A stretch of DNA of 64,000 nt from assembly GCA_963734495.1 (NCBI GenBank), contig CAVTHK010000005.1, forward strand, positions 165,913 through 229,912. The letters run 5' to 3'. Each line of letters opens with the position of its first letter. Position 1 is the first letter of the stretch. Both the position numbers and the translations under genes were made by a program. This document shows positions 1-64,000 of the stretch, piece after piece. The DNA comes from an uncultured Spirochaetota bacterium (GTDB lineage Bacteria; Spirochaetota; Spirochaetia; SZUA-6; CAVTHK01). The notes under the pieces were generated by a model. It did no database searches and was not told the DNA's origin. It worked only from the letters and a program-made list of their open reading frames with translations.

Positions 1-1739
1 CGGTCGGCGGCGTCCGACTTGAACACGAACAGCCCCTGGCGGAACTCGCTCTTGCTTCCCTCGGAGACGCCGATCATCTCCTCGATCGAACGCATCAGCT
101 TCTCGTCCGGCTCGCCTTCCTCCCGCGTGACCGGGTCCACCATCTTGCGCTTGAGGCAGTAGGCCGTCGCGTTCTTCATGTAGTTGTCGAAGAGGGCCTG
201 GGCCTGGTCCTCGTAGGCGTAGAGGAAGGCGCGGTTGACTTCCTTCTTGGCCCGCTCGCGGTAGTCGGACACGACGCTGCCCTTCTCGTCGAGCAGGAGC
301 GACATGTAGCGCGCGCGCTCCTCGTCCGTGAAGCCGATGTGATGCTCGAACTGGTGCCGCAGGGCGCGCATGACGTCGACGGGGTTGATGCAGGCGCGCT
401 TGTCCGTTGCGGACCCCAGCGCGATGTTCAGCGCGTTCATGATGAAGCGCGGGCTGATCCCGCTCATGCCCTCGCCCTTCTCCTTGCCCTCGATCCAGAG
501 CTTCTTGACGTCGACCGGGTCCTTCTCCTTTTCCAGGATCGCCTCGCCGTTGTAGTACCTCGCCTTCTTGAGCAGGTCCGGCCCCGCGGCCGTCGGCACG
601 AGCCGCGTCAGCACGGCGAACAGGGCCGCCGTCTCCAGCGTGAACGGGGCGATGTGGATGCGGTCCTGGAACTCGCTGTGGCGGATGAGCTTCTTGTAGA
701 TCGCCACCTCGTCCCGGAGCCTCAGGTTGTACGGCACGTAGATCGGGTACATCCGGTCGTGCAGCGCCTCGTTCTCCTTGTTGGCCTTGAACTTGTCGAA
801 CTCCGTCTGGTTGGTGTGGCTCAGGATCACCGTGTCGATGTACATCTGCGGAAAGCCCGGCGCCTTGATCAGCTGCTCCTGCGCGACGGTGATCAGGACG
901 TAGTGGAACTTGATGTCGCACTTGAGGATCTCGATGTACTCGATGAGCCCGCGGTTGGCCACCTGAAGCTCGCCGTCGAACTTGTAGCCCAGGGGATGCC
1001 CCTCGCCGTACCGGGTGATCTTGCCGAGATCGACGTGCCCGATGAGCTCCGAGATGTCCTGGTTCTTCGGGTCCGATGGCTGGAACGTCCCGATGCCGAC
1101 GCGGGACCTCTCGCTCAGGTGGACCTGGGCGACCGGCACATCTTCCCACTTGTAGCTGCCGCTGGCGTTCTTGTACTGCTCGTCGCTGGTGAGCCGGTGC
1201 TTGCACACCGGGCACAGGTCTCCCTCGATCTTGACGCCCAGGAGCTGCTCGAACTGCGGGCGCAGCGAGCGCGGCACCAGGTGGAGGGGCTCCTCGTGGA
1301 TCGGGCAGTCCTTGATCGCGAACAGCGGCGTCTCCGCGAGCTCCAGCCCCCGCCGCAGCAGCGACGCGATGGTGCTCTTGCCCGAAGAGACCGGGCCTAC
1401 CAGGATCAGGATGCGCTTGCCGGTCTCGGTCCTGTTGGCGCCCGCGCGGAAGAAGCGCACCAGGTCGTGCAGCACTTCCTCGATGCCGAAGATTTCGTCG
1501 GCGAAGAAGTTGTACCGCACCAGGTCCTCGTAGTGCGGCAGCTTGACATGCTCCGGGAGCTCCATGACCCCCTTCTGCATGATCATCTCGTAGATGCGCC
1601 CCGGCGCGGTCTGCGCCAGCGGAGGGTTGTCGTGCAGGAGGGCCATGTAGTCCTTCATGGTCCCCTCCCAGCGCGTGTCCCCCTTGCGCCGGGACTCCTG
1701 GATGAGGTCGTCGAGTTCGTTCGAGAACTTCTCGCTCAT
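1..1739 (-). CDS. prkA: PrkA/YeaG-family serine kinase / AAA+ ATPase (3' end runs off the window)
   Basis: Read manually on the minus strand (absent from the ORF track because no stop falls in the window): MSEKFSNELDDLIQESRRKGDTRWEGTMKDY..., Walker A KRILILVGPVSSGKST, CPIHEEPLHLVP, GELQVANRGLIEYIE. RBS AAGGAAGGAG precedes the ATG. Confidence 0.9.
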   Translation of the reverse strand, partial: MSEKFSNELDDLIQESRRKGDTRWEGTMKDYMALLHDNPPLAQTAPGRIYEMIMQKGVMELPEHVKLPHYEDLVRYNFFADEIFGIEEVLHDLVRFFRAGANRTETGKRILILVGPVSSGKSTIASLLRRGLELAETPLFAIKDCPIHEEPLHLVPRSLRPQFEQLLGVKIEGDLCPVCKHRLTSDEQYKNASGSYKWEDVPVAQVHLSERSRVGIGTFQPSDPKNQDISELIGHVDLGKITRYGEGHPLGYKFDGELQVANRGLIEYIEILKCDIKFHYVLITVAQEQLIKAPGFPQMYIDTVILSHTNQTEFDKFKANKENEALHDRMYPIYVPYNLRLRDEVAIYKKLIRHSEFQDRIHIAPFTLETAALFAVLTRLVPTAAGPDLLKKARYYNGEAILEKEKDPVDVKKLWIEGKEKGEGMSGISPRFIMNALNIALGSATDKRACINPVDVMRALRHQFEHHIGFTDEERARYMSLLLDEKGSVVSDYRERAKKEVNRAFLYAYEDQAQALFDNYMKNATAYCLKRKMVDPVTREEGEPDEKLMRSIEEMIGVSEGSKSEFRQGLFVFKSDAAD

Positions 1740-2098
1740 GCTCCTTCCTTTCCGGGGCCCCCGAACGATCGGTGGAGGCCGGGCGAGCGCAACGCGACGA
1801 CCCGGCCGGTCGCCGGTCAGTATCGGTCAGGATTCTGTTGAGCTTGTCGCGGTCGCCTGCGACGCGGCGCCGCCCGCCTGCGCCCGCACGTTTGGTTGAT
1901 ATGACGGCATGATAGCTCATGCCGATCCCAATATACACATACCGGCTGCCCCGGGGGCACTCGGCTGCGAGGCGTCCGCGGCCCTGCGGCGAGAGCCGAG
2001 GGCCGGGCGGGGGAGGGGGGTCGGAACGGGCCGGTTCGCCGCCGCAGTCCGGGCGTTCGTGAGACCGCGGACCGACGACAGGGGAGGCCCGGGCGGGC

Positions 2099-3349
2099 CT
2101 ACGCCTTCGTGACCTCGATCGCCGTCATCGCTTCGCGCGCAAGCCGGCTCGCGGCCACCGCGTGGCCCCCGCACCAGACCGTGATCTCCTCGCGCGTGTT
2201 GTACCCGCGGCCCGCGTGGAGCTTCGCCTTCATCAAGTGCTCGTAGGCCTCGTCGATCAGGGCGCGCGACCTCCGAACGTTCCCGCCCAGCTTCTCCGCG
2301 AGGAGCACGATGCTCTCGGCGTTGTGGATGTCCTCGGTGGCGCGGTCGCACTGGATGTTCAGCGGAAGCGCCTGCTCATAGTTGCCTTCGTGCCAGGTGT
2401 TCCAGCCCTTCCCCGGGCTGAACAGCGAGACGCTCGGGCGGATGTAGCAGGACGAGCGGGCGGGGAAATTCTTCAGATATTCGCTCACCGTGACGAACTC
2501 GATGTACGGGATGCCCTCCATGATCTCCATGACGGCCTCGTAGCGCGCTTCCATCTCCTCGCGGGTGAGCCCCGTCCGGCCCGTGAAGGGGCTGCGCCAG
2601 AACATCTCCGAGTCGCCAAAGAACAGCGCCATCATGTCGCCGTCGCGGTTGAGGTGCTGGATCTTCTCGATGTCGCCCTTGAATCGGTCAACCGGCCTCT
2701 CGCCGTGGATCGTTTTGAGGAACGCGACCGGGGAGAGGTCGTCGGGGATCCCGTCCGCCCCCTTCTCGAACGAGACGAAGGCGCACTCGATCTCGGCGTC
2801 CTCGATCGTCCTCACGCGGGCCGCGCGCCAGATGTCCTGAATCTCGGTGATGGCGGGATACGACAGGCGGTAGCGCTGGTAGTTGGTGAGCAGCTGCCAC
2901 TTGACCCCGAGGTCCACGAGCATCTTCCCGGTGACCGGGTCCCACGGAAACTCGGCGTGGTGCGCCCCCACCGGGCGTTGGCCCCAGATCTCCTCGTTGA
3001 TGTCGAGGCTCTTCCTGATCTGCATCACCGCCTCGTCGTACGGGACCATCGAGGCGATCGCGTGGAAGTAGGGCCGGTTCGTGATCTCGTACTGCCCGCG
3101 GCTCACTCCGGCCCTGATCATGTCGGCGACGTCGCGGTGGTTCTCCTGGATGTGGCGCGAGACCCATCCCCCGATGCTCAGGTTCGACCTGACCCGCGGG
3201 TGCTTCTCGAACAGCTCGAGCATGCGCTTCGTCGAGTTCTCGACCGTCATCAGCCACTCGTCGGGGCTGTTGGCGCTCCCCGTCATGTAGATCACCCAGT
3301 TGAAGGCAACGTGCAGCCTGGGCTGCCGCGCGACCGATTTCTCCGCCAT
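2099..3349 (-). CDS. Glycoside hydrolase family 57-like / NodB-barrel protein
   Basis: GQYEITNRPYFHAIASMVP, GAHHAEFPW (nucleophile-like Glu) and FFGDSEMF (acid/base-like Asp) resemble GH57 conserved regions. Start placed at MAEKSV after GGGAGGG. Confidence 0.65.
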   Translation of the reverse strand: MAEKSVARQPRLHVAFNWVIYMTGSANSPDEWLMTVENSTKRMLELFEKHPRVRSNLSIGGWVSRHIQENHRDVADMIRAGVSRGQYEITNRPYFHAIASMVPYDEAVMQIRKSLDINEEIWGQRPVGAHHAEFPWDPVTGKMLVDLGVKWQLLTNYQRYRLSYPAITEIQDIWRAARVRTIEDAEIECAFVSFEKGADGIPDDLSPVAFLKTIHGERPVDRFKGDIEKIQHLNRDGDMMALFFGDSEMFWRSPFTGRTGLTREEMEARYEAVMEIMEGIPYIEFVTVSEYLKNFPARSSCYIRPSVSLFSPGKGWNTWHEGNYEQALPLNIQCDRATEDIHNAESIVLLAEKLGGNVRRSRALIDEAYEHLMKAKLHAGRGYNTREEITVWCGGHAVAASRLAREAMTAIEVTKA

Positions 3350-3557
3350 GGCCCGTCCCTCCCTCGCCGCGGATTCCGGATGCGTCCTGTCGCGTCGGAG
3401 ACGCGCCACGGCGATCCTGGCTCCATAGGGACGGGTCCGGCGCGCGTTGTCAACCGGCGCCGGACCAGCCTCGCGTCGCCGTCCTCCGCGCGGGGCGGCA
3501 GTTGTGGCGCCCGTTGCGGAATCCGCGGTATTCTCCGGGTGCCGGGAGGATGACAGG

Positions 3558-6097
3558 TTGAAGGATGCCGCGCCGCAAGGCCCGCCCGCGACCGGACCCG
3601 GCTCCGCCTGGCGCGAGAGCCTCCTGCGTCAGGCCCTGCCCGTCGTGCCGTGGCTCGAGCGCATCGAGGCGGCGCTCGACAGCGACGGCGCCCTGGTGCT
3701 CCAGGCGGAGCCGGGCGCCGGCAAGACCACCATCGTACCGCCCGCGCTCCTCGGCGCGCGCTTTCTCGAGGGCAGGCGCATCGTCATGCTCGAGCCGCGG
3801 CGAATCGCGGCGGCGGCCGCCGCCGCGCGCATGGCGGAGCTGCTCGGCGAGCGGGTCGGCGAAACGGCCGGATACGCGGTGCGGCACGAGCGGCGCGCGA
3901 GCCGCGCAACGCGCATCGAGGTCGTCACCGAAGGCCTCCTCGACCGCCGTCTTCTCGACGACCCCGGCCCTCTCGGGCGTCGGCCTCGTGATCCTGGACG
4001 AGTTCCACGAGCGCTCCGTGCACGCCGACCTGGCGCTCGCGCTGCTGCTCGACGTGCGCGAGCTGCGGCCCGGATCTCCGGATCCTGGTGATGTCCGCCA
4101 CGCTCGACGCGCGGCGCATCGCCGGGTTCGTCGGCTGCCCGAGCCTCGCCGTCCCGGGGCGCGTCGCACCCGGTGGAGACCCGCCACGAGGCGCGCGCGG
4201 CGGCCTGCTGTCGGGTCCGCGCCGCGGGCTTCGACGCAGCCGCGGTGGCGCGCGCCTCGCTCGCGGCGCTCGAGGAGACCGGCGGCGACGTGCTCGTGTT
4301 CCTCGCTGGCGCGCGGGAGATCCGCCGCGTGCAGGCCCATCTCGAGCGCGGCGCGCCAGGCGCGGAGATCGCGCGCCTGCACGGGATGATGCCGCTTGCG
4401 GAGCAGCGCGCCGTGACGCGCCCCCGCGAAGGCGGGCCGCCGCGCATCGTGCTCGCGACGAACGTCGCCGAGACGAGCCTTACCGTGCCGGGCGTCCGTG
4501 CGGTGGTCGACTCCGGCTGGGCGCGCATCGCGCGCTTCCACCCCCGAAGCGGCATGAACAGGCTCATCACGGAGCGGGTGAGCGCCGCGGCCGCGGACCA
4601 GAGGCGCGGCCGGGCCGGCCGCCTCGGGCCCGGGCTCTGCATCCGGTGCTGGGACCCGAGGGAGCCGCTTGCACCCGAGACGCCGCCGGAGATCATGCGC
4701 TCGGAGCTCTCGGCGACCGTGCTCGCGGCGTCGCTCTGGGGCGCCCGCGAGCGCTCGCAGCTGCGCTTCCTCGATCCGCCGCCGACGCCCCTGTGGGAGG
4801 CGGCGCGGGACATCCTCCGCGGCCTCGGCGCGATCGACCCGGGCGGCGCCCCCACCCGCCGTGGAGCTGCCCTCGCGCGCATCGGCCTCGAGCCGCGGCT
4901 GGGGGCGCTGGTGGAGCGGGGCCGCGAGTCGGGCCGCTTCGAGCTCGCCTGCGCGTGCGCGGCGCTTCTCGCGGCGCGCGACGAGCGGGGGGCCGTCGAA
5001 GACGCCGATTTCAGGCTGCGCCTGAGCGGGCTGCGCGACGCGCTCGCCGCGGGCTCGGGGGAGCCGGGCGCCCGCCGGGGCGCCTACGCGCGCGCCGTAC
5101 GCGAATACGCCCACCTGGTCGGGGGCGCGCCGGATTCCTGGGGCGACGACGACTGCGGCCCCCTCCTGCTGGCCGCGTTTCCCGATCGCCTCGCGCAGCG
5201 CGTGGAGAGAGGCCTCTTCCGCCTGCCTTCGGGGAGGGCCGCGCGCCTGCAGGGCACGCTCGCCGACGAACCGCTCGTCGTCGCCGCGGAGGCGGACGCG
5301 GGCGAAGCGTCCGGGACCATCTACTTAGCCGCCCCCGTCTCCCGGCAAGCCGTCGAGACCTCGCTCGGCCACCTCATCGAGGAAGACGAGGACATTTCCT
5401 GGGAAGGCTGGACCCCCCGCGCCCGCGGCGTGCGCAGGGTCGGCCGCGTCGTGCTGCGCGAGCGCGTGCTCGCGCGGCCCGACCGCGCGGTTGTCGAGCG
5501 CGCGACGGTCCGGCGCCTGCGCGAGCAGGGCCTGCGGGTCCTGCCGTGGTCGGAGCGCTGCCTGCAGCTGCTGGAGCGTCTGCGTCACGCGGAGCGCAGC
5601 AAAAGGGTCGCGGGCCTCCCCGGCTGGTCCGAAGAGGAGCTGGCCGCCGGCGTCGAGCAGTGGCTCGTGCCGTTCCTGCGCCACGGCGGCGGGCCGCTGC
5701 TCGATGAGGGCGCGGTGGAGCGTGCCCTCCGCGCGCGCATCCCGGGGCCCGCCGCGGCCGCGCTCGCCCGCGAGGCGCCGGACGGGCTCGTCCTGCCGTC
5801 CGGCTCCCGGCGCGCCATCCGCTACGGCGAGGGCGACCCGCACGTCGACGCCCGCATCCAGGAGCTCTTCGGCATGGCGGCCTCGCCGGTCGTCTGCGGC
5901 GCTCCCCTGGTCTTCCGGCTGCTGTCGCCCGCAGGGCGGCCGCTTCAGATCACGAGCGACCTGGCGAGCTTCTGGCGCTCCGCCTACCCCGCGCTGCGCG
6001 GGTCCATGCGGGCCCGCTACCCGAAGCACGCGTGGCCGGAGGACCCGCTTGCCGCGCGGCCTGTCTCCGGCCCGCGCCGGCGCCGCGCGCCGGTTAG
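3558..6097 (+). CDS. hrpB: ATP-dependent helicase HrpB (several frameshifts; ends approximate)
   Basis: Motifs lie in successive frames: AEPGAGKTT, EPRRIAA, DEFHERS, MSATLD, ATNVAETSLTVPGV, QRRGRAGR, and C-terminal LLSPAGRPLQITSDL...RYPKHAWP. Confidence 0.9.
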
Positions 6098-6171
6098 CCG
6101 GCCGGTTGGCCGGGGTTGGCCGCGGTTAACCGGGGCGGCCGTCTGGACCGAAGAGAGACACCTGTGGAATA

Positions 6172-7497
6172 ATGCCCGGCGCTTTTCTCCGCGCCGGCGA
6201 GGAGGCTGCCGCACTGAGCACGCACGAATCAAATCGCGAGACCATGCGGCGCGACGGGGAGGGCGCGACGCTCGGTTCGCTGGTGCTCCCCGTATACATG
6301 CCCGCCATGCTCCTCTCGACCGGAAGCGCGGCCATGACCACGTTCCTGCCGCTGTTCCTGCAGGAGCTGGGCGCGAGCGTGGGCCTCGCCGCCGTCGTGA
6401 TCGGGATCGGCAGCGCGGGGGTCCTGGTGTTCGACCTGCCCAGCGGCTTCGTCACGGCGCGCTACGGCGAACGCCTGACCCTCGCCGTGAGCGGCATCGT
6501 GATGGTCCTGGGCGCGCTCCTCACCGCCGCGAGCCGCAGCCTGGTGGTCGCGGGCCTCGGCATCTTTCTCGCGTACGCCTCCGCCAGCTTCTGGTTCCTG
6601 GGCCGGCTGTCGTTCCTCAGGAACGCGCTGCGGGTGGACCAGCGCGGCCGTGGCCTGGCGACCGCGGGAGGCGTCATGCGGGTCGGCCAGCTCGCCGGAC
6701 CGGTCGCGGGAGGCTACCTGGCGCAGGCGGCCGGGTTCCGCTGGGTCTTCTACGCCACCGCGGCGCTGGCCTTCGCCTCGCTGCTCTTCTTCATCCTCTT
6801 CGAGCGCGGCGTCGCCCAGGCGCACGCTTCCGCGAGGCCGGCCGGCGCGCCTCGCGGCTTCGCCCGCTCGTTCCTGGACGTGGCGGCGTCGCTCAGGGTG
6901 TTCCGCGCGAAAAGGCGCATCTTCATGACCGCGGGCGTGTCCATGGTGATCCTCAGCCTGGTCCGCGCGGGCCGGGGGCTCATCTTCCCCCTGTGGGGAC
7001 AGCAGATCGGGCTCGACACCCCGGCCATCGGGCTGGCCGTCGGCCTCTCGTCCGCGATCGACACCGCGCTGTTCTACCCCGCCGGAGCGCTGAGCGACCG
7101 CCTGGGCAGACGCTGGTCCGCGGTGAGCTGCCTGATCGTGCTCTCGGTGAGCCTCGCCTTCGTGCCGCTCACGCACGACTTCACCTGGTTCCTCATCGTG
7201 GGGCTCGCCGTCGGCTTCGGCAACGGGCTCGGCAGCGGAATCAACATGACCCTCGCCGCCGACTTCGCCAGCGGGACGGAGCCCGAGATCTTTATCGGAC
7301 TCTGGCGCCTCGTCACCGACATCGGCACCGCCGGCGCGCCGCTGCTGATCGGGGCGATCGCGGGGACCCTGGCGATGGGACCCGCGGTCCTCGTGATCGC
7401 GGCGCTCGGCCTGGGCGGGGCCTGGTTTCACGCGCGCAGCGTGCAGGAGACGCTGCTGCGCAGGCCCCGCGCGAGCGGTTCACAAGGCACCTCGTGA
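6172..7497 (+). CDS. MFS transporter
   Basis: About 12 hydrophobic segments and MFS motif A (GALSDRLGRR). The start could instead be 6244. Confidence 0.85.
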   Translation: MPGAFLRAGEEAAALSTHESNRETMRRDGEGATLGSLVLPVYMPAMLLSTGSAAMTTFLPLFLQELGASVGLAAVVIGIGSAGVLVFDLPSGFVTARYGERLTLAVSGIVMVLGALLTAASRSLVVAGLGIFLAYASASFWFLGRLSFLRNALRVDQRGRGLATAGGVMRVGQLAGPVAGGYLAQAAGFRWVFYATAALAFASLLFFILFERGVAQAHASARPAGAPRGFARSFLDVAASLRVFRAKRRIFMTAGVSMVILSLVRAGRGLIFPLWGQQIGLDTPAIGLAVGLSSAIDTALFYPAGALSDRLGRRWSAVSCLIVLSVSLAFVPLTHDFTWFLIVGLAVGFGNGLGSGINMTLAADFASGTEPEIFIGLWRLVTDIGTAGAPLLIGAIAGTLAMGPAVLVIAALGLGGAWFHARSVQETLLRRPRASGSQGTS

Positions 7498-7627
7498 CCT
7501 CGACCTCGGCGTCCTTGAGCGTCTTGCGTCCGGCTTTCCCGTGGCATAGACTCTGTCGATCCAACAAAGTGGGCACGACAGGGCGCGGGTCGCTGTTCGA
7601 CGTCCCACCGGATCGGGGGAGGGCGCG

Positions 7628-8641
7628 ATGAGCACGACCAGGACAGGTTCCCGCGGCGCGGCAATGTGCCTCGCGCTCGCGCTGCTCGCAATCCTCTGCG
7701 CCCCCCCGTCGCCCGCGCAGACCATCAAGATCGGCAGCCTCGCGCCGGCCGGCTCCCCCTGGGACGACATGCTCAAGAAGATCGCCGCCGACTGGGCGCG
7801 CGCGTCGAACGGGAGAGTCCGCCTCGCGATCTATCCCGGCGGGATCGTCGGCGACGAGCCCGACATGATCCGCAAGATGCGCATCGGCCAGCTCCAGGGC
7901 GCCGCCATGACCGCGGTCGGGATCGGGCGCATCCACAAGGCGGTGCTGAGCGTGGGCTTCCCGATGCTGGTCCGCTCCGACCGGGAGCTGAACCTGCTGC
8001 TCGAGCGCATGAGCCCCGACTTCGAGGCGGGCCTCGAGGACAAGGGGTACCAGCTCGTGGCGTGGTCGACGTCCGGCTGGATCTACTTCTACTCGCGCAG
8101 GCCCATCGTCCGGCCCGACGACCTGCGCGCCCAGAAGCTCTGGATGTGGGAAGGCGACCCCGACGAGCTCGCCACCTGGACCTCCCTCGGCTTCCATGTG
8201 GTCCCGCTCAAGGCCACCGACGTGATGGTCGCCCTGCAGGGCGGCATGATCGACGCCTGCTGCGTCAGCCCGATCGCCGCAGCCGTGTACCAGTGGTTCG
8301 CCATCGCGCCGAACATGCTGGACCTCAAGTGGATCCCGCTCTACGGCGGGCTGGTCATCACGAAGGCGATCTGGGACCGGATCCCGGCCGATCTCAGGCC
8401 TGTGCTCCTCGAGTCGGCGCGCTCGACGGCCCGCGAGATGAACGCCGCCAACCTCGAAGGGGACCGCCGCGCCATGGACCTCATGAACGCGCACGGCCTC
8501 ACCGTCACGGTGCCCTCGGAGGCGGACCGCGCCCTCTGGGAGGAGGTAGCGCGGAACGCGGCCGGCAGGCTGGTCGGCCGGATGTTCGACAAGGGTTCGT
8601 ACGAGAAGGCGGTGCTCGAGCTCCAGGCGATCCGCCGGTAG
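7628..8641 (+). CDS. dctP: TRAP transporter substrate-binding protein (DctP, TatP-like)
   Basis: Signal peptide, then IKIGSLAPAGSPW, YPGGIVGDEPDMIRKMRIGQLQG and ALQGGMIDA. Confidence 0.88.
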   Translation: MSTTRTGSRGAAMCLALALLAILCAPPSPAQTIKIGSLAPAGSPWDDMLKKIAADWARASNGRVRLAIYPGGIVGDEPDMIRKMRIGQLQGAAMTAVGIGRIHKAVLSVGFPMLVRSDRELNLLLERMSPDFEAGLEDKGYQLVAWSTSGWIYFYSRRPIVRPDDLRAQKLWMWEGDPDELATWTSLGFHVVPLKATDVMVALQGGMIDACCVSPIAAAVYQWFAIAPNMLDLKWIPLYGGLVITKAIWDRIPADLRPVLLESARSTAREMNAANLEGDRRAMDLMNAHGLTVTVPSEADRALWEEVARNAAGRLVGRMFDKGSYEKAVLELQAIRR

Positions 8642-8678
8642 GCCGGCCGCGGTCCGCCGCGCGCCCATGGGAGGCCTC

Positions 8679-9846
8679 ATGACACGACTGCGCGTCGTCC
8701 TCGCGGCGTACGTCGCCGCGCTCCTGCTCACGGACGTCGCTTTCTCCATCCGGCTCGCCGCCCCCGCCGGGATCCGCATGCACGATCCGGTGAGCGGCCT
8801 CCCCTACCCGCGGCTCGTGACGGTCGAAGGGGATGCCTGGTCGCGCGGCGGCGTCGACCGGCTCGAGGTCGTCGCCTCGAACGACGGCGGCCTCACGGCC
8901 GCGGCGGCCGCGACCCGTGCGGCCGTCCGCTACCGGGGCGCCGCGATCCGGCCCCTGGCCGCCTGGTCCGCGCTCCTCGAGCTGCCGGCCGACGGGGCGT
9001 GGAGCATCGAGGCCCGCGCGACGCTGGCGGACGGGCGCGCCCTGGAGACCGGGCCGCGCCGCATTCGGGTCTCCGCCTCGACGCCGAGCCACGCGTTCGT
9101 GCACTTCAGCGCGCAGCACCTGGGCGGCGCTGGCGCTCGTCGCCGCCGCCTGCATCGCCGTCGGGCTGCGCTTCCGCGCCCCCCGCGGGAGCGCGGAGAC
9201 CACGGCCGTCGCGGTCGCCATCGCGGCGGTGTTGTGGATCAACGAATACGCGTATCACTGGTACTGGTTCGCCGTCGGGGCGTTCACGATCACCAACTGC
9301 CTCATGCTGCACATGTGCGGCCTTGCCATCCTTCTCATTCCTTTCCTCTTCACCATGGACCCGGGACGCGGACGGCAGGTGCTCTTCGAGCTTCTCTACT
9401 TCTGGGGCCTCGGGGGCGCGGTCCAGGCCCTTCTCGCTCCCGACATAGGCCAGCACGGCTTCCCCGAGTTCAAGGCGTTCGCGTTCTTCGTCTCGCACGG
9501 GCTCATCTGCTCGGCCGCGGTCTACATGATCGCGGCGAAAAAGATGACCCTGACGCTCGCCTCGCTCCTCCGAGGCCTGCTTCTGACCAACGCCGCCGTG
9601 CTGATCGTCTATCTCGCCGACCTCGCGATCGCCGCCCTGCCGCCCTACGACGTGGCGAACTACTTCATGCTCGGCTACCCTCCCCCGACCGGCTCGATCG
9701 TCGACCAGCTGTCCGACTTCTTCGGGCCTTCCCCCCGGTACATCGTCGGGCTGGAGGGGATCGCAATCGTGGTGTTCTCGCTGATCTACCTGCCGTTCCC
9801 CCTCGCGCGGGCGTTCAGGCGGGGGGCAGCCGCGGCCCGCGCCTGA
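8679..9846 (+). CDS. YwaF/TP0381 (TMEM164-like) integral membrane protein with an N-terminal extracytoplasmic beta domain (frameshift near 9125)
   Basis: FVHFSAQHL in one frame continues as AALALV...LMLHMCGL, YFWGLGGAVQALLAPD, FFVSHG and ANYFML in the next frame. Confidence 0.72.
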
Positions 9847-9950
9847 GGGGCTGCGGGGGGCACGGAAGGGCGCCTGCCGGGCGCCGCCTCGGGGCGGTCA
9901 GGCGCCTCCCGGCGGCGGCCCCGCGGGGGGGACAATCCCCGCGGGGGGTG

Positions 9951-9980
9951 TTGACATTCGCCTAGAAATCTGCGTATGCT
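9951..9980 (+). promoter_or_regulatory. Sigma70-type promoter of the RRM gene
   Basis: TTGACA (9951-9956), 18-nt spacer, TATGCT (9975-9980), followed by an approximately 180-nt leader. Confidence 0.7.
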
Positions 9981-10168
9981 CCCTCAGCATTTTGGTGCGT
10001 CGGCTTATCGGGGCCGAATACTAACGTCGGAAAGAACCGCTGTCACTCTTTACTTGGCGCCCACCGAAGGAATCACCGATCAGACCGCAGCAGCCGGGAC
10101 CCGCGTTCTGCTCCTTGGTCGAAGTGTGTCAATAACGCAGTGATGAAGGACTCCATGAGGAGGAGAAC

Positions 10169-10477
10169 ATGAACAAGAAACTGTACGTCGGTGGTCTGTC
10201 CTTTTCGGTGACGGACGATCAGCTGCGCGAGCTCTTCACGGCCCACGGGACCGTGGAGTCCGCGACTGTCATCAAGGACAAGTTCACCGACCAGTCGCGG
10301 GGCTTCGGCTTCGTCGAGATGGGCACCCAGCAGGAAGCCGAGAACGCCATTGCGGCGCTCAACGGCACCCAGCACCAGGGCCGGACGATCACCGTCAACA
10401 TGAGCAAGCCGCGCGAAGAGCGTTCGGGCGGCGGCGGCGGCGGTCGCAGAAGCGGCGGCGGCGGGAATCGCTGGTAG
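10169..10477 (+). CDS. RRM RNA-binding protein with glycine-rich tail (Rbp-type)
   Basis: RNP2 LYVGGL, RNP1 RGFGFVEM, GGGGGRRSGGGG tail, strong RBS GAGGAGGAG. Confidence 0.95.
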   Translation: MNKKLYVGGLSFSVTDDQLRELFTAHGTVESATVIKDKFTDQSRGFGFVEMGTQQEAENAIAALNGTQHQGRTITVNMSKPREERSGGGGGGRRSGGGGNRW

Positions 10478-10484
10478 GACGCTT

Positions 10485-10556
10485 CGGGCTGCCGCTCTCG
10501 CAGGGCAGGCAGCCCGGGCGTGAGGGTTCCCCCCCCGGCGGGACCCTCCCCTTTCC
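10485..10556 (+). terminator. Tandem hairpins / probable terminator between convergent genes
   Basis: CGGGCTGCC...GGCAGCCCG and GAGGGTTCC...GGGACCCTC stems followed by a pyrimidine tract. Confidence 0.5.
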
Positions 10557-10657
10557 TTGTCTCGAGCGCGCTTCCGGCCGCGATCGCGGCCGGAGGCGCC
10601 TTCATTTCTTCCCTTTTCCACCCGGAAGCAGAGGGCGCGCGTGAGCGCGGGCCGCGG

Positions 10658-11467
10658 TCACCGGCTGTGCGGCTTGCCGTGCCACAATACCACCGGAATC
10701 CCGTCCACGCGGGCCACCCTCACGGGCGTGCCGTAGGTCTCCGAGAGAGCATCTGCCGTGAGCAGGTCGTCGACAGGCCCCGAGCGGATGATCCGCCCGC
10801 GGCCCATCAGGGCGACGTGGGTGGCGGCCGCGGCGGCCACGTCCGGCTCATGGGTCGTAAAGACCCAGGTGACCCCCTGCCCCAGGAGATCGGTCAGCAT
10901 CCCGCACACCCTGCTCTTGTTCGCGAGGTCCAGGTGCGAGGTAGGCTCGTCCAGCACCAGCAGGCGCGGCGCTTGGGCGAGCGCCCGCGCGATCATCAGG
11001 AGCTGGCGCTCGCCCGCGCTCAGCTCGTTGATCGACCGCTCCTCGAAGCCCGCGAGCCCCGCGCGGGCAAGAGCCGCCGAGGCGATGCCGCAGTCGCGCG
11101 CCCCGGGCATCTCCAGCGGCCCGAGGTACGGCGCGCGCCCGTGAAGGGCGTATTCGAGGCAGGTGTAGTCGAAGGGCAGGTGCTCGCTCTCCGGCACGAA
11201 CGCGAGCACCCGCGCGGCCTCCGCGCGCGAGTATGTGGCGAGCGGCCGGCCCTCCAGCCGCACCGTCCCGGCCCCGGGCCGGCGGGTGCCCGTCAACAGC
11301 GAGAGCAGCGTCGACTTTCCGATGCCGTTGGGCCCGAGCACGGCCAGCCCTGTCCCCGGCGCCACGGCGAGCGAGACCGCTTCGAGCACTGGATTCCCGG
11401 CGCGGTAGGCAAAATCGACCGCCTCGAGCTCGACGATCGGCGCGGCAGCGGCGCGCGAGGCGCTCAC
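10658..11467 (-). CDS. FepC/BtuD-type ABC transporter ATPase
   Basis: GPNGIGKST, LSAGERQ, LDEPTSHLD. Confidence 0.92.
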   Translation of the reverse strand: MSASRAAAAPIVELEAVDFAYRAGNPVLEAVSLAVAPGTGLAVLGPNGIGKSTLLSLLTGTRRPGAGTVRLEGRPLATYSRAEAARVLAFVPESEHLPFDYTCLEYALHGRAPYLGPLEMPGARDCGIASAALARAGLAGFEERSINELSAGERQLLMIARALAQAPRLLVLDEPTSHLDLANKSRVCGMLTDLLGQGVTWVFTTHEPDVAAAAATHVALMGRGRIIRSGPVDDLLTADALSETYGTPVRVARVDGIPVVLWHGKPHSR

Positions 11468-12501
11468 GCTTCCCGCCTATGGTACCAGCGCCGCGAGAGG
11501 ACCAGCACGAAGAACACGGCGCCGAACAGGGAGGTGACGATCCCGAGCGGGATCTCGCCGGGCAGGAGCGTGCGCGCGAAGTCGTCGCAGCCGACCGCGA
11601 AGACGGCGCCGAGGAGCATGGCCGCCGGCAGGCTTCGCCTCGCGTCCGCGCCGTAGAGGCGCCGGCCGATGTGGGGCACGATCAGCCCGATCCAGCCCAC
11701 GGCACCGCTCACCGAGATGACGGCGGCCACCGCGCAGGTCGCCGCCACGAGCAGCGTGAGCCGCTCGCGAGTGACCGCGGCGCCGAGCGAGCGCGCGACG
11801 CGGTCGTCGAGGGCGAGGATGTTGACGCGCCAGCGCATCAGGAGCGTCACGGCGAGCCCGCACGCCACGAGCGGCAGCACGGTGCGCACGTCGGTCCACG
11901 ACGCGCCCGAGAGCCCGCCCATCATCCAGAACGTGATGTCGGGAAGCTGGCTGAGGGGGTCGGCGACGTACTTGAGAATCCCGACGCCGGACGAGAGCAG
12001 CGCGGCGACCGCAATACCGGCGAGCACGAGCCGCAGGACCCAGCCGCCGAAGCGCAGCGCGCGCGCGACGACGAGCGACAGCAGCAGGCCCCCAAGGGCA
12101 AAGGCGGCCGAGAGGACCTGCACCGCCCAGCCGGCGCCGCCCAGCAGGATGATGGCCAGCGCGGCGCCGAACGCGGCGCCCTGCGTGACGCCCATGATCC
12201 CCGGCTCGACCAGCGGGTTCGAGAACAGCAGCTGGAACACCGTCCCCGCCGCGCCGAGCGAAAGCCCGAGGAGGAGCCCCAGGAGGACCCGCGGCAGCCG
12301 CAGCCCGAACACCAGCCGGCGGGCCAGCGGGTCGGCCGCGAGCCTCGCCGGATCGATCAGCCCCGGACTCGGGTACCTGCCCAGAAGCAGCGACACCGCG
12401 AGCAGCAGGAGCAGCGCCGCGCAGAGGACAAAGGCTCTCAGCGCGGGCGGGCGCGGTTGCGCCGCCGGACCGGAGGCCTGTTCGACCTGCATGGCCGTCA
12501 C
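11464..12501 (-). CDS. FecCD/BtuC-type ABC permease
   Basis: LRLPRVLLG, NPLVEPGIMG, GAVGWIGLIVPH, EIPLGIVTSLFG. GTG start after GGGAGGG. Confidence 0.92.
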   Translation of the reverse strand: MTAMQVEQASGPAAQPRPPALRAFVLCAALLLLLAVSLLLGRYPSPGLIDPARLAADPLARRLVFGLRLPRVLLGLLLGLSLGAAGTVFQLLFSNPLVEPGIMGVTQGAAFGAALAIILLGGAGWAVQVLSAAFALGGLLLSLVVARALRFGGWVLRLVLAGIAVAALLSSGVGILKYVADPLSQLPDITFWMMGGLSGASWTDVRTVLPLVACGLAVTLLMRWRVNILALDDRVARSLGAAVTRERLTLLVAATCAVAAVISVSGAVGWIGLIVPHIGRRLYGADARRSLPAAMLLGAVFAVGCDDFARTLLPGEIPLGIVTSLFGAVFFVLVLSRRWYHRREA

Positions 12502-12574
12502 TCGCGCCCTCCCTACAGGTGCGGCCCGGCCGCGGCAGAACGCGCCGGCAGGGCCGCGGGGAACCGCGGGCGGT

Positions 12575-13705
12575 TCAGCGGAGGCCGCCGCGGACGTTGG
12601 CGATGACGGTGGCACGCACGGCCGCTTCGCTCATGCCGTAGAGGAACGAGAACAGGCGCACCGCGTCGCGCTCCACGTCGAGGTCCGCAAAGAGCTCGGG
12701 GTGCAGGCGCGAAGCGAGCCACTCGAGGCCGAGGACCCATCTCACGTCGGGCTGGTCCCAGCTGTAGTAGTCCGCGGGAAAAGCGGCGAGACGGCCGGCC
12801 CGGACCGACGCGAGCGAGCGCCACGCGGGGTCCCCGCCGAGCGCGGTCGCGAGCCGGTCCACGCCTGCCCGGTAGGACGCGACGAAGACCCAGTCCGGGT
12901 TCCAGGCCGCGATCTGCTCGAAGCTCACGCGGTTCCAACCCTGCCCCGTGTTCGCCTTCTTCCAGACCGGCCTTCCCCCCGCCATCTCGACCAGCCCCGT
13001 CTGGATCCAGCCGGCCGGCGGAACGTTCAAGGACTGCTCGCCTCCCCTGACCGCGTCGTAGACGAAGAGCACGCTCGGCCTGCGGTCGTCGCCCAGCGCC
13101 GCGGTGCGCGCAGTCACGCCGCTCATCCGCGCCTCGAGCGCGCGCCAGATCTCGTCCGCCCTGCCCTGATCGCGCAGAAGCTGCCCGAAGACCGCGAGGT
13201 CCCTGCGGTACTGTTCGGGCGTCTCGAAGTCCACGTACAGCACGGGGATGCCGATGGCCTCGAGGGGCCGGCCCAGGGTTTCGGCCATGAAGCTCTTGAG
13301 GATCACGGCGTCGGGCTTGAGCGCGGCGATCTGCTCGGCGCCCGCGGTTCCCGGGAGCGTCGCCTTCTCGCCATAGCGCGGGTCGATCGCCGCCAGAAAG
13401 TTGCCGAGCCCCTGGTCGATCTCGGTCGTGGCGAGGAGCCGTCCCCAGGCGCCCGGGAACGCGTAGAGCGCGTCGGCGACCATGAAGACCGACCGGCCGG
13501 CGAGCACGATCCTCGAGGGAATACTGTTGAAGGTCACCGCGCGGCCGCTCGCGTCGGTCACCGTCCACGGCGCCTGCGCGGGGGGAGGCGGCTCGCGGGC
13601 GGCCTCGGGCGCGGGCGACGCGGCCGCCGCCGGGGCCGACAGGAGCGCCGCGATCGCGGCCGCTGCGAGCGCGCCGCGCGCGGCCCTGGGTCGGCGGAAG
13701 GCCAT
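12575..13705 (-). CDS. Type II ABC periplasmic binding protein (metal chelate/cobalamin-type fold)
   Basis: Signal peptide, TVTDASGRAVTF, EQIAALKPD, VSFEQIAAWNPD, SWDQP. Confidence 0.88.
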   Translation of the reverse strand: MAFRRPRAARGALAAAAIAALLSAPAAAASPAPEAAREPPPPAQAPWTVTDASGRAVTFNSIPSRIVLAGRSVFMVADALYAFPGAWGRLLATTEIDQGLGNFLAAIDPRYGEKATLPGTAGAEQIAALKPDAVILKSFMAETLGRPLEAIGIPVLYVDFETPEQYRRDLAVFGQLLRDQGRADEIWRALEARMSGVTARTAALGDDRRPSVLFVYDAVRGGEQSLNVPPAGWIQTGLVEMAGGRPVWKKANTGQGWNRVSFEQIAAWNPDWVFVASYRAGVDRLATALGGDPAWRSLASVRAGRLAAFPADYYSWDQPDVRWVLGLEWLASRLHPELFADLDVERDAVRLFSFLYGMSEAAVRATVIANVRGGLR

Positions 13706-13736
13706 GCGCCACCTTAGGAGCGCCGGCGGAGCGCTG

Positions 13737-14537
13737 TCAAGCTCCGTCAGCGTCGGCGCCGGCGCGGGCGTTGCGCACCTGCACGAGCTGGGCCGCGACG
13801 CCCACCGCGATCTCGGCGGGCGAGGCGCCGCCGATCGCGAGGCCGATGGGCGCGGCCAGCCTCGCGATCTTCCCGCGGTCGAAGCCCTCCGCTTCCAGCT
13901 CGCGCCTCAGCACGGACGCCTTGGCCCTGCTGGCGATGACGCCGAGGTACTTCCACTCCCGTTTCATGAAGAAGCGGGCGAGCCTGAAGTCCGTGGGATG
14001 GTCGCGGCTGACGATGACAATGTAGGAGTCCGGCGACGGGGGCAGGTCCCGCTCGAGCACGGCCTCGTCGAAGGAGTTGATGATCCGGGCCGCGCCGGGA
14101 AAGCGCTCCGCGTTCGCGTACTCCTGCAAGGAGTCCACGACCGTCACCGAGAAGTCGAGCTCCCTGACCACGGCGAACAGCGACCTGCCGACGTGTCCCC
14201 CGCCGCAGATGACGAGCTGTGGCGGAACGGCCACCGGCTCGACGAAGTAGGACACGCGGCCGCCGCATGCCATCCCCAGGTCGCTTCCGAGATCCTTCTT
14301 GAAGAGGCGTGGGCCGCCCGCGGCCCTGAGGATCTCCAGCGCTTCCCGCTGGGCCGTGTGCTCGAGGTTGCCGCCGCCTATGGTCCCGTAGCTCAGATCC
14401 CGCTCGCCGACGTCCACCACGAGCATCTTGGCGCCGGGGACCTGCGGAGCGCTCCCGGCGACCGAGACGATCGTGACGAACGCGCACCGGCGGCCTTCGG
14501 CGTTGTGCCGCGCGGCCTGCGCGAGCAGCGTGATCAT
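13737..14537 (-). CDS. xdhC: XdhC/CoxI-family molybdoenzyme maturation factor
   Basis: GSAPQVPGAKM, GTIGGGNLE, GMACGG, GGGHVG, APIGLAIGGASPAEIAV. Confidence 0.9.
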   Translation of the reverse strand: MITLLAQAARHNAEGRRCAFVTIVSVAGSAPQVPGAKMLVVDVGERDLSYGTIGGGNLEHTAQREALEILRAAGGPRLFKKDLGSDLGMACGGRVSYFVEPVAVPPQLVICGGGHVGRSLFAVVRELDFSVTVVDSLQEYANAERFPGAARIINSFDEAVLERDLPPSPDSYIVIVSRDHPTDFRLARFFMKREWKYLGVIASRAKASVLRRELEAEGFDRGKIARLAAPIGLAIGGASPAEIAVGVAAQLVQVRNARAGADADGA

Positions 14538-14664
14538 GACGCCATCGTAGTGCCGCGTGGTTTCCCCTGTCCAGCGCGCACCGTCGCGGCTTCTCTCTGG
14601 CGGTGCCAATCCGTTATAATGCGGGAAAAGATGGAGACCCTCGCCGGGCAGGCGAACATACGAC

Positions 14665-16011
14665 ATGACCAATAACCATCAGGGGCGCCGCGGCCGCATC
14701 GCGCGCGCCGCGCGGTCGCTCGCGGCCGCGGCTGTCCTCACGCTCGCGTTCGCCGGCTGCACGTCGATGTCGGACACCGTGTTCCTCGTGCGCAAGGTCG
14801 ACGGCGCGGCCAAGAGCCGGGCCGTGACCGAACAGGGCATCTCGATCTACGAGGTGCGGGTGCTCGGACGCCAGGACTACGCGGCGATCGAGGAGGCGCG
14901 CCGCTACTTCGAGGTCGCGCTGCGCTTCGATCCCGACAATACCCGCGCCCGCCAGTACCTGGAGACCGTGGACAGGTTCCGCGCGTCCGAGCTGCGGGCC
15001 AGGACCGAGCGGGCCGCCGACCTGCTGAAAAGGACCGGCCGCAGCGAGCAGGAGAGCTGGGCGATGCTCCTCCTCGTCCGCCAGGCGGCGGCCCTGTCGC
15101 CCGCCGACGCGCGGGTGGTCTCGCTGATGGCCGATACCGAGCAGGTCAGGGCCGCGATGGTCAAACAGCTCATGGAGCGGGCCCGCGCCGCCCACGAGCA
15201 GATCAGGCAGGACGATCCGCAGCGGGAGCAGAAGCTCCTCGACGTCAAGGACCAGTACGATCGCATCCATGCCATACAGCCCGACTACGTCGATCTGCAG
15301 GTCAGGCGCTCCGCGGTCAGCGGCGAGCTCGACCGCATCTTCAAGGACGGCTCCCTGCGGGCCTCCCGGCGCATCGATGCCGCGCAGTTCGTCGAGGCGC
15401 GCGAAGAGATCGACCGGCTCGACGGGCTGAACCGCAGGCTCGACTACGCTCACGACGAGGAGGTCCGCGGCCTCTCCTACCGGCTGAACTACCACTGGGC
15501 GAAGGATGCCTACGGCCGCAAGCAGCTCGGCCTCGCGGGCGCCAGAGTCGACGCCGCGCTCCGCGCCCGGCGGACCGACGAGGCGGCCGCGCTCAAGGCC
15601 TCCATCGAAGACGACCTGCAGCGCGCAGCCCGCGCTGCCGCGGCCGCCCCCCCGGTGGGCGCGCCCGGCGGGTCGGCGGCGGGCCAGGCGGCGCTGCAGG
15701 AGGTGCAGGACCTCGTCCGAAGGGGAGAGCTCGCGGCCGCCAACCGCAGGATCAACGCCCTGCTCGGGACGACCGGCGACCGCGAGATCGTCGCGGGCCT
15801 CAGGGAGCAGCAGGCCGCCGTCAGGGCGCGCCTCCCCGACCTCTACGCCCGGGGCGTCGAGGCGTACCGGCAGGAGGACTTCAAGCGGGCTGTCGACCTC
15901 CTCTCGGTCGTCGTCGAGATCGACGTCGGCTACGAGCAGGCCGGCGACTACCTCGACAAGGCGCGGGCCAAGCAGAAGCTGCTCGAGAGCCTGCAGGGGA
16001 GCAGAGGGTGA
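14665..16011 (+). CDS. TPR-like helical lipoprotein
   Basis: Lipobox LAFAGC and TPR-like helices (FEVALRFDPDNTRARQYL; YARGVEAYRQEDF...AGDYLDKA). Confidence 0.7.
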   Translation: MTNNHQGRRGRIARAARSLAAAAVLTLAFAGCTSMSDTVFLVRKVDGAAKSRAVTEQGISIYEVRVLGRQDYAAIEEARRYFEVALRFDPDNTRARQYLETVDRFRASELRARTERAADLLKRTGRSEQESWAMLLLVRQAAALSPADARVVSLMADTEQVRAAMVKQLMERARAAHEQIRQDDPQREQKLLDVKDQYDRIHAIQPDYVDLQVRRSAVSGELDRIFKDGSLRASRRIDAAQFVEAREEIDRLDGLNRRLDYAHDEEVRGLSYRLNYHWAKDAYGRKQLGLAGARVDAALRARRTDEAAALKASIEDDLQRAARAAAAAPPVGAPGGSAAGQAALQEVQDLVRRGELAAANRRINALLGTTGDREIVAGLREQQAAVRARLPDLYARGVEAYRQEDFKRAVDLLSVVVEIDVGYEQAGDYLDKARAKQKLLESLQGSRG

Positions 16012-18129
16012 ACGGCGGCGCGACCGGCCTCGCGGCGAGGCCTGCTGCCCCACGCGGCGGAGATGGTCTGGGGCGTGCTCGTTCTCGCGTGGATGGGGGT
16101 GGGGATCCTCACGAGCTCCGGCGTCGACCCCGTCCACATGGCGACGTCGCTCCCGCGTCCGGGGCTGTCTTTCCTGCTGATGACGGCCTGCGTCTGGGCG
16201 CTTGCCGGGGCGTGCGTGTTCAAGATCGCGGCGCCGCTCCTCGGCGGCCCGCTCGCGTGGGCGGCCGCGCCGGACCGCGCGGGCGCCGCGCTGCTGGCCG
16301 CCCTCGCCTCGGCCGCGGCGATGACGCTGATCGCCCTGCACCTGTCCTCCCGCGCCGCGAGCGCCGCGTACTTCATCGGCCTGACGCCCCTCGACTACGC
16401 CGTCGCCGCCGCGTCGCTCGCCCTGAACGCCTGGTCGCTCGCGCGGCTGATCGTCCTGGCCAATCTCCGCGACGCGACCTACCGCGAGTACCTGGAGTTC
16501 CGCAGGGGCAGGCCGACGGGAGCGACGGGGACCTGCTGCGGGCCAGCATCCAGAAGAGGCTGACCCTTTCGTTCGTCGGCTTCATCCTCGTCGTCATCGT
16601 CGTCCTCGCGACGGTGCTGATGACCGGGTTCAGCCGCACGATCCTCAAGGCGGTGATCGACAACGGCAGCTCGCTCGCCGACCGCGCCGCGAGCGTCATC
16701 AAGGCCAACCTCGGCGACGACATCGCCATCGCCGACTACTTCGACATCGAGCAGAAGAAGAACGCGGCCGCGGGGTTCCCGTTTCGCAGCCTCTCCTTCT
16801 ACGGCCGCAGGCCCGGCGGCGACTCGTACTTCGTGAGCCACAGCACGGACGAGACGCTGCGCGGGCAAGGAGCTCCCGCCGGCGTACCGCGGCGCGACGC
16901 AGGCGGGCAACCTCTACAGCGAGGGCGGCAGGACCTTCGAGTTCCTCGCCCCCGTCGTCCTGAGCGACGTGCGGGTCGGCTACGTGCTCGCCGACTACGA
17001 CCGCGACGTGATCTACCAGCCCTATTTCCGGACCCAGGTGCGGGTCGTGCTCGTCGCCGCGCTCTTTGTCTACGTCTCGGTGTTCGGGGTCTACGTCTTC
17101 GGCACCAACATCGTCTTCCCGATCCTGTTCCTGCGCATGAGCGTCAAGCGGATGAGCGGGACGCTGGACGACATGATCCGCGGCCGCGTGCGCGTCTCGG
17201 CCGAGCTGCTGCGCTACGAGGACAGGGTCCCGACCCGCGACGAGATCAAGATGCTGTCGGCCGAGATCGGCAACATGACCACGGTCATCAAGGGAATCAT
17301 CCCCTACATCTCCGCGTCCACGCTCAAGCAGGCCGAGCGGGCGACGCCGACTTCGGAGGCCAGGCACCAGGCCGTTCTCTTTACCGACATCCGCGGATTC
17401 ACCACCATCAGCGAAGGCATGGCGCCGGCCGAGGTGGTCGAGATCCTCAACCACTACCTCGGGCTGCAGCAGAGCATCATCTACCAGCACCACGGCGACG
17501 TCGACAAGTTCATCGGCGACGCGGTGATGGGCGTCTTCGAAGGCCCCACGCGCGAGCTCAACGCGTGCCGGGCGGCCATGGCGATCCGCACGGCGATGGC
17601 GAAGGACAGGGAGCTCAAGCAGAGCGAGAAGCGGAACCTGATCTCCATCGGGATCGGGATCAACACGGGGCCGGTGGTGTTCGGCAGCGTGGGGGCGGGG
17701 GACCGCTTGGCCTACACGAGCATCGGCGACACCGTCAACCTCGCCGCGCGCCTCGAAAGCGCCAACAAGGAGTACGGCACCAAGAGCCTGGTTTCCGAAG
17801 AGGTCTACAAGAAGGTCCGCGACGCGTTCGTCTGCCGGGAGATCGACCTGCTCACCGTCAAGGGCAAGAGCCGGCCGGTGCGCATCTACGAGATCCTGCA
17901 GGAGAGAAGCAAGGCCGCCGTGAAGATCACGGCGCTCGCTCAGAGCTTCGAGAAGGGGCTGGCCCTGTATCGCGCGCGGAGGTGGGACTCCGCGGCGACG
18001 GTCTTCGAGGTCCTGGGCAAGCGGCTCGACGACAAGCCGAGCCGCGTGTTCGTCGAGCGCATCGGGGCCTTCCGCGCGAGCCCCCCGCCGCGGGGCTGGG
18101 ACGGCGTCTACACCCTCTCCTTCAAGTAG
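16008..18129 (+). CDS. Membrane-bound class III adenylate cyclase (at least 3 frameshifts)
   Basis: N-terminal TM helices, periplasmic segment, HAMP-like RDEIKMLS, catalytic LFTDIRGFT, DKFIGDAVM and YTSIGDTVNLAARLE, C-terminal WDGVY. GTG overlaps the upstream stop (GTGA). Confidence 0.85.
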
Positions 18130-18883
18130 CCGCTGGGGCGCCGCGGGGCTCGGCGGCGGCCTCGAAGAAACGCTGCACCGCGGCCGGCGCGCGGGCGCTC
18201 CCCGCCAGCGGGCCGTCGTAGATCACGCGGCCCTCGTCCAGGAAGACGATGCGATCGGCGAGCCTGCGGATGCTCGGGGGCTCGTGGGTCACGATGATCA
18301 GGCTCATGCCGAGCCGCGCCCGCAGGCTCAGGATGAGGCGGTCGAGGCTCGCCGAGGTCACCGGGTCCAGCCCGGCGGACGGCTCGTCGAAGAACAGGAG
18401 CTCGGGGTCCAGCGCCAGGGCGCGGGCCAGGGCCGCCCGCTTGCGCATGCCGCCGGAGAGCTCGGACGGCAGCCGGTCCTCGGAGCCGTCGAGGCCGACG
18501 AGGGCGAGCTTGCTGCGCGCGATCCTGGCGACGAGGCCGGCAGGCAGCGCCGTGTGCTGCTGCAGCGGGATGGACACGTTTTCCAGCACGGTCATCGAGT
18601 TGAGCAGGGCACCGGCCTGGAAGAGCATGCCGGTCCTGCGCCGCACGCGCTGCCAGCCCTCCTCGTCGAGGCGGCCGGTGTCCTCTCCGAGGACGATCAC
18701 CTCGCCCGAGTCGGGCCGCAGCAGTCCCACGATGGCCTTGAGCAGCGTCGTCTTGCCGCACCCGCTGGGGCCGAGGACGACGGTGATCTCGCCGCGCCGC
18801 ATGTCGGTGCTCACGCCCGCGAGCACCGTTCGCTCGCCGTAGCTCACCACGAGGTCGCGCACCGTGACCACGGCTTCGCTCAC
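18122..18883 (-). CDS. mlaF: MlaF/Mkl-family ABC ATPase
   Basis: GPSGCGKTT, ELSGGMRKRAALARAL, DEPSAGLDP. Confidence 0.9.
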   Translation of the reverse strand: MSEAVVTVRDLVVSYGERTVLAGVSTDMRRGEITVVLGPSGCGKTTLLKAIVGLLRPDSGEVIVLGEDTGRLDEEGWQRVRRRTGMLFQAGALLNSMTVLENVSIPLQQHTALPAGLVARIARSKLALVGLDGSEDRLPSELSGGMRKRAALARALALDPELLFFDEPSAGLDPVTSASLDRLILSLRARLGMSLIIVTHEPPSIRRLADRIVFLDEGRVIYDGPLAGSARAPAAVQRFFEAAAEPRGAPAAT

Positions 18884-19965
18884 GGCAGGTACACCAGGCT
18901 GAAGAGGACGTCGGCGACGATCACGGCAAAGATCGAGGCCACCACCGAGCGGGTCGTCTCGCGGCCGACGCCCTCGGCCCCGCCGGTCGCGTGCAGGCCG
19001 CAGTGGCTGGAGATCACGGCGATCAGCCACGCGAACACCACGCTCTTGGCGAGGCCGCTCAGGATGTCCTGGGCTCGCAGCACGCTGATGGACTCGTTCA
19101 CGTAGGCGATCACGGGGATGTGCAGGTAGCTCACCGCCACCAGGAGGCCGCCGAAGATGCCGATCAGGGTGGAGAGCGTCACGAGGAGCGGCGTGCAGAG
19201 CGTGATAGCGAGGAGCTTGGGAACCACCACGTAGCGGACGGGGTCGATCGCCATGGTGCGCAGCGCGTCGATCTCCTCGCTCACCTTCATCGTGGCGATC
19301 TCGGCGGCCATGGCCGACCCGCTGCGGCCGGCGATCAGGATCGCCGTCATCATCGGCCCCATCTCGCGGACCATCGACACCGCGACCAGGTCGGCGACAA
19401 AGATGTTCGCGCCGACGAGACGGAGCTGCGCCGCGGCCTGCAGCGAGAGGATCAGGCCGATGATGAACGACAGCAGCCCCACCACCCCGACCGCGTCGAG
19501 GCCGATCAGCACCGCCTGCTCGACGACGGCCCCGCGCCGGTGGCCGCTGCGGTCGGCGAGGGCGCGGGCCGCGGCGGCGAACACGTCCGCGGCGAGCTGC
19601 GCGACCTCGCGGACCGCGGTCATGCCGCCGTAGAGGCGGCCCCCCAGCCGGGCGAGCGCCGGCTCGCGGCGCGCGGCCTCGAGGGGGCGCAGCTCGGGCG
19701 TGAGCGCGGCCAGCACCGCCGCGACCTCCGTGCCGGCGGACACCAGGGTCAGGCCGGGGAACCGCGCGCGCAGCTCGGCGACAAACGCGGCCCCCGCGCT
19801 GTCGGCGCGCGTCACGCGCGCGAGGTCGAGGACGCGCACGTGCTCCGCAGGCAGCCGGAGCACGCGTGCCCAGAGACCCGGCACCGACTCCGCATCGAGA
19901 GGCCCGATCAGGGCGAGCGTATTCTCCTGCAGAGCGACCGCGGCCGAGTCGCTATCGGACGACAT
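18880..19965 (-). CDS. mlaE: MlaE permease with N-terminal STAS domain
   Basis: STAS-like DLARVTRADSAG, then REMGPMMTAILIAGRSGSAMAAEIATMKVSEEIDAL and GAEGVGRETTRSVV. Confidence 0.92.
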   Translation of the reverse strand: MSSDSDSAAVALQENTLALIGPLDAESVPGLWARVLRLPAEHVRVLDLARVTRADSAGAAFVAELRARFPGLTLVSAGTEVAAVLAALTPELRPLEAARREPALARLGGRLYGGMTAVREVAQLAADVFAAAARALADRSGHRRGAVVEQAVLIGLDAVGVVGLLSFIIGLILSLQAAAQLRLVGANIFVADLVAVSMVREMGPMMTAILIAGRSGSAMAAEIATMKVSEEIDALRTMAIDPVRYVVVPKLLAITLCTPLLVTLSTLIGIFGGLLVAVSYLHIPVIAYVNESISVLRAQDILSGLAKSVVFAWLIAVISSHCGLHATGGAEGVGRETTRSVVASIFAVIVADVLFSLVYLP

Positions 19966-22063
19966 ACGTGAGCCTCAGCACGAGCCGGTGATCGACGACA
20001 AAGTAGTGCCCGGGCACAACGGGGACCCGGTTGTTGAGATTGAGCCGATACTCGAGCAGGAGGTACCTGAAGAGGCTCAGGTCGAAGATGTTCTCCCAGT
20101 CCAGCGAGACCTGGCTGCCTCGCTCGAAGGGGAACAGCACCTCCGAAGACAGCGTGTACGTCAGGCCGAACGGCAGGTTCACCGTGCCCAGCGCGGAAAC
20201 CTCGATCCCGGTCTGGTACTGCGAGGGAACCTCCTCGTACACCTGGAAGACGTCGGGTCCAACCGTTTCCGTGCCCGTAACCGTGTACACGTCACCGTTG
20301 AAGTCCTGGCGGAGGCCCAGGCCCGCGCGCACGCTGAGCTCGGCGCGGGAGAGGTTGATCACACGGAAGTTCAGCCCCGCGCCTTCCTGAAGGATCAGCG
20401 GGAGAAAGCTCGGCTTGACCTGCGTCTGGAGCACGTTCGTTTCGCTCGACAGGAGCGTCCCGTCCGTCGCGCGCTTGTGCACGTTCTGCGCGGTCGCGAA
20501 GTAGACGTATTCCGGGAAGAAATGGGTCGCGACGTCGAAGCGGCTGTAGAGCCCCACGTCCTTGAGAAAGAAATAGATGAGCGTGTTGTTGAGGATGAGG
20601 TCGTCGGAAGAGATGCGGAAGTCGGTGTCCGGCGATTTGGTGACGCCCGTATCGAGGAGCATCCGCATGGTGTACAGCAGCGGCGAAAGGTCGACGACCA
20701 GGCGCGTGTCGACCTCGCCGGTGACCGTCGTCTGCGTCTCGAAGCTCTGGGGATCGATCTCGTTGCTGCTCGAGAAATCCGTCGTGCCGGAAATGGTCGA
20801 GGTCACGCGCACGGGCTGCTTGGCCTGCCCGCCCGGCCCTTCTTCGAGGACGCCGGCGCCCACGAGGTCGGTCGGGTTCCCGGTCTGGTCGACGCCCACC
20901 ACGATCGTGAGGCGTTTCGTGTCGCCCGCGCCGAGGGTGAGGGTGGTAAAGTCTTTGTAGGTGACGAACGGCTGGTTCCTGATCGTGATCTTCCACAAGC
21001 CGGGGTGCAGGATCCAGGCCCGGCTCTGCTCGCCGAGCGTCTCGTTGGCGGAGATATCGGTTCCGTAACTGTCTCCCGTCGCGGCGTCGAAGACCTCGTA
21101 GCCGATCTTCACGAAATCCCGGTCCTCCGTGACGATGGAAACGGTGAGCGCTCCCCAGGTCGGTTCGATGACGCGCTTGTAGCGGGGGACGACCAGCACG
21201 TTGCTGATCTCCTGGAGCTGATTCTCGCGCCCCGAGCCGTACTCGATGCGGTAGCGGCCCTCAGGCAGGACCACCGGCACTCCCATCTTCGCCGAGGCCA
21301 CCTCGGTGCGCGACGGCCCGAACACGTGGTAAAAGGGTTCCTGCTCGGTGCCCGTGAGGGCCGGCATCAGGATCACGCCCGCGTTCGGGCTCTCCCCGGT
21401 GAGCGGCTCCAGCCGCCCCTCGGTAGGCGCGGGGAAAAGCTCGCTCCGCTGCCCCGTCTGCAGATAGAGAACGATCTTCGAGATGAAGCGGTCGGTCTCC
21501 TCGAGCAGCATGTCGTTGGCGGCGATCACGAACGACTCCACGCTGGAGTCCGCAAGCGCCTGCTCGCGCGCGACCCTGTGGTGGACGGGGCTGTCGCCCG
21601 AGGAGCGGGCGGTCAGGACAAAGTCCATCTCCAGGTGCGCCTGCCCCTTCGTGTCGACGCGCACCAGCTCGAAGGCGTCGACGTTCGTCGCGACTTCGAA
21701 GTCCACGCTCTCCGTGGAGTATTCCCGCCTGACCTCTGAGAACACGCGGTAGCGCTGCAGCCTCGTCGCCACGAGGTCGGCGATCTTCGGCGGGAGGCTG
21801 ACTCCCCAGAGATCGGTCGTGGAGTAGGAGAAGCGCGGCCCGATGTCCCGCACCACGATCTGCTTCCGGTCGTAGGTGCGCGAGATGCGGGTGTCGGTCA
21901 CCTGCGCCGTCGAAGGAAACGGCTGCTGGCGGATCATGTCGCTGTTCTCGAGCTGCGGGTAGTACTCGAGCATGTAGTAATTGGTCGAGGGAATCACCTG
22001 ACTGACGCAGCCGGCCAGCGCAAGGAGCCCGGCGGCGACCGCGGCGTATCGAAGGTGGCTCAT
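19952..22063 (-). CDS. PqiC-like ABC auxiliary lipoprotein fused to beta-rich domains / predicted outer-membrane beta-barrel
   Basis: Lipobox LALAGC and PqiC-like N-terminus (TNYYML, YDRKQIVVR, YSTTDLWG). The C-terminal approximately 290 aa show alternating amphipathic strands ending RLVLRLTYVVR. Confidence 0.65.
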   Translation of the reverse strand: MSHLRYAAVAAGLLALAGCVSQVIPSTNYYMLEYYPQLENSDMIRQQPFPSTAQVTDTRISRTYDRKQIVVRDIGPRFSYSTTDLWGVSLPPKIADLVATRLQRYRVFSEVRREYSTESVDFEVATNVDAFELVRVDTKGQAHLEMDFVLTARSSGDSPVHHRVAREQALADSSVESFVIAANDMLLEETDRFISKIVLYLQTGQRSELFPAPTEGRLEPLTGESPNAGVILMPALTGTEQEPFYHVFGPSRTEVASAKMGVPVVLPEGRYRIEYGSGRENQLQEISNVLVVPRYKRVIEPTWGALTVSIVTEDRDFVKIGYEVFDAATGDSYGTDISANETLGEQSRAWILHPGLWKITIRNQPFVTYKDFTTLTLGAGDTKRLTIVVGVDQTGNPTDLVGAGVLEEGPGGQAKQPVRVTSTISGTTDFSSSNEIDPQSFETQTTVTGEVDTRLVVDLSPLLYTMRMLLDTGVTKSPDTDFRISSDDLILNNTLIYFFLKDVGLYSRFDVATHFFPEYVYFATAQNVHKRATDGTLLSSETNVLQTQVKPSFLPLILQEGAGLNFRVINLSRAELSVRAGLGLRQDFNGDVYTVTGTETVGPDVFQVYEEVPSQYQTGIEVSALGTVNLPFGLTYTLSSEVLFPFERGSQVSLDWENIFDLSLFRYLLLEYRLNLNNRVPVVPGHYFVVDHRLVLRLTYVVR

Positions 22064-22944
22064 GGCTGCTCCCGGCCCCTCTGGCGGAGCAGCAGAGACG
22101 GATTCTCGCTGATGAGCAGCGCGAAGTCGCTCAGGGATTGCACCGTCTCGCGCAGCGCCGACACGGTGTCGACCAGGTCCCGGCGCGTGCGCAGCACCGT
22201 CACGTCTATGTTCGCGATCGCGTCGCGCGCCTGCGTGATCGTCCGGTTGAGGTTCGTGCTGACGTCCGCCACGTCGGCATCCGTGACCGTGCGGTCCACG
22301 TGCCCGATCAACTGGTTGAAAGAGCCCATCGCGGCTCTCAAGCTCGTGGTGGTCGCCGCGAGGTCCGCGATGAGACCCGCGAGCGGTTCCCGGCTCTCGG
22401 CGACGAACGAGTCGACGTTGCGGACGATGTTGTTGAAGTGCGCCTGGTTCTCCGCGCTCATCAGCTGGGAGATATTGCCCAGAATCGTGTCGAGCTTGGT
22501 CGCGATCGTCTCCGCCGGGGCCAGGATCCTTTCCAGGACCGACTGGCCGCCCTCGATGGTAAAGCCGGGAGGCGCGGGCGGCGTATCGTTGCTGCCGCCG
22601 CTCAGCTCGATCTGCATGAGCCCCGTGATCCCCACCGGGATGAGCATCGCCTTAACGTCGGTGCGCACGGGCGTCCCTTCGCGCACGCTGATGGAAACCA
22701 GGACGGTCCGGATGTCCGTCGTCGAGAAGCGGATGTCCTCGACGGTCCCCACGTCGACCCCCTGGTAGCGGACCGTCCCCCCGATCTGCAGTCCGCTGAT
22801 CGAGGTGCCCCGATAGGCGACGACGTACGGCGTGCGCCGCTCGAGGAGCCTGCGGCCGCCGACGATGCCGAGAAAGGCCGCAAGGAGGGCCACAATGACG
22901 ATCAGAAAGACCGCAAGCCTGACTCGCTGTCCCCGGGTTATCAT
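22060..22944 (-). CDS. mlaD: MCE/MlaD-family protein with long helical C-terminus
   Basis: N-terminal TM, SISGLQIGGTVRYQGVDVGTV, GITGLMQIELSGG, C-terminal ENPSLLLR. Confidence 0.9.
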   Translation of the reverse strand: MITRGQRVRLAVFLIVIVALLAAFLGIVGGRRLLERRTPYVVAYRGTSISGLQIGGTVRYQGVDVGTVEDIRFSTTDIRTVLVSISVREGTPVRTDVKAMLIPVGITGLMQIELSGGSNDTPPAPPGFTIEGGQSVLERILAPAETIATKLDTILGNISQLMSAENQAHFNNIVRNVDSFVAESREPLAGLIADLAATTTSLRAAMGSFNQLIGHVDRTVTDADVADVSTNLNRTITQARDAIANIDVTVLRTRRDLVDTVSALRETVQSLSDFALLISENPSLLLRQRGREQP

Positions 22945-23186
22945 TGCGACCCATTATACGCCATGCGGGGCCTCCTTTGCGGCACCTTTGTGCCGTTTTG
23001 CGTGCCTTTCCGCGCGGCGCTTTCAGAGCGCCTAACGGCGCTCCGCGGGCCGGGCAACAGCTTTCAAGGGACCTCGCGCCGGCTCGCCCGCCCCCTGCCG
23101 CGCCCGCGCGCGCCCGGCGCGGCCTGCTTGCGCGGCCCTCACTTGCCTTGACGCGTTTGCAGAGCCCATATTACGCTCGATCGACC

Positions 23187-24740
23187 ATGGGTCCTCTGCT
23201 GGCCGGAAGGCTCACTCATATCCTCCTTCTCCTCGCGGCGACGGGCGCCGCGTTCGCCCTGGGATGGGCGATCAAGTGGGCGTCCGCGCACATCGCCCTC
23301 GCGTCGTCCCGCGCCACTGCTGACCGCGCCGCGCGCGACGGGGCGCGGGCCACCGACGAGGCGCGCGTCCGCATGACGGAAGAGGGCAAGGCGGACCTCG
23401 CGCTCGAGCGCAAGTCGCTCGAAGAGGAGCTCGGCGAGCTCAAGCGCACCGTCACCGAGCTCGACGAGCAGATGCAGCAGAGGGAGGCCGGCGCCGCCGC
23501 GAGACAGGGCGAGGTCGACCAGGCGCGGCAGGCGCTCGAGGCGCGGGACGCCGCGCTCGACGCACGCGCGGCCGCGACGGCCGATCTGCGGCGCGAGGTC
23601 CACGCGCGGCTCGAGCGCATCTCCGGCACCACCCGCGAGCAGATCAAGGAGCAGATCGTCCAGTCGATCCTCAATGAGGAGCGCCGGGACGCGCAGCACG
23701 TCCTGCAGCGGGCCGAGGCCGAGATGGAGCGGACGGCCGACGTCAAGGCCCGGGAGATCGTCACCGCCGCGATGCAGAGCCTGCCCGTGACCGAGGCGCT
23801 CGACACGGGGCCCGCGGGCCTGGAGACGCCGAGCGCCGACGCGATGATGCGCCTGCTCTCGCGCGAGGGCCGCAACGTGCGCATCCTCGAGCACCTCCTC
23901 GGCGTCGAGATCCTCATCGACGACCCGCGGGAGGGGCTCGCGCTCTCGGCGAACGACCCTGTGGCCCGCGAGCTCGCCAAGGTGACGCTGCACCTGCTGT
24001 TCAAGGAGAACAGGATCCATCCCTCGCTCATCGAGATGACGGTCAAGAAGGCGCGGAGGGAGATCGAGGACAACATGCGCCAGGAGGCGACCAGCGTCCT
24101 GCGCGACCTGGGCATCCGTGACCTCAAGCGCGAAGCGGTGGAGACCGTGGGGCGGCTCCTGTACCGCTACAGCTACGGCCAGAACCAGCTCTACCACTCC
24201 AAGGAGGTGGCGGTCCTCGCCGCTCACCTGGCCCAGGCGCTCGGCTGCGACCCGGCTGTCGCGCGCCGCGCCGGGCTGCTGCACGACATCGGCAAGGCCA
24301 TCACCGAGGACGGGCGCCCGCACACGGAGATCGGGGTGGAGCTCGCGAGGCGCTGGGGCGAGGACGAGCGCGTCGTGAACGCCATCGCCTCGCACCACGA
24401 CGACGTGGAGCAGACCTGCGTCGAGTCGCACCTCGTCAAGATCGCGGACGCCATCTCGGGGTCCAGGCCGGGGGCGAGGCAGGAGACGATCACCAACTAC
24501 CTGGAGCGCGTGGAACGCCTCGAGAAGATCGCGGAGAGCTTCGAGGGAGTCGAAAAGGCGTTCGCGATCTACGCCGGCCGCGAGCTGCGCATCCAGGTCG
24601 ACAGCGAGAAGGTCTCGGACGAGCAGGCGGCGACCCTCGCCTCCGAAGTCGCCCGGCGCGTCGAGAAAGAGCTGACCTATCCGGGCAAGATCACCATCAC
24701 GGTGATCCGCGAGATGAAGGCCAGCGTGTACACGCGGTAG
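23187..24740 (+). CDS. rny: Ribonuclease Y
   Basis: N-terminal TM, coiled coil, KH-like REGRNVR, YRYSYGQN, HD motif LLHDIGK, SGSRPGAR, AGRELRI, YPGKITITVIRE. Confidence 0.9.
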   Translation: MGPLLAGRLTHILLLLAATGAAFALGWAIKWASAHIALASSRATADRAARDGARATDEARVRMTEEGKADLALERKSLEEELGELKRTVTELDEQMQQREAGAAARQGEVDQARQALEARDAALDARAAATADLRREVHARLERISGTTREQIKEQIVQSILNEERRDAQHVLQRAEAEMERTADVKAREIVTAAMQSLPVTEALDTGPAGLETPSADAMMRLLSREGRNVRILEHLLGVEILIDDPREGLALSANDPVARELAKVTLHLLFKENRIHPSLIEMTVKKARREIEDNMRQEATSVLRDLGIRDLKREAVETVGRLLYRYSYGQNQLYHSKEVAVLAAHLAQALGCDPAVARRAGLLHDIGKAITEDGRPHTEIGVELARRWGEDERVVNAIASHHDDVEQTCVESHLVKIADAISGSRPGARQETITNYLERVERLEKIAESFEGVEKAFAIYAGRELRIQVDSEKVSDEQAATLASEVARRVEKELTYPGKITITVIREMKASVYTR

Positions 24741-24802
24741 CTCCGCCGCGGTCCCCCGCGCCCCGGACAGACCGCTGCGCTCCGTCATGAGGTGAAGTCG
24801 CG

Positions 24803-25900
24803 ATGAAGATCCGCGTCGGGGTGCTCTTCGGCGGCAAGAGTGCCGAGCACGAGGTCTCACTCCAGTCGGCGAAGAACGTGATCGACGCGATGGACCCCGC
24901 GAAGTACGAGGTCGTGCTGATCGGGATCGACAAGAGCGGCCGCTGGCACTGGCACGGCGAAGCGCAGAAGCTCCTCGAGCAGGGGCGGCTCGGGAGGCTG
25001 GAGTCCCCGCGGCCTGAGGCGACGCAGGTGGCGCTGCTGCCGGGCAGCGAGCGGACGGAGCTCGTCGACTGGTCGTCGCGCAGGAGCTTCGGCCCCGTGG
25101 ACGTGATCTTCCCCGTGCTCCACGGCCCGTTCGGCGAGGACGGCACGGTCCAGGGCCTGCTCAAGCTCGCGGACATCCCCTTCGTCGGGGCGGGCGTGCT
25201 CGGCTCCGCGGTGGGCATGGACAAGGACGCGATGAAGCGCCTCCTCTCGCAGGCCGGCATCCCGAACGCCCGCGGCATCGTCGCGCGGCAGTCCGAGCTC
25301 CCGGTCGACGCCGCGGCGGTGGCCGCGGAGCTCGGCCTTCCCCTGTTCGTCAAGCCTGCCAACCTCGGCTCGTCTGTCGGGATCACCAAGGTCAAGTCGG
25401 TCGCCGACCTCGCCCCGGCGATCGATCTCGCGCTCCGCTTCGACCGCAAGGTCGTCGTCGAGGAGTACGTGAGCGGCCGGGAGCTGGAGTGCTCGGTGCT
25501 CGGGAACGACGACCCGATCGCCTCGCTTCCCGGCGAGGTGATCCCGAGGGGCGAATGGTACTCCTACGAAGCCAAGTACATCGACGAGAACGGCGCCGCT
25601 CTGCAGATCCCCGCGAGGCTGGACCGCGAGACCGTGGAGCGCGTGCAGCGCATGGCGGTGCAGGCCTTCAAGGCGCTGTGCTGCGAAGGCATGGCGAGGG
25701 TCGACTTCTTCCTGAGGCCCGACGGACGCCTCTACGTGAACGAGATCAACACGATCCCCGGCTTCACGCGCATCAGCATGTACCCCAAGCTGTGGGAAGC
25801 CTCCGGGATCGGCTACGGGGAGCTGGTCGACCGGCTGATCGCGCTGGCGCTCGAGCGCGCGCGGGCGGAGCGCTCGCTCAAGACCTCGTACCGGGAGTAG
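24803..25900 (+). CDS. ddl: D-alanine--D-alanine ligase
   Basis: GGKSAEHEVSLQSA, HGPFGEDGTVQG, KPANLGSSVGI, YSYEAKY, NEINTIPGFT. Confidence 0.97.
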   Translation: MKIRVGVLFGGKSAEHEVSLQSAKNVIDAMDPAKYEVVLIGIDKSGRWHWHGEAQKLLEQGRLGRLESPRPEATQVALLPGSERTELVDWSSRRSFGPVDVIFPVLHGPFGEDGTVQGLLKLADIPFVGAGVLGSAVGMDKDAMKRLLSQAGIPNARGIVARQSELPVDAAAVAAELGLPLFVKPANLGSSVGITKVKSVADLAPAIDLALRFDRKVVVEEYVSGRELECSVLGNDDPIASLPGEVIPRGEWYSYEAKYIDENGAALQIPARLDRETVERVQRMAVQAFKALCCEGMARVDFFLRPDGRLYVNEINTIPGFTRISMYPKLWEASGIGYGELVDRLIALALERARAERSLKTSYRE

Positions 25901-25905
25901 GTGCC

Positions 25906-26628
25906 GTGGCGCGCTCGGTGAAGCTGCAGTTCGGGGCGGGAGCCGCCTTCTGCGAGCTCCCCTCGCCGGTCGCCGGGGTGCGCTGTCTCCTCAGCCTCAA
26001 GCAGGCGGGCAACATGAGCCTCGGCGAGCGGGAGCGCCGCGCCGCCTTCTTCCGGTCGCTCGGCATCGCGCCCGGCAGGGTGCGGGCCGTGCGGCAGGTG
26101 CACTCGCTGCGCGTGCTCGCCGCGGGCCAGATCCCGCCTGGACAGCCGCCCGAAGCGGACGGAATTCTCGCGGCGGACCCCGATGCCGTGCTGACGGTCA
26201 CCGTGGCCGACTGCCTCCCGCTGTTCGTCGTCGACCGCCGCACGGGCGCGCGCGGGCTGCTGCACTCGGGCTGGAAGGGCACGGGGATCGTCGCCGAGGC
26301 GATCCGCAGGATGGCCGCGCTCTACGGCTCGCGGCCCGCGGACTTGAGCGTGCTGATCGGGCCGGGGATCGGCTCGTGCTGCTACGACGTCCCGCGGGAG
26401 CGCTTCGAGCTGTTCCGCGAACGCTTCGGGCTCGGTTCCGCCGAGGAGAGGGGCGGCCGGACGTACCTCGACCTCAGGCGGGCGAACGTCGGGCTGCTCG
26501 CGGATTCGGGGGTCGAAGACGTGACCGTGGCGGCCGATTGCACGGCCTGCACGCCCGAGCTGGCCTCGTACCGGGCCCTGGGCAGCGCCGGCTACATCGG
26601 GATGGTCGCGGTGATGGGATCGTTCTGA
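25906..26628 (+). CDS. pgeF: PgeF/YfiH peptidoglycan-editing factor (purine nucleoside phosphorylase/laccase-like)
   Basis: QVHS, VADCLPL, HSGWKG, IGPGIGSCCY, CTAC. Confidence 0.88.
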   Translation: MARSVKLQFGAGAAFCELPSPVAGVRCLLSLKQAGNMSLGERERRAAFFRSLGIAPGRVRAVRQVHSLRVLAAGQIPPGQPPEADGILAADPDAVLTVTVADCLPLFVVDRRTGARGLLHSGWKGTGIVAEAIRRMAALYGSRPADLSVLIGPGIGSCCYDVPRERFELFRERFGLGSAEERGGRTYLDLRRANVGLLADSGVEDVTVAADCTACTPELASYRALGSAGYIGMVAVMGSF

Positions 26629-26662
26629 ACCGGGCGAGGCGTACCACGCGGGGGCAAAGGTT

Positions 26663-28399
26663 GTGGAGAGCACGAAAGAAACCTGGAAATCGATACTGAA
26701 GGAAACCCTCGGCGAGATGGCCGGCGGCGCCGCGGCCCTGGGCTCGGTCGAGATCGCGGCTGAGACGCCTCCCGACAGCAAGCTGGGCGACATCGGCTTC
26801 CCGATGTTCCCGTTCGCCCGGATCCTGCGCAAGGCGCCGCAGGCGATCGCGGTCGAGGTCGCGGCGCGCCTGGCCGCGCGCGGCATCCCGGGGGCGGCGG
26901 AGGCCGCGGGCCCGTACGTGAACGTGCGCCTGGACCGCGGCGCGGAGTCGTCGCGCGTGCTCGCCGAGGTCGAAGCCGAGGGCGCCGCCTACGGCTCGCG
27001 GTCCGACCTCGCGGGCCAGCGCGTCGTGGTCGAGTTCTCCTGCCCCAACACGAACAAGCCCCTGCACCTCGGACACCTGCGCAACAACGCGCTGGGCACG
27101 AGCGTCTCGCGCATCCTCGAGGCCGCGGGCGCGGAGATGCGGCGCGTCAACCTCATCAACGACCGCGGCATCCACATCTGCAAGTCGATGGCCGCCTACG
27201 AGCGCTTCGGCGAGGGGCGCACGCCAGAGAGCGAGGGCGTCAAGAGCGACCACTTCGTCGGCGACTACTACGTGCGCTACGACGGCTGGTCCAGGGACGA
27301 TCCGGCGGCGGAAGAGCGCGCGAGGGAGATGCTCCGCCTTTGGGAAAAGGGCGACCCGGCGGTCACGGCCCTCTGGAAGCTGATGAACCGCTGGGCGATC
27401 GAGGGGATCGAGGTCACCTACCGAAGGACCGGCGTGTCCTTCGACAAGGTCTACTACGAGAGCGAGACGTACGAGCGCGGCCGCGCGGAGGTGCTCAAGG
27501 GCCTGGAGCGGGGCGTCTTCTACCGCAAGGACGACGGCTCGGTCTGGGTCGACCTCGAGTCCGCGGGACTGGACCAGAAGGTGCTCCTGCGCGGAGACGG
27601 GACCTCGCTCTACGTCACGCAGGACATCGGCACGGCGCTGCTGCGGCACGGGGACTGGCCGTTCGACCGGCTCGTCTACGTCGTCGCGTCAGAGCAGAAC
27701 TATCACTTCCAGGTCCTCTTCAAGGTGCTCGAGATGCTCGGTCACCCGTGGGCGCGGAACCTCTATCACCTGTCCTACGGGATGGTGAACCTGCCCGAGG
27801 GCAAGATGAAGAGCCGGGAGGGCACCGTCGTGGATGCCGACAACCTGCTCGACGAGCTGCGGGAGCTCGCGAAGGCCGAGATCCGCGACAAGGGGCGCGA
27901 AGGGGAGATCGAGGACATCCAAGGGACCGCCGAGGCGATCGCCCTCGGCGCCGTGAACTACTTCCTGGTGCAGTACACCCCCACCACGAACATGGTGTTC
28001 AACCCGGCGGAATCCATCTCGTTCAACGGCAACACGGGCCCGTACCTGCAGTACACGGGTGCCCGCATCTCGAGCCTGATGCGGAAAGCGGCCGGACGAC
28101 CCGCGGGCCGTTTCCGCCAGGAGCTGCTGACCGTGGCCGAGGAGTGGGAGCTGATCAAGGCGGTGTCCGCGATGCCCGAGACCCTGAGCCTGGCGGCCAG
28201 GGATCTCAACCCTTCCGTCCTCGCCGCGTATCTTTTTGAGCTCGCGCGGACCTTCAACAAGTACTACCACGACAATTCCGTGCTCAACAACGAAGACGCC
28301 GACCTGGTGGCCACGCGCCTGCGCGTCTCGGCCGCGGTCGGAGCGGTGCTGAGGCGGGGGCTCTTCCTGCTCGCCGTCCCGTTTCTCGAGCGGATGTGA
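26663..28399 (+). CDS. argS: Arginine--tRNA ligase
   Basis: EFSCPNTNKPLHLGHLRN, DGTSLYVTQD, GKMKSREG, GNTGPYLQY, terminal LERM. Confidence 0.97.
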   Translation: MESTKETWKSILKETLGEMAGGAAALGSVEIAAETPPDSKLGDIGFPMFPFARILRKAPQAIAVEVAARLAARGIPGAAEAAGPYVNVRLDRGAESSRVLAEVEAEGAAYGSRSDLAGQRVVVEFSCPNTNKPLHLGHLRNNALGTSVSRILEAAGAEMRRVNLINDRGIHICKSMAAYERFGEGRTPESEGVKSDHFVGDYYVRYDGWSRDDPAAEERAREMLRLWEKGDPAVTALWKLMNRWAIEGIEVTYRRTGVSFDKVYYESETYERGRAEVLKGLERGVFYRKDDGSVWVDLESAGLDQKVLLRGDGTSLYVTQDIGTALLRHGDWPFDRLVYVVASEQNYHFQVLFKVLEMLGHPWARNLYHLSYGMVNLPEGKMKSREGTVVDADNLLDELRELAKAEIRDKGREGEIEDIQGTAEAIALGAVNYFLVQYTPTTNMVFNPAESISFNGNTGPYLQYTGARISSLMRKAAGRPAGRFRQELLTVAEEWELIKAVSAMPETLSLAARDLNPSVLAAYLFELARTFNKYYHDNSVLNNEDADLVATRLRVSAAVGAVLRRGLFLLAVPFLERM

Positions 28400-28429
28400 C
28401 GCGGTGCGACCGCCCTCTCGCGAGGGCGG

Positions 28430-29668
28430 TCAGCTCAGGCTCGTGACGAGCAGCGCTACGGACAACCCGATCATCACGACGACCGTCGCGACGGTCAGCA
28501 CGTTGGCGAAGCGGCCGTTCACGTAATCGCCCATCAGGGCCCGGTTGTTGACCAGGCGCAGCATGAAGATCAGGACAAACGGGAGCAGCACGCCGTTGGT
28601 GACCTGTGAGAGCAGCATGACGGCGACCAGCTGCACCCCGGGCAGGAGGATCGCGCCCGCGCCGACGACGATGATCGCCGTGTAGAGCACGTAGAACTGC
28701 GGAGCCTCGCGGAAGCTCCGGTTGACACCGAGCTCCCACCCCATGCCCTCGCAGACCGAATAGGCCGTCGACAGAGGCAGGATGCAGGCCGAGAAGACCG
28801 ACGCGTTGAGCAGGCCGAAGGCGAACAGGTAGTAGCAGTAGTCGCCCGCGAGCGGCCTGAGCGCCACGGCCGCATCCCTGGCCGTCTCGATGCGCACGCC
28901 GGCCGCGAACAGCGTGTTGGCGCAGGTGATGACGATAAAGACCGCCACCGCGCTCACGACGATCGCGCCGACGATGACGTCGATCCGCGCGTAGCGGTAG
29001 TACTCGGCCTTGATCCCCTTCTCCACCACCGAAGACTGCTGGTAGAACTGCATCCACGGGGCGATCGTCGTCCCGACGACGCCCACCAGCGTGAACAGCC
29101 AGACGCGGTCGAGGCTGAACGCAGGCCTCGCGACCGCCCGTCCGACCTCCGCCCAGGACGGTCGCGACAGCAGCCCCGAAAGCACGTAGCTCACGTAGAA
29201 AAAGCAGGCGACCAGGAACACCTTTTCGACGGACTTGTAGTTGCCCTTGACGACGATCCCCCACACGAGCAGGGCGGAGACGGGCACGAAGACCCAGCGG
29301 CTCGCGCCGAAGAGATCGGCCGCGGCGGCGATCCCGGCGAACTCCGAGATGGTGTTAAAGAGGTTCGAGAGCACCAGGACGAACATGGCGTAAAAGGTCA
29401 CCCGGACCCCGAACTGCTCCCTGATCAGGTCGGCGAGCCCCTTTCCGGTGGCGATCGCCATGCGGCTGCACATCTCCTGGATGACGACGAGGGCGAAGAA
29501 CACGGGCGCGAACGACCAGAGGAGCGAGTAGCCGAAATGCGCACCCGCCACCGAGTAGGTCGTGATCCCGCCGGCATCGTTGTCCACGTTGGCCGTGATG
29601 ATCCCCGGTCCGACCACCGAGAGAAAGATGAGCATCCGCTGCAGCAGCCCTCTGACCTGCGTCTTCAC
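28430..29668 (-). CDS. NRAMP-family divalent metal transporter
   Basis: GPGIITANVDNDAGGITTYS, QEMCSRM, GTTIAPWMQFY. Confidence 0.9.
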   Translation of the reverse strand: MKTQVRGLLQRMLIFLSVVGPGIITANVDNDAGGITTYSVAGAHFGYSLLWSFAPVFFALVVIQEMCSRMAIATGKGLADLIREQFGVRVTFYAMFVLVLSNLFNTISEFAGIAAAADLFGASRWVFVPVSALLVWGIVVKGNYKSVEKVFLVACFFYVSYVLSGLLSRPSWAEVGRAVARPAFSLDRVWLFTLVGVVGTTIAPWMQFYQQSSVVEKGIKAEYYRYARIDVIVGAIVVSAVAVFIVITCANTLFAAGVRIETARDAAVALRPLAGDYCYYLFAFGLLNASVFSACILPLSTAYSVCEGMGWELGVNRSFREAPQFYVLYTAIIVVGAGAILLPGVQLVAVMLLSQVTNGVLLPFVLIFMLRLVNNRALMGDYVNGRFANVLTVATVVVMIGLSVALLVTSLS

Positions 29669-29669
29669 G

Positions 29670-31030
29670 TCACAGCACCGCGTTCCCGCGGCGGCGCGCG
29701 CCCGCCTCCACGCGATCGGGATGATGCGCTCCAGCACGTCGTCCATGGTGATGATGCCGAGCAGCACCATGTTCGTCGTCCACGACGGGGATGGTGAAGG
29801 CCCGGTACTTCTCCATCAGGTAGGCGACCTCCCGCAGGCTGGACGAAGGGTGGACGTGGTGGAACCGGGGCAGGGCGGCGGTCATGATGGCTGCCGCGGG
29901 ATCGGCGACGAGCAGGCGGCGGATGACGGTCGCGCCCACGAGCCGGTTCTGCTCGTCGACGATGGCCACGAAAGGGCCGGGGTCGGCCACGAGCGCTCTC
30001 TCTTTGATGCGGGCGAGCACCTGTTCGATCGGACGTCTGGCGTGCGAAGGCCATGAACTCGGCGATCATCATTCCGCCCGCGGAGTCGCTGGAGTAGCCC
30101 AGGAGCTGAGAGAGCTTGCGCGAATGCCGGGTCTCCATCAGGCCCAGGAGCCTCTCGGCCGCCGCCTTGGGCAGCTGCTCGAGAAAGTCGGTGCCCTCGT
30201 CCGACGGGACCGCCTGCAGGAGAGCGGCCGCTTCGTGGTCGTCCAGCTCCTCCACGAGGGAGCGCTGCGTCTTGCCGTCGACGTGGATGAAGACCTTGGC
30301 GCGCGTGGCGAGGTCCATGGACCGGAAGACCGCGAGCTGCTCCTTGACGCTCAGGTCGAGGAAGATCTCGCCGAGGTCGGCTGCGGGGATCTTCGCGAAC
30401 TGCGTCCGCGGGATGTCGAGCCTGATCGTCGGGTTTGCCGTGTTGGCCGGCAGGGGCTGAACGTGCTTCCAGGAGATCAGCCGGTCGTGCTTGAGGTAGA
30501 GCGCCCTCGGGCTGAGCAGCCGCACCCAGAAATCGACGAAGAGGCTCGTAGCCGAGCCGGCGGATCACCGCCCTCGCGCCGACGTCGACGTGCGCCACCA
30601 TCAGCAGGTCCCCGGCAGCGAGCAGGCTGACGTCGTTGACGCGGACCAGGCGGTGGTTGTGAGTGTCCACCACCTGCTGGTCGAGCACGTCCCGGCGCAG
30701 CGAGAGCCTCGCCCTGTCGTCGCTCGCGGGTGCAGCCGAGAGCGAGGCGGCGTCCACCGAGAGCCTCACTTCGCGTGCCGAGGCGTCGATGGAGTCCACG
30801 GCGGCCCACTCGACGACCGCGGCGCGCCGTCGGAGCGTGCCCCGCGCCACCACGATCGCCGAGGACTCCGGATAGACCTTTCCGGGCATCACGAGCAGGT
30901 CGGAGAGGCGGCCCGCGTCCGCGTCGGAAACGTCGATGACGCGCGACCCGATGAGGTGCGACAAACAGACGAAAGCCTGGCCCGTCTCGACGGCGACAGT
31001 CACGTCTGACCTCACGACGCGGAAGCTCAT
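29670..31030 (-). CDS. PRC-barrel + MgtE-N + CBS domain protein, soluble MgtE-like (about 4 frameshifts)
   Basis: LDQQVVDTHNHRLVRVNDV, LLGYSSDSAGGMM, LMEKY...IPVVDD and LGIITMDDVL lie in different frames. Confidence 0.82.
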
Positions 31031-31177
31031 GGGTCGCAGGCGGCGCCCGGGCGGCAGTATACACCCCCCGTTCGGGGGGCGCCAACCGCGCCGACGCATG
31101 AGCCGCCGGACGCGCCGGAGGGCTTGATGCCCGGCGCCGCGTCGGCTAACATCGGCGGCCGCAGGCGGGAGGGACAA

Positions 31178-31357
31178 ATGGTGAAGAAGGCGGAATGCGC
31201 CGGCGACCACGATGGTCACATCTGCGTGCTCGCGAGCAAAGAGATGTTCGACACGATCAAGGAGATCACGCGGAACCCGCAGGCTATCTGCTTCAACTGC
31301 GGCCGCGTCGCCGACGAGGCGAAGAACCTCTGCAACCCGATGCCGCTCAAGGATTAG
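31178..31357 (+). CDS. 59-aa Cys/His-rich putative metal-binding protein
   Basis: MVKKAECAGDHDGHICVL...ICFNCGRVA...NLCNP, with RBS GGGAGGG. Confidence 0.75.
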   Translation: MVKKAECAGDHDGHICVLASKEMFDTIKEITRNPQAICFNCGRVADEAKNLCNPMPLKD

Positions 31358-32625
31358 CGCGGCGCGAGGCGAGCACGCCCGCCAGTTCCCGCTGCCGCTG
31401 CCACTTGCCGAAGAGCCTTCCGCTGCCCGTCAGGCGCTGCAGTCGCTCGAGCGCCTCTTCGGCCAGGGCGCCCGGCCGTTCGCCGGCGAACGGCGTCCCC
31501 GGAAGCGGCATGAAGCCGTGGATGCGGATCTTCGCCCCCTGCCCGGCGAGGTCCTCGATCGCGCGCAGCGACTCCTCGCTCTCGGCGGGCCCCTCCCCGG
31601 GGAGGCCGACGATGAAGTCCACGTACGCCCGGTAGCCGGCGGCCAGGATCAGCCCGGTCGCCCGGTAAACGTCGGCCACGGTGTGGCCGCGGTGGATCCG
31701 CTCCAGAACGCGGTCGCTCCCGGACTGCGCGCCGATGACGATGTTGTCGTTGTCGGCGAAGCGGCGGATCAGCGCGAGCGCCTCGCGGCTCACGAACTCC
31801 GGCCGCACCTCGGCGGGGAACGAGCCGAAGTAGATCTTCGCCGGCCGCGGGGCGGCATGCCGCACCGCTTTGAGCAATCGTTCGACCGCGGCGAGGTCGG
31901 CCCCGCGCCCGTCAGTGCGGTAGGCGAGGGCATTCGGGGTGAGGAAGCGCACGAAGTGGTTGCCCGTGGCGAGGAAGCGCTCCACCTCCGAGGCGACGCG
32001 GTCGACGGAGCGGTGGCGGGGCCGGGCGCCGAAGTGGGTGGTGATCTGGCAGAAGCGGCAGCCCCAGGGGCAGCCGCGGGTGATCTCGAAGTAGCCGTAG
32101 CGGCGGTTGGCGGCGGCAAAGCAGGGCACGGCGTCGAGGTCGACCGCGGCCCTGCGGCCGGTGCGCACGCAGGCGCCGCTGCCCTCGCGGTAGGCGAGGC
32201 CCGGCGCGGAACGCCAGTCCTGCCCGTCGATCAGCCTGAGGAGCAGGTCCACGAACGTGGCCTCGCCCTCGCCCACGACCACCGCGTCGAAGCCGAATGC
32301 GAGGGTGCCCTCGGGGTCGCCGGTGGGGTGCGGGCCGCCGGCAACGAAAAGGGCGCTGCCGGGCTCGAGCCCGCGCCTCAGGCTCGCGACGACGGCGGGC
32401 GCGGCCGCGGCCTGCGAGCTGCAGAGCGAAACGGCGACCGCCAGCGGCGCGTGGCGGCGGCCGAGAGCCGCGAGCTCCACCGGCAGGGTCGCCCTCGGGA
32501 TCGAGGTAGTGCAGCGGCAGCCTCGCGAGCCGCGGATGGCTCTCCATGGCCGCGATCAGCGGGACGAAGCTGTGCTTGTTGTTTCGCGTGTAGTAGAGGG
32601 CCAGGCAGGGGCCCGCCGATTCCAT
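31347..32625 (-). CDS. B12-binding radical SAM protein (TIGR04013-like; frameshift near 32490)
   Basis: GGPHPTGDP, VGEGE, EITRGCPWGCRFC, GSFPAEVRP, GAQSGS, FMPLPGTP. The N-terminus YYTRNNKHSF lies in another frame. Confidence 0.85.
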
Positions 32626-32658
32626 AGGCGCATGATAGCCATGCTCGCGACAGCGCGG

Positions 32659-33264
32659 CTACCCCCGCCGACCCCGCCTGACCGACAGGCGGAGAGAATC
32701 CAGACGCGCAAGAAGCCGCGATAGACTCGGCGACGAGCGAGCGGCCACATCGGCTCTCCAGTGATCACGCACGTACTCGAGCATCCGCCCGTTGTACAAC
32801 TCCCCAACGCGTGCAGTGCCCCGCGGGACGAGATCCCGACGCACGGACCGCCGCGGCGAACGTGCGGCTTCCTGCACGATGAACTGTTTTGGGTCGGAAA
32901 TCGCCTCCGGTTCAGCCGCTCTTAGGGAGCGCACCCCGAGAAAATCGGCGAGCGCCTGTCTGTCGGCGATGAGCCAAGCTTCCACTTCGCGAACAGGGAT
33001 GGCCAGGAGCAAGCCGGCCGGGGCCTGCGCAGGAAGCAGCCTACGAGCGAGCTCCGGCGCACACAACGCTGTATCCAAGTCGCGCACGACGACATAGGGC
33101 AGGTGGGCAGAAGCCTGCGCATAGCGATGCAGATTCGCGTCTATGGCCGCGGCACCGCGACCGAGGAGGACGCGGTTTACGGCGAGGTCCCTGCGCGCAG
33201 ACACGATCTTCCGAACAACTGACTCCTGGATTACGTCCTCAACTACGAGCTCGAAGTAGTTCAC
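32659..33264 (-). CDS. DUF4276-like / TOPRIM-like protein
   Basis: VVED, VRDLD (DxD), REVEAWLIAD, DPKQ, SPSL. Start overlaps the ATPase stop. Confidence 0.7.
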   Translation of the reverse strand: MNYFELVVEDVIQESVVRKIVSARRDLAVNRVLLGRGAAAIDANLHRYAQASAHLPYVVVRDLDTALCAPELARRLLPAQAPAGLLLAIPVREVEAWLIADRQALADFLGVRSLRAAEPEAISDPKQFIVQEAARSPRRSVRRDLVPRGTARVGELYNGRMLEYVRDHWRADVAARSSPSLSRLLARLDSLRLSVRRGRRG

Positions 33265-34430
33265 TGCATGAGATCCAGCAGCAACTGCTCTGTATTCGGT
33301 GGAGTAGTGGATGGCAGGACGGCTTCTCCGGCCGAGACTCCCGCGTCCAGCAGGGCTTTGACCTCCTCGATGTCGGCGGCGATCTTGATTGTCGTTCCGT
33401 TTTCGGTCGGGATCAGTGCCGCGATCTCTTCGGCCGCGATGCCCGGATTTCTCAACAGGTCGAGGCTGTGGGTCGTGGCGATCACTTGGCGAGCTCCGCC
33501 ATCGCGGCGCTGCAGTCGCGCGATGATCTCACCGAGGTGTTCCACGACCGCCGTGTGCAGGGATAGCTCTGGCTCTTCGAGCAGCAGCACTCCCTTTCCG
33601 TCAAGGAGCGACCAGAGGAACCCGATCAAGCGCAGGGTACCATCTGAAAACTGATCTTCTCGCTGCCGTGCGCCTTTGGGGCGCCAGTGCCGGAACACCG
33701 TCTCCAGATGATAGCGGCCCCGATCGTCCTGCACCAACTCGAGCCCATCGAAATGAGGCACCGCGATCTGCAGGGCTTTCTTGATCCTGCCCAGGTGACT
33801 GCGTCGAGTATTAGCGTTGAGCCTGGCGATGCGGTCTATGAACCCCGAGCCGAAGTAGTCCTCGTCTTCTGCTGCAGCGAGCGAAGCGCCCGCTTTGACC
33901 AACTGCGGCACGACGTGCAGGTATCTGGTAAGCGCAAGGAAGTCTGTCATTTCGCGGAAGTTCTTGTTTGCAAGCGGTTGCTCCAGCCGTGTGTACTCGA
34001 GAAGCCTTTCATCCGCTGCATCTTCCGGCTCAGGTCGCTTGAACAGACGCGTATCAGCGGCCCAAACCGCTTCTGACTTGACGACGGCAGCGAGCTTGTG
34101 AACACCGCCACCGGTCTGGTTAACGGAAAGCTCGTACCGCCAGAGGGGCTGCGCCTGAGCATCGTCAGAGATTTCGCAGCCCACAGTCACCTCAGAAGGG
34201 CCGTGAGCAAACAGTGATCGGATCTTCGTGAGCCCCCCGCGCGCAGTCTGCACCGCGAACTGCAGGCCGCCGCCAGTGCGACAGAGGTCCCTCAAGAAAC
34301 GAACCGCCTCCAAGAGGTTTGACTTCCCCGATGCGTTCGCCCCGACCAGGAACATCCGTGGCCGCATGGGCAAGTCGACCGAACGGAAATTGCGCCAGTT
34401 TGTCAGTTTCAGCCGGCTGATATAGAGCAT
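33261..34430 (-). CDS. AAA_15/AAA_21-type ABC ATPase
   Basis: LTNWRNF, GANASGKSN, FSDGTLR, LLLEEPE, TTHS. Confidence 0.88.
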   Translation of the reverse strand: MLYISRLKLTNWRNFRSVDLPMRPRMFLVGANASGKSNLLEAVRFLRDLCRTGGGLQFAVQTARGGLTKIRSLFAHGPSEVTVGCEISDDAQAQPLWRYELSVNQTGGGVHKLAAVVKSEAVWAADTRLFKRPEPEDAADERLLEYTRLEQPLANKNFREMTDFLALTRYLHVVPQLVKAGASLAAAEDEDYFGSGFIDRIARLNANTRRSHLGRIKKALQIAVPHFDGLELVQDDRGRYHLETVFRHWRPKGARQREDQFSDGTLRLIGFLWSLLDGKGVLLLEEPELSLHTAVVEHLGEIIARLQRRDGGARQVIATTHSLDLLRNPGIAAEEIAALIPTENGTTIKIAADIEEVKALLDAGVSAGEAVLPSTTPPNTEQLLLDLMQ

Positions 34431-34593
34431 GATCGTCGCCAGATTACACCCGTGCACCTCCAGTTTCAACCAACTCTCGGCGACGAAGCACGTTGCAGCA
34501 GTCATGCGCGGTGCAAGGTCGAGCGATCCGCTGGGGCGGGCGGGATCGCGACCGGCTCGCCGCGGCGGCCTTCTTCATCTTCTTCTCCCCACC

Positions 34594-34641
34594 CATACGG
34601 TTCCGTATGTCTTGTCAAAGAGGAAAACAGGCGGCTATAAT
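34594..34641 (+). promoter_or_regulatory. Palindromic operator and sigma70 promoter of the acyl-CoA dehydrogenase/etf operon
   Basis: CATACGG-TT-CCGTATG (34594-34609), TTGTCA (34612-34617), 18-nt spacer, TATAAT (34636-34641). Confidence 0.65.
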
Positions 34642-34757
34642 GCGCGGCATTCCCATCACGGCGGTTCGCATGCGCGGGCGGCGGTGTTCGGAGCAGACCG
34701 ACAGGGCGAAGCAGTGACCGGCGCGCGGTCACGGCGCGCTGACGAAACGGAGGCAGC

Positions 34758-35920
34758 ATGAACTATTTCCTGACGGACCAGCAGAAGGAGATCCAGGAGC
34801 TCGCGCGGAAGATCGCCAGAGAGAAGATCGAGCCGATCGCCCTGGAGTACGACGAGGGGCAGATCTTCCCGCACGAGATCGTAAAGATCCTCGGCCAGTC
34901 GGACCTGTTCCGCGTGTTCATCCCCGAGGAGTACGACGGCCTCGGCGGCGGCATCATGGAGATGTGCCTCGTGGTGGAGGAGCTCTCGCGCGCCTGCTCC
35001 GGCATCGCGCTGGCGTACGCGGGCAGCGGCCTCGGCACGATCCCGATCATCCTCTTCGGAAACGAGGAGCAGAAGAAGAAGTACCTCCCGCACCTCGCGG
35101 CCGGCGAGTACGTGGGCGCCTTCGCGCTGACCGAGCCCGAGGCCGGAAGCGACGCGGCCTCGATCAAGACGCGGGCCCTGCGCAACGGCGACAACTACGT
35201 GATCAACGGCACCAAGCAGTGGATCACCAACGGCGGCGAAGCCTTCATCTATGCGGTCATCACGCTCACCGACCCGGCGCGCGGCGCCGCGCGGCTCCAC
35301 GGCGTTCATCGTCGAGAAGGGCACCCCGGGCTTCGACGTTCGGCAAGAAGGAGAACAAGATGGGCATCCGCGCCTCGGCGACGCGCGAGCTCATCTTCCA
35401 GGACTGCAAGGTGCCCAAGGAGAACATGCTCGGCCGCGAGGGGCAGGGCTTCCTCGTGGCGATGAAGACCTTCGACCAGTCGCGGCCCGGCGTCGCCGCC
35501 CAGGCGCTCGGCATCGCGCAGGGCGCGTTCGACAAGGCCGTGGCGTACGCGCAGACCCGCAAGCAGAAGGGCCAAGCGATCGCCGCCTTCCAGGGCATCC
35601 AGTTCATGATCGCCGACATGGCCACCGCCATCGAGGCCTCGCGCGCCCTCACCTACCAGGCGGCCAGGAGCATCGACGCCGGCGAGAAGAAGTGCGCGAA
35701 GATCTCCTCGATGGCCAAGCTCATGGCCTCCGACACCGCGATGAAGGTCACGACGGACGCGGTGCAGATCTTCGGCGGGTACGGCTACATGAAGGAGTAC
35801 CCGGTCGAGAAGATGATGCGCGACGCGAAGATCACGCAGATCTACGAGGGCACCAACCAGATCCAGCGCGAGGTCATCGCGCTGAACGTGTACAAAGAGT
35901 TCCTCAAGGAACAGGACTGA
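34758..35920 (+). CDS. Acyl-CoA dehydrogenase (Bcd-like; two frameshifts at about 35290-35340)
   Basis: [55 protein letters not shown]. Confidence 0.92.
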
Positions 35921-36008
35921 GCGCCGCGGCGGGCCGGCCGGGACCGGGAGCGGCGGCCGGCCGCGCGGCGGGATCGCGTCCGAGGGACAGGAGAGACAGG
36001 ACCACACG

Positions 36009-36827
36009 ATGAAGATCGTCGTCTGCATCAAGCAGGTGCCCAACACCACCGACGTCCGGATCAACCCCGAGACCAACACCCTGATCCGCGAGGGCGTCGA
36101 GAGCATCATCAACCCCTTCGACATGTACGCCATCGAGGAGGGGATCAGGCTCAAGGAAAAGTACGGCGGGGAGACGATCGTGCTCACGATGGGCGCGCCG
36201 ATGGCGGAGAGCGCCCTGCGCGAGGCAGTGAGCCTCGGGATCGACAAGGCGGTGCTGCTGACCGACCGCGGCTTCGCGGGGGCGGACACGCTGGCCACGG
36301 CCTTCACGCTGGCCGCCGCCATCGACCAGCTCGACGGCGCGGACATCATCCTGATGGGCAAGCAGGCTTCCGACGGCGACACCGGCCAGGTCGGCCCGGG
36401 GGTCGCGCAGAACCTCGACGTCCCGCACGTCACCGACGTCCGGAAGATCGAGGAGATCGCCGACGGAAAGATCACGGTGCAGCGACTGCTCGAGGACGGC
36501 TACCTTCGCCTGAGGACGAAGCTCCCCGCGGTCATCACGGTGGTCAAGGAGATCAACGAGCCGCGGCTGCCTTCGCTCCGCGGCAAGATGGCGGCGAAAA
36601 AGGCGGAGATCACGAGGTGGGACCGCGAGAAGCTCGACGTCGACGCCAAGCGCGTGGGCCTCAACGGCTCCCCGACGCAGGTGATCCGCATCTTCACCCC
36701 TCCCAAACCCAAGGGAGGCAAGGTCATCACCGGCGAGCCCCCCGAAGCGGTGGCGGCGCTGATCGCTGACCTCAAGGCGGCGGGCATCCCGATCGGCTCT
36801 GGGCGCAAGAGCGCGGAGGCCAACTGA
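36009..36827 (+). CDS. etfB: Electron transfer flavoprotein beta subunit
   Basis: CIKQVP, INPFD, GADTLAT, DGDTGQVGP, GSPTQV. Confidence 0.95.
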   Translation: MKIVVCIKQVPNTTDVRINPETNTLIREGVESIINPFDMYAIEEGIRLKEKYGGETIVLTMGAPMAESALREAVSLGIDKAVLLTDRGFAGADTLATAFTLAAAIDQLDGADIILMGKQASDGDTGQVGPGVAQNLDVPHVTDVRKIEEIADGKITVQRLLEDGYLRLRTKLPAVITVVKEINEPRLPSLRGKMAAKKAEITRWDREKLDVDAKRVGLNGSPTQVIRIFTPPKPKGGKVITGEPPEAVAALIADLKAAGIPIGSGRKSAEAN

Positions 36828-38044
36828 TGGACGAGAACCCGATCCGCATCATCGCGGAAAACTGCACGGGCTGCAAAGCCTGCGAAAAGGTCTGCCCCTA
36901 CGACGCGATCCACGTGGTCAAGGGCGCCCCGGGCGCGACCCATCCCGCGGGTCTCGCGATCGTCGACGACAAGTGCACGCTCTGCGGCGCCTGCGTGCCC
37001 GCGTGCAAGTTCGACGCGATCATCATCAGCAGGAGCACGTTCGAGGGCCAGAACATCGCCACGTATTCGGGCATCGCGGTGTTCGCCGAGAACCGCTTCG
37101 GGAAGCTCTCCTCCGTCGTGCCGGAGATCATCGGCGCGGCGCTCGAGCTGAAAAAGGAGCTCGGCAAGCCGATCTTCGCGATCCTGCTCGGCGGCGGCGT
37201 GCGGCCGCTGGCCGACGAGCTCATCACCTACGGCGTCGACCAGGTGTGGATGATCGACAACCCGAAGGTCGGCGAGTTCAACGAGGACGTGCAGGCCCAG
37301 CTCGTCACGCAGATCCTGCAGCAGAGGCGCCCCGAGATCTTTCTCGGCGGCGGCACCGTCATGGGCCGCTCGCTGCTGCCCCGCGTGGCCGCGACCATCC
37401 TCACCGGCCTGACCGCGGACTGCACCGAGCTCACGATCGACTCCGACACGAAGCTGATGCGCCAGACGCGCCCCGCGTTCGGCGGCAACATCATGGCCAC
37501 GATCCTCTGCCGCAACCACAGGCCGCAGATGGCCACCGTGCGCCACAAGGTCATGAAGCCCGCGACGAAGATCGAAGGCCACAAGGGCAAGATCGTCGAG
37601 TTCGACCACATCCCGATCCCCGAGCCCCAGGTCGAGGTGCTCGAGTTCGTCAAGGAAGAAGGCGAGACCGTCAACCTGGCCGACGCCGACTACATCGTCT
37701 CCGGCGGCCGCGGGCTCAAGGACCCCAAGAACTTCGAGCTGCTGCGCTCCCTCGCCAAGGAGCTGGGCGCCGCCGTCGGCGCCTCGCGCGCCGCGGTCGA
37801 CGCGGGCTGGATCCCCTACTCGCACCAGGTCGGCCAGACCGGCAAGACCGTCAAGCCGACGATCTACTTTGCCTGCGGCATCTCGGGCGCGATCCAGCAC
37901 CTCGCGGGGATGAAGAGCTCCGACATCATCGTGGCCATCAACAACGACCCGCACGCGCCCATCTTCGACGTGGCGCACTTCGGCGTCGTCGGCGACCTCT
38001 TCCAGGTCGTGCCGGAGATGATCAAGCAGCTCAAGTCGAGCTGA
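36827..38044 (+). CDS. etfA: Electron transfer flavoprotein alpha subunit with N-terminal 2x[4Fe-4S] ferredoxin domain
   Basis: [12 protein letters not shown] and [11 protein letters not shown], then [21 protein letters not shown] and GISGAIQH. Confidence 0.95.
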
Positions 38045-38077
38045 AGGCAGGGGCGGCGGCCCGCCGCCCCGAGCCGA

Positions 38078-39247
38078 TCAACCCGCCGCGCCCAGCGCGA
38101 GCGCCACGCCGATCCCCAGGTAGGTCCCGACCACCCAGCCGATGATCCCGGTGATGACGCCCGGGACGAGCACTTCCCTGTTGCCCAGCGCGGCCGACAC
38201 CATCGGCACGAAGGGCGGCGAGCAGATGCCCGCCACCGAGGTGATCATCATGGTGTCGGCGTCGATCCGCAGCAGGGCGCACAGGCCCGCGTGCACGGCC
38301 AGCGAGCCGAAGATCGCGACCGCGACGTACCCTGCCACCGCGGGCGCCGAGGAGGCGAGCGCGGCGAGGTTCGCCATCGACCCGACCGCCAGGCAGAACA
38401 CGAGGATGATGTAGTTGCCGAGGGCGAAGGTCAGCCGGATGCCCTTGATCCCGCGGGAAAACGAAGCGGCGATGCCGAGAGTCGTCACGGCGAGGATCGC
38501 CGCGATGGTGCCCCACTGGCCGGGCACGACGAGCGTGAGGGCGGCGCCCGCGGCCGCGATCACGACCGCCAGGCCGAACGCAGCCGCGAGCGGGCCCGCC
38601 ACGCCGCGCGAGAGGAGACCTCGGAACGAGGTGGCCCCCTGGCGGGCATCGATGGCGCCCGAGGCGGCGGCGTCGCGCTGTCGCGCGGCGGGAGCGAACG
38701 GCAGGAGCGCGCGCATGATGCGCTTGCCCACGGTCATGAGGAACAGCAGGTAGAGTCCCGACAGCACGATGTCGCTGGCGTTGGCTGCGACGAACAGGGA
38801 GGCAGAGACGCGGAGAGCCGTCGCGATGGCCGCCAGGTTGATCGTGCCGCCGGTGTAGACGCCCACGAGCATCCCCGAAAGCTTCGCCGTCTCAGCCCCG
38901 ACTGCGCTCCGGAACAGGAAGAATCCGCCCGCGGCCACGACGCAGATCGAGAGCGTCTCCAGCGCAAAGGCCATCAGCGCTCTGGGGCCCGAGCGCCGCC
39001 ACTCGCTCAGGTCCAGCGAGAAGAAGAGCAGCGGCAGGGCGATCGGTACCGCGGCCATGGTCACGGCCGCCTGAACCGCCCCGGCGCCCGCGGGGAGGAT
39101 GCGCGCGTTGCCCAGCAGCAGCCCCGCGGCGTAGCAGATGACCGCCGGGCCGATCTTGTCCGCGAAGGCGAGCTTTCGTTCCGCGAGCCACAGGACCACG
39201 GCCGGAAACGCGAGGAAGAAGACTGCGAGAAGCGGGGTGGCGGCCAT
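38078..39247 (-). CDS. DUF819-family membrane protein
   Basis: Polytopic; [21 protein letters not shown]. Confidence 0.75.
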
Positions 39248-39249
39248 GA

Positions 39250-40461
39250 CTACCTCCGGAGCTCGAATGCGACCTTGAGCGACCAGGTCCGCGCTTTGTC
39301 GCGCGCTGCCGCGAGGGTGAGCGCGCGGCGGTACTCAGCCAGGGGGAAGCGGTGCGTGACGAACCCCGAAAGCCTCATCCGCCCCTCTCGCACCCACGTC
39401 ACGACCCGCTGGAACGAGGGCAGGCGCGCGCCGCCCCAATCCTCCACGCCGTGCGAGCGCATGCCGACGATGTCCACCTCGTGGTACCAGACGGGCGTCA
39501 GGTCGATGCCCATGGGCGCGAGCGCGGCGCCGACGAGCACGACCCTGCCGCCCGGCCGCACGCAGCGCAGCGCGGTCCCGAGGGTGCCCGGACCGCCTAC
39601 GCAGTCGCAGGCGAAATCGAAGCCCCCCACGCACACGCGGTTGCGGCCGAAGCCGGAGTAGACGCGCCCGCCCGCGAGGCGCGCGGCAGCCGCGACCAGG
39701 TCCTCCCGCACCAGCGCGCGGTCGGCGCCGCGCGCGCGCGCCTCCTCCGCCTGCCGGTCGAACAGGACCGCGGCCGTGATGTCCAGCCCCGGTTCGGCGG
39801 CGCGCAGCGCCTGGATCGTCATCAGCCCGATGGTGCCCGCGCCGATGACCAGCGCCTTCTCGCCCGCCTCGGGCCGCGCCCGCAGCGCCGCGCGCACGCC
39901 GTTGGAGGCCGGCTCGAGGAGCACCGCCTCCTCGTCGGTGAGCTCCGGCGGAACCTTGAAGAGGTTCGACTCGTGGCGGACGAACTCCTCGCCCCATCCG
40001 CCGCCCTCGGGCTGCGGGCCCGCGTGCTCCGCGGCGTTCCAGCACACGATGCGATTGCCCGCGGCGCAGGCGGGGCACGGCGGGTCGATCCCCATGCTGA
40101 AGCAGTCGCTGGAGCCGTCCATCGCCACGCGGTCGCCGGGCTTGAAGTCCCTGACCTCCGCGCCGACCTCCACCACGTCGCCGACCGCTTCGTGACCGAG
40201 CGAGCCGGGCGAGCGGCCCGGAAGCGCGGCCGGCGCCACGGCGAGGCTTCCCTGAACGAAAACAAGGTGAAGGTCGCTGCCGCAGACCCCGGCCAGGCGC
40301 GTGCGGACGCGCACCCACCGCGGGCCCGGCAGCGGCGCGGGCGGCAGGTCCACGAGGCGAAGGGGCGCGAAGGGCGCGAAAAAGGCGCCCGGCCACACGG
40401 ACCCGAGCACAGCGGCGGCGATCACCCGCGGCGCGCTCAGATCGATGACGAGGGATTTCAA
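39250..40461 (-). CDS. Zinc-dependent MDR alcohol dehydrogenase
   Basis: GVCGSD, GHE, CPAC, EP, GAGTIG. TTG start after GGAGG. Confidence 0.88.
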   Translation of the reverse strand: MKSLVIDLSAPRVIAAAVLGSVWPGAFFAPFAPLRLVDLPPAPLPGPRWVRVRTRLAGVCGSDLHLVFVQGSLAVAPAALPGRSPGSLGHEAVGDVVEVGAEVRDFKPGDRVAMDGSSDCFSMGIDPPCPACAAGNRIVCWNAAEHAGPQPEGGGWGEEFVRHESNLFKVPPELTDEEAVLLEPASNGVRAALRARPEAGEKALVIGAGTIGLMTIQALRAAEPGLDITAAVLFDRQAEEARARGADRALVREDLVAAAARLAGGRVYSGFGRNRVCVGGFDFACDCVGGPGTLGTALRCVRPGGRVVLVGAALAPMGIDLTPVWYHEVDIVGMRSHGVEDWGGARLPSFQRVVTWVREGRMRLSGFVTHRFPLAEYRRALTLAAARDKARTWSLKVAFELRR

Positions 40462-40630
40462 GCGACCTCCGGGCGAGGAGTATACGGGCGCGGCCGGATC
40501 GGTCAACCCGACGGGGTTCCGTCCAGTCGGTTTTCCAGCCGCCGCGACCGAAGTGCGATATCATTGACCCTGCCCCTCTGTGGTTCCTTCGAGCGGCCTG
40601 CAGGGCGGGATGAGCTGAGGAGGACAAGAC

Positions 40631-41047
40631 ATGCGAAAGTCGTGTTCTCTGGGCATTTTGATGCTGGGGCTGGCCTGCCTCTTTCTGTTCGCCTGCAAAT
40701 CGGCGGGCACTCCAAAAGAACCAGACGCCGCCGGAACCGGGCTCCGGGCTGGCGGCGGACCCAAGGCATCACTTCCTGCCGTTGCGGTGAGCCATGTGCG
40801 CACCGCAGGCTACTCAGGCGGCACGCGGTCGGCTGCCGCGGCGCAGCCGAGGGAGCTCGCGGGCAAGACGCCGGTGACTCCGGGAAACCGTGCCGGCGCG
40901 GCTGCGGACCAGGCCATACAACCCATGAGAGCCGTCGTGTTCGGAGGCGTTCCGGTGGTCTTTGTGGCAGCCGTCGGGGCGATCGCGACAGCGTTCGACA
41001 GGAGACGTCGCAGGCTCGCCCCCTCCGCTTCCGCGACAAGCCGATAG
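40631..41047 (+). CDS. Hypothetical lipoprotein with C-terminal TM helix and Arg cluster
   Basis: RBS GAGGAGG, lipobox LFLFAC, low-complexity linker, hydrophobic C-terminus followed by RRRRR. Confidence 0.55.
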   Translation: MRKSCSLGILMLGLACLFLFACKSAGTPKEPDAAGTGLRAGGGPKASLPAVAVSHVRTAGYSGGTRSAAAAQPRELAGKTPVTPGNRAGAAADQAIQPMRAVVFGGVPVVFVAAVGAIATAFDRRRRRLAPSASATSR

Positions 41048-41068
41048 CGGCGGGCGCGAGCGCCAACC

Positions 41069-42247
41069 TCACGTTCGCGCCACGCCCTCCAGCCACTCGC
41101 GCGTGATCTCCAGCCCGAAGCCCGGCGCGTCGCTCGGCACCAGGTACCCGTCGCGGATGACGGGCGTCCCCGGAAGCGCCACCATCTCCTCCAGCGGCAC
41201 CCCGGGAGGCGACACGCCCTCGGAGCGCTCGCCCCATGCGATGGCGGGCATGGCGAACGAGAGGTGCTGGCCGAACGGCGTGTTCATGCCCGCGTGGGCG
41301 ATCACGGACAGCCCGTAGGCATCGGCGATGTGGCAGATCCTCACCGCGTTCGTCACGCCCCCGCACCAGAGGACGTCCGGCTGCAGGATGTCGACGAGCC
41401 CCGAGCTGGATGCGGAGGCGAACGGCGCCGTCGCGTACCAGTGCTCGCCCGATGCGAGGGTGAGCCACGGCACCCGCCGGCGCACGCGCGCGTACCCTTC
41501 CAGGTCGTCGGGCGCGAGGACGTCTTCGAGCCACTTGATCCGGTAGGGCCTGAGCGCCTCGGCGAGCCGGACCGCATACTCCACGTCGAGCGACATCCAG
41601 GCGTCGACCGCGAGCTCCACGTCGTCGCCCACGATCTCCCTCGCGCGCGCCACGCGCTCCTCGTCGCGGCGCAGGCCCTCGAGCCCGTCCTCGGGTCCGT
41701 GCAGGAGAAAGATCTTGACCGCGCGGAACCCCAGCTCCAGGAACCACTCGAGGCTCGCCTCCATTCCGTAGTCGAGGATGGTGTTGCTCGCGTAGCAGAA
41801 GATGCGCTCTTTCTGCGGCCCGCCTAACAGCTCGTACACGGGGCGCCGCAGCAGCTTCGCCTTGAGGTCCCAGAGCGCCACGTCGACGGCGCTGATGGCG
41901 TAGCTCGCGAGCCCTTCCGTGCCGTAGGCCTCGGTCATGCGGCGCATCACGTCCCAGAGCTTCTCGGTCGCCATGCAGGGCTCGCCTCGAAGAGCCGGCG
42001 CGATGTGCTCGTTGATGATGGTCGCCACGGGACTGCCTTGCACGGTGATGCCGAACCCCCACGTGCCGTCGTCCGCGGTGACGACGCAGGCGACGCGCTT
42101 CCAGCCCGGCCCGCCTTTGCGGCGCATCTCGGGGTAACGCGACATGGGGGCGTGGAAGCCTTCGTTGGACACTTTCGGCACCCGGGGCTGAGTCTTCGGG
42201 TGAGGCGTGATGTCCACCAGGGCCGCGCGTACATCCTTGATCCGCAC
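41069..42247 (-). CDS. Mandelate racemase-subgroup sugar-acid dehydratase (L-rhamnonate dehydratase-like)
   Basis: SAVDVALWDL, VDAW, WLED, SGEH, QPDVLWCGG, PGFGLE. Confidence 0.82.
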   Translation of the reverse strand: MRIKDVRAALVDITPHPKTQPRVPKVSNEGFHAPMSRYPEMRRKGGPGWKRVACVVTADDGTWGFGITVQGSPVATIINEHIAPALRGEPCMATEKLWDVMRRMTEAYGTEGLASYAISAVDVALWDLKAKLLRRPVYELLGGPQKERIFCYASNTILDYGMEASLEWFLELGFRAVKIFLLHGPEDGLEGLRRDEERVARAREIVGDDVELAVDAWMSLDVEYAVRLAEALRPYRIKWLEDVLAPDDLEGYARVRRRVPWLTLASGEHWYATAPFASASSSGLVDILQPDVLWCGGVTNAVRICHIADAYGLSVIAHAGMNTPFGQHLSFAMPAIAWGERSEGVSPPGVPLEEMVALPGTPVIRDGYLVPSDAPGFGLEITREWLEGVART

Positions 42248-42434
42248 CGTCTTCCCCCTCCGCGCCAGGCGCGCCGGCCGGCGCCGCACGCGTCAGGAAT
42301 AGCCCGAAACCCCGCCGCGGTTCAACGGTGGGCGGCGCCAGGCGGCGCAGCGCGCCCTTGCCCGCTGCCGCTCCCCGCACTATGCTGGCCCGGCGGTCCG
42401 GCCTGCCGCGGCCGCGTCGCCGGAGGAGGAGCGC

Positions 42435-44594
42435 GTGAAAGTAAACAAGCACAAGCAGGCCTACATCAGGAGGCACGAGACGAACGCGGACAATACGAAG
42501 CCGACTGTGCCTCCCGAGGACCTCACGCCGAAGCTCGGGCTCGAAGAAACCCTTGCCGCGCTCACCCTCGAGGAGAAGATCGGGATGCTCGGCGGCGTGG
42601 ACCACATGGGGATCCGCGGCGTGCCCCGCCTCGGGCTGCCGCGGGTCTGGTGCTCCGACGCCTCGGCCGGAGTGCGCAACTTCGGCCCGGGCACCTGCTT
42701 CCCGGCGCCTGTGGCGCTGGCCGCTTCCTGGAACCGCGGCCTGGCCCGCAGGGTGGCCGAAGCCATCGGCGAGGAGTGCCGCGCCTTGGGCGTCTCGATC
42801 CTGCTCGGTCCCGGAGTCAACATCGCCCGGGTGCCGACCTGCGGCCGCAACTTCGAGTACATGGGCGAAGACCCCTTTCTCGCGGCCGAGATGGCCGTCT
42901 CCTACATTCAGGGCGTCCAGAGCCGCGGCGTGGCCGCGACGGTCAAGCACTTCGCCTGCAACAACTCCGACTACGACCGCCACCGCATGGACGCGATCGT
43001 GGACGCGCGCACGCTCAACGAGATCTACTTTCCCGCCTTCCGCGCCGCCGTGCAGAAAGCGGGCGCCCGCTGCGTGATGTCCTCCTACAACCCCGTGAAC
43101 GGCGCGTACGCGAGCGAGAACAGGCCGCTGCTCCGCGACACGCTCAAGGGCGAATGGGGGTTTGCGGGCTTCGTGATGTCGGACTGGAACTCGGTCTACG
43201 GCACGCGCGGCCCCCTCGAGGCCGGGCTCGACCTGGAGATGCCGCGCGGCGTCTTCTACAGCCCCGAGCAGATCGAGCCGCTGGTGCGCGAGGGCAAGGT
43301 CCCCGTCGAGCTCGTGGACGAGAAGATCCGGCGCATGCTCAAGGTGTTCTTCGAGATGAAGGTCTACGGCCGGCCGACGATCGACGCTTCCGCGACCGCG
43401 CACACCGCGGCTGCCCTCGCCGTTGCCCTCGAGGCGGCCAAGGAGGGCATCGTGCTGCTGAAGAACGAGCGCGGCCTGCTGCCCTTCGACCCGGCGCGCC
43501 TGCGCCGCGTGGCGCTGGTCGGCGCGAACGCAGCCGCCACGCCCACGGGGGGCGGCGGCTCCTCCCGCGTGCGGGCCGCCCGACCCATCAGCATCGAGCA
43601 GGGGCTGCGCGAGGCCCTGCCGCGCGCCGACGTCGCGGTGGTCCCCGACAGGCGCGGCCGCATCGGCGCCCGGGACGCCGCGAGCATCAGGGAGGCCGAC
43701 GCGGTCGTCGTGTGCGTCGGCTTCAACCATCGGCTCGAGAGCGAGAGCTACGACCGCCCGTGGCGGCTCCCCGACGGGCAGGCGCGCCTGGTGCGCCGCC
43801 TGTCGGCGATCAACAAGAACACTGTGGTCGTGCTCACTTCGGGCGGAGACCTGGAGACTGCGTCGTGGATCGGTCATGCGCCGGCAGTCCTTCACACGAT
43901 GTATCTCGGGGAGGTCACGGGCCGCGCCATCGCGGAGACGCTGACCGGCGCCAGCAACCCTTCGGGCAAGCTCCCCTTCACCATGGCGAAGCGTTGGGCG
44001 GATCACCCGGCCACCGCGAGCTACGTGCGCAGGCCCGAGCACACGACCGCGCGCCTCACGCTCGGCCCGCCGACTCGGAGGCGCATCAACGAGCTGCCGG
44101 CGGCCGTGATGGAGCGCTGGCCGCGGGAGCGGCGGCCGGTGCGGTACAGAGAGGGGATCTTTGTCGGCTACCGGCACTTCGACACGCGCGAAGTCGAGCC
44201 GCAGTTCGCCTTTGGCCACGGGCTAGCCTACACGAGCTTCGAGCTGGGCGAGCTGCGCCTCTCCGCGGCCAAAGTCGGCCGCGGCGGCGAAGTCACGGTC
44301 ACTCTGAGCGTACGCAACACGGGGGCGCGAGCGGGCGCCGAGGTCATCCAGCTGTACGTCGAGGACCTCGAGTGCTCGCTCCCGCGGCCGCGCAAGGAGC
44401 TCAAGGCGTTCGCCAAGGTGAGCGTCGAGCCGGGGCAGACGGCAAGCGTCAGCCTGAAGCTCGACGACGAAGCCTGGCGCTTCTACGACCCGGCGCGCCG
44501 CGCGTGGGCCGCGGAGCCGGGCCGCTTCCGGCTGCACGTGGGCACGAGCTCGCGCGCCATAGCGCACACGGCGGAAATCGACTACGCCGGTTGA
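42435..44594 (+). CDS. GH3 beta-glucosidase-like enzyme (cytoplasmic, C-terminal Fn3-like domain)
   Basis: GRNFEYMGEDP, KHF, MSDW nucleophile, ESESYDR, NPSGKLP, ELKAF. Confidence 0.93.
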   Translation: MKVNKHKQAYIRRHETNADNTKPTVPPEDLTPKLGLEETLAALTLEEKIGMLGGVDHMGIRGVPRLGLPRVWCSDASAGVRNFGPGTCFPAPVALAASWNRGLARRVAEAIGEECRALGVSILLGPGVNIARVPTCGRNFEYMGEDPFLAAEMAVSYIQGVQSRGVAATVKHFACNNSDYDRHRMDAIVDARTLNEIYFPAFRAAVQKAGARCVMSSYNPVNGAYASENRPLLRDTLKGEWGFAGFVMSDWNSVYGTRGPLEAGLDLEMPRGVFYSPEQIEPLVREGKVPVELVDEKIRRMLKVFFEMKVYGRPTIDASATAHTAAALAVALEAAKEGIVLLKNERGLLPFDPARLRRVALVGANAAATPTGGGGSSRVRAARPISIEQGLREALPRADVAVVPDRRGRIGARDAASIREADAVVVCVGFNHRLESESYDRPWRLPDGQARLVRRLSAINKNTVVVLTSGGDLETASWIGHAPAVLHTMYLGEVTGRAIAETLTGASNPSGKLPFTMAKRWADHPATASYVRRPEHTTARLTLGPPTRRRINELPAAVMERWPRERRPVRYREGIFVGYRHFDTREVEPQFAFGHGLAYTSFELGELRLSAAKVGRGGEVTVTLSVRNTGARAGAEVIQLYVEDLECSLPRPRKELKAFAKVSVEPGQTASVSLKLDDEAWRFYDPARRAWAAEPGRFRLHVGTSSRAIAHTAEIDYAG

Positions 44595-44756
44595 GAGGCG
44601 GCCGCATCAGGCCGTGGCCGGGCCGATGCGCGACGCCGCCGGCGACGCCGTGCCCGCCGCGGAGTGCGCGCCGACGGAGCGTTTCGCTGCGCCGGCAGCT
44701 GGACCCCACCGCGGATCAGGTGATCATCGACGGCGGGGGGTTCCGCCTGCCGTTCG

Positions 44757-46709
44757 CTACCCGCGGCGGGGCAGCCAGACGGCCATCTCGCCAAAGCCGC
44801 GGTTGCCCCATAGGAAATAGGGGATGGCCTTGATCCTGATCCGCTGGACGTCCGCGGAATAGGGCCGGTACAGCTCGCGTGACCATTTCGACGGGTCGCG
44901 TCGTACCCCGTCGAGCTGCAGGGTCACCGCGTCCCGGGAGAGACCCTCGATGCCCCTCTTCTCGGTGACCTTCATGTCCGCACATACCGAGAGGTCGTGT
45001 ATTCCCTTCCCGTTGTCCGCTTGTTCGACGCAGTAGACGACCGGCCCTCTCTGCAGGGCGATTCGGCCGCAGTCCTCGCGCACGCGCGGGTTGGCTTCCA
45101 TCGGCGTGACGGGCATCTGGAGCTCGAGGCGGATCCTGTTTTTCTCGAAGGCTCTCTTGATCACGCAGTAGCCCTTGATCATCTGGTAGTCCGCACGCTG
45201 GCCGTCGACTGTGACCGACCAGTCCCTGCACCAGCCGGGAATCCGCAGACCGACTGCGAATGTCGTTTTCGCGGCGAAATCCAGCGTGAGGTCGACGGTG
45301 CCGCTCCAAGGATAGTCGGTGGCGACCGTAAGCCGTCCGGGTGACCCGCCTTGGGTGAACCTCAACTCGCTGCCGGCGTACAGGTGAACGCGGATGCCGT
45401 CGCCGTCCCAAGAGTACATGTACGTCCCGAGCGAGCCGATGAGCCGCGAGAGATTCGGTGGGCAGCAGGAGACGTCGAACCACTCCTGCCGTTCCGCCTT
45501 CATCTTGTCGATGAGGCTGGCGCTCGCGTGCTCGAAGTTGTCAGGGAGAACGGACATGTAGTTCGCGTAGAAGAATCTGTCGCCGCTCGAAGAGACGCCG
45601 CTCAGGATGACGTTGTAGAGCGTCTGCTCGATGACGTCGGCAAAACGACTCTCGCCAGAGGCCTGGAGCATCCTGTGGGCCCAAAAGACGAGGGCGACGG
45701 ACGCGCAGCTCTCATTGTAGGTGTGCTCGTTGGGGAGATCGTAGGCAAAGCTGAACCGCTCCCCATCGTGCGCCGGCCCGATGCCTCCGACGATCGAGAA
45801 CTGCGTCGTCGTCAGGGCGTCCCAGATCCGCAGGCACGCCCGGCGCAGGTCGTCGTCGTTGTAGGCCTCGGCGACGTCCGACATGCCGCTGTAGAGGTAC
45901 ATCGCGCGTACGGCGTGGCCCACCGGCTCGTTCTGCTCGCGCACGGGCTTGTGCGCCTGGTACTCGGCGTACGGACCGCGGCTCCTGAGGAAGAACTTCA
46001 GATGCCGCGTCTGGTTGGCGGTCTTTGTCGTATCGACTCCGCGGGCCAGGGATTCGGTCTCGAAAAAGTAGGGCTTCCGGCCACGCTCATCGATGAAGTA
46101 CTTTGCGAGGTCCAGGTACTTCCGGTTCCCGCTGGCCCTGGAGAGGCGCACCAGGGCCATCTCTATCTCGGGATGACCGCAATACCCCCTGATCTTTCCC
46201 GGCTCCGGACCGACGGTCGCGCAGATGTGATCGGCGTACCGGCACATGATATCGAGGAACTCTCTCTTGCCGGTGACCTCGTAGTACGCGACGGCTCCCT
46301 CCATGAGGTGTCCCGCGCAGTACAGCTCGTGCATGTAGTACAGGTTGGTCCACCTCTTCCCGATCCCCGTGAGCCGGTAGTAGGTGTTGAGGTAGCCGTC
46401 CGGATACTGCTCGCGGCCGAGCATCGCGACAATCCCGTCTACGCGGCGCTCGAGCGCGGGGTCGGGCTTTGCGCCGAGACTGTAGGCGATCGCCTCGATG
46501 GTTTTGCCGATGTCGGAATCCCAGAAAGGGTGCGGGTTGTCTGCCGAACCTTCGCCCAACGCCGCGCGGACGGCATCGACGCGCCCGGTTTCCTCGAGCT
46601 TTCGGAGGATCGAGGGGACCGTAACCGCCTCGTTGAGCAGCTGCCTCGCCCGCAGCAGGCCGGAGTTGAGAGCGACGTCCTTCAAACCGAACGGCTCGAG
46701 TGCTTTCAT
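44757..46709 (-). CDS. GH127 (beta-L-arabinofuranosidase-like) glycoside hydrolase
   Basis: FWDSD, HELYCAGHL, GHPEIE, GHAVRAMY, YNESCA, SCCPPN, IPYFLWGNR. Confidence 0.93.
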   Translation of the reverse strand: MKALEPFGLKDVALNSGLLRARQLLNEAVTVPSILRKLEETGRVDAVRAALGEGSADNPHPFWDSDIGKTIEAIAYSLGAKPDPALERRVDGIVAMLGREQYPDGYLNTYYRLTGIGKRWTNLYYMHELYCAGHLMEGAVAYYEVTGKREFLDIMCRYADHICATVGPEPGKIRGYCGHPEIEMALVRLSRASGNRKYLDLAKYFIDERGRKPYFFETESLARGVDTTKTANQTRHLKFFLRSRGPYAEYQAHKPVREQNEPVGHAVRAMYLYSGMSDVAEAYNDDDLRRACLRIWDALTTTQFSIVGGIGPAHDGERFSFAYDLPNEHTYNESCASVALVFWAHRMLQASGESRFADVIEQTLYNVILSGVSSSGDRFFYANYMSVLPDNFEHASASLIDKMKAERQEWFDVSCCPPNLSRLIGSLGTYMYSWDGDGIRVHLYAGSELRFTQGGSPGRLTVATDYPWSGTVDLTLDFAAKTTFAVGLRIPGWCRDWSVTVDGQRADYQMIKGYCVIKRAFEKNRIRLELQMPVTPMEANPRVREDCGRIALQRGPVVYCVEQADNGKGIHDLSVCADMKVTEKRGIEGLSRDAVTLQLDGVRRDPSKWSRELYRPYSADVQRIRIKAIPYFLWGNRGFGEMAVWLPRRG

Positions 46710-46740
46710 CTGGCTGTTCCCTCCGGGCCGGACGCCGGGA

Positions 46741-47592
46741 CTACCCTTTCAGGCCCGTAGTGGCGATGCCCTCGACGAAGTAGCGCTGGCCGGCCACGAA
46801 GACGATCACCACCGGCACGATCGCCGTGAGCGAGGCGACCATCAGGAGGTGCCACTGGGAGCTGTACATGCCGATGAATGTCCTCAGTCCGAGCTGAATC
46901 GTGTACTTCTTTTCGTCGCTGAGAAAGATCAGAGGGTTGATGAAGTCGTTCCAGGTGTTGAGAAAGGTGAACAGGCCCACGCTGATGAGCGCCGGCCGCG
47001 AAAGCGGGAGCGTGACGCTCGCGAACAGCCGCAGGTGCCCGGCGCCGTCCATGAACGCCGCCTCGTCGAGCTCCCTGGGAAGCGTCCTGAAGAACTGCCG
47101 CAGCAGGAAGATGTTGAACATCCCCCCGCCAAAGACGCTCGCCGTGCCGATGCCGAACCACGAGGGCACAGTGAGCGGAATGTACGTGTCGGTGAGGCCC
47201 AGCTTCGTCCACATGATGAAGTTCGGGATCATGGTGGCGAAGTAGGGCAGCATGACGCTCGACATGAGGACGTAGAAGACCGGGTCCCGGAACTTCCACT
47301 TGATCCTCGAGAACCCGTAGGCGGCGAGCGAGCACGACGTCAGGATACCGGCCACTGAGATGGCCACGATCGTGAACGAATTGCGGTAGTAGCGGCCAAA
47401 GGGGAGCGCCGTGAGGGCCTGCGTGAAGTTCGCCCACCTGACGGGGTGAGGAAACACGACCGGCGGGAACATGAAGATCTGGGTCATGCTCATGAACGCG
47501 CTGCGCAGGATCCAGTAGAAAGGCACGAGCCAGACGAGGGCGAGGAGAAATGTCGCGAAGGTGGCAAAGAAGATCCTGGCGGTGCCTCGCAT
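46741..47592 (-). CDS. Carbohydrate ABC permease (MalG-like)
   Basis: ELDEAAFMDGA (EAA loop), WNDF, QRYFVEG. Confidence 0.93.
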   Translation of the reverse strand: MRGTARIFFATFATFLLALVWLVPFYWILRSAFMSMTQIFMFPPVVFPHPVRWANFTQALTALPFGRYYRNSFTIVAISVAGILTSCSLAAYGFSRIKWKFRDPVFYVLMSSVMLPYFATMIPNFIMWTKLGLTDTYIPLTVPSWFGIGTASVFGGGMFNIFLLRQFFRTLPRELDEAAFMDGAGHLRLFASVTLPLSRPALISVGLFTFLNTWNDFINPLIFLSDEKKYTIQLGLRTFIGMYSSQWHLLMVASLTAIVPVVIVFVAGQRYFVEGIATTGLKG

Positions 47593-47593
47593 C

Positions 47594-48484
47594 TCACTCG
47601 TCCCCGTAGTACACCCAGTGGCGCGAAGACCAGAACAGCAGCCCGGAGGCCGACACGATCAGCACAAAGAGGATCCAGCCGAGCGCGTTGGCCCTCCCGA
47701 TGGTGCTGAACTCGAAGGCCTGCCGGTACAGATAGTAAACCATGAAGTTGGTGGCGTTGTTCGGGCCACCCTGCGTCATGATGTAGGCGGGCAGAAAGGC
47801 CTGTGCGCTCGCGATGAGAAACATGACGGCGTTGAAAAGGATGGTCGGCGTCATGAGGGGCAGGGTCACGTGCTGGAACCGCGCGAATGTGCCACCGCCG
47901 TCGATGACGATAGCTTCGTAGAGCTGCGACGGGATGCCCTGGAGACCCGCCAGGAACACGACCATGATGTTGCCGCTGCACCAGGCGGTCATCAGCAGGA
48001 GGGAGGGCAGCGCGCTGCTCTCGCCGTAGATCCACTTGGAGGTCGGAAGGCCGATTCCTCTCAGGATCGCGTTAAAGAGCCCGAAGTCGGGGCTCATCAT
48101 CCACATAAAGATCATCGCCGTGGCGATGATCGGGACGATCGTCGGTGTGTAGAACATCGCCCGCAGAACCGGGCGTGCTCGCAAGCTCCGGGAGTTCATG
48201 ATGAGAGCGACGGTAAAGGCGGTCACGATGCAGACCGGGACGTTCATCAGCACGAAAAGGACCGTGACCTCGAGCGACTTGTAGAAGAACGTGTCCTCGC
48301 CGGTGAGCAGCGCCCCGAAGTTCCGAAGACCGACGAACTCCATGGGCCGGGAGATCGAGTAGTTGGTAAAGCCGAGGAAGAGGCTCGCGATCATCGGCCC
48401 CGCGGAAAAGAGGACGAAGCCGAGGATTGCGGGGAGGGTGAACAGCAATCCGGCGATCGTGTCCTTTCTTTCCTGCGCGAGCAT
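47594..48484 (-). CDS. Carbohydrate ABC permease (MalF-like)
   Basis: FLAGLQGIPSQLYEAIVIDGG, TQGGPNNAT. Confidence 0.93.
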   Translation of the reverse strand: MLAQERKDTIAGLLFTLPAILGFVLFSAGPMIASLFLGFTNYSISRPMEFVGLRNFGALLTGEDTFFYKSLEVTVLFVLMNVPVCIVTAFTVALIMNSRSLRARPVLRAMFYTPTIVPIIATAMIFMWMMSPDFGLFNAILRGIGLPTSKWIYGESSALPSLLLMTAWCSGNIMVVFLAGLQGIPSQLYEAIVIDGGGTFARFQHVTLPLMTPTILFNAVMFLIASAQAFLPAYIMTQGGPNNATNFMVYYLYRQAFEFSTIGRANALGWILFVLIVSASGLLFWSSRHWVYYGDE

Positions 48485-48504
48485 GCCGCCTCCTGCACGC
48501 GAAA

Positions 48505-48529
48505 GGGCGGCGGTCGTCGACCGCCGCCC
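48505..48529 (-). terminator. Intercistronic stem-loop after the substrate-binding protein gene
   Basis: GGGCGGCGGTC-GTC-GACCGCCGCCC perfect 11-bp stem, followed by TTT on the minus strand. Confidence 0.6.
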
Positions 48530-48543
48530 CTCGATCCTGTGTT

Positions 48544-49878
48544 CTAGTTCGTGTACTTGCCCGGGTTGAGCTTCATGACATCGGCCTCGATGCCCTTCAT
48601 CGCTTGCTCGGCGGTCTCCTTGCCCAGGTACATACGCTCGAGCGCTGGCTGCACGAGGGCGTCGATCGCCGGCCAGTTCTTGACGTAAGACGAAGGATGA
48701 GGCTTGAAGTTGGTGAGCGCCGGCTTGGCAAAGGCATCGACGTAGCCTTCGGGGTGCGCCGGGTTGCCGATCGCCCACTGTCTGAGCAAGTTGGCGTCGG
48801 TGTAGTACTTCTTCATCAGGGGCATCCAGAGCCCCGCCTTGTGCGTCTCGATCGAGTTGGCGGGATCGCAGATCCACTTCCAGAGCAGATAGGCTTCGTC
48901 GGGGGACTTCGTCGACTTGAAGATCCCGATGGTGCCCCATCCGGGCGACGTGGTGTACTTGCCCATGCCGGGCAGGACCCCGACGCCGAAATCGAGCCCC
49001 GCCTGCGCCAGGTCGAGCAGCACCCACTGACCGATCATGATCATCGCCGACTGCCGCGTGGTGAGGCTGACGGCGGTGGAAGGAAGGGCCTTGACCTCGG
49101 TCGGGCCGGGCGCGACATGATACTTGACGACCAGGTCCGCCATGCTCTGCAGCACCTTGAGGGCCGCGGATTGCGAGAGGCCGAACTTGTTGTCGTTGGT
49201 CACGTAGTCGCCGCCGGCCGCCTGGACGAGCGGCATGTAGGCGCCCTGGTTGAAGTCGAAGCGGATGCCATACTGCTTGATCTTGCTGGGGTCGAACGCC
49301 GGGTCATTCGCGTTCCTGCCGTTCTGGTCGATCGTGAGCTTCTTGGCGATCGTGACCAGCTGGTCCCAGGTGAGCGCGCTTTCCATCTTTGTCGGCAGAG
49401 GGGCGACGCCTGCTTCCTTGAACGCCTGCTTGTTGTAGAAGAGGCCGTAGGCTTCGCCCGCCGTGAACATGCCGTAGGACCTGTCTTTGTCCCAGTACAG
49501 GAAGAAGTCCTTGTTGAAGTCGTCGCGCGTCAGGGACCTGTCCTTGTCTATGAAGTCGAAGATGTTGTAGAGCATGTTCTGCTTCGCAAAGTCCAGTGCC
49601 ATCCAGTCCCGGACGTAGCCGAGATCCGGCGCCTTGTTTCCGGCTACCATCGCGCTCATCTTGGCCTCGTAGTCGGCCGGGATGTGCTGGGACTCTACCT
49701 TGATATTTGGGTACCTGGCCTGGAACGACGCGAGCAGCTTCTCGATCGTCGGTTTCTCAAAGGGGCCGCCCCAGTAGGTGAAGTTCAGCGTCACCCTCGC
49801 CTGGGCGGCGAGCGACGCGGGAGCGATGAGCGCCAGGACGCCCACCAGGACCAGGGAGATCGTGCCGATTCGCTTCAT
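48544..49878 (-). CDS. Carbohydrate ABC substrate-binding protein
   Basis: Signal peptide, FTYWGG, APDL, LFYNKQAF, AMIMIGQW. Confidence 0.92.
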   Translation of the reverse strand: MKRIGTISLVLVGVLALIAPASLAAQARVTLNFTYWGGPFEKPTIEKLLASFQARYPNIKVESQHIPADYEAKMSAMVAGNKAPDLGYVRDWMALDFAKQNMLYNIFDFIDKDRSLTRDDFNKDFFLYWDKDRSYGMFTAGEAYGLFYNKQAFKEAGVAPLPTKMESALTWDQLVTIAKKLTIDQNGRNANDPAFDPSKIKQYGIRFDFNQGAYMPLVQAAGGDYVTNDNKFGLSQSAALKVLQSMADLVVKYHVAPGPTEVKALPSTAVSLTTRQSAMIMIGQWVLLDLAQAGLDFGVGVLPGMGKYTTSPGWGTIGIFKSTKSPDEAYLLWKWICDPANSIETHKAGLWMPLMKKYYTDANLLRQWAIGNPAHPEGYVDAFAKPALTNFKPHPSSYVKNWPAIDALVQPALERMYLGKETAEQAMKGIEADVMKLNPGKYTN

Positions 49879-49898
49879 ACAACCTCTCCTTTCGTGGA

Positions 49899-50531
49899 CT
49901 ACGTCAGGGCCGCGATGAACTCTCTCGAGGTCATGACGGTCCCGATCTTCGGGAAGATGACTTCTTCGGCATACTTCTGCTCGCGCTCGGTATCGGTGGC
50001 CGTACAGTCGGAGATCACGACGACGCGGTACCCGAGGTCGTACGCCGAGCGCGCCGAGGATTCGACGCACCAGTTGGTGTGGAAGCCGGTAAAGGCCACG
50101 TACTCGATCTCGTTGGCCCTCAACAGGTAGTTGATGGCCGTCGAATGGAAGGCGTCGAGGGTCATCTTGCCGCGTACGACGACATCCCCGTCCGCCGGCG
50201 TGAGCTCTTTGACGATCTCGGGACCGGGCGTGCCGTCGACCCAGGCGCCCACGCCCCAGTCGGCCTTCATCTTCATTTCCAGGCCGCGGAGTCCTCCCGT
50301 TCCGGGACCGCCGGGTTTGAGCTCGGGGAAGCCGGGCTTGAAGGCCTGGAAGGGGATGTAGAAGATCTTGACCTTGCCTCGTGCGCTCTTGAAGAGCCCG
50401 ACGAGGTTCTGGATCACGTTCCTCTCTTTGAGCTGCTTTTCGATGTACTGGTACATCGTCCCGCCCTTGGAGAGAAAGTCGTTCTGGGGCTCGATCAACA
50501 CGATCGCGGTCTTTGATGCCGGGAGCTTCAT
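49899..50531 (-). CDS. Isochorismatase-like cysteine hydrolase
   Basis: IEPQNDF, GKMTLDAF, TNWCVESSARSAYDLGY, DCT. Confidence 0.88.
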   Translation of the reverse strand: MKLPASKTAIVLIEPQNDFLSKGGTMYQYIEKQLKERNVIQNLVGLFKSARGKVKIFYIPFQAFKPGFPELKPGGPGTGGLRGLEMKMKADWGVGAWVDGTPGPEIVKELTPADGDVVVRGKMTLDAFHSTAINYLLRANEIEYVAFTGFHTNWCVESSARSAYDLGYRVVVISDCTATDTEREQKYAEEVIFPKIGTVMTSREFIAALT

Positions 50532-50557
50532 GCTCTCACCTCCTTCACAGGACTGCG

Positions 50558-51241
50558 TCAACCTTTAGCGGCGACCGCCGCTCGTTCCCGTGCCCGCTGC
50601 ATTTCGCCGATCGCTTCCCTGATGAGCGCCTTCATCCGCTCGTTGTGCGTCCGGAACCCCTCGATCGCGCCCTGCGCGTCGCGCCGCGTGAGCGCGTGGA
50701 CGATGGCCACGTGGTCCTGGTACAGGTCCTCCAGGACCGAGGTCATATGGTTCACCATGGGTCGCATCTTCTTCTTGATGTCCGAGAGGATCTCGACGAG
50801 AAAGTCGTTGCCAGACGCCCCGTACACCGACGCGTGGAAGTCGTAATCGAGCTTGGAGTACGCGACGAGGTCCCTGGCCTCGACCACGGCCCGCTGGCTC
50901 GCGAGGTTCTCCTCCATGGCTGCCAGGGTGCCGTCGTCGATCCGTCCGGCGGCGAGCTCCGCCGCCATGCACTCGAGCACTTCGCGTACCGAGTAGACGT
51001 CCAGGGCCTGCTCGGGGGAAAGCTCCGCCATGTAGACGCCCTTGTTGGGCACCGACCGCAGCAACCCTTCCTGCTCGAGCCTGCCGATGGCCTGCCAGAT
51101 TGGGGTCCTGCTGACCCCGAGCTCGGCGGTGAGCTGCTCCACGTTGAGCCTCGCGCCCGGGAGGAAGCGGCTGTTCTCGATCATCTCGTGGAGCCGGTCG
51201 TAGACCTGATCGCGGAGACCCTGCCGCGCTATGACAGCCAT
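50558..51241 (-). CDS. GntR-family (FCD) transcriptional regulator
   Basis: ELGVSRTPI, VPNKGVY, VREVLE, DYDFH, DHVAIV. Confidence 0.92.
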   Translation of the reverse strand: MAVIARQGLRDQVYDRLHEMIENSRFLPGARLNVEQLTAELGVSRTPIWQAIGRLEQEGLLRSVPNKGVYMAELSPEQALDVYSVREVLECMAAELAAGRIDDGTLAAMEENLASQRAVVEARDLVAYSKLDYDFHASVYGASGNDFLVEILSDIKKKMRPMVNHMTSVLEDLYQDHVAIVHALTRRDAQGAIEGFRTHNERMKALIREAIGEMQRARERAAVAAKG

Positions 51242-51246
51242 GCCGT

Positions 51247-51306
51247 ACTGTCCACCCAAAGAAGGCAGTTGTCAAGTACATTTTTCATATTTCATTTTTG
51301 ATGAAA
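51247..51306 (-). promoter_or_regulatory. Promoter and AT-rich operator of the gntR-GH127 operon
   Basis: Minus-strand TTGACA (51275-51270), 17-nt spacer, GACAGT. TTTCAT direct repeat (51283, 51290) and TTTCAT-N5-ATGAAA inverted repeat (51290-51306). Confidence 0.55.
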
Positions 51307-51368
51307 CATGCAGGTGCGGGCATGACCCAACCTGGGTTTCTGCAATCGAGGCGCTCACTTCATCCTTG

Positions 51369-52868
51369 CTAGCGGCGCAAGAAGCCGTGGAGCAGCGGCC
51401 AGAGCTCGCGGTACCTCGCGCGCCGCTCGTCGTATGCGGCGCTCGCCTGCGGGCGAGGCTCGAAGCGGTCGCCGCGGCGCACCATGGCAGCGACCCCATC
51501 GGCGAAGCTCGCGAACGCCCCGCAGCCGACGCCCGCGACGATGGCGGCGCCGAGGCAGCCGGCCTCGGCGACCGGCGGCCGCTCCACGGGCGCGCCGAGT
51601 GAATCGGCCGCAGCCTGGACCCAGGCGCGCGACCTCGCGCCGCCGCCCACCGCGCGGTACTCGGCGATCGGCACGCCGGCCGCGGAGAGGCCGTCGACCA
51701 GCTCCCGCACGTAGAAGAGCACGCTCTGCAGGATCCCCTTGAGGATCTCGCCTCGCGTCGTCTCGAGCCTGAGCCCCGTGATGACCCCGGAGGAATCGGG
51801 GACGAACTCGGGCGGTCCCGTCTGCGAGAAGTGCGGGAGGACCAGCACGTCGCTCGGCCCTTCGGGCACCTCGGCGAACAGGCGGTCGTAGACGTCCTCG
51901 CCGCGGGCGGCGGCCTCGGCCTTCTCGCGCGAAGCGAAGGTGTCGCGGAACCACTTTACGATCGAGCCGCCGTGGTTGTAGAGGAAGCTCACGTAGCGGC
52001 CCGGCGCGGCGTGGTGCTCCGTGTTCAGGCCGAGGGGGATCATGGAGGCGGCGGGCGGCCGCGCGGAAAACGCGGGCGCGACGCAGAGATACGTGCCCAT
52101 GCTGCAGAGGGCGACGCCCTCGCCGACGACTCCCGTGCCCACCGCGTTCGCGCACTGGTCATGGGCGCCCGCGACCACGGCCGCGCCCTGGGGCAGCCCC
52201 AGCTCCGCGGCCGCCCGGCGCCCGACCGCGCCGACGGGCCGGGCCGACGGGACCGGGGGAGGCAGCTTCGCGAGGTCGACGCCCGCGCGCCGGGCCAGCT
52301 CCCCGGACCAGCTCCTCGCGTCGAGGTCGAAGAGCAGCGTGCGGTTCGCCAACGAATAGTCCACGTGCGGCGCGGCGCCGAGCATGCGCGACACGAACCC
52401 GCTCCAGTGGAGGAAGACCGCGGTCCGGTCCCAGAGGCCCGGCTCGCGGTCGCGGAGCCACATCAGCTTGGTGAGCGTGTAGGCGTTGCCCCAGATGTTG
52501 CCGTTGACGCGGTAGAGCTCCTCGACCGGCGTGAGCCGTTGGAGCTCGGGCAGGTACTCGGCGCCGCGCTCGTCGAAGAGGAGGATCGACGGCCCGAGAA
52601 TGGCGCCGCTCGCGTCCAGCGGCACGACGGATTCTCCCAGCGACGAGACGGCCACCGCGCGCACCGGGTCCTTCCGCGTGGCGGAAGAGACGCGGGCGAT
52701 GGTGGCCTTCACCTTTTCCCATACCGCGCCCGGGTCCAGCTCGGCCCTTCCGGGGGCGGGCCGGGCAAAGTCGTACTCCTCGTAGGCCGCGGAGATCTGG
52801 CCGCCGGACTCCGAGAAGGCCGCGGCCTTGCAGCCCGTGGTGCCGACGTCGACCCCCAGCAGGCTCAC
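51369..52868 (-). CDS. FGGY-family carbohydrate kinase (xylulokinase-like)
   Basis: GVDVGTTGCK, GAHDQ, GGGARS, EAGCLGAA. Confidence 0.9.
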   Translation of the reverse strand: MSLLGVDVGTTGCKAAAFSESGGQISAAYEEYDFARPAPGRAELDPGAVWEKVKATIARVSSATRKDPVRAVAVSSLGESVVPLDASGAILGPSILLFDERGAEYLPELQRLTPVEELYRVNGNIWGNAYTLTKLMWLRDREPGLWDRTAVFLHWSGFVSRMLGAAPHVDYSLANRTLLFDLDARSWSGELARRAGVDLAKLPPPVPSARPVGAVGRRAAAELGLPQGAAVVAGAHDQCANAVGTGVVGEGVALCSMGTYLCVAPAFSARPPAASMIPLGLNTEHHAAPGRYVSFLYNHGGSIVKWFRDTFASREKAEAAARGEDVYDRLFAEVPEGPSDVLVLPHFSQTGPPEFVPDSSGVITGLRLETTRGEILKGILQSVLFYVRELVDGLSAAGVPIAEYRAVGGGARSRAWVQAAADSLGAPVERPPVAEAGCLGAAIVAGVGCGAFASFADGVAAMVRRGDRFEPRPQASAAYDERRARYRELWPLLHGFLRR

Positions 52869-53776
52869 GCCAGGATCTCCCGCCCGATGCCCGCGATGCC
52901 GAAGTACTCGCGCAGGAGCCACGCGGTGCGCTCGTAGGTCGAGCGGACGGCCGCTTCGACGCCGCCCGCGGCGAGCCCCTGCTCGTAGGCCTGGCGGATC
53001 TCCGTGCCGACGTTGACCTTGGCGATGCCGCGCTTGCTCGCGGCGCGGATGTCCGCCTGCCGGATGCCCGAGCCGCCGTGGAGGACCAGCGGGATCCCGG
53101 TGGCCTCCGCGAGAGCCCCGAGGTGCTCGAGGTGCAGGCGCGCCTCGACCTTTTTCTGATCGCGCAGCGCGCCGGAGACGGCGCCGTGCACGTTGCCTAT
53201 CGCCACCGAGAGCCAGTCGCAGCGGCTCTCACGCACGAAGCGCGCCGCCTCGTCCACGCGCGTGAAGCCGCGGCCCGTGCGGAACAGCTCCTCGTACGGC
53301 GGGAGCGGGCCCGCCTCGTGGCCGAGCACCGCGCCGAGCTCCGACTCGCACGCCACGCCCGCCGCGTGCGCCATCGACGCGGCCTCGCGCGCGGCGGCGA
53401 TGTTCTCCTCGAGCGGCAGGCGGGAGCCGTCGAGCATCACCGACCCGAAGCCGAGCGAGAGCGCGGCCGCGATGTCGCTCTTCCAGTCCACGCGCTTGCC
53501 GTCCTCGTCGATGACGGGCACGTGATCGAGGTGGAGCCGCACGCACGGCTCGGCGAAGCGGTCGAACTCCGCCTTGATCGCGGCGGGGCCCCGGGCCTGG
53601 AACTTGAACCACTCGAGGCGGGCCGTCTCGATGAGCGCGAAGCTCTCCTGGTCCGCCACCGCCCGGATCACGGGCTCCATCATGGGGAGATACGGGATGT
53701 TGAAGGCCGGCAGCGCGACGCCCATCTGCCGCGCCTTGTTCAGGATCTCGGCGTTCGTCTTCTGGCTCGTTTTCAA
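52865..53776 (-). CDS. Class II fructose/tagatose-bisphosphate aldolase
   Basis: LHLDH, SVMLDGS, ESELG, AIGNVHG, VLHGGSG, KVNVGTE. Confidence 0.9.
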   Translation of the reverse strand: MKTSQKTNAEILNKARQMGVALPAFNIPYLPMMEPVIRAVADQESFALIETARLEWFKFQARGPAAIKAEFDRFAEPCVRLHLDHVPVIDEDGKRVDWKSDIAAALSLGFGSVMLDGSRLPLEENIAAAREAASMAHAAGVACESELGAVLGHEAGPLPPYEELFRTGRGFTRVDEAARFVRESRCDWLSVAIGNVHGAVSGALRDQKKVEARLHLEHLGALAEATGIPLVLHGGSGIRQADIRAASKRGIAKVNVGTEIRQAYEQGLAAGGVEAAVRSTYERTAWLLREYFGIAGIGREILA

Positions 53777-53924
53777 GGGAAAGCTCCTCGGCGGCTATTG
53801 TTCACGATTTCGGCCGGGACGGCCAGCCCGGCCAAGGTCGGGCCCGGCACGGGGCCGGGACGCGGGGGCCAGAGGCGGGCGCGGTGGCGCCCCCTCGTGG
53901 TACACTGCCGCGCCGGAGGGACGC

Positions 53925-55298
53925 ATGGCAACGAAGATCGCGATCGCGTATATCGGCGGCGGGAGCCGGGCCTGGGCGCCGAAGCTCATGAGCGACCTTG
54001 CCCTGTGCAGCGAGCTTTCGGGGGAGCTTCGGCTGTTCGACATCGACCTCGAGGCGGCGCGCGCCAACACCGAGGTGGCGGCGCGGATCTTCGGCCACGC
54101 CGATTCCCGGACCAGGTTCGAGGTGCGCGCGGTCGCGAGCGCCGAAGAGGCGCTCCGCGGGGCCGACTTCGTGGTCCTGTCCATCGAGCCCGGGCCGATC
54201 ACCATGCGTTATGCGGACCTCGAGATCCCCGCGCGCTACGGGATCCTCCAGCCGGTGGGCGACACGACGGGACCGGGAGGGATCCTGCGGGCGCTGCGCG
54301 CCGTGCCCGTGTACCGGGAGTACGGCGCCCTGATCGCGACCTGCTGCCCCGAAGCCTGGGTCATCAACTACACCAACCCGATGACGGTCTGCACCGCGGC
54401 GCTGCACGCGGCGGCCCCCGGCATCCGCGCCTTCGGCTGCTGCCACGAGGTGCTCGGCACGCAGGCTCGTCTCGCCGGATGGGCCTCGCAGTGGTTCGGG
54501 GTTCCCGTCCCCGACCGCGAGAGCATCGAGCTGGACATCATCGGCGTGAACCACTGCACCTTCGCCACCTCCGCGCGCTGGGAAGGCCGCGACCTCCTCG
54601 CGCGGCTGCGGGAGGAGATGGAGCGCGAAGGCTTCTCCTCCGACCGCTCGGAGGCCGCCCGCGCGCGCAAGGCGGGGCAGGAATGGTTCGACAGCGACGG
54701 CCTGATCGCCTGCGATTTCCTCCGGCTCTTCGGCGTGCTGGGCGCGGCCGGCGACCGACACCTCGCGGAGTTCGTGCCGTGGTACCTCGCCGCCGGCGAG
54801 GAGGGCCTGCACCGGTTGGGTGTGGTCCTCACCCCGTACAGCTGGCGCGTGGAGCGCATGAGCCGGCGGAGCACGCGCGGCGCGGACGAGCCGCTCGCCC
54901 CTTCGGGCGAGGAGGGCGTGCGGCAGATGCTCGCCCTCCTCGGCCTCGGGAGCCTGGTCACCAACGTCAACGTCCCCAACCGGGGGCAGGCGCCCGGACT
55001 GCCCGAAGGCGCGGTCGTGGAGACCTACGCGCTGCTGCGGCGCGGCGACCTCGCGCCCATAACGAGCAGGCCGCTGCCGGAGCCGCTGCGGAGCATCGTG
55101 GCCCGGATCGCCGAGGTGCAGAGCCTCACGCTGCGGGCCGCGCTCGAAGGCGACGCGGAGATGGCGTTCCAGGCCCTTCTGGCCGACCCGCTGGTCCGCA
55201 TTCCGACCGACCGGGCTCGGCAGATGTTCCGCGAGATGCTGGACCACGCGCGGCCCTCGCTGCCGTCGCTGCGCTGGCACAAGTCCTTGCGTCGTTGA
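53925..55298 (+). CDS. GH4 glycosidase with CHEV motif (alpha-galacturonidase LplD-like)
   Basis: IGGGS, QPVGDTTGPGG, NYTNP, CCHEV, GVNH, AGDRHLAEF, SGEE. Confidence 0.85.
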   Translation: MATKIAIAYIGGGSRAWAPKLMSDLALCSELSGELRLFDIDLEAARANTEVAARIFGHADSRTRFEVRAVASAEEALRGADFVVLSIEPGPITMRYADLEIPARYGILQPVGDTTGPGGILRALRAVPVYREYGALIATCCPEAWVINYTNPMTVCTAALHAAAPGIRAFGCCHEVLGTQARLAGWASQWFGVPVPDRESIELDIIGVNHCTFATSARWEGRDLLARLREEMEREGFSSDRSEAARARKAGQEWFDSDGLIACDFLRLFGVLGAAGDRHLAEFVPWYLAAGEEGLHRLGVVLTPYSWRVERMSRRSTRGADEPLAPSGEEGVRQMLALLGLGSLVTNVNVPNRGQAPGLPEGAVVETYALLRRGDLAPITSRPLPEPLRSIVARIAEVQSLTLRAALEGDAEMAFQALLADPLVRIPTDRARQMFREMLDHARPSLPSLRWHKSLRR

Positions 55299-55310
55299 CG
55301 GACCGCGCTG

Positions 55311-55368
55311 CCGCGAGCCGACACCGCGAGCCGACCTCGTTGACAGCGGTGTGTCTTCCCGCGATAGT
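55311..55368 (+). promoter_or_regulatory. Tandem repeat and promoter of the amidohydrolase gene
   Basis: CCGCGAGCCGAC twice (55311, 55324), then TTGACA (55340-55345), 17-nt spacer, GATAGT. Confidence 0.5.
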
Positions 55369-55429
55369 GGTGGCGCCCTGCGTGCGCGGGGTGAAGGCCT
55401 CACAGGCTGACCATAACAAGGAGGAATTC

Positions 55430-57136
55430 ATGCATCTCAGGCCTCTCAGGGGGATCGTCGCGTCCGCGTTGATCCTGCTGTCGGTGCTGGCGCTCTCCGT
55501 GCCGGCATTCTCGGCAGGCGCGCCGGACGCCGTCTACGTCAACGGGACCATCTATACGGTGGACGCGAAGAACCCCAAGGCGACCGCCCTGGCGGTCAAG
55601 GGCGACAAGTTCGTGCGCGTCGGCACCGACTCGGACATCCGGGCCCTTGCCGGCGGACGCACCGAGGTCATCGACCTGCAGGGCAAGACGGTGGTGCCCG
55701 GCCTGATCGACGCCCACCTTCACTTCAGCGGGATCGGCGAAGCGAAGATGCGGCTCGACGCGTTCTGGAAGCCGAAGCAGGAGATCCTCGACTCGGTCGC
55801 GGCCGAGTACAAGAGGGCGAAGAAGGGCGAGTGGATCCAGGGACGGGGCTGGAACCAGGAAGTCTGGACCCCGGCGGTCTTCCCGACCAAGGAGGACCTG
55901 GACAAGATCGCGCCCGACAGCCCGGTCTACCTGGGCCGGACCGACGGCCACGCCGCGTGGGTCAACAGCAAGGCCCTCCAGATCGCGGGGATCACGAAGA
56001 GCACGCCCAATCCGCAGGGAGGCGAGATCATCCACGACTCCCAGGGCGAGCCCACCGGCGTCCTGGTCGACACGGCCAGGGGCCTGGTGACGAAGCACAT
56101 CCCGGGCCTGAGCCAGGAGCGGACGCTCGAGGCCCTGCTCCGCGCCCAGGAAGAGCTGGTCTCAAACGGCCTCACCGGGGCTCACGACGCCGGAGCCGAC
56201 CTCGCGATGATCGACATGATCAAGGGGCTTTACGAGTCGGGAAAGCTGTACGTCCGGCTCTACGAGCGGCTGCGCATACCCGACGGCAGCACGGAGCTGC
56301 ACAATGAGTTCTACGCGGCGGGCAAGCAGATCGGTCTCTACGACAACCGCCTGACGATCCGGGGCATCAAGATCTCCGTGGACGGCGCCCTCGGGTCGCG
56401 CGGCGCCCTCATGCTGGCGCCGTACAACGACCGCACCGACGGCCACGTCGGCGTCGTGCGCGTGCCGGCGGACCGGCTCTACGCGCAGGTCAAGAGGGCC
56501 CGCGAGGCGGGCTTCCAGGTCTCGACCCACGCCATCGGCGACGGCGGCAACCGCATGGTCCTCGACGCGTACGAGAAGGTCCTCAAGGAAATGCCCGACC
56601 CGGACCATCGCTGGCGGATCGAGCACGCCCAGGTGGTCGCCCTCGACGACATCCCGCGCTTCGCGAAGCTCGGCGTCATCCCCTCGATGCAGACCGTCCA
56701 CGCCACGTCGGACAAGAACATGGCCGAGAACAGGGTGGGGCCGGAGCGCATCAAGGGCGCCTACGCGTGGCGGAAGTTCCTCAACACCGGCGTGGTGATC
56801 CCCAACGGAACCGACGCGCCCGTCGAGCTCGTCAACCCGTTCCACGGGCTCTTCGCCGCGGTGAGCCGGCAGAGCAGGGACGGCAAGCCGGACGGCGGGT
56901 GGTACCCCGCCGAAAAGATGACCCGCGAAGAGGCCCTCACGTCCTATACGCTGTGGCCCGCCTACGCGGCGTTCGAGGAGAAGATCAAGGGCTCCATAGA
57001 AGCCGGCAAGCTGGCGGACTTTGTCGTCATCGACCGGGACTACATGAGCTGCGGCGAGAGCGAGATCAAGGACATCCGTGTGCTGCAGACCGTGATCGGG
57101 GGAAAGAGCGTCTATCCCGTGAAGCGGTCGAACTAG
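55430..57136 (+). CDS. Exported amidohydrolase-3 family (YtcJ-like) metallohydrolase
   Basis: RBS AAGGAGG, signal peptide, PGLIDAHLH, DGALGSRGA, HAIGD, RIEHAQ, GTDAPVE, GKLADFVV. Confidence 0.92.
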   Translation: MHLRPLRGIVASALILLSVLALSVPAFSAGAPDAVYVNGTIYTVDAKNPKATALAVKGDKFVRVGTDSDIRALAGGRTEVIDLQGKTVVPGLIDAHLHFSGIGEAKMRLDAFWKPKQEILDSVAAEYKRAKKGEWIQGRGWNQEVWTPAVFPTKEDLDKIAPDSPVYLGRTDGHAAWVNSKALQIAGITKSTPNPQGGEIIHDSQGEPTGVLVDTARGLVTKHIPGLSQERTLEALLRAQEELVSNGLTGAHDAGADLAMIDMIKGLYESGKLYVRLYERLRIPDGSTELHNEFYAAGKQIGLYDNRLTIRGIKISVDGALGSRGALMLAPYNDRTDGHVGVVRVPADRLYAQVKRAREAGFQVSTHAIGDGGNRMVLDAYEKVLKEMPDPDHRWRIEHAQVVALDDIPRFAKLGVIPSMQTVHATSDKNMAENRVGPERIKGAYAWRKFLNTGVVIPNGTDAPVELVNPFHGLFAAVSRQSRDGKPDGGWYPAEKMTREEALTSYTLWPAYAAFEEKIKGSIEAGKLADFVVIDRDYMSCGESEIKDIRVLQTVIGGKSVYPVKRSN

Positions 57137-57161
57137 CGATTAGCGGCGCCCGCGGGGGACT

Positions 57162-57752
57162 TTATCCCGCGGGCGTCGCGACCCCGCCCACAAGAAAGCC
57201 GCCGCCCCAGGTGCTCACGATCCGCGGCGCGAACCCCGCCCCGCGGATCGCCGCGAGCGTCTCGCGGTTGAGGTGGCACTGTCCGTTGAACGCGACCCAG
57301 GCCGGGTCGGCCGCGTCCACCGCCCTCGCCAGGCCCCGGCTCCGCGGGCGCACGTGCTCGATAAAGATCAGGGCGCCGTCCGACTTGAGCACGCGGCGCG
57401 CTTCCGCGAGGCCCCTGGCGGGGTCCGCGACCGAGCAGAACACCAGCGTAAAGACGACCGTGTCGAACAGCCCGTCGGGAAACGGCAGGGCCAGCGCGTC
57501 CGCCTCGTGGAGAAACACGGGCACGGGCGCGCGCGCCGCGGCCGAGCGCAGGGCGTTCGTCAGGCCGATGTCGAGCAGGTGGAGATCGTACACCCGGTCC
57601 CAGCGGTAGAACGGGAGGTTCGCCCCGGTCCCCGCCCCGATCTCCAGCACCCTGCCGCGGGCCGCCGGTATCAGCTCCCGCCGCTTCCGCCTCAGCGAGA
57701 GGACCTCGAGCGGGTACATCAGCGCGTCGAACAGCATCTCGCCCGCGGACAT
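57162..57752 (-). CDS. Class I SAM-dependent methyltransferase
   Basis: VLEIGAGTG, LPFPDGLFDTVV, CSV, EARRVLK, CHLNR. Confidence 0.88.
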   Translation of the reverse strand: MSAGEMLFDALMYPLEVLSLRRKRRELIPAARGRVLEIGAGTGANLPFYRWDRVYDLHLLDIGLTNALRSAAARAPVPVFLHEADALALPFPDGLFDTVVFTLVFCSVADPARGLAEARRVLKSDGALIFIEHVRPRSRGLARAVDAADPAWVAFNGQCHLNRETLAAIRGAGFAPRIVSTWGGGFLVGGVATPAG

Positions 57753-57784
57753 GACTCCCCCGGCACAATATACGCCCGCGCCCC

Positions 57785-58147
57785 TCACTGCGACTTCGAC
57801 ATCGCGGAGTCGAGCGACTGCGCGAACGCCTCGCTCGTGATCGTGGCCCCGGAGACCCCGTCGATGTTCGCGCCCTGGGCGCCGACCGCCTGCCGGATCA
57901 GGTAGGGCAGCGCGAAATCGTTGATGCGGCGCGACGTCCCGCTGTGGTCCGGATACTCCCTGACCCTGACGTCCGTCAGCCTGCCGTTGGAAACGACCGC
58001 GTCGACCCTCACGAAGCCGAAGAACGTGTAGACGCGGCTGCCCGGCAGCGTGCCGCTCGCGACCGTCGGCGCCGCGGCGAGCACCGTCCCGGCGGACGCC
58101 ACGAGGACGAGCGCCCCGACCATCAACAGCCTCGGAATGCGTTTCAT
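57785..58147 (-). CDS. Exported FMN-binding (flavinylated) domain protein
   Basis: Signal peptide and flavinylation motif IDGVSGATITS. Confidence 0.85.
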   Translation of the reverse strand: MKRIPRLLMVGALVLVASAGTVLAAAPTVASGTLPGSRVYTFFGFVRVDAVVSNGRLTDVRVREYPDHSGTSRRINDFALPYLIRQAVGAQGANIDGVSGATITSEAFAQSLDSAMSKSQ

Positions 58148-58213
58148 ATTTGCCTCCCGCGTAGTGGGGACGGCGCGGGCCGCCTCCCACCGGGGAGAAG
58201 GTCGCTCTCTCAG

Positions 58214-58230
58214 ATGAAGAAAAAATGAAG
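58214..58230 (-). promoter_or_regulatory. OmpR/PhoB-type direct-repeat box
   Basis: Minus-strand CTTCAT-N5-CTTCAT (11-bp period) upstream of the FMN-binding gene. Confidence 0.6.
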
Positions 58231-58260
58231 GCGGGCGCCCGGGGGCGCGCTCATGCCGCC

Positions 58261-59243
58261 TCAAGCCGCCGGGAAACGCATCGTCACGGTCGTGCCCGCG
58301 CCCGGCTCGCTCGCAACCTGGATCGCCCCCTGGTGGTCTTCGACGATCCGCGCCGCGATGGTGAGCCCCAGACCGCAGCCGGCCTCGTTGGCCGTGCGCG
58401 CGCGGTCGGCGCGGAAGAAGGGCTCCGTGACGTGCGGGATGTCCGCCGCGGCGATGCCGATGCCGGTGTCGGTCGTCTTGAGCTCGAGCCGCGAGCCCGC
58501 CCTGCTGAGCTCCACCCTGACCGATCCGCCCGGAGGCGTGTAGACGATGGCGTTCTCGACGACGTTCACCAGCGCCCGCTCGAGCGCCGCGGGGTCGCCG
58601 CGCACCGCGCCTTCGCCGCCGCCGGCAAAGGCCACTCGCACCCCGCGCCGCTCCGCGATCCCGGCGAGCTTCTCGACGACGCCGGCGGCGAGCCCGGCGA
58701 GCGGCACGCGCTGCCGCGGCCCGCTCGCGGCCGCCGTGCCGCGGATCAGGGCCAGCATCTGGTCGACCATCGCGGACAGCCGGCCGATCTCTTCGAGGTG
58801 ACTGGAGATCACGCGGACCGCTTCGTCGCGGGAGAGGTCGGGGCGGCCGAGGGCGACCTCGGCCTCCGTCCGCATGGCGGCAAGCGGCGTACGCAGGTCG
58901 TGGGCCGCATCGGCAAAGAAGCGCTTCTCCGCGTCCATCGCGACGCGGATCGGGCGCAGGGTCCGCCCGGCGAGCAGGTAGCTCAACCCGCCCGCCACGA
59001 TCACCGTCACGGCGTCGCCGAGCGCGATCGCCCTGCGGAGGCCGTCCTCCTCCTCGAGCAGGCCGGCCTCGACGGCCGGGCGGAGCCCGCGCTCCTCGAG
59101 CGCCCCGCGCCTCCGGTGCGCGTACTCGCGCAGCTCTCCGGCATGCACCGCGTAGACGGCCCCGCTCAGGACCGCGACGATCGCGACGATGATGGCCAGG
59201 TAGAACAGGCTGAGCTTGAGGCGCGCCTTCGAAAAGGGGTCAT
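58261..59243 (-). CDS. Sensor histidine kinase (probable 1-nt indel just after the start)
   Basis: Two TM helices, DAAHDLRTPL, NVVENAI, DTGIGI, FFRAD, GLGL. The ATG at 59243 overlaps the regulator stop but is one base out of frame at a CCCCTTTT run. Confidence 0.88.
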
Positions 59244-59917
59244 CCCTTCCGGAAGCGGTACCCCACGCCCCTGACCGTCTCGATGACATCGGCATGGCCT
59301 GCCTCGATGAGCTTCTTTCTGAGATTCTTGACGTGGACGTCGACGGCGTTGCTGCCCGGGTCGGCGTCGAAGCGCCAGAGCCGGCTCACGATCTGGTCGC
59401 GCGAGAGCACCTGGCCCGGATGCCTCATCATCATCTCGAGCACGCCGAACTCCGTGCGGGTGAGAGGAACCTCGCGGCTTCCGGCGGTCACCTTGAGCGT
59501 CGCCCGGTCGAGGCTGATGTCCCCGGAGCGCAGCACGCCGGGCTTGCTCTCGCGTGGACGGCGCGCCAGGGCTCGGAGGCGCGCCTTGAGCTCCTCGAAC
59601 GCGAACGGCTTGACCAGGTAGTCGTCGGCCCCCGCGTCGAGGCCGGCCACGCGGTCCTCCACCGAGTCCCTCGCCGTGAGGGCGAGGATCGGGACGGTGA
59701 TGCCGGCCTCACGGATGTTGCGGCAGACCGTGAAGCCGTCGCGGCCGGGCAGCATGATGTCGAGGACGATCAGGTCGTAGGCGCGGGCAAAGCGCTTGAC
59801 CAGCGCCTCGGCCTCGCGGCCGTCGGCCGCGCAGTCGACGGCGTATCCTTCCTGCTCGAGCCCCTTCTTCAGGGCCGAGGAGAGCTTGGCGTTGTCCTCC
59901 GCCACCAGCATCCGCAC
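59240..59917 (-). CDS. OmpR-family response regulator
   Basis: VAEDN, LDIMLP, LTARD, GADDYLVKPF, VDVHVKNLRKK, TVRGVGY. Confidence 0.95.
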   Translation of the reverse strand: MRMLVAEDNAKLSSALKKGLEQEGYAVDCAADGREAEALVKRFARAYDLIVLDIMLPGRDGFTVCRNIREAGITVPILALTARDSVEDRVAGLDAGADDYLVKPFAFEELKARLRALARRPRESKPGVLRSGDISLDRATLKVTAGSREVPLTRTEFGVLEMMMRHPGQVLSRDQIVSRLWRFDADPGSNAVDVHVKNLRKKLIEAGHADVIETVRGVGYRFRKG

Positions 59918-59958
59918 GCGGGCAATGTACTGAAAACCCGCCGGCGGGGCGCTCCGGT

Positions 59959-61125
59959 CTACCAGTCCACGACCGAGCCGTCGTCGGGGTCGTAGCTCTC
60001 GGGGTTGCGCCAGTCGTGATCGATCTTGTCCGCGAGGCGCTCTTCGTCGAGCTCGACGCCGAGGCCGGGCCGATCGGGCACGGGCACGGTCCCCCCCTCG
60101 AGCCGGAACGGCTCCCTGAGGTAGCCTTCGCCGAGCGACACCTGCTCCTGGCACAGGAAGTTCGGCACCGCCGCCGCGATCTGAAGCCCGGCGGCCAGCG
60201 AGATCGGGCCCATCGGGTTGTGCGGCGCGATCGCGGCGTACCACGCCTCGGCCATGCCCGCGATGAGCCGCACCTCCGTGATGCCGCCCGCGTGGCAGAG
60301 GTCGGGCTGCAGGATGCTGCAGGCGCGCTTCTCGAGCAGCTCGCGGAAGCCCCACTTGGTGAACACCCGCTCGCCGGCCGCGATGGGCAGGTGAGTCCTG
60401 GCCGCGATGTCCGCGAGCAGGTCGACGTTCTGGCACTGCACGGGCTCTTCGATGAAGAAGGGCTGGTGCGGCTCCAGCGCCCGGACGAGCAGCATGGCCG
60501 TCTGCGGCGGCACCGCGCCGTGGAAGTCCACGGCGATGTCGACGTCGGGCCCGGCCGCGGCGCGCATCGCGGCGAAGCGCTCCGCCACGCGGGCGACCAC
60601 GGCCGGCGTGTCGATGATGCGGAACGGCCGCTCCTTGTACGGGCCGGTCTTGAGCGCGGTAAAGCCCTGCGCCACGGCCGCCCGCACGGCCTGCTCGTCG
60701 CGCACGTGCGCGTACACCCGCACGCGGCTGCGCGTCGGCCCGCCGAGCAGCTCGTGCACGGGCGCGCCGAGCGCCTTGCCCTTGATGTCCCAGAGCGCCT
60801 GGTCGATGCCGCTGAGCGCGCTGGTGAGGACGGGCCCGCCCCGGTAGAACGCGTGGCGATAGATCGCCTGCCAGTGGTGCGTGACCGCGCGCGGGTCCTT
60901 GCCGACCAGGTAAGGGGCGACCTCCTCGATCGCCGTCGCGACCGTTCGGGCCCGGCCTTCGAGCAGCGGCTCGCCCAGGCCCACGATCCCGGCGTCCGTG
61001 TGCACCTTGAGGAAGAGCCAGCGCGGCTTGACCAGGAAGGTCTCGAGGCGCGTGATCCTGATCCGCTCGCGGCCTCCGACGACCGCGGCCCCTCCGGCCG
61101 CGCCGAAGCCTTCTTCGTTCAGCAT
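59959..61125 (-). CDS. dgoD: Galactonate dehydratase
   Basis: PRWLFLKVHTD, LEGRA, FYRGGP, DFHG, FIEEP, GER, PHNPMGP, DGSVVDW. Confidence 0.85.
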   Translation of the reverse strand: MLNEEGFGAAGGAAVVGGRERIRITRLETFLVKPRWLFLKVHTDAGIVGLGEPLLEGRARTVATAIEEVAPYLVGKDPRAVTHHWQAIYRHAFYRGGPVLTSALSGIDQALWDIKGKALGAPVHELLGGPTRSRVRVYAHVRDEQAVRAAVAQGFTALKTGPYKERPFRIIDTPAVVARVAERFAAMRAAAGPDVDIAVDFHGAVPPQTAMLLVRALEPHQPFFIEEPVQCQNVDLLADIAARTHLPIAAGERVFTKWGFRELLEKRACSILQPDLCHAGGITEVRLIAGMAEAWYAAIAPHNPMGPISLAAGLQIAAAVPNFLCQEQVSLGEGYLREPFRLEGGTVPVPDRPGLGVELDEERLADKIDHDWRNPESYDPDDGSVVDW

Positions 61126-61239
61126 GGATGAGTAGGACGCACGCGAAGCCACCTGCGGACCTCCGATTCCATCATATACCCCCCCGCCGGAGCATGGCGA
61201 GCTTGACCGGGGCCGCGCCCCTTCGCGATCATCTACGCG

Positions 61240-62085
61240 GTGGAAGGAACGGCGGAGTCACTCAAGGCCGACGTGCTCGCGATCGCGCGCGACGACGGCC
61301 GCGTCCCCGGGACGGCCGGCCACGCCCGCGCGCGCGACTACCTGATCGGCCGCATGGAGGCCCTCGGGCTCGAGCCCTGGTCGAAGCGCGGCCTGGATCT
61401 CGTCTACGCAGCCGAGGGGCTCCGGGGGCACAACCTCATCGGCGTCGTGCCGGGCAGCGAGCGGGAGCTCGCCCCTCTGCTCATCGGCGCGCACTACGAC
61501 AGCGTGATCGCGGCCCCGTGCGCCGATGACAACGCGGCCGCGGTGGCCATCGCGCTCGCGGCGGCGGCCGGCGTGCGGCCGGGCGTCCTGCGGCGCGACC
61601 TGGCGCTCGCGCTCTTCGACGCGGAGGAGCCGCCCTTTACGCACACCGACCGGATGGGGAGCGTCCGCTTCTATGGCGAGCAGCGCGGGGAGCGGCCGAT
61701 CCACTGCGCGCTGATCCAGGACCTCACGGGCCACGACGTGTCGCTGCCGCTCGCCCTCGCCGGGCGCGCGGGCGCCGGGAGGCTCGCGAGCGTTCTGTTC
61801 GTGACGGGCGCGGAGAGCCATGCGGCGTGGCCCGCGCTCCTGCGGCAATGCCTCGAGCCCGCGGCGCTTCCCCTCGTGGCGACGCTCAGCCGCAACGTGG
61901 GCGACGTCAGCGATCACGCCGTGTTCCGTCGCGCCGGCGTGCCGTACCTGTTCCTGTCCTGCGGCCACTGGGAGCACTACCACAGGCCGACCGACACGCC
62001 GGACAGGCTGAGCTATGACAAGATGACGAAGGTCGCCCGCCTCCTCTCGTGCCTAGCCCGAAGTTCCAGCATGCGTCCAGCGTAA
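61240..62085 (+). CDS. M28-family peptidase; C-terminus replaced by IS-derived sequence
   Basis: GAHYDS, ADDNAAAVA, DAEEPP, SDH, HYHRPTDT. The last 10 or so codons lie inside the IS end. Confidence 0.82.
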   Translation: MEGTAESLKADVLAIARDDGRVPGTAGHARARDYLIGRMEALGLEPWSKRGLDLVYAAEGLRGHNLIGVVPGSERELAPLLIGAHYDSVIAAPCADDNAAAVAIALAAAAGVRPGVLRRDLALALFDAEEPPFTHTDRMGSVRFYGEQRGERPIHCALIQDLTGHDVSLPLALAGRAGAGRLASVLFVTGAESHAAWPALLRQCLEPAALPLVATLSRNVGDVSDHAVFRRAGVPYLFLSCGHWEHYHRPTDTPDRLSYDKMTKVARLLSCLARSSSMRPA

Positions 62086-64000
62086 CTGACTTGTCGAGTT
62101 GGAGTTGCGCTCAGGTTAGGTGCCCTTCACTGGGCACAAGTCCTTCTTGGCCAGCAGCTCGAATGCGCGGCGCTGCAGCGGATTGGCCTCGGTGAGACGT
62201 ACGAGGACGGAGCTACTGTCGTCATCGGTGAACGTGCATTTGTTGCGGCACAGTGTGGAGAAGGCTTTCAGCAGGTCGGGGAAGCTATGCAGTGGCAGCC
62301 CATCGACGCTGGTGTGTTCGCGCTTCTTACGCCTGGCCGATGGCGAAGGGACGGCCTTGGCCACGGGGTCGCGACGGCGCCAGGAGCGCTCCAGCTCTTC
62401 GTCCTGGTAGAGCAAGGGAGCCAGGGCGTCGCGCATGTGCCATTCGACGTAGTAGGCCAGCATGCACAGCAGAATGTGAGCACGCACTCGGTCGGGGACT
62501 CGATGGCGGATGGGACGAACCATGATCTGCAGGCCCTTGCAGGTACGGAAGATCCGCTCGACGCGCCGCAGGTTCTTGTACTGCCGCACCGTATCGGCGG
62601 CCGATAGATTCTCTTTCGCCTCGCTGGTGCGCACGATGTAGATGCCGTCCAGTTGCTGCTCGCGCTCGATGCTGCTGTCTCTGCGCCTCCACTGCAGCAC
62701 CTTGTCTTCGATGGTGAGCTGAAAATGCTTGGCCATCTTGTGCCGATTGATGACGCGGCCGACTTTTAGCGCGATCTCTTTCTTGGTCAGCGGGGTCCTG
62801 GTTCGCCGCTGCACCTGGGCCGCAATCCGCTGCAACGCCGCCTCGGTCGCTTGCAGGAGCTCCAGCCGCTTGCGTCTCCTCTCCTCGGCCATCAGCGGGT
62901 TGTAGCAGGCGATCAATCGCTCACCCGCATAATCGTCGCCGCTGATCTCGGCGAGGTTGGTGTCGTCGAAAAGCTCGGGGCCCAGCACCCCCTTGTCGAT
63001 GAGGGCCCGGATCTGCGGGCTCCTCAACGCTGAGATCCACCCCAGCCCCGGATAGGCTTTGAGGCTCTCGATCTGAGTCTGGGTGAGCATGCCGCGATCA
63101 CCTACCAGCACCACACGCTTCAGACGAAAATGCTCGCGCAGCTTGCCCACCTGGTCGCCCACCGTGGCAGGGTCGCCGGTGTTGCCTGCGTACACCTCTA
63201 CTGCCACGGGTCTGCCTTGCTGGTCAGCGAGCACTCCGTAGGCAATCACAGGTCGGCCCGCCTTGCCGTCGCGTCCATAGCCCATGCGGGCCAGCGAGCA
63301 GCAGCGACCCTCGTAGTAGCTGTTGCTCAAGTCGTAGAATGCGTAGCCGCCCTCCGCCAGATGCCGAGCAGCCAGAGCCCGCTCAATCGGCCCTTGCCGC
63401 TGCAGCAGCCAATCCAGAGCCCCGTACAGCTCGTTGGCGTCCGCATCGACGACCCCCAACTCCTGGGCCAACGTCGTGGTGTGCCACAGCCGCGTGTCGG
63501 CAAGCTTGCTTGAACCGTGCAGAAGCTGAGCCACGATCATCGCGACCACCAGGTCGCGTTCGCGCGAGGGCCGCCGGCTCATCATCTTCTCCAGCCCCAG
63601 GGCACGCAGGGTCTGCAGCACTGCCTGCACGTGGCCGTGGGGAAGGGACTCGATGATGCGGAACAGCCCTTCGGCGGGCACCAGGCTCTCGTCGCGTAGT
63701 AGCCGTCGCAGGGCATCGATCTTCTCCTGTGGCCAATCGGAGATGTTGGCGAGGGTCTGCTTGTGCACCTTGCCGCCCTCGCGCCAGCTCTCGCGCAACA
63801 AAACCGCTGGCGGAGAGGAGCGATTGGGGACGATGTCGACGTACATGGCTCATAGTACATCCTCCCAGCATATGTTGTCAACCTCAAATAGCTACTTACA
63901 TGGGTACAATAGGTCGTTTTCGCAACGGGCTTGTCCCTCGTAACTCACCACACAGAAACAACCTACTTCGGTGGGAGTGCTCGACTATTGCTGGAACTTC
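62053..64000 (-). mobile_element. IS1634-family insertion sequence (right end clipped by the window)
   Basis: Terminal inverted repeat GAAGTTCCAGCA (62060-62071) matches TGCTGGAACTTC (63989-64000). Composition is visibly less GC-rich than the flanks. Confidence 0.88.
62116..63846 (-). CDS. IS1634-family DDE transposase
   Basis: MYVDIVPNRSSPPAVLLRESWREGGKV, YDLSNSYYEG, VGDRGML, LDGIYIVRT, VERIFR, RPIRHR. Confidence 0.92.
   Translation of the reverse strand: MYVDIVPNRSSPPAVLLRESWREGGKVHKQTLANISDWPQEKIDALRRLLRDESLVPAEGLFRIIESLPHGHVQAVLQTLRALGLEKMMSRRPSRERDLVVAMIVAQLLHGSSKLADTRLWHTTTLAQELGVVDADANELYGALDWLLQRQGPIERALAARHLAEGGYAFYDLSNSYYEGRCCSLARMGYGRDGKAGRPVIAYGVLADQQGRPVAVEVYAGNTGDPATVGDQVGKLREHFRLKRVVLVGDRGMLTQTQIESLKAYPGLGWISALRSPQIRALIDKGVLGPELFDDTNLAEISGDDYAGERLIACYNPLMAEERRRKRLELLQATEAALQRIAAQVQRRTRTPLTKKEIALKVGRVINRHKMAKHFQLTIEDKVLQWRRRDSSIEREQQLDGIYIVRTSEAKENLSAADTVRQYKNLRRVERIFRTCKGLQIMVRPIRHRVPDRVRAHILLCMLAYYVEWHMRDALAPLLYQDEELERSWRRRDPVAKAVPSPSARRKKREHTSVDGLPLHSFPDLLKAFSTLCRNKCTFTDDDSSSVLVRLTEANPLQRRAFELLAKKDLCPVKGT

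Follow-up and report, generated by a model that had tools for sequence, protein, structure and literature searches.

Where does an MCE transporter meet the outer membrane, and can a single operon bring its own component for that step? In systems built around PA3214 or PqiC, the outer-membrane translocation step is described as unclear in passages of a recent paper, which name 'unknown OM binding partners' as one possibility (PMC13631591, 2026). The question is raised anew by a 64,000-nucleotide stretch of DNA (the window) from an uncultured Spirochaetota bacterium (assembly GCA_963734495.1, contig CAVTHK010000005.1), in which an MCE operon encodes a lipoprotein of 703 amino acids. An earlier note on this DNA, made from the sequence alone, had proposed that the protein joins a PqiC-like domain to an outer-membrane barrel, and that the operon may encode a self-contained conduit across the envelope.

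Organization of the operon

Four overlapping genes lie on the minus strand where the earlier note had placed them, and encode an MlaD with a helical tail, the 703-aa lipoprotein, a STAS-MlaE fusion, and MlaF (Table 1). The ATG of the 703-aa open reading frame shares 4 bases with the mlaD stop, and STAS-mlaE overlaps the same frame by 14 bases. The longest open reading frame for mlaF runs from 19030, but its true start is likely to be a GTG at 18883 or 18895 (253–257 aa), the former overlapping the mlaE stop as GTGA. An MlaE permease, an MlaF ATPase, and a protein with a single MCE domain are thus encoded in one operon, as in MlaFE-type MCE ABC transporters.

Table 1. Coordinates of the operon and of the domains of its products within the window.
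Feature	Residues	Position	Strand	Basis
mlaD-type MCE gene, 294 aa		22060-22944	-	PF02470 E 6e-12; TIGR00996 Mtu_fam_mce residues 10-273, E 1e-20
MlaD TM helix	4-34		-	AF2, confident
MlaD MCE domain	37-132	22549-22836	-	AF2, confident
MlaD helical tail (residues given) and conserved C-terminal peptide ...ENPSLLLR	136-280	22063-22539	-	AF2
703-aa lipoprotein ORF		19952-22063	-	Stop codon 19952-19954
Signal peptide and lipobox LALAGC, Cys19		22007-22063	-	Translation; Cys19 conservation
PqiC-like alpha/beta domain	27-205	21449-21985	-	PF03886 and fold matches
Linker, low confidence	206-227	21383-21448	-	pLDDT 60-74; residues 211-214 < 50
Beta-sandwich unit 1, PFYHVF...LPEGRYRIEYGSG	228-300	21164-21382	-	Strand-only DSSP, pLDDT about 90
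Beta-sandwich unit 2, IGYEVF...LHPGLWKITI, invariant GAGVLEE at end	301-406	20846-21163	-	DSSP
Predicted 16-strand outer-membrane beta-barrel	418-703	19955-20812	-	DSSP, fold matches
STAS-MlaE fusion, 361 aa		18880-19965	-	PF02405 E 4e-74; PF13466 STAS_2 E 5e-8; TIGR00056 E 5e-66; NF033618 mlaB_1 E 1e-6
STAS (MlaB-like) domain of STAS-MlaE	17-87	19705-19917	-	
MlaE permease part of STAS-MlaE	148-357	18895-19524	-	
mlaF ABC ATPase		18122-18895	-	PRK11831 MlaF E 3e-62; PF00005 E 4e-32

The canonical Mla pathway (MlaA-F) also has an outer-membrane MlaA and a periplasmic shuttle, MlaC. No match to PF04333 or PF05494 was found for these in the source genome, a metagenome-assembled genome (MAG) that is 83% complete, so that their absence is unproven. 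Four matches to PF01103 (Omp85 family) above the cut-off occur in the same genome, and the organism therefore has an outer membrane and the machinery to assemble barrels in it. The 703-aa protein accounts for its sole PF03886 match in a profile search.

Modelled as a monomer, the tail of MlaD is helical, with pLDDT mostly below 55, and residues P282 and L285 of the protein are invariant across 23 homologues. Passages of PMC13631591 describe docking of the MCE C-terminal peptide onto the PqiC or PA3214 ring.

Domains of the 703-aa lipoprotein

The AlphaFold2 model of the lipoprotein has a mean pLDDT of 88.9, and the arrangement of its domains is left undefined because the pTM is only 0.48. The lipobox read in the earlier note, LALAGC, is present and its Cys19 is conserved in relatives, in at least 90% of the 14 homologues in an alignment (A1). 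Of 58 fused relatives, 42 match the strict lipobox pattern, and a further 12, judged by eye, have a hydrophobic leader that ends in Cys. The protein carries the signature of an N-terminal lipid anchor, with acylation predicted from the sequence.

For the PqiC-like domain, the profile that had been suggested as a check, ABC_trans_aux (PF03886), matched residues 54-188 with an E-value of 1.3e-10 and a score of 41.5 bits, the cut-off being 26. Structural alignment using VIA-align gave a Z of 19.5 (rmsd 2.7, 161 residues) to E. coli PqiC (8q2c_B) and of 19.4 to XCC0632 (2iqi_A), and Foldseek gave an E-value of 5e-9 with a TM of 0.82 (range 0.79-0.83). PqiC-like lipoproteins usually stand alone at about 190-220 aa, clearly short of the 703 aa found here. 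The linker that follows the domain differs in length among the A1 sequences but is still alignable.

Beyond the linker, the model has the two similar beta-sandwich-like units that had been proposed. DSSP gives strand-only stretches at about 228-298 and 304-405, and their likeness to each other is weak (hhalign probability 61%, E 8e-5), the motif in common being the one quoted in the earlier note. Residues G402-L406 are invariant in A1. The sandwich region, over the model range 237-407, aligns with the transthyretin-like protein YedX (2igl_A) at a Z of 9.1 (rmsd 2.4, 85 residues; VIA-align).

A predicted outer-membrane barrel

The suggestion of a C-terminal outer-membrane barrel is upheld by structure prediction and fold comparison, and the module is predicted to be such a barrel. 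DSSP assigns 16 long strands from residue 418 to 702, with pLDDT mostly 85-96; the strands are amphipathic, with hydrophobic and polar faces alternating, and the loops between them have 2-11 residues. The best matches with VIA-align include Tsx (Z 14.3), NanC (13.3), KdgM (12.8), OmpG (12.2), and the PelB barrel (11.2), and Foldseek matches to EstA, FapF, NalP, and OmpG have E-values of 1e-7 to 1e-5. Closure of the barrel, its strand count, and any plug are read from DSSP strings and these fold matches. The C-terminus, RLVLRLTYVVR, had been called beta-signal-like. The Tyr at position -4 is indeed retained, but the last residue is Arg, whereas a classical beta-signal ends in an aromatic residue. 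Among 134 relatives the last residue is F, Y, or W in 69 and R or K in 34.

At strand positions predicted to face the lumen, R, D, E, N, S, and T are frequent, and the polar residues D458, K476, R508, D510, H514, R567, R579, Q586, E621, and E657, placed in the barrel interior, are invariant in the 14 sequences of A1. Because these lumen-facing positions are polar, the barrel is unlikely to be a hydrophobic pipe, and it could instead work as a lateral gate or as an anchor. The earlier picture of a conduit with its own covalently attached barrel is borne out for the fusion of PqiC and barrel in an mlaD/E/F operon, while the conduit itself stays a suggestion and sits poorly with the polar lumen.

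The nearest Pfam families to the barrel module are DUF3078 (PF11276) and DUF481 (PF04338), both uncharacterised outer-membrane barrel families. The DUF3078 model, which spans only 92 positions, scores 15.3-19.2 bits on the window protein, below its 25-bit cut-off, whereas relatives pass it (P0084, 36.6 bits; P0065, 29.7; L120, 27.7); this points to a distant relation rather than membership. Precomputed DUF481 matches are present on a few family members. In the literature, the listed papers that contain 'DUF3078' name it only as an entry in proteomes or genomes, as judged from titles and the openings of abstracts. The annotations seen for family members are limited to 'hypothetical protein', 'PqiC', or 'YmbA'.

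Fused and separate forms of the system

A search for full-length homologues in mlaD/E/F contexts yielded 13 fused proteins of 660-710 aa with 40-64% identity, and 40 independent genome loci in which the fusion is full-length or runs to the contig end. The order mlaD-fusion-mlaE-mlaF is complete in 30 of these loci and the other 10 end at a contig edge; mlaD lies beside the fusion gene in 39, the 40th locus starting just before the fusion gene. The loci come from MAGs labelled Cloacimonadota, Spirochaetota, Marinimicrobia, and 'Armatimonadota'. Within its own phylum the system is rare (3 of 301 genomes sampled).

In principle, two genes of the source MAG could have been joined by a frameshift, by a chimera in the assembly, or by a chance frame. 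The 83% completeness of the MAG leaves some room for this, and the public contigs placed on the stretch are uninformative, as they do not bridge the domain junction. We regard such an artefact as extremely improbable. Full-length fusions recur in independent assemblies, among them a genome of the same genus (57% identity) and a single-contig genome of 3.3 Mb (G240, with a fused frame of 678 aa); 58 of 134 family members are fused; and the linker region can be aligned among homologues. The loss of the fusion on read polishing, which the earlier note had allowed for, is discounted because the fusion is conserved in independent assemblies. Chance cannot plausibly account for an open frame of 703 codons that has a curated Pfam match, a model of high pLDDT, and full-length homologues by the dozen.

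The same modules also occur in two genes. In the split form, a sandwich-plus-barrel protein of 500-600 aa has its own signal peptide, and in one genome (G047) the order is mlaD, pqiC (214 aa), the barrel protein (523 aa, own signal peptide), STAS-mlaE, and mlaF. When the barrel protein alone was used to retrieve 80 metagenome loci, a separate pqiC was found within the same mlaDEF cluster in 66 and a fusion in three. Three gene orders are seen in these loci: in two of them the barrel gene directly follows pqiC, and in the third (four loci) the barrel gene comes first and pqiC last in the cluster. The family also occurs in clusters in which Myxococcota and Latescibacterota are the commonest known phyla. 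A single barrel homologue (L120) has no MCE cluster around it. In a tree of 134 proteins, fused and split states alternate with at least nine changes, seven of them forced by well-supported branches.

Homologues are therefore not always two separate genes, a prospect that the earlier note had raised against itself, since both states exist. The system is a wider one of five parts, and the fusion represents one of its states; more often, pqiC and the sandwich-barrel gene are separate neighbours. As for novelty, which had been placed in the covalent fusion, no description of the fused PqiC-barrel architecture was found in full-text literature searches; however, because split neighbours are commoner than the fusion, the new element is the dedicated barrel and not the covalent link.

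Comparison with characterized systems

The operon combines an MlaEF ABC transporter, an MCE protein ending in a long helical needle (a tail of low confidence in the model), and a PqiC-like lipoprotein, the composition of Mla-Pqi chimeric systems. The PA3211-PA3214 system of Pseudomonas aeruginosa and the XCC0632 operon of Xanthomonas have in common with it MlaE, MlaF, a single-MCE helical-needle protein, and a PqiC-fold lipoprotein, which in those systems is octameric. According to passages of PMC13631591, PA3213 has a conserved MCE C-terminal peptide, like the MlaD of the window, and no porin binding is known for PA3214 and PqiC. In contrast to PA3211-PA3214, the window lipoprotein adds two beta-sandwiches and a predicted 16-strand barrel, which the next gene encodes in some relatives, and STAS is fused to MlaE. 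The Mpc system of Brucella abortus (MpcEFDA) likewise consists, in passages of PMC12436622, of an MlaEF-like ABC transporter, an MCE needle, and a PqiC-like lipoprotein, and has neither MlaA nor MlaC, just as the 83%-complete genome of the window yielded neither. Its MpcA is a plain PqiC-like lipoprotein for which those passages describe no barrel component, whereas the window protein is a barrel fusion. The E. coli PqiABC system shares the PqiC fold and has its lipoprotein at the tip of the MCE needle, but differs in having PqiA in place of an ABC motor, three MCE domains in PqiB, and no barrel.

A covalently attached outer-membrane barrel in an MCE system is also present in the MlaD-barrel of Veillonella parvula, which would bridge the envelope (Grasekamp et al. 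2023, PMC10665443). In that system MlaD itself carries the barrel, without PqiC (a name that occurs 0 times in the main text of that paper), whereas the window barrel is on the PqiC-like lipoprotein, and the window MlaD, of 294 aa, has a helical end in place of a C-terminal barrel.

The core fold of PqiC is shared with LptE, PelC, and CsgG (passages of PMC13631591), and VIA-align gave a Z of 11.3 between the PqiC domain and the CsgG complex 6lqh. PelBC and LptDE thus also pair a lipoprotein of the same core fold with an outer-membrane barrel (PelC, Z 11.5; PelB barrel, Z 11.2), but their barrels are unrelated in sequence, their inner-membrane machines are different, and they have no MCE protein. 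Their stoichiometries differ from that of the window fusion, with a PelC:PelB ratio of 12:1 and a 1:1 plug in LptDE.

Proposed assembly and other roles for the barrel

From the gene content and order, domain identities, predicted folds, conservation of the fusion, and adjacency of pqiC and barrel in the split form obtained here, we consider it fairly likely that a complete Mla-Pqi chimeric MCE transporter is encoded by the operon, with a dedicated beta-barrel at its outer-membrane end. The assembly of needle, ring, and barrel that we propose is drawn by analogy with PqiABC, PA3211-PA3214, and Mpc. MlaF2-(STAS-MlaE)2 would be the ABC motor in the inner membrane, six MlaD would form the MCE ring with their helical tails of ~145 residues making a hollow needle across the periplasm, and the PqiC-like domain would encircle the tip of the needle on the periplasmic face of the outer membrane, where it probably grips the conserved MlaD C-terminal peptide E-[DN]-P-S-L-L-L-R. 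The 22-residue linker and two transthyretin-like sandwiches would connect each PqiC domain with a 16-strand barrel in the outer membrane. The barrel would then fix the needle tip in this membrane and may be the site of entry or exit for hydrophobic or amphipathic cargo, probably at its wall or along a lateral seam and not by way of a greasy lumen. Several points count against the assembly: the low confidence of the MlaD tail, the C-terminal Arg of the window protein, the rarity of the system in its own phylum, and the barrel homologue away from MCE genes. A 1:1 fusion would also place eight barrels round an octameric PqiC ring, for which we know of no precedent.

The barrel may do less than this. 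Together with the sandwiches it could only rivet the PqiC ring and needle tip, as OmpC/F scaffolds MlaA, with cargo passing through the ring pore at the inner leaflet and the barrel unused. A polar lumen with short loops, the lack of a hydrophobic channel signature in the barrel, and nearest fold matches that are small generic barrels would all suit such an anchor, and proteobacterial PqiC and PA3214 function without a known barrel (passages of PMC13631591). We find this account rather doubtful, since a lipid anchor already tethers PqiC-like proteins and the conserved polar residues of the barrel interior indicate a specific function. Moreover, a module of 480 residues has been kept beside pqiC in many lineages and in several gene orders, and this retention suggests more than tethering. 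The polar lumen would also accommodate export to the cell surface, in which an amphipathic, glycolipid-like cargo reaches the outer leaflet with its head in the hydrophilic lumen and its acyl chains in a lateral seam. LptDE, and PelBC with its ring beneath the barrel, offer parallels, as do the core fold common to PqiC, LptE, PelC, and CsgG and the match to the PelB barrel. The MlaFE-type ABC systems studied, however, move phospholipids or sterols, mostly inward; 16 strands are too few for a PqiC-like plug as in LptDE, and glycolipid synthesis genes are not conserved beside the operon, which makes surface export improbable.

Implications

A transporter with a dedicated outer-membrane barrel remains the reading that we prefer, and a bolder extension of it can be put forward tentatively. 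The barrel may be a lateral gate and the outer-membrane partner long sought for PqiC-type MCE transporters, in which case the fusions would be a Rosetta stone for a ring-barrel unit and Proteobacteria would use an analogous, unrecognised barrel. Genetically locked to pqiC, either by fusion or within the same cluster, the barrel family is a concrete candidate for the outer-membrane partner, and it makes the question of how MCE tunnels pass lipid to or from the outer membrane testable.

Organization of the operon

Four overlapping or abutting genes lie on the minus strand of the window at 18122-22944, and curated models and coordinates confirm the order that the earlier note had read from the sequence: mlaD, a gene for a 703-aa lipoprotein, STAS-mlaE, and mlaF (Table). 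At its start the 703-aa ORF shares 4 bases with the mlaD stop, and at its end 14 bases with the start of mlaE. The longest mlaF ORF runs from 19030, and the conserved part starts near a GTG at 18883 or at 18895; the GTG at 18883 overlaps the mlaE stop as GTGA. On one side the operon is flanked by a convergent adenylate/guanylate cyclase gene, and on the other by a divergent gene for RNase Y followed by Ddl, so that it consists of exactly four genes within a housekeeping neighbourhood. A mobile or defence island was considered and dropped, the neighbours being RNase Y, Ddl, and the cyclase. Conserved genes beside the operon gave no hint of the cargo, no Rfam family matched within the window, and a scan for promoters and terminators gave no signal above that of shuffled sequences.

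Coordinates of the genes and protein regions discussed (window positions unless a genome or locus is named; TIGR00996 is the mycobacterial-type MCE model with extension)
Feature	Location	Strand	Properties
mlaD	22060-22944	minus	294 aa; PF02470 E 6e-12; TIGR00996 E 1e-20, residues 10-273
703-aa lipoprotein ORF	19952-22063	minus	PF03886 (ABC_trans_aux) 41.5 bits (cut-off 26), residues 54-188
STAS-mlaE	18880-19965	minus	PF02405 E 4e-74; N-terminal STAS (MlaB-like) domain
mlaF	from 18122	minus	PRK11831 E 3e-62
Alpha/beta domain	residues 28-203 of 703-aa protein		AlphaFold2 model
Linker	residues ~206-227		AlphaFold2 model, low confidence
Two all-beta units	residues ~228-298 and ~304-405		AlphaFold2 model
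Short linker	residues 407-414		AlphaFold2 model, weak
16 long strands	residues 418-702		AlphaFold2 model
ORF, 448 aa	14665-16011	plus	lipoprotein-like leader LAFAGC; upstream of cyclase gene
ORF, 1238 aa	40503-44219	minus
ORF, 682 aa	11669-13717	plus
ORF, 576 aa	62116-63846	minus
Second MCE-domain gene of the window's genome	G000:C10:125171-125311 (locus L130)		open frame 247 aa; 37.8 bits
Giant gene upstream of mlaD (example)	L011:3-4982		SprA_N, E 1e-20
mlaD homologue	L026:5039-5974		in-frame stop inside tblastn match
Sandwich-barrel homologue	L120:4743-6407		554 aa; DUF3078 27.7 bits (passes cut-off)

Elsewhere in the window, the 448-, 1238-, 682-, and 576-aa ORFs match no Pfam family at E 1e-4. 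The window has a G + C content of ∼63-73% throughout, and some of the three longer ORFs may be spurious frames, the DNA being ∼70% G + C. The genome to which the window belongs also carries a second MCE-domain gene; no second PF03886 gene was found in it.

Structure of the 703-aa protein

The lipobox and PqiC-like domain proposed for this protein are both present. Its leader ends LALAGC, with the cysteine at position 19, and an AlphaFold2 model built with 59 relatives as input (mean pLDDT 88.9, pTM 0.48) begins with an alpha/beta domain. The low pTM means that the mutual placement of the domains is not defined by the model. In a VIA-align fold search against 48,161 chains, this N-terminal domain matched Escherichia coli PqiC (8q2c_B; Z 19.5, rmsd 2.7 over 161 residues) and Xanthomonas XCC0632 (2iqi_A; Z 19.4), with Foldseek in agreement (E 5e-9, TM 0.82). 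No NCBIfam model matched the protein.

The two similar beta-sandwich units that had been described are all-beta in the model and weakly related to each other (hhalign probability 61%, E 8e-5). By VIA-align the middle region resembles transthyretin-like YedX (Z 9.1, rmsd 2.4, 85 residues, model range 237-407). A Pfam search with the sandwich region alone returned no family even at E 10, and its neighbours in the ESM Atlas, PEGA and CarboxypepD_reg at 0.82-0.84, serve as leads only.

For the C-terminal 290 residues, which the earlier note had taken for an outer-membrane barrel, the prediction is upheld: the model has 16 strands, and outer-membrane barrels are the sole VIA-align matches (Tsx 14.3, NanC 13.3, KdgM 12.8, OmpG 12.2, autotransporters 11-12, PelB 11.2, and OMPLA 11.1 as Z scores). 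All predicted strands have a hydrophobic and a polar face, and the connecting loops are 2-11 residues long; this arrangement, as modelled, is that of a membrane barrel whose interior is polar. Closure of the barrel and the exact number of strands are inferred from the model. The protein ends in Arg, not in an aromatic residue. In the fused clade nearest the window the last residue is R or K (TYVVR, TYILR; window 19955-19972), and in most split forms it is F or Y; for a barrel-assembly signal, a terminal R or K is unusual.

Occurrence of the fused form

By a word-indexed search, 13 homologues spanning the full length (660-710 aa, 40-64% identity) were identified, all with PF03886, and an exhaustive search of representative proteins gave 526 matches with E no higher than 1e-3. 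For species genomes, the scan used a 14-row alignment as query, a 59-row alignment being too divergent, and identified 40 loci, labelled mostly as Cloacimonadota metagenome-assembled genomes, with Spirochaetales, Spirochaetota, Sediminispirochaeta, Marinimicrobia, and ‘Armatimonadota’ among the other labels. A search for full-length homologues in mlaD/E/F contexts had been suggested, and tblastn with the window's four proteins located them: the order mlaD-fusion-STAS-mlaE-mlaF is kept in 30 of the 40 loci, and in the remaining 10 the contig stops before the missing gene or genes. Closer to the window the fused gene is sparse, being present in one of 30 relatives in its own taxonomic order (the same-genus genome) and in 3/301 genomes of the phylum sample, the window's own counted.

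Among public contigs matched to the window, the best runs contain ≤0.25 of the sampled words; the contigs are short and 90-99% alike, and none spans the domain junction at ∼21382-21451, which says nothing for or against the fusion. Continuity of the ORF therefore rests on homologues, including a 678-aa fused ORF between mlaD and STAS-mlaE in a single-contig 3.3-Mb genome (G240), one of the three in the phylum sample. Full-length homologues in independent assemblies set an assembly artefact aside, and the fusion is real.

Several features were observed around related loci. The MlaB-like STAS domain is joined to the N-terminus of MlaE across the family, in the window and in all related loci, rather than being encoded by a separate mlaB. 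Directly upstream of mlaD in 26 loci, mostly of Cloacimonadota, is a giant gene (median 1643 aa) matching SprA_N, of the type IX secretion translocon family, which may reflect lineage synteny only. One mlaD homologue, that of L026, may be either a broken gene or the product of a sequencing error.

The split form and its relation to the fusion

Many of the 526 matches are proteins of 500-600 aa that cover only query residues 225-700. For this split form, the ESM Atlas points to Myxococcota. One sampled genome (G047) has the order mlaD, pqiC (214 aa, lipobox LIGLAGC), a 523-aa sandwich-barrel protein, STAS-mlaE, and mlaF; this barrel protein carries a signal peptide of its own, and its last residues are ...SYIFY. 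A metagenome scan with one single split-form protein found no loci, and a scan with an alignment of 13 stand-alone barrel proteins gave 80. ORFs were called in these and searched by phmmer with MlaD, PqiC, MlaE, MlaF, and barrel queries. A separate pqiC gene lies within the same cluster in 66/80 loci, and three are fused. Another five have mlaE/F without pqiC; in four of these the contig stops at the start of the barrel gene, and in the fifth (L062) a glucanotransferase gene lies upstream and the contig ends after mlaF. The last six have no cluster neighbour: three are short and two (L114 and L123) are truncated at one side. The sixth, L120, is the one clear exception to the coupling with pqiC: its sandwich-barrel homologue is not in an MCE cluster but has a kinase-like gene on one side, a methyltransferase gene on the other, and a gene for a PKD-repeat protein nearby. 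Three gene orders occur, which with D, C, E, and F for mlaD, pqiC, STAS-mlaE, and mlaF are D-C-barrel-E-F, barrel-E-F-D-C, and E-F-D-C-barrel. In the first and third, pqiC immediately precedes the barrel gene; in barrel-E-F-D-C (4 loci) the two are at opposite ends of the cluster.

Among the 134 proteins with a complete sandwich-barrel module, 58 are fused and 76 split; both states are real in this data set, and homologues are thus not always two genes. On an unrooted FastTree tree built from the module alone, at least nine changes of state are needed, seven of them forced by well-supported branches. Fused rows occur in a 47-row clade to which the window protein belongs, and another 15 fused rows lie far from it on the tree. 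The tree indicates that fusion or fission occurred more than once; the claim is limited to this because the tree is unrooted and some ‘split’ rows within fused clades may stem from truncated gene calls. Of the fused proteins, 42/58 carry a strict lipobox pattern, vs 4/76 split barrel proteins; of the fused proteins without it, 12 have by eye a hydrophobic leader ending in Cys, and four look truncated.

Comparison with known systems

The closest group combines an MlaFE-type ABC transporter, an MCE needle, and a PqiC-like lipoprotein, and includes Pseudomonas PA3211-3214, the Xanthomonas XCC0632 operon (PMC10897342) and Brucella Mpc (PMC12436622). The window operon has all testable defining features of this group, to which it adds the sandwich-barrel module. 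It differs from the Veillonella type, in which the barrel is joined to MlaD; the main text of that paper never mentions PqiC (PMC10665443). By its score of 15-19 bits the window protein is no more than distantly related to Pfam DUF3078, whose cut-off of 25 a few relatives pass.

A proposed mechanism

What the analysis shows is the parts of the operon, their predicted folds, and their tight genetic coupling. From solved relatives, MlaF and STAS-MlaE would form an inner-membrane ABC motor, and MlaD would hexamerize, with its tail building a needle. The MlaD model has a TM helix (4-34), an MCE domain (37-132), and helices (136-280) at low confidence, as expected when a monomer of an obligate coiled coil is modelled. 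The protein has a conserved C-terminal peptide (consensus ...SEDPSLLLR), in which P282 and L285 are invariant across 23 sequences. For PA3213-PA3214 and PqiB-PqiC, the octameric lipoprotein ring is reported to receive the last MCE residues on its membrane-facing side, in a groove between two protomers, and deletion of these residues breaks the complex (PMC13631591). By analogy, we expect the MlaD peptide to dock likewise on a PqiC-like ring here; a co-fold of two PqiC domains with the C-terminal 45 residues of MlaD scored 0.00, which counts neither way on binding.

The new part would be a ring subunit tied to an integral barrel. At the least, the barrel would anchor the machine's tip in the outer membrane. 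Because the barrel is conserved and has invariant polar residues, a part in the transfer of cargo to or from that membrane is favoured; the predicted polar lumen argues against a greasy pipe. An LptDE-style plug-in-barrel arrangement was dropped, 16 strands being too few for a 180-residue domain. The genome, 83% complete, has four Omp85-family genes and yielded neither MlaA nor MlaC, a combination that would fit a bridge-type, Mpc-like system. The self-contained trans-envelope conduit envisaged in the earlier note stands in part, namely for the architecture of a PqiC-barrel fusion in an mlaD/E/F operon.

Significance

Family members are named ‘hypothetical protein’, ‘PqiC’, or ‘YmbA’ in databases, and in the main texts of the papers searched no description was found of a PqiC-barrel fusion or of a barrel gene coupled to pqiC. 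The machine is of a known type, and its dedicated barrel component appears to be undescribed. The module is a tangible and widespread candidate for the still missing partner of PqiC-type MCE systems in the outer membrane.
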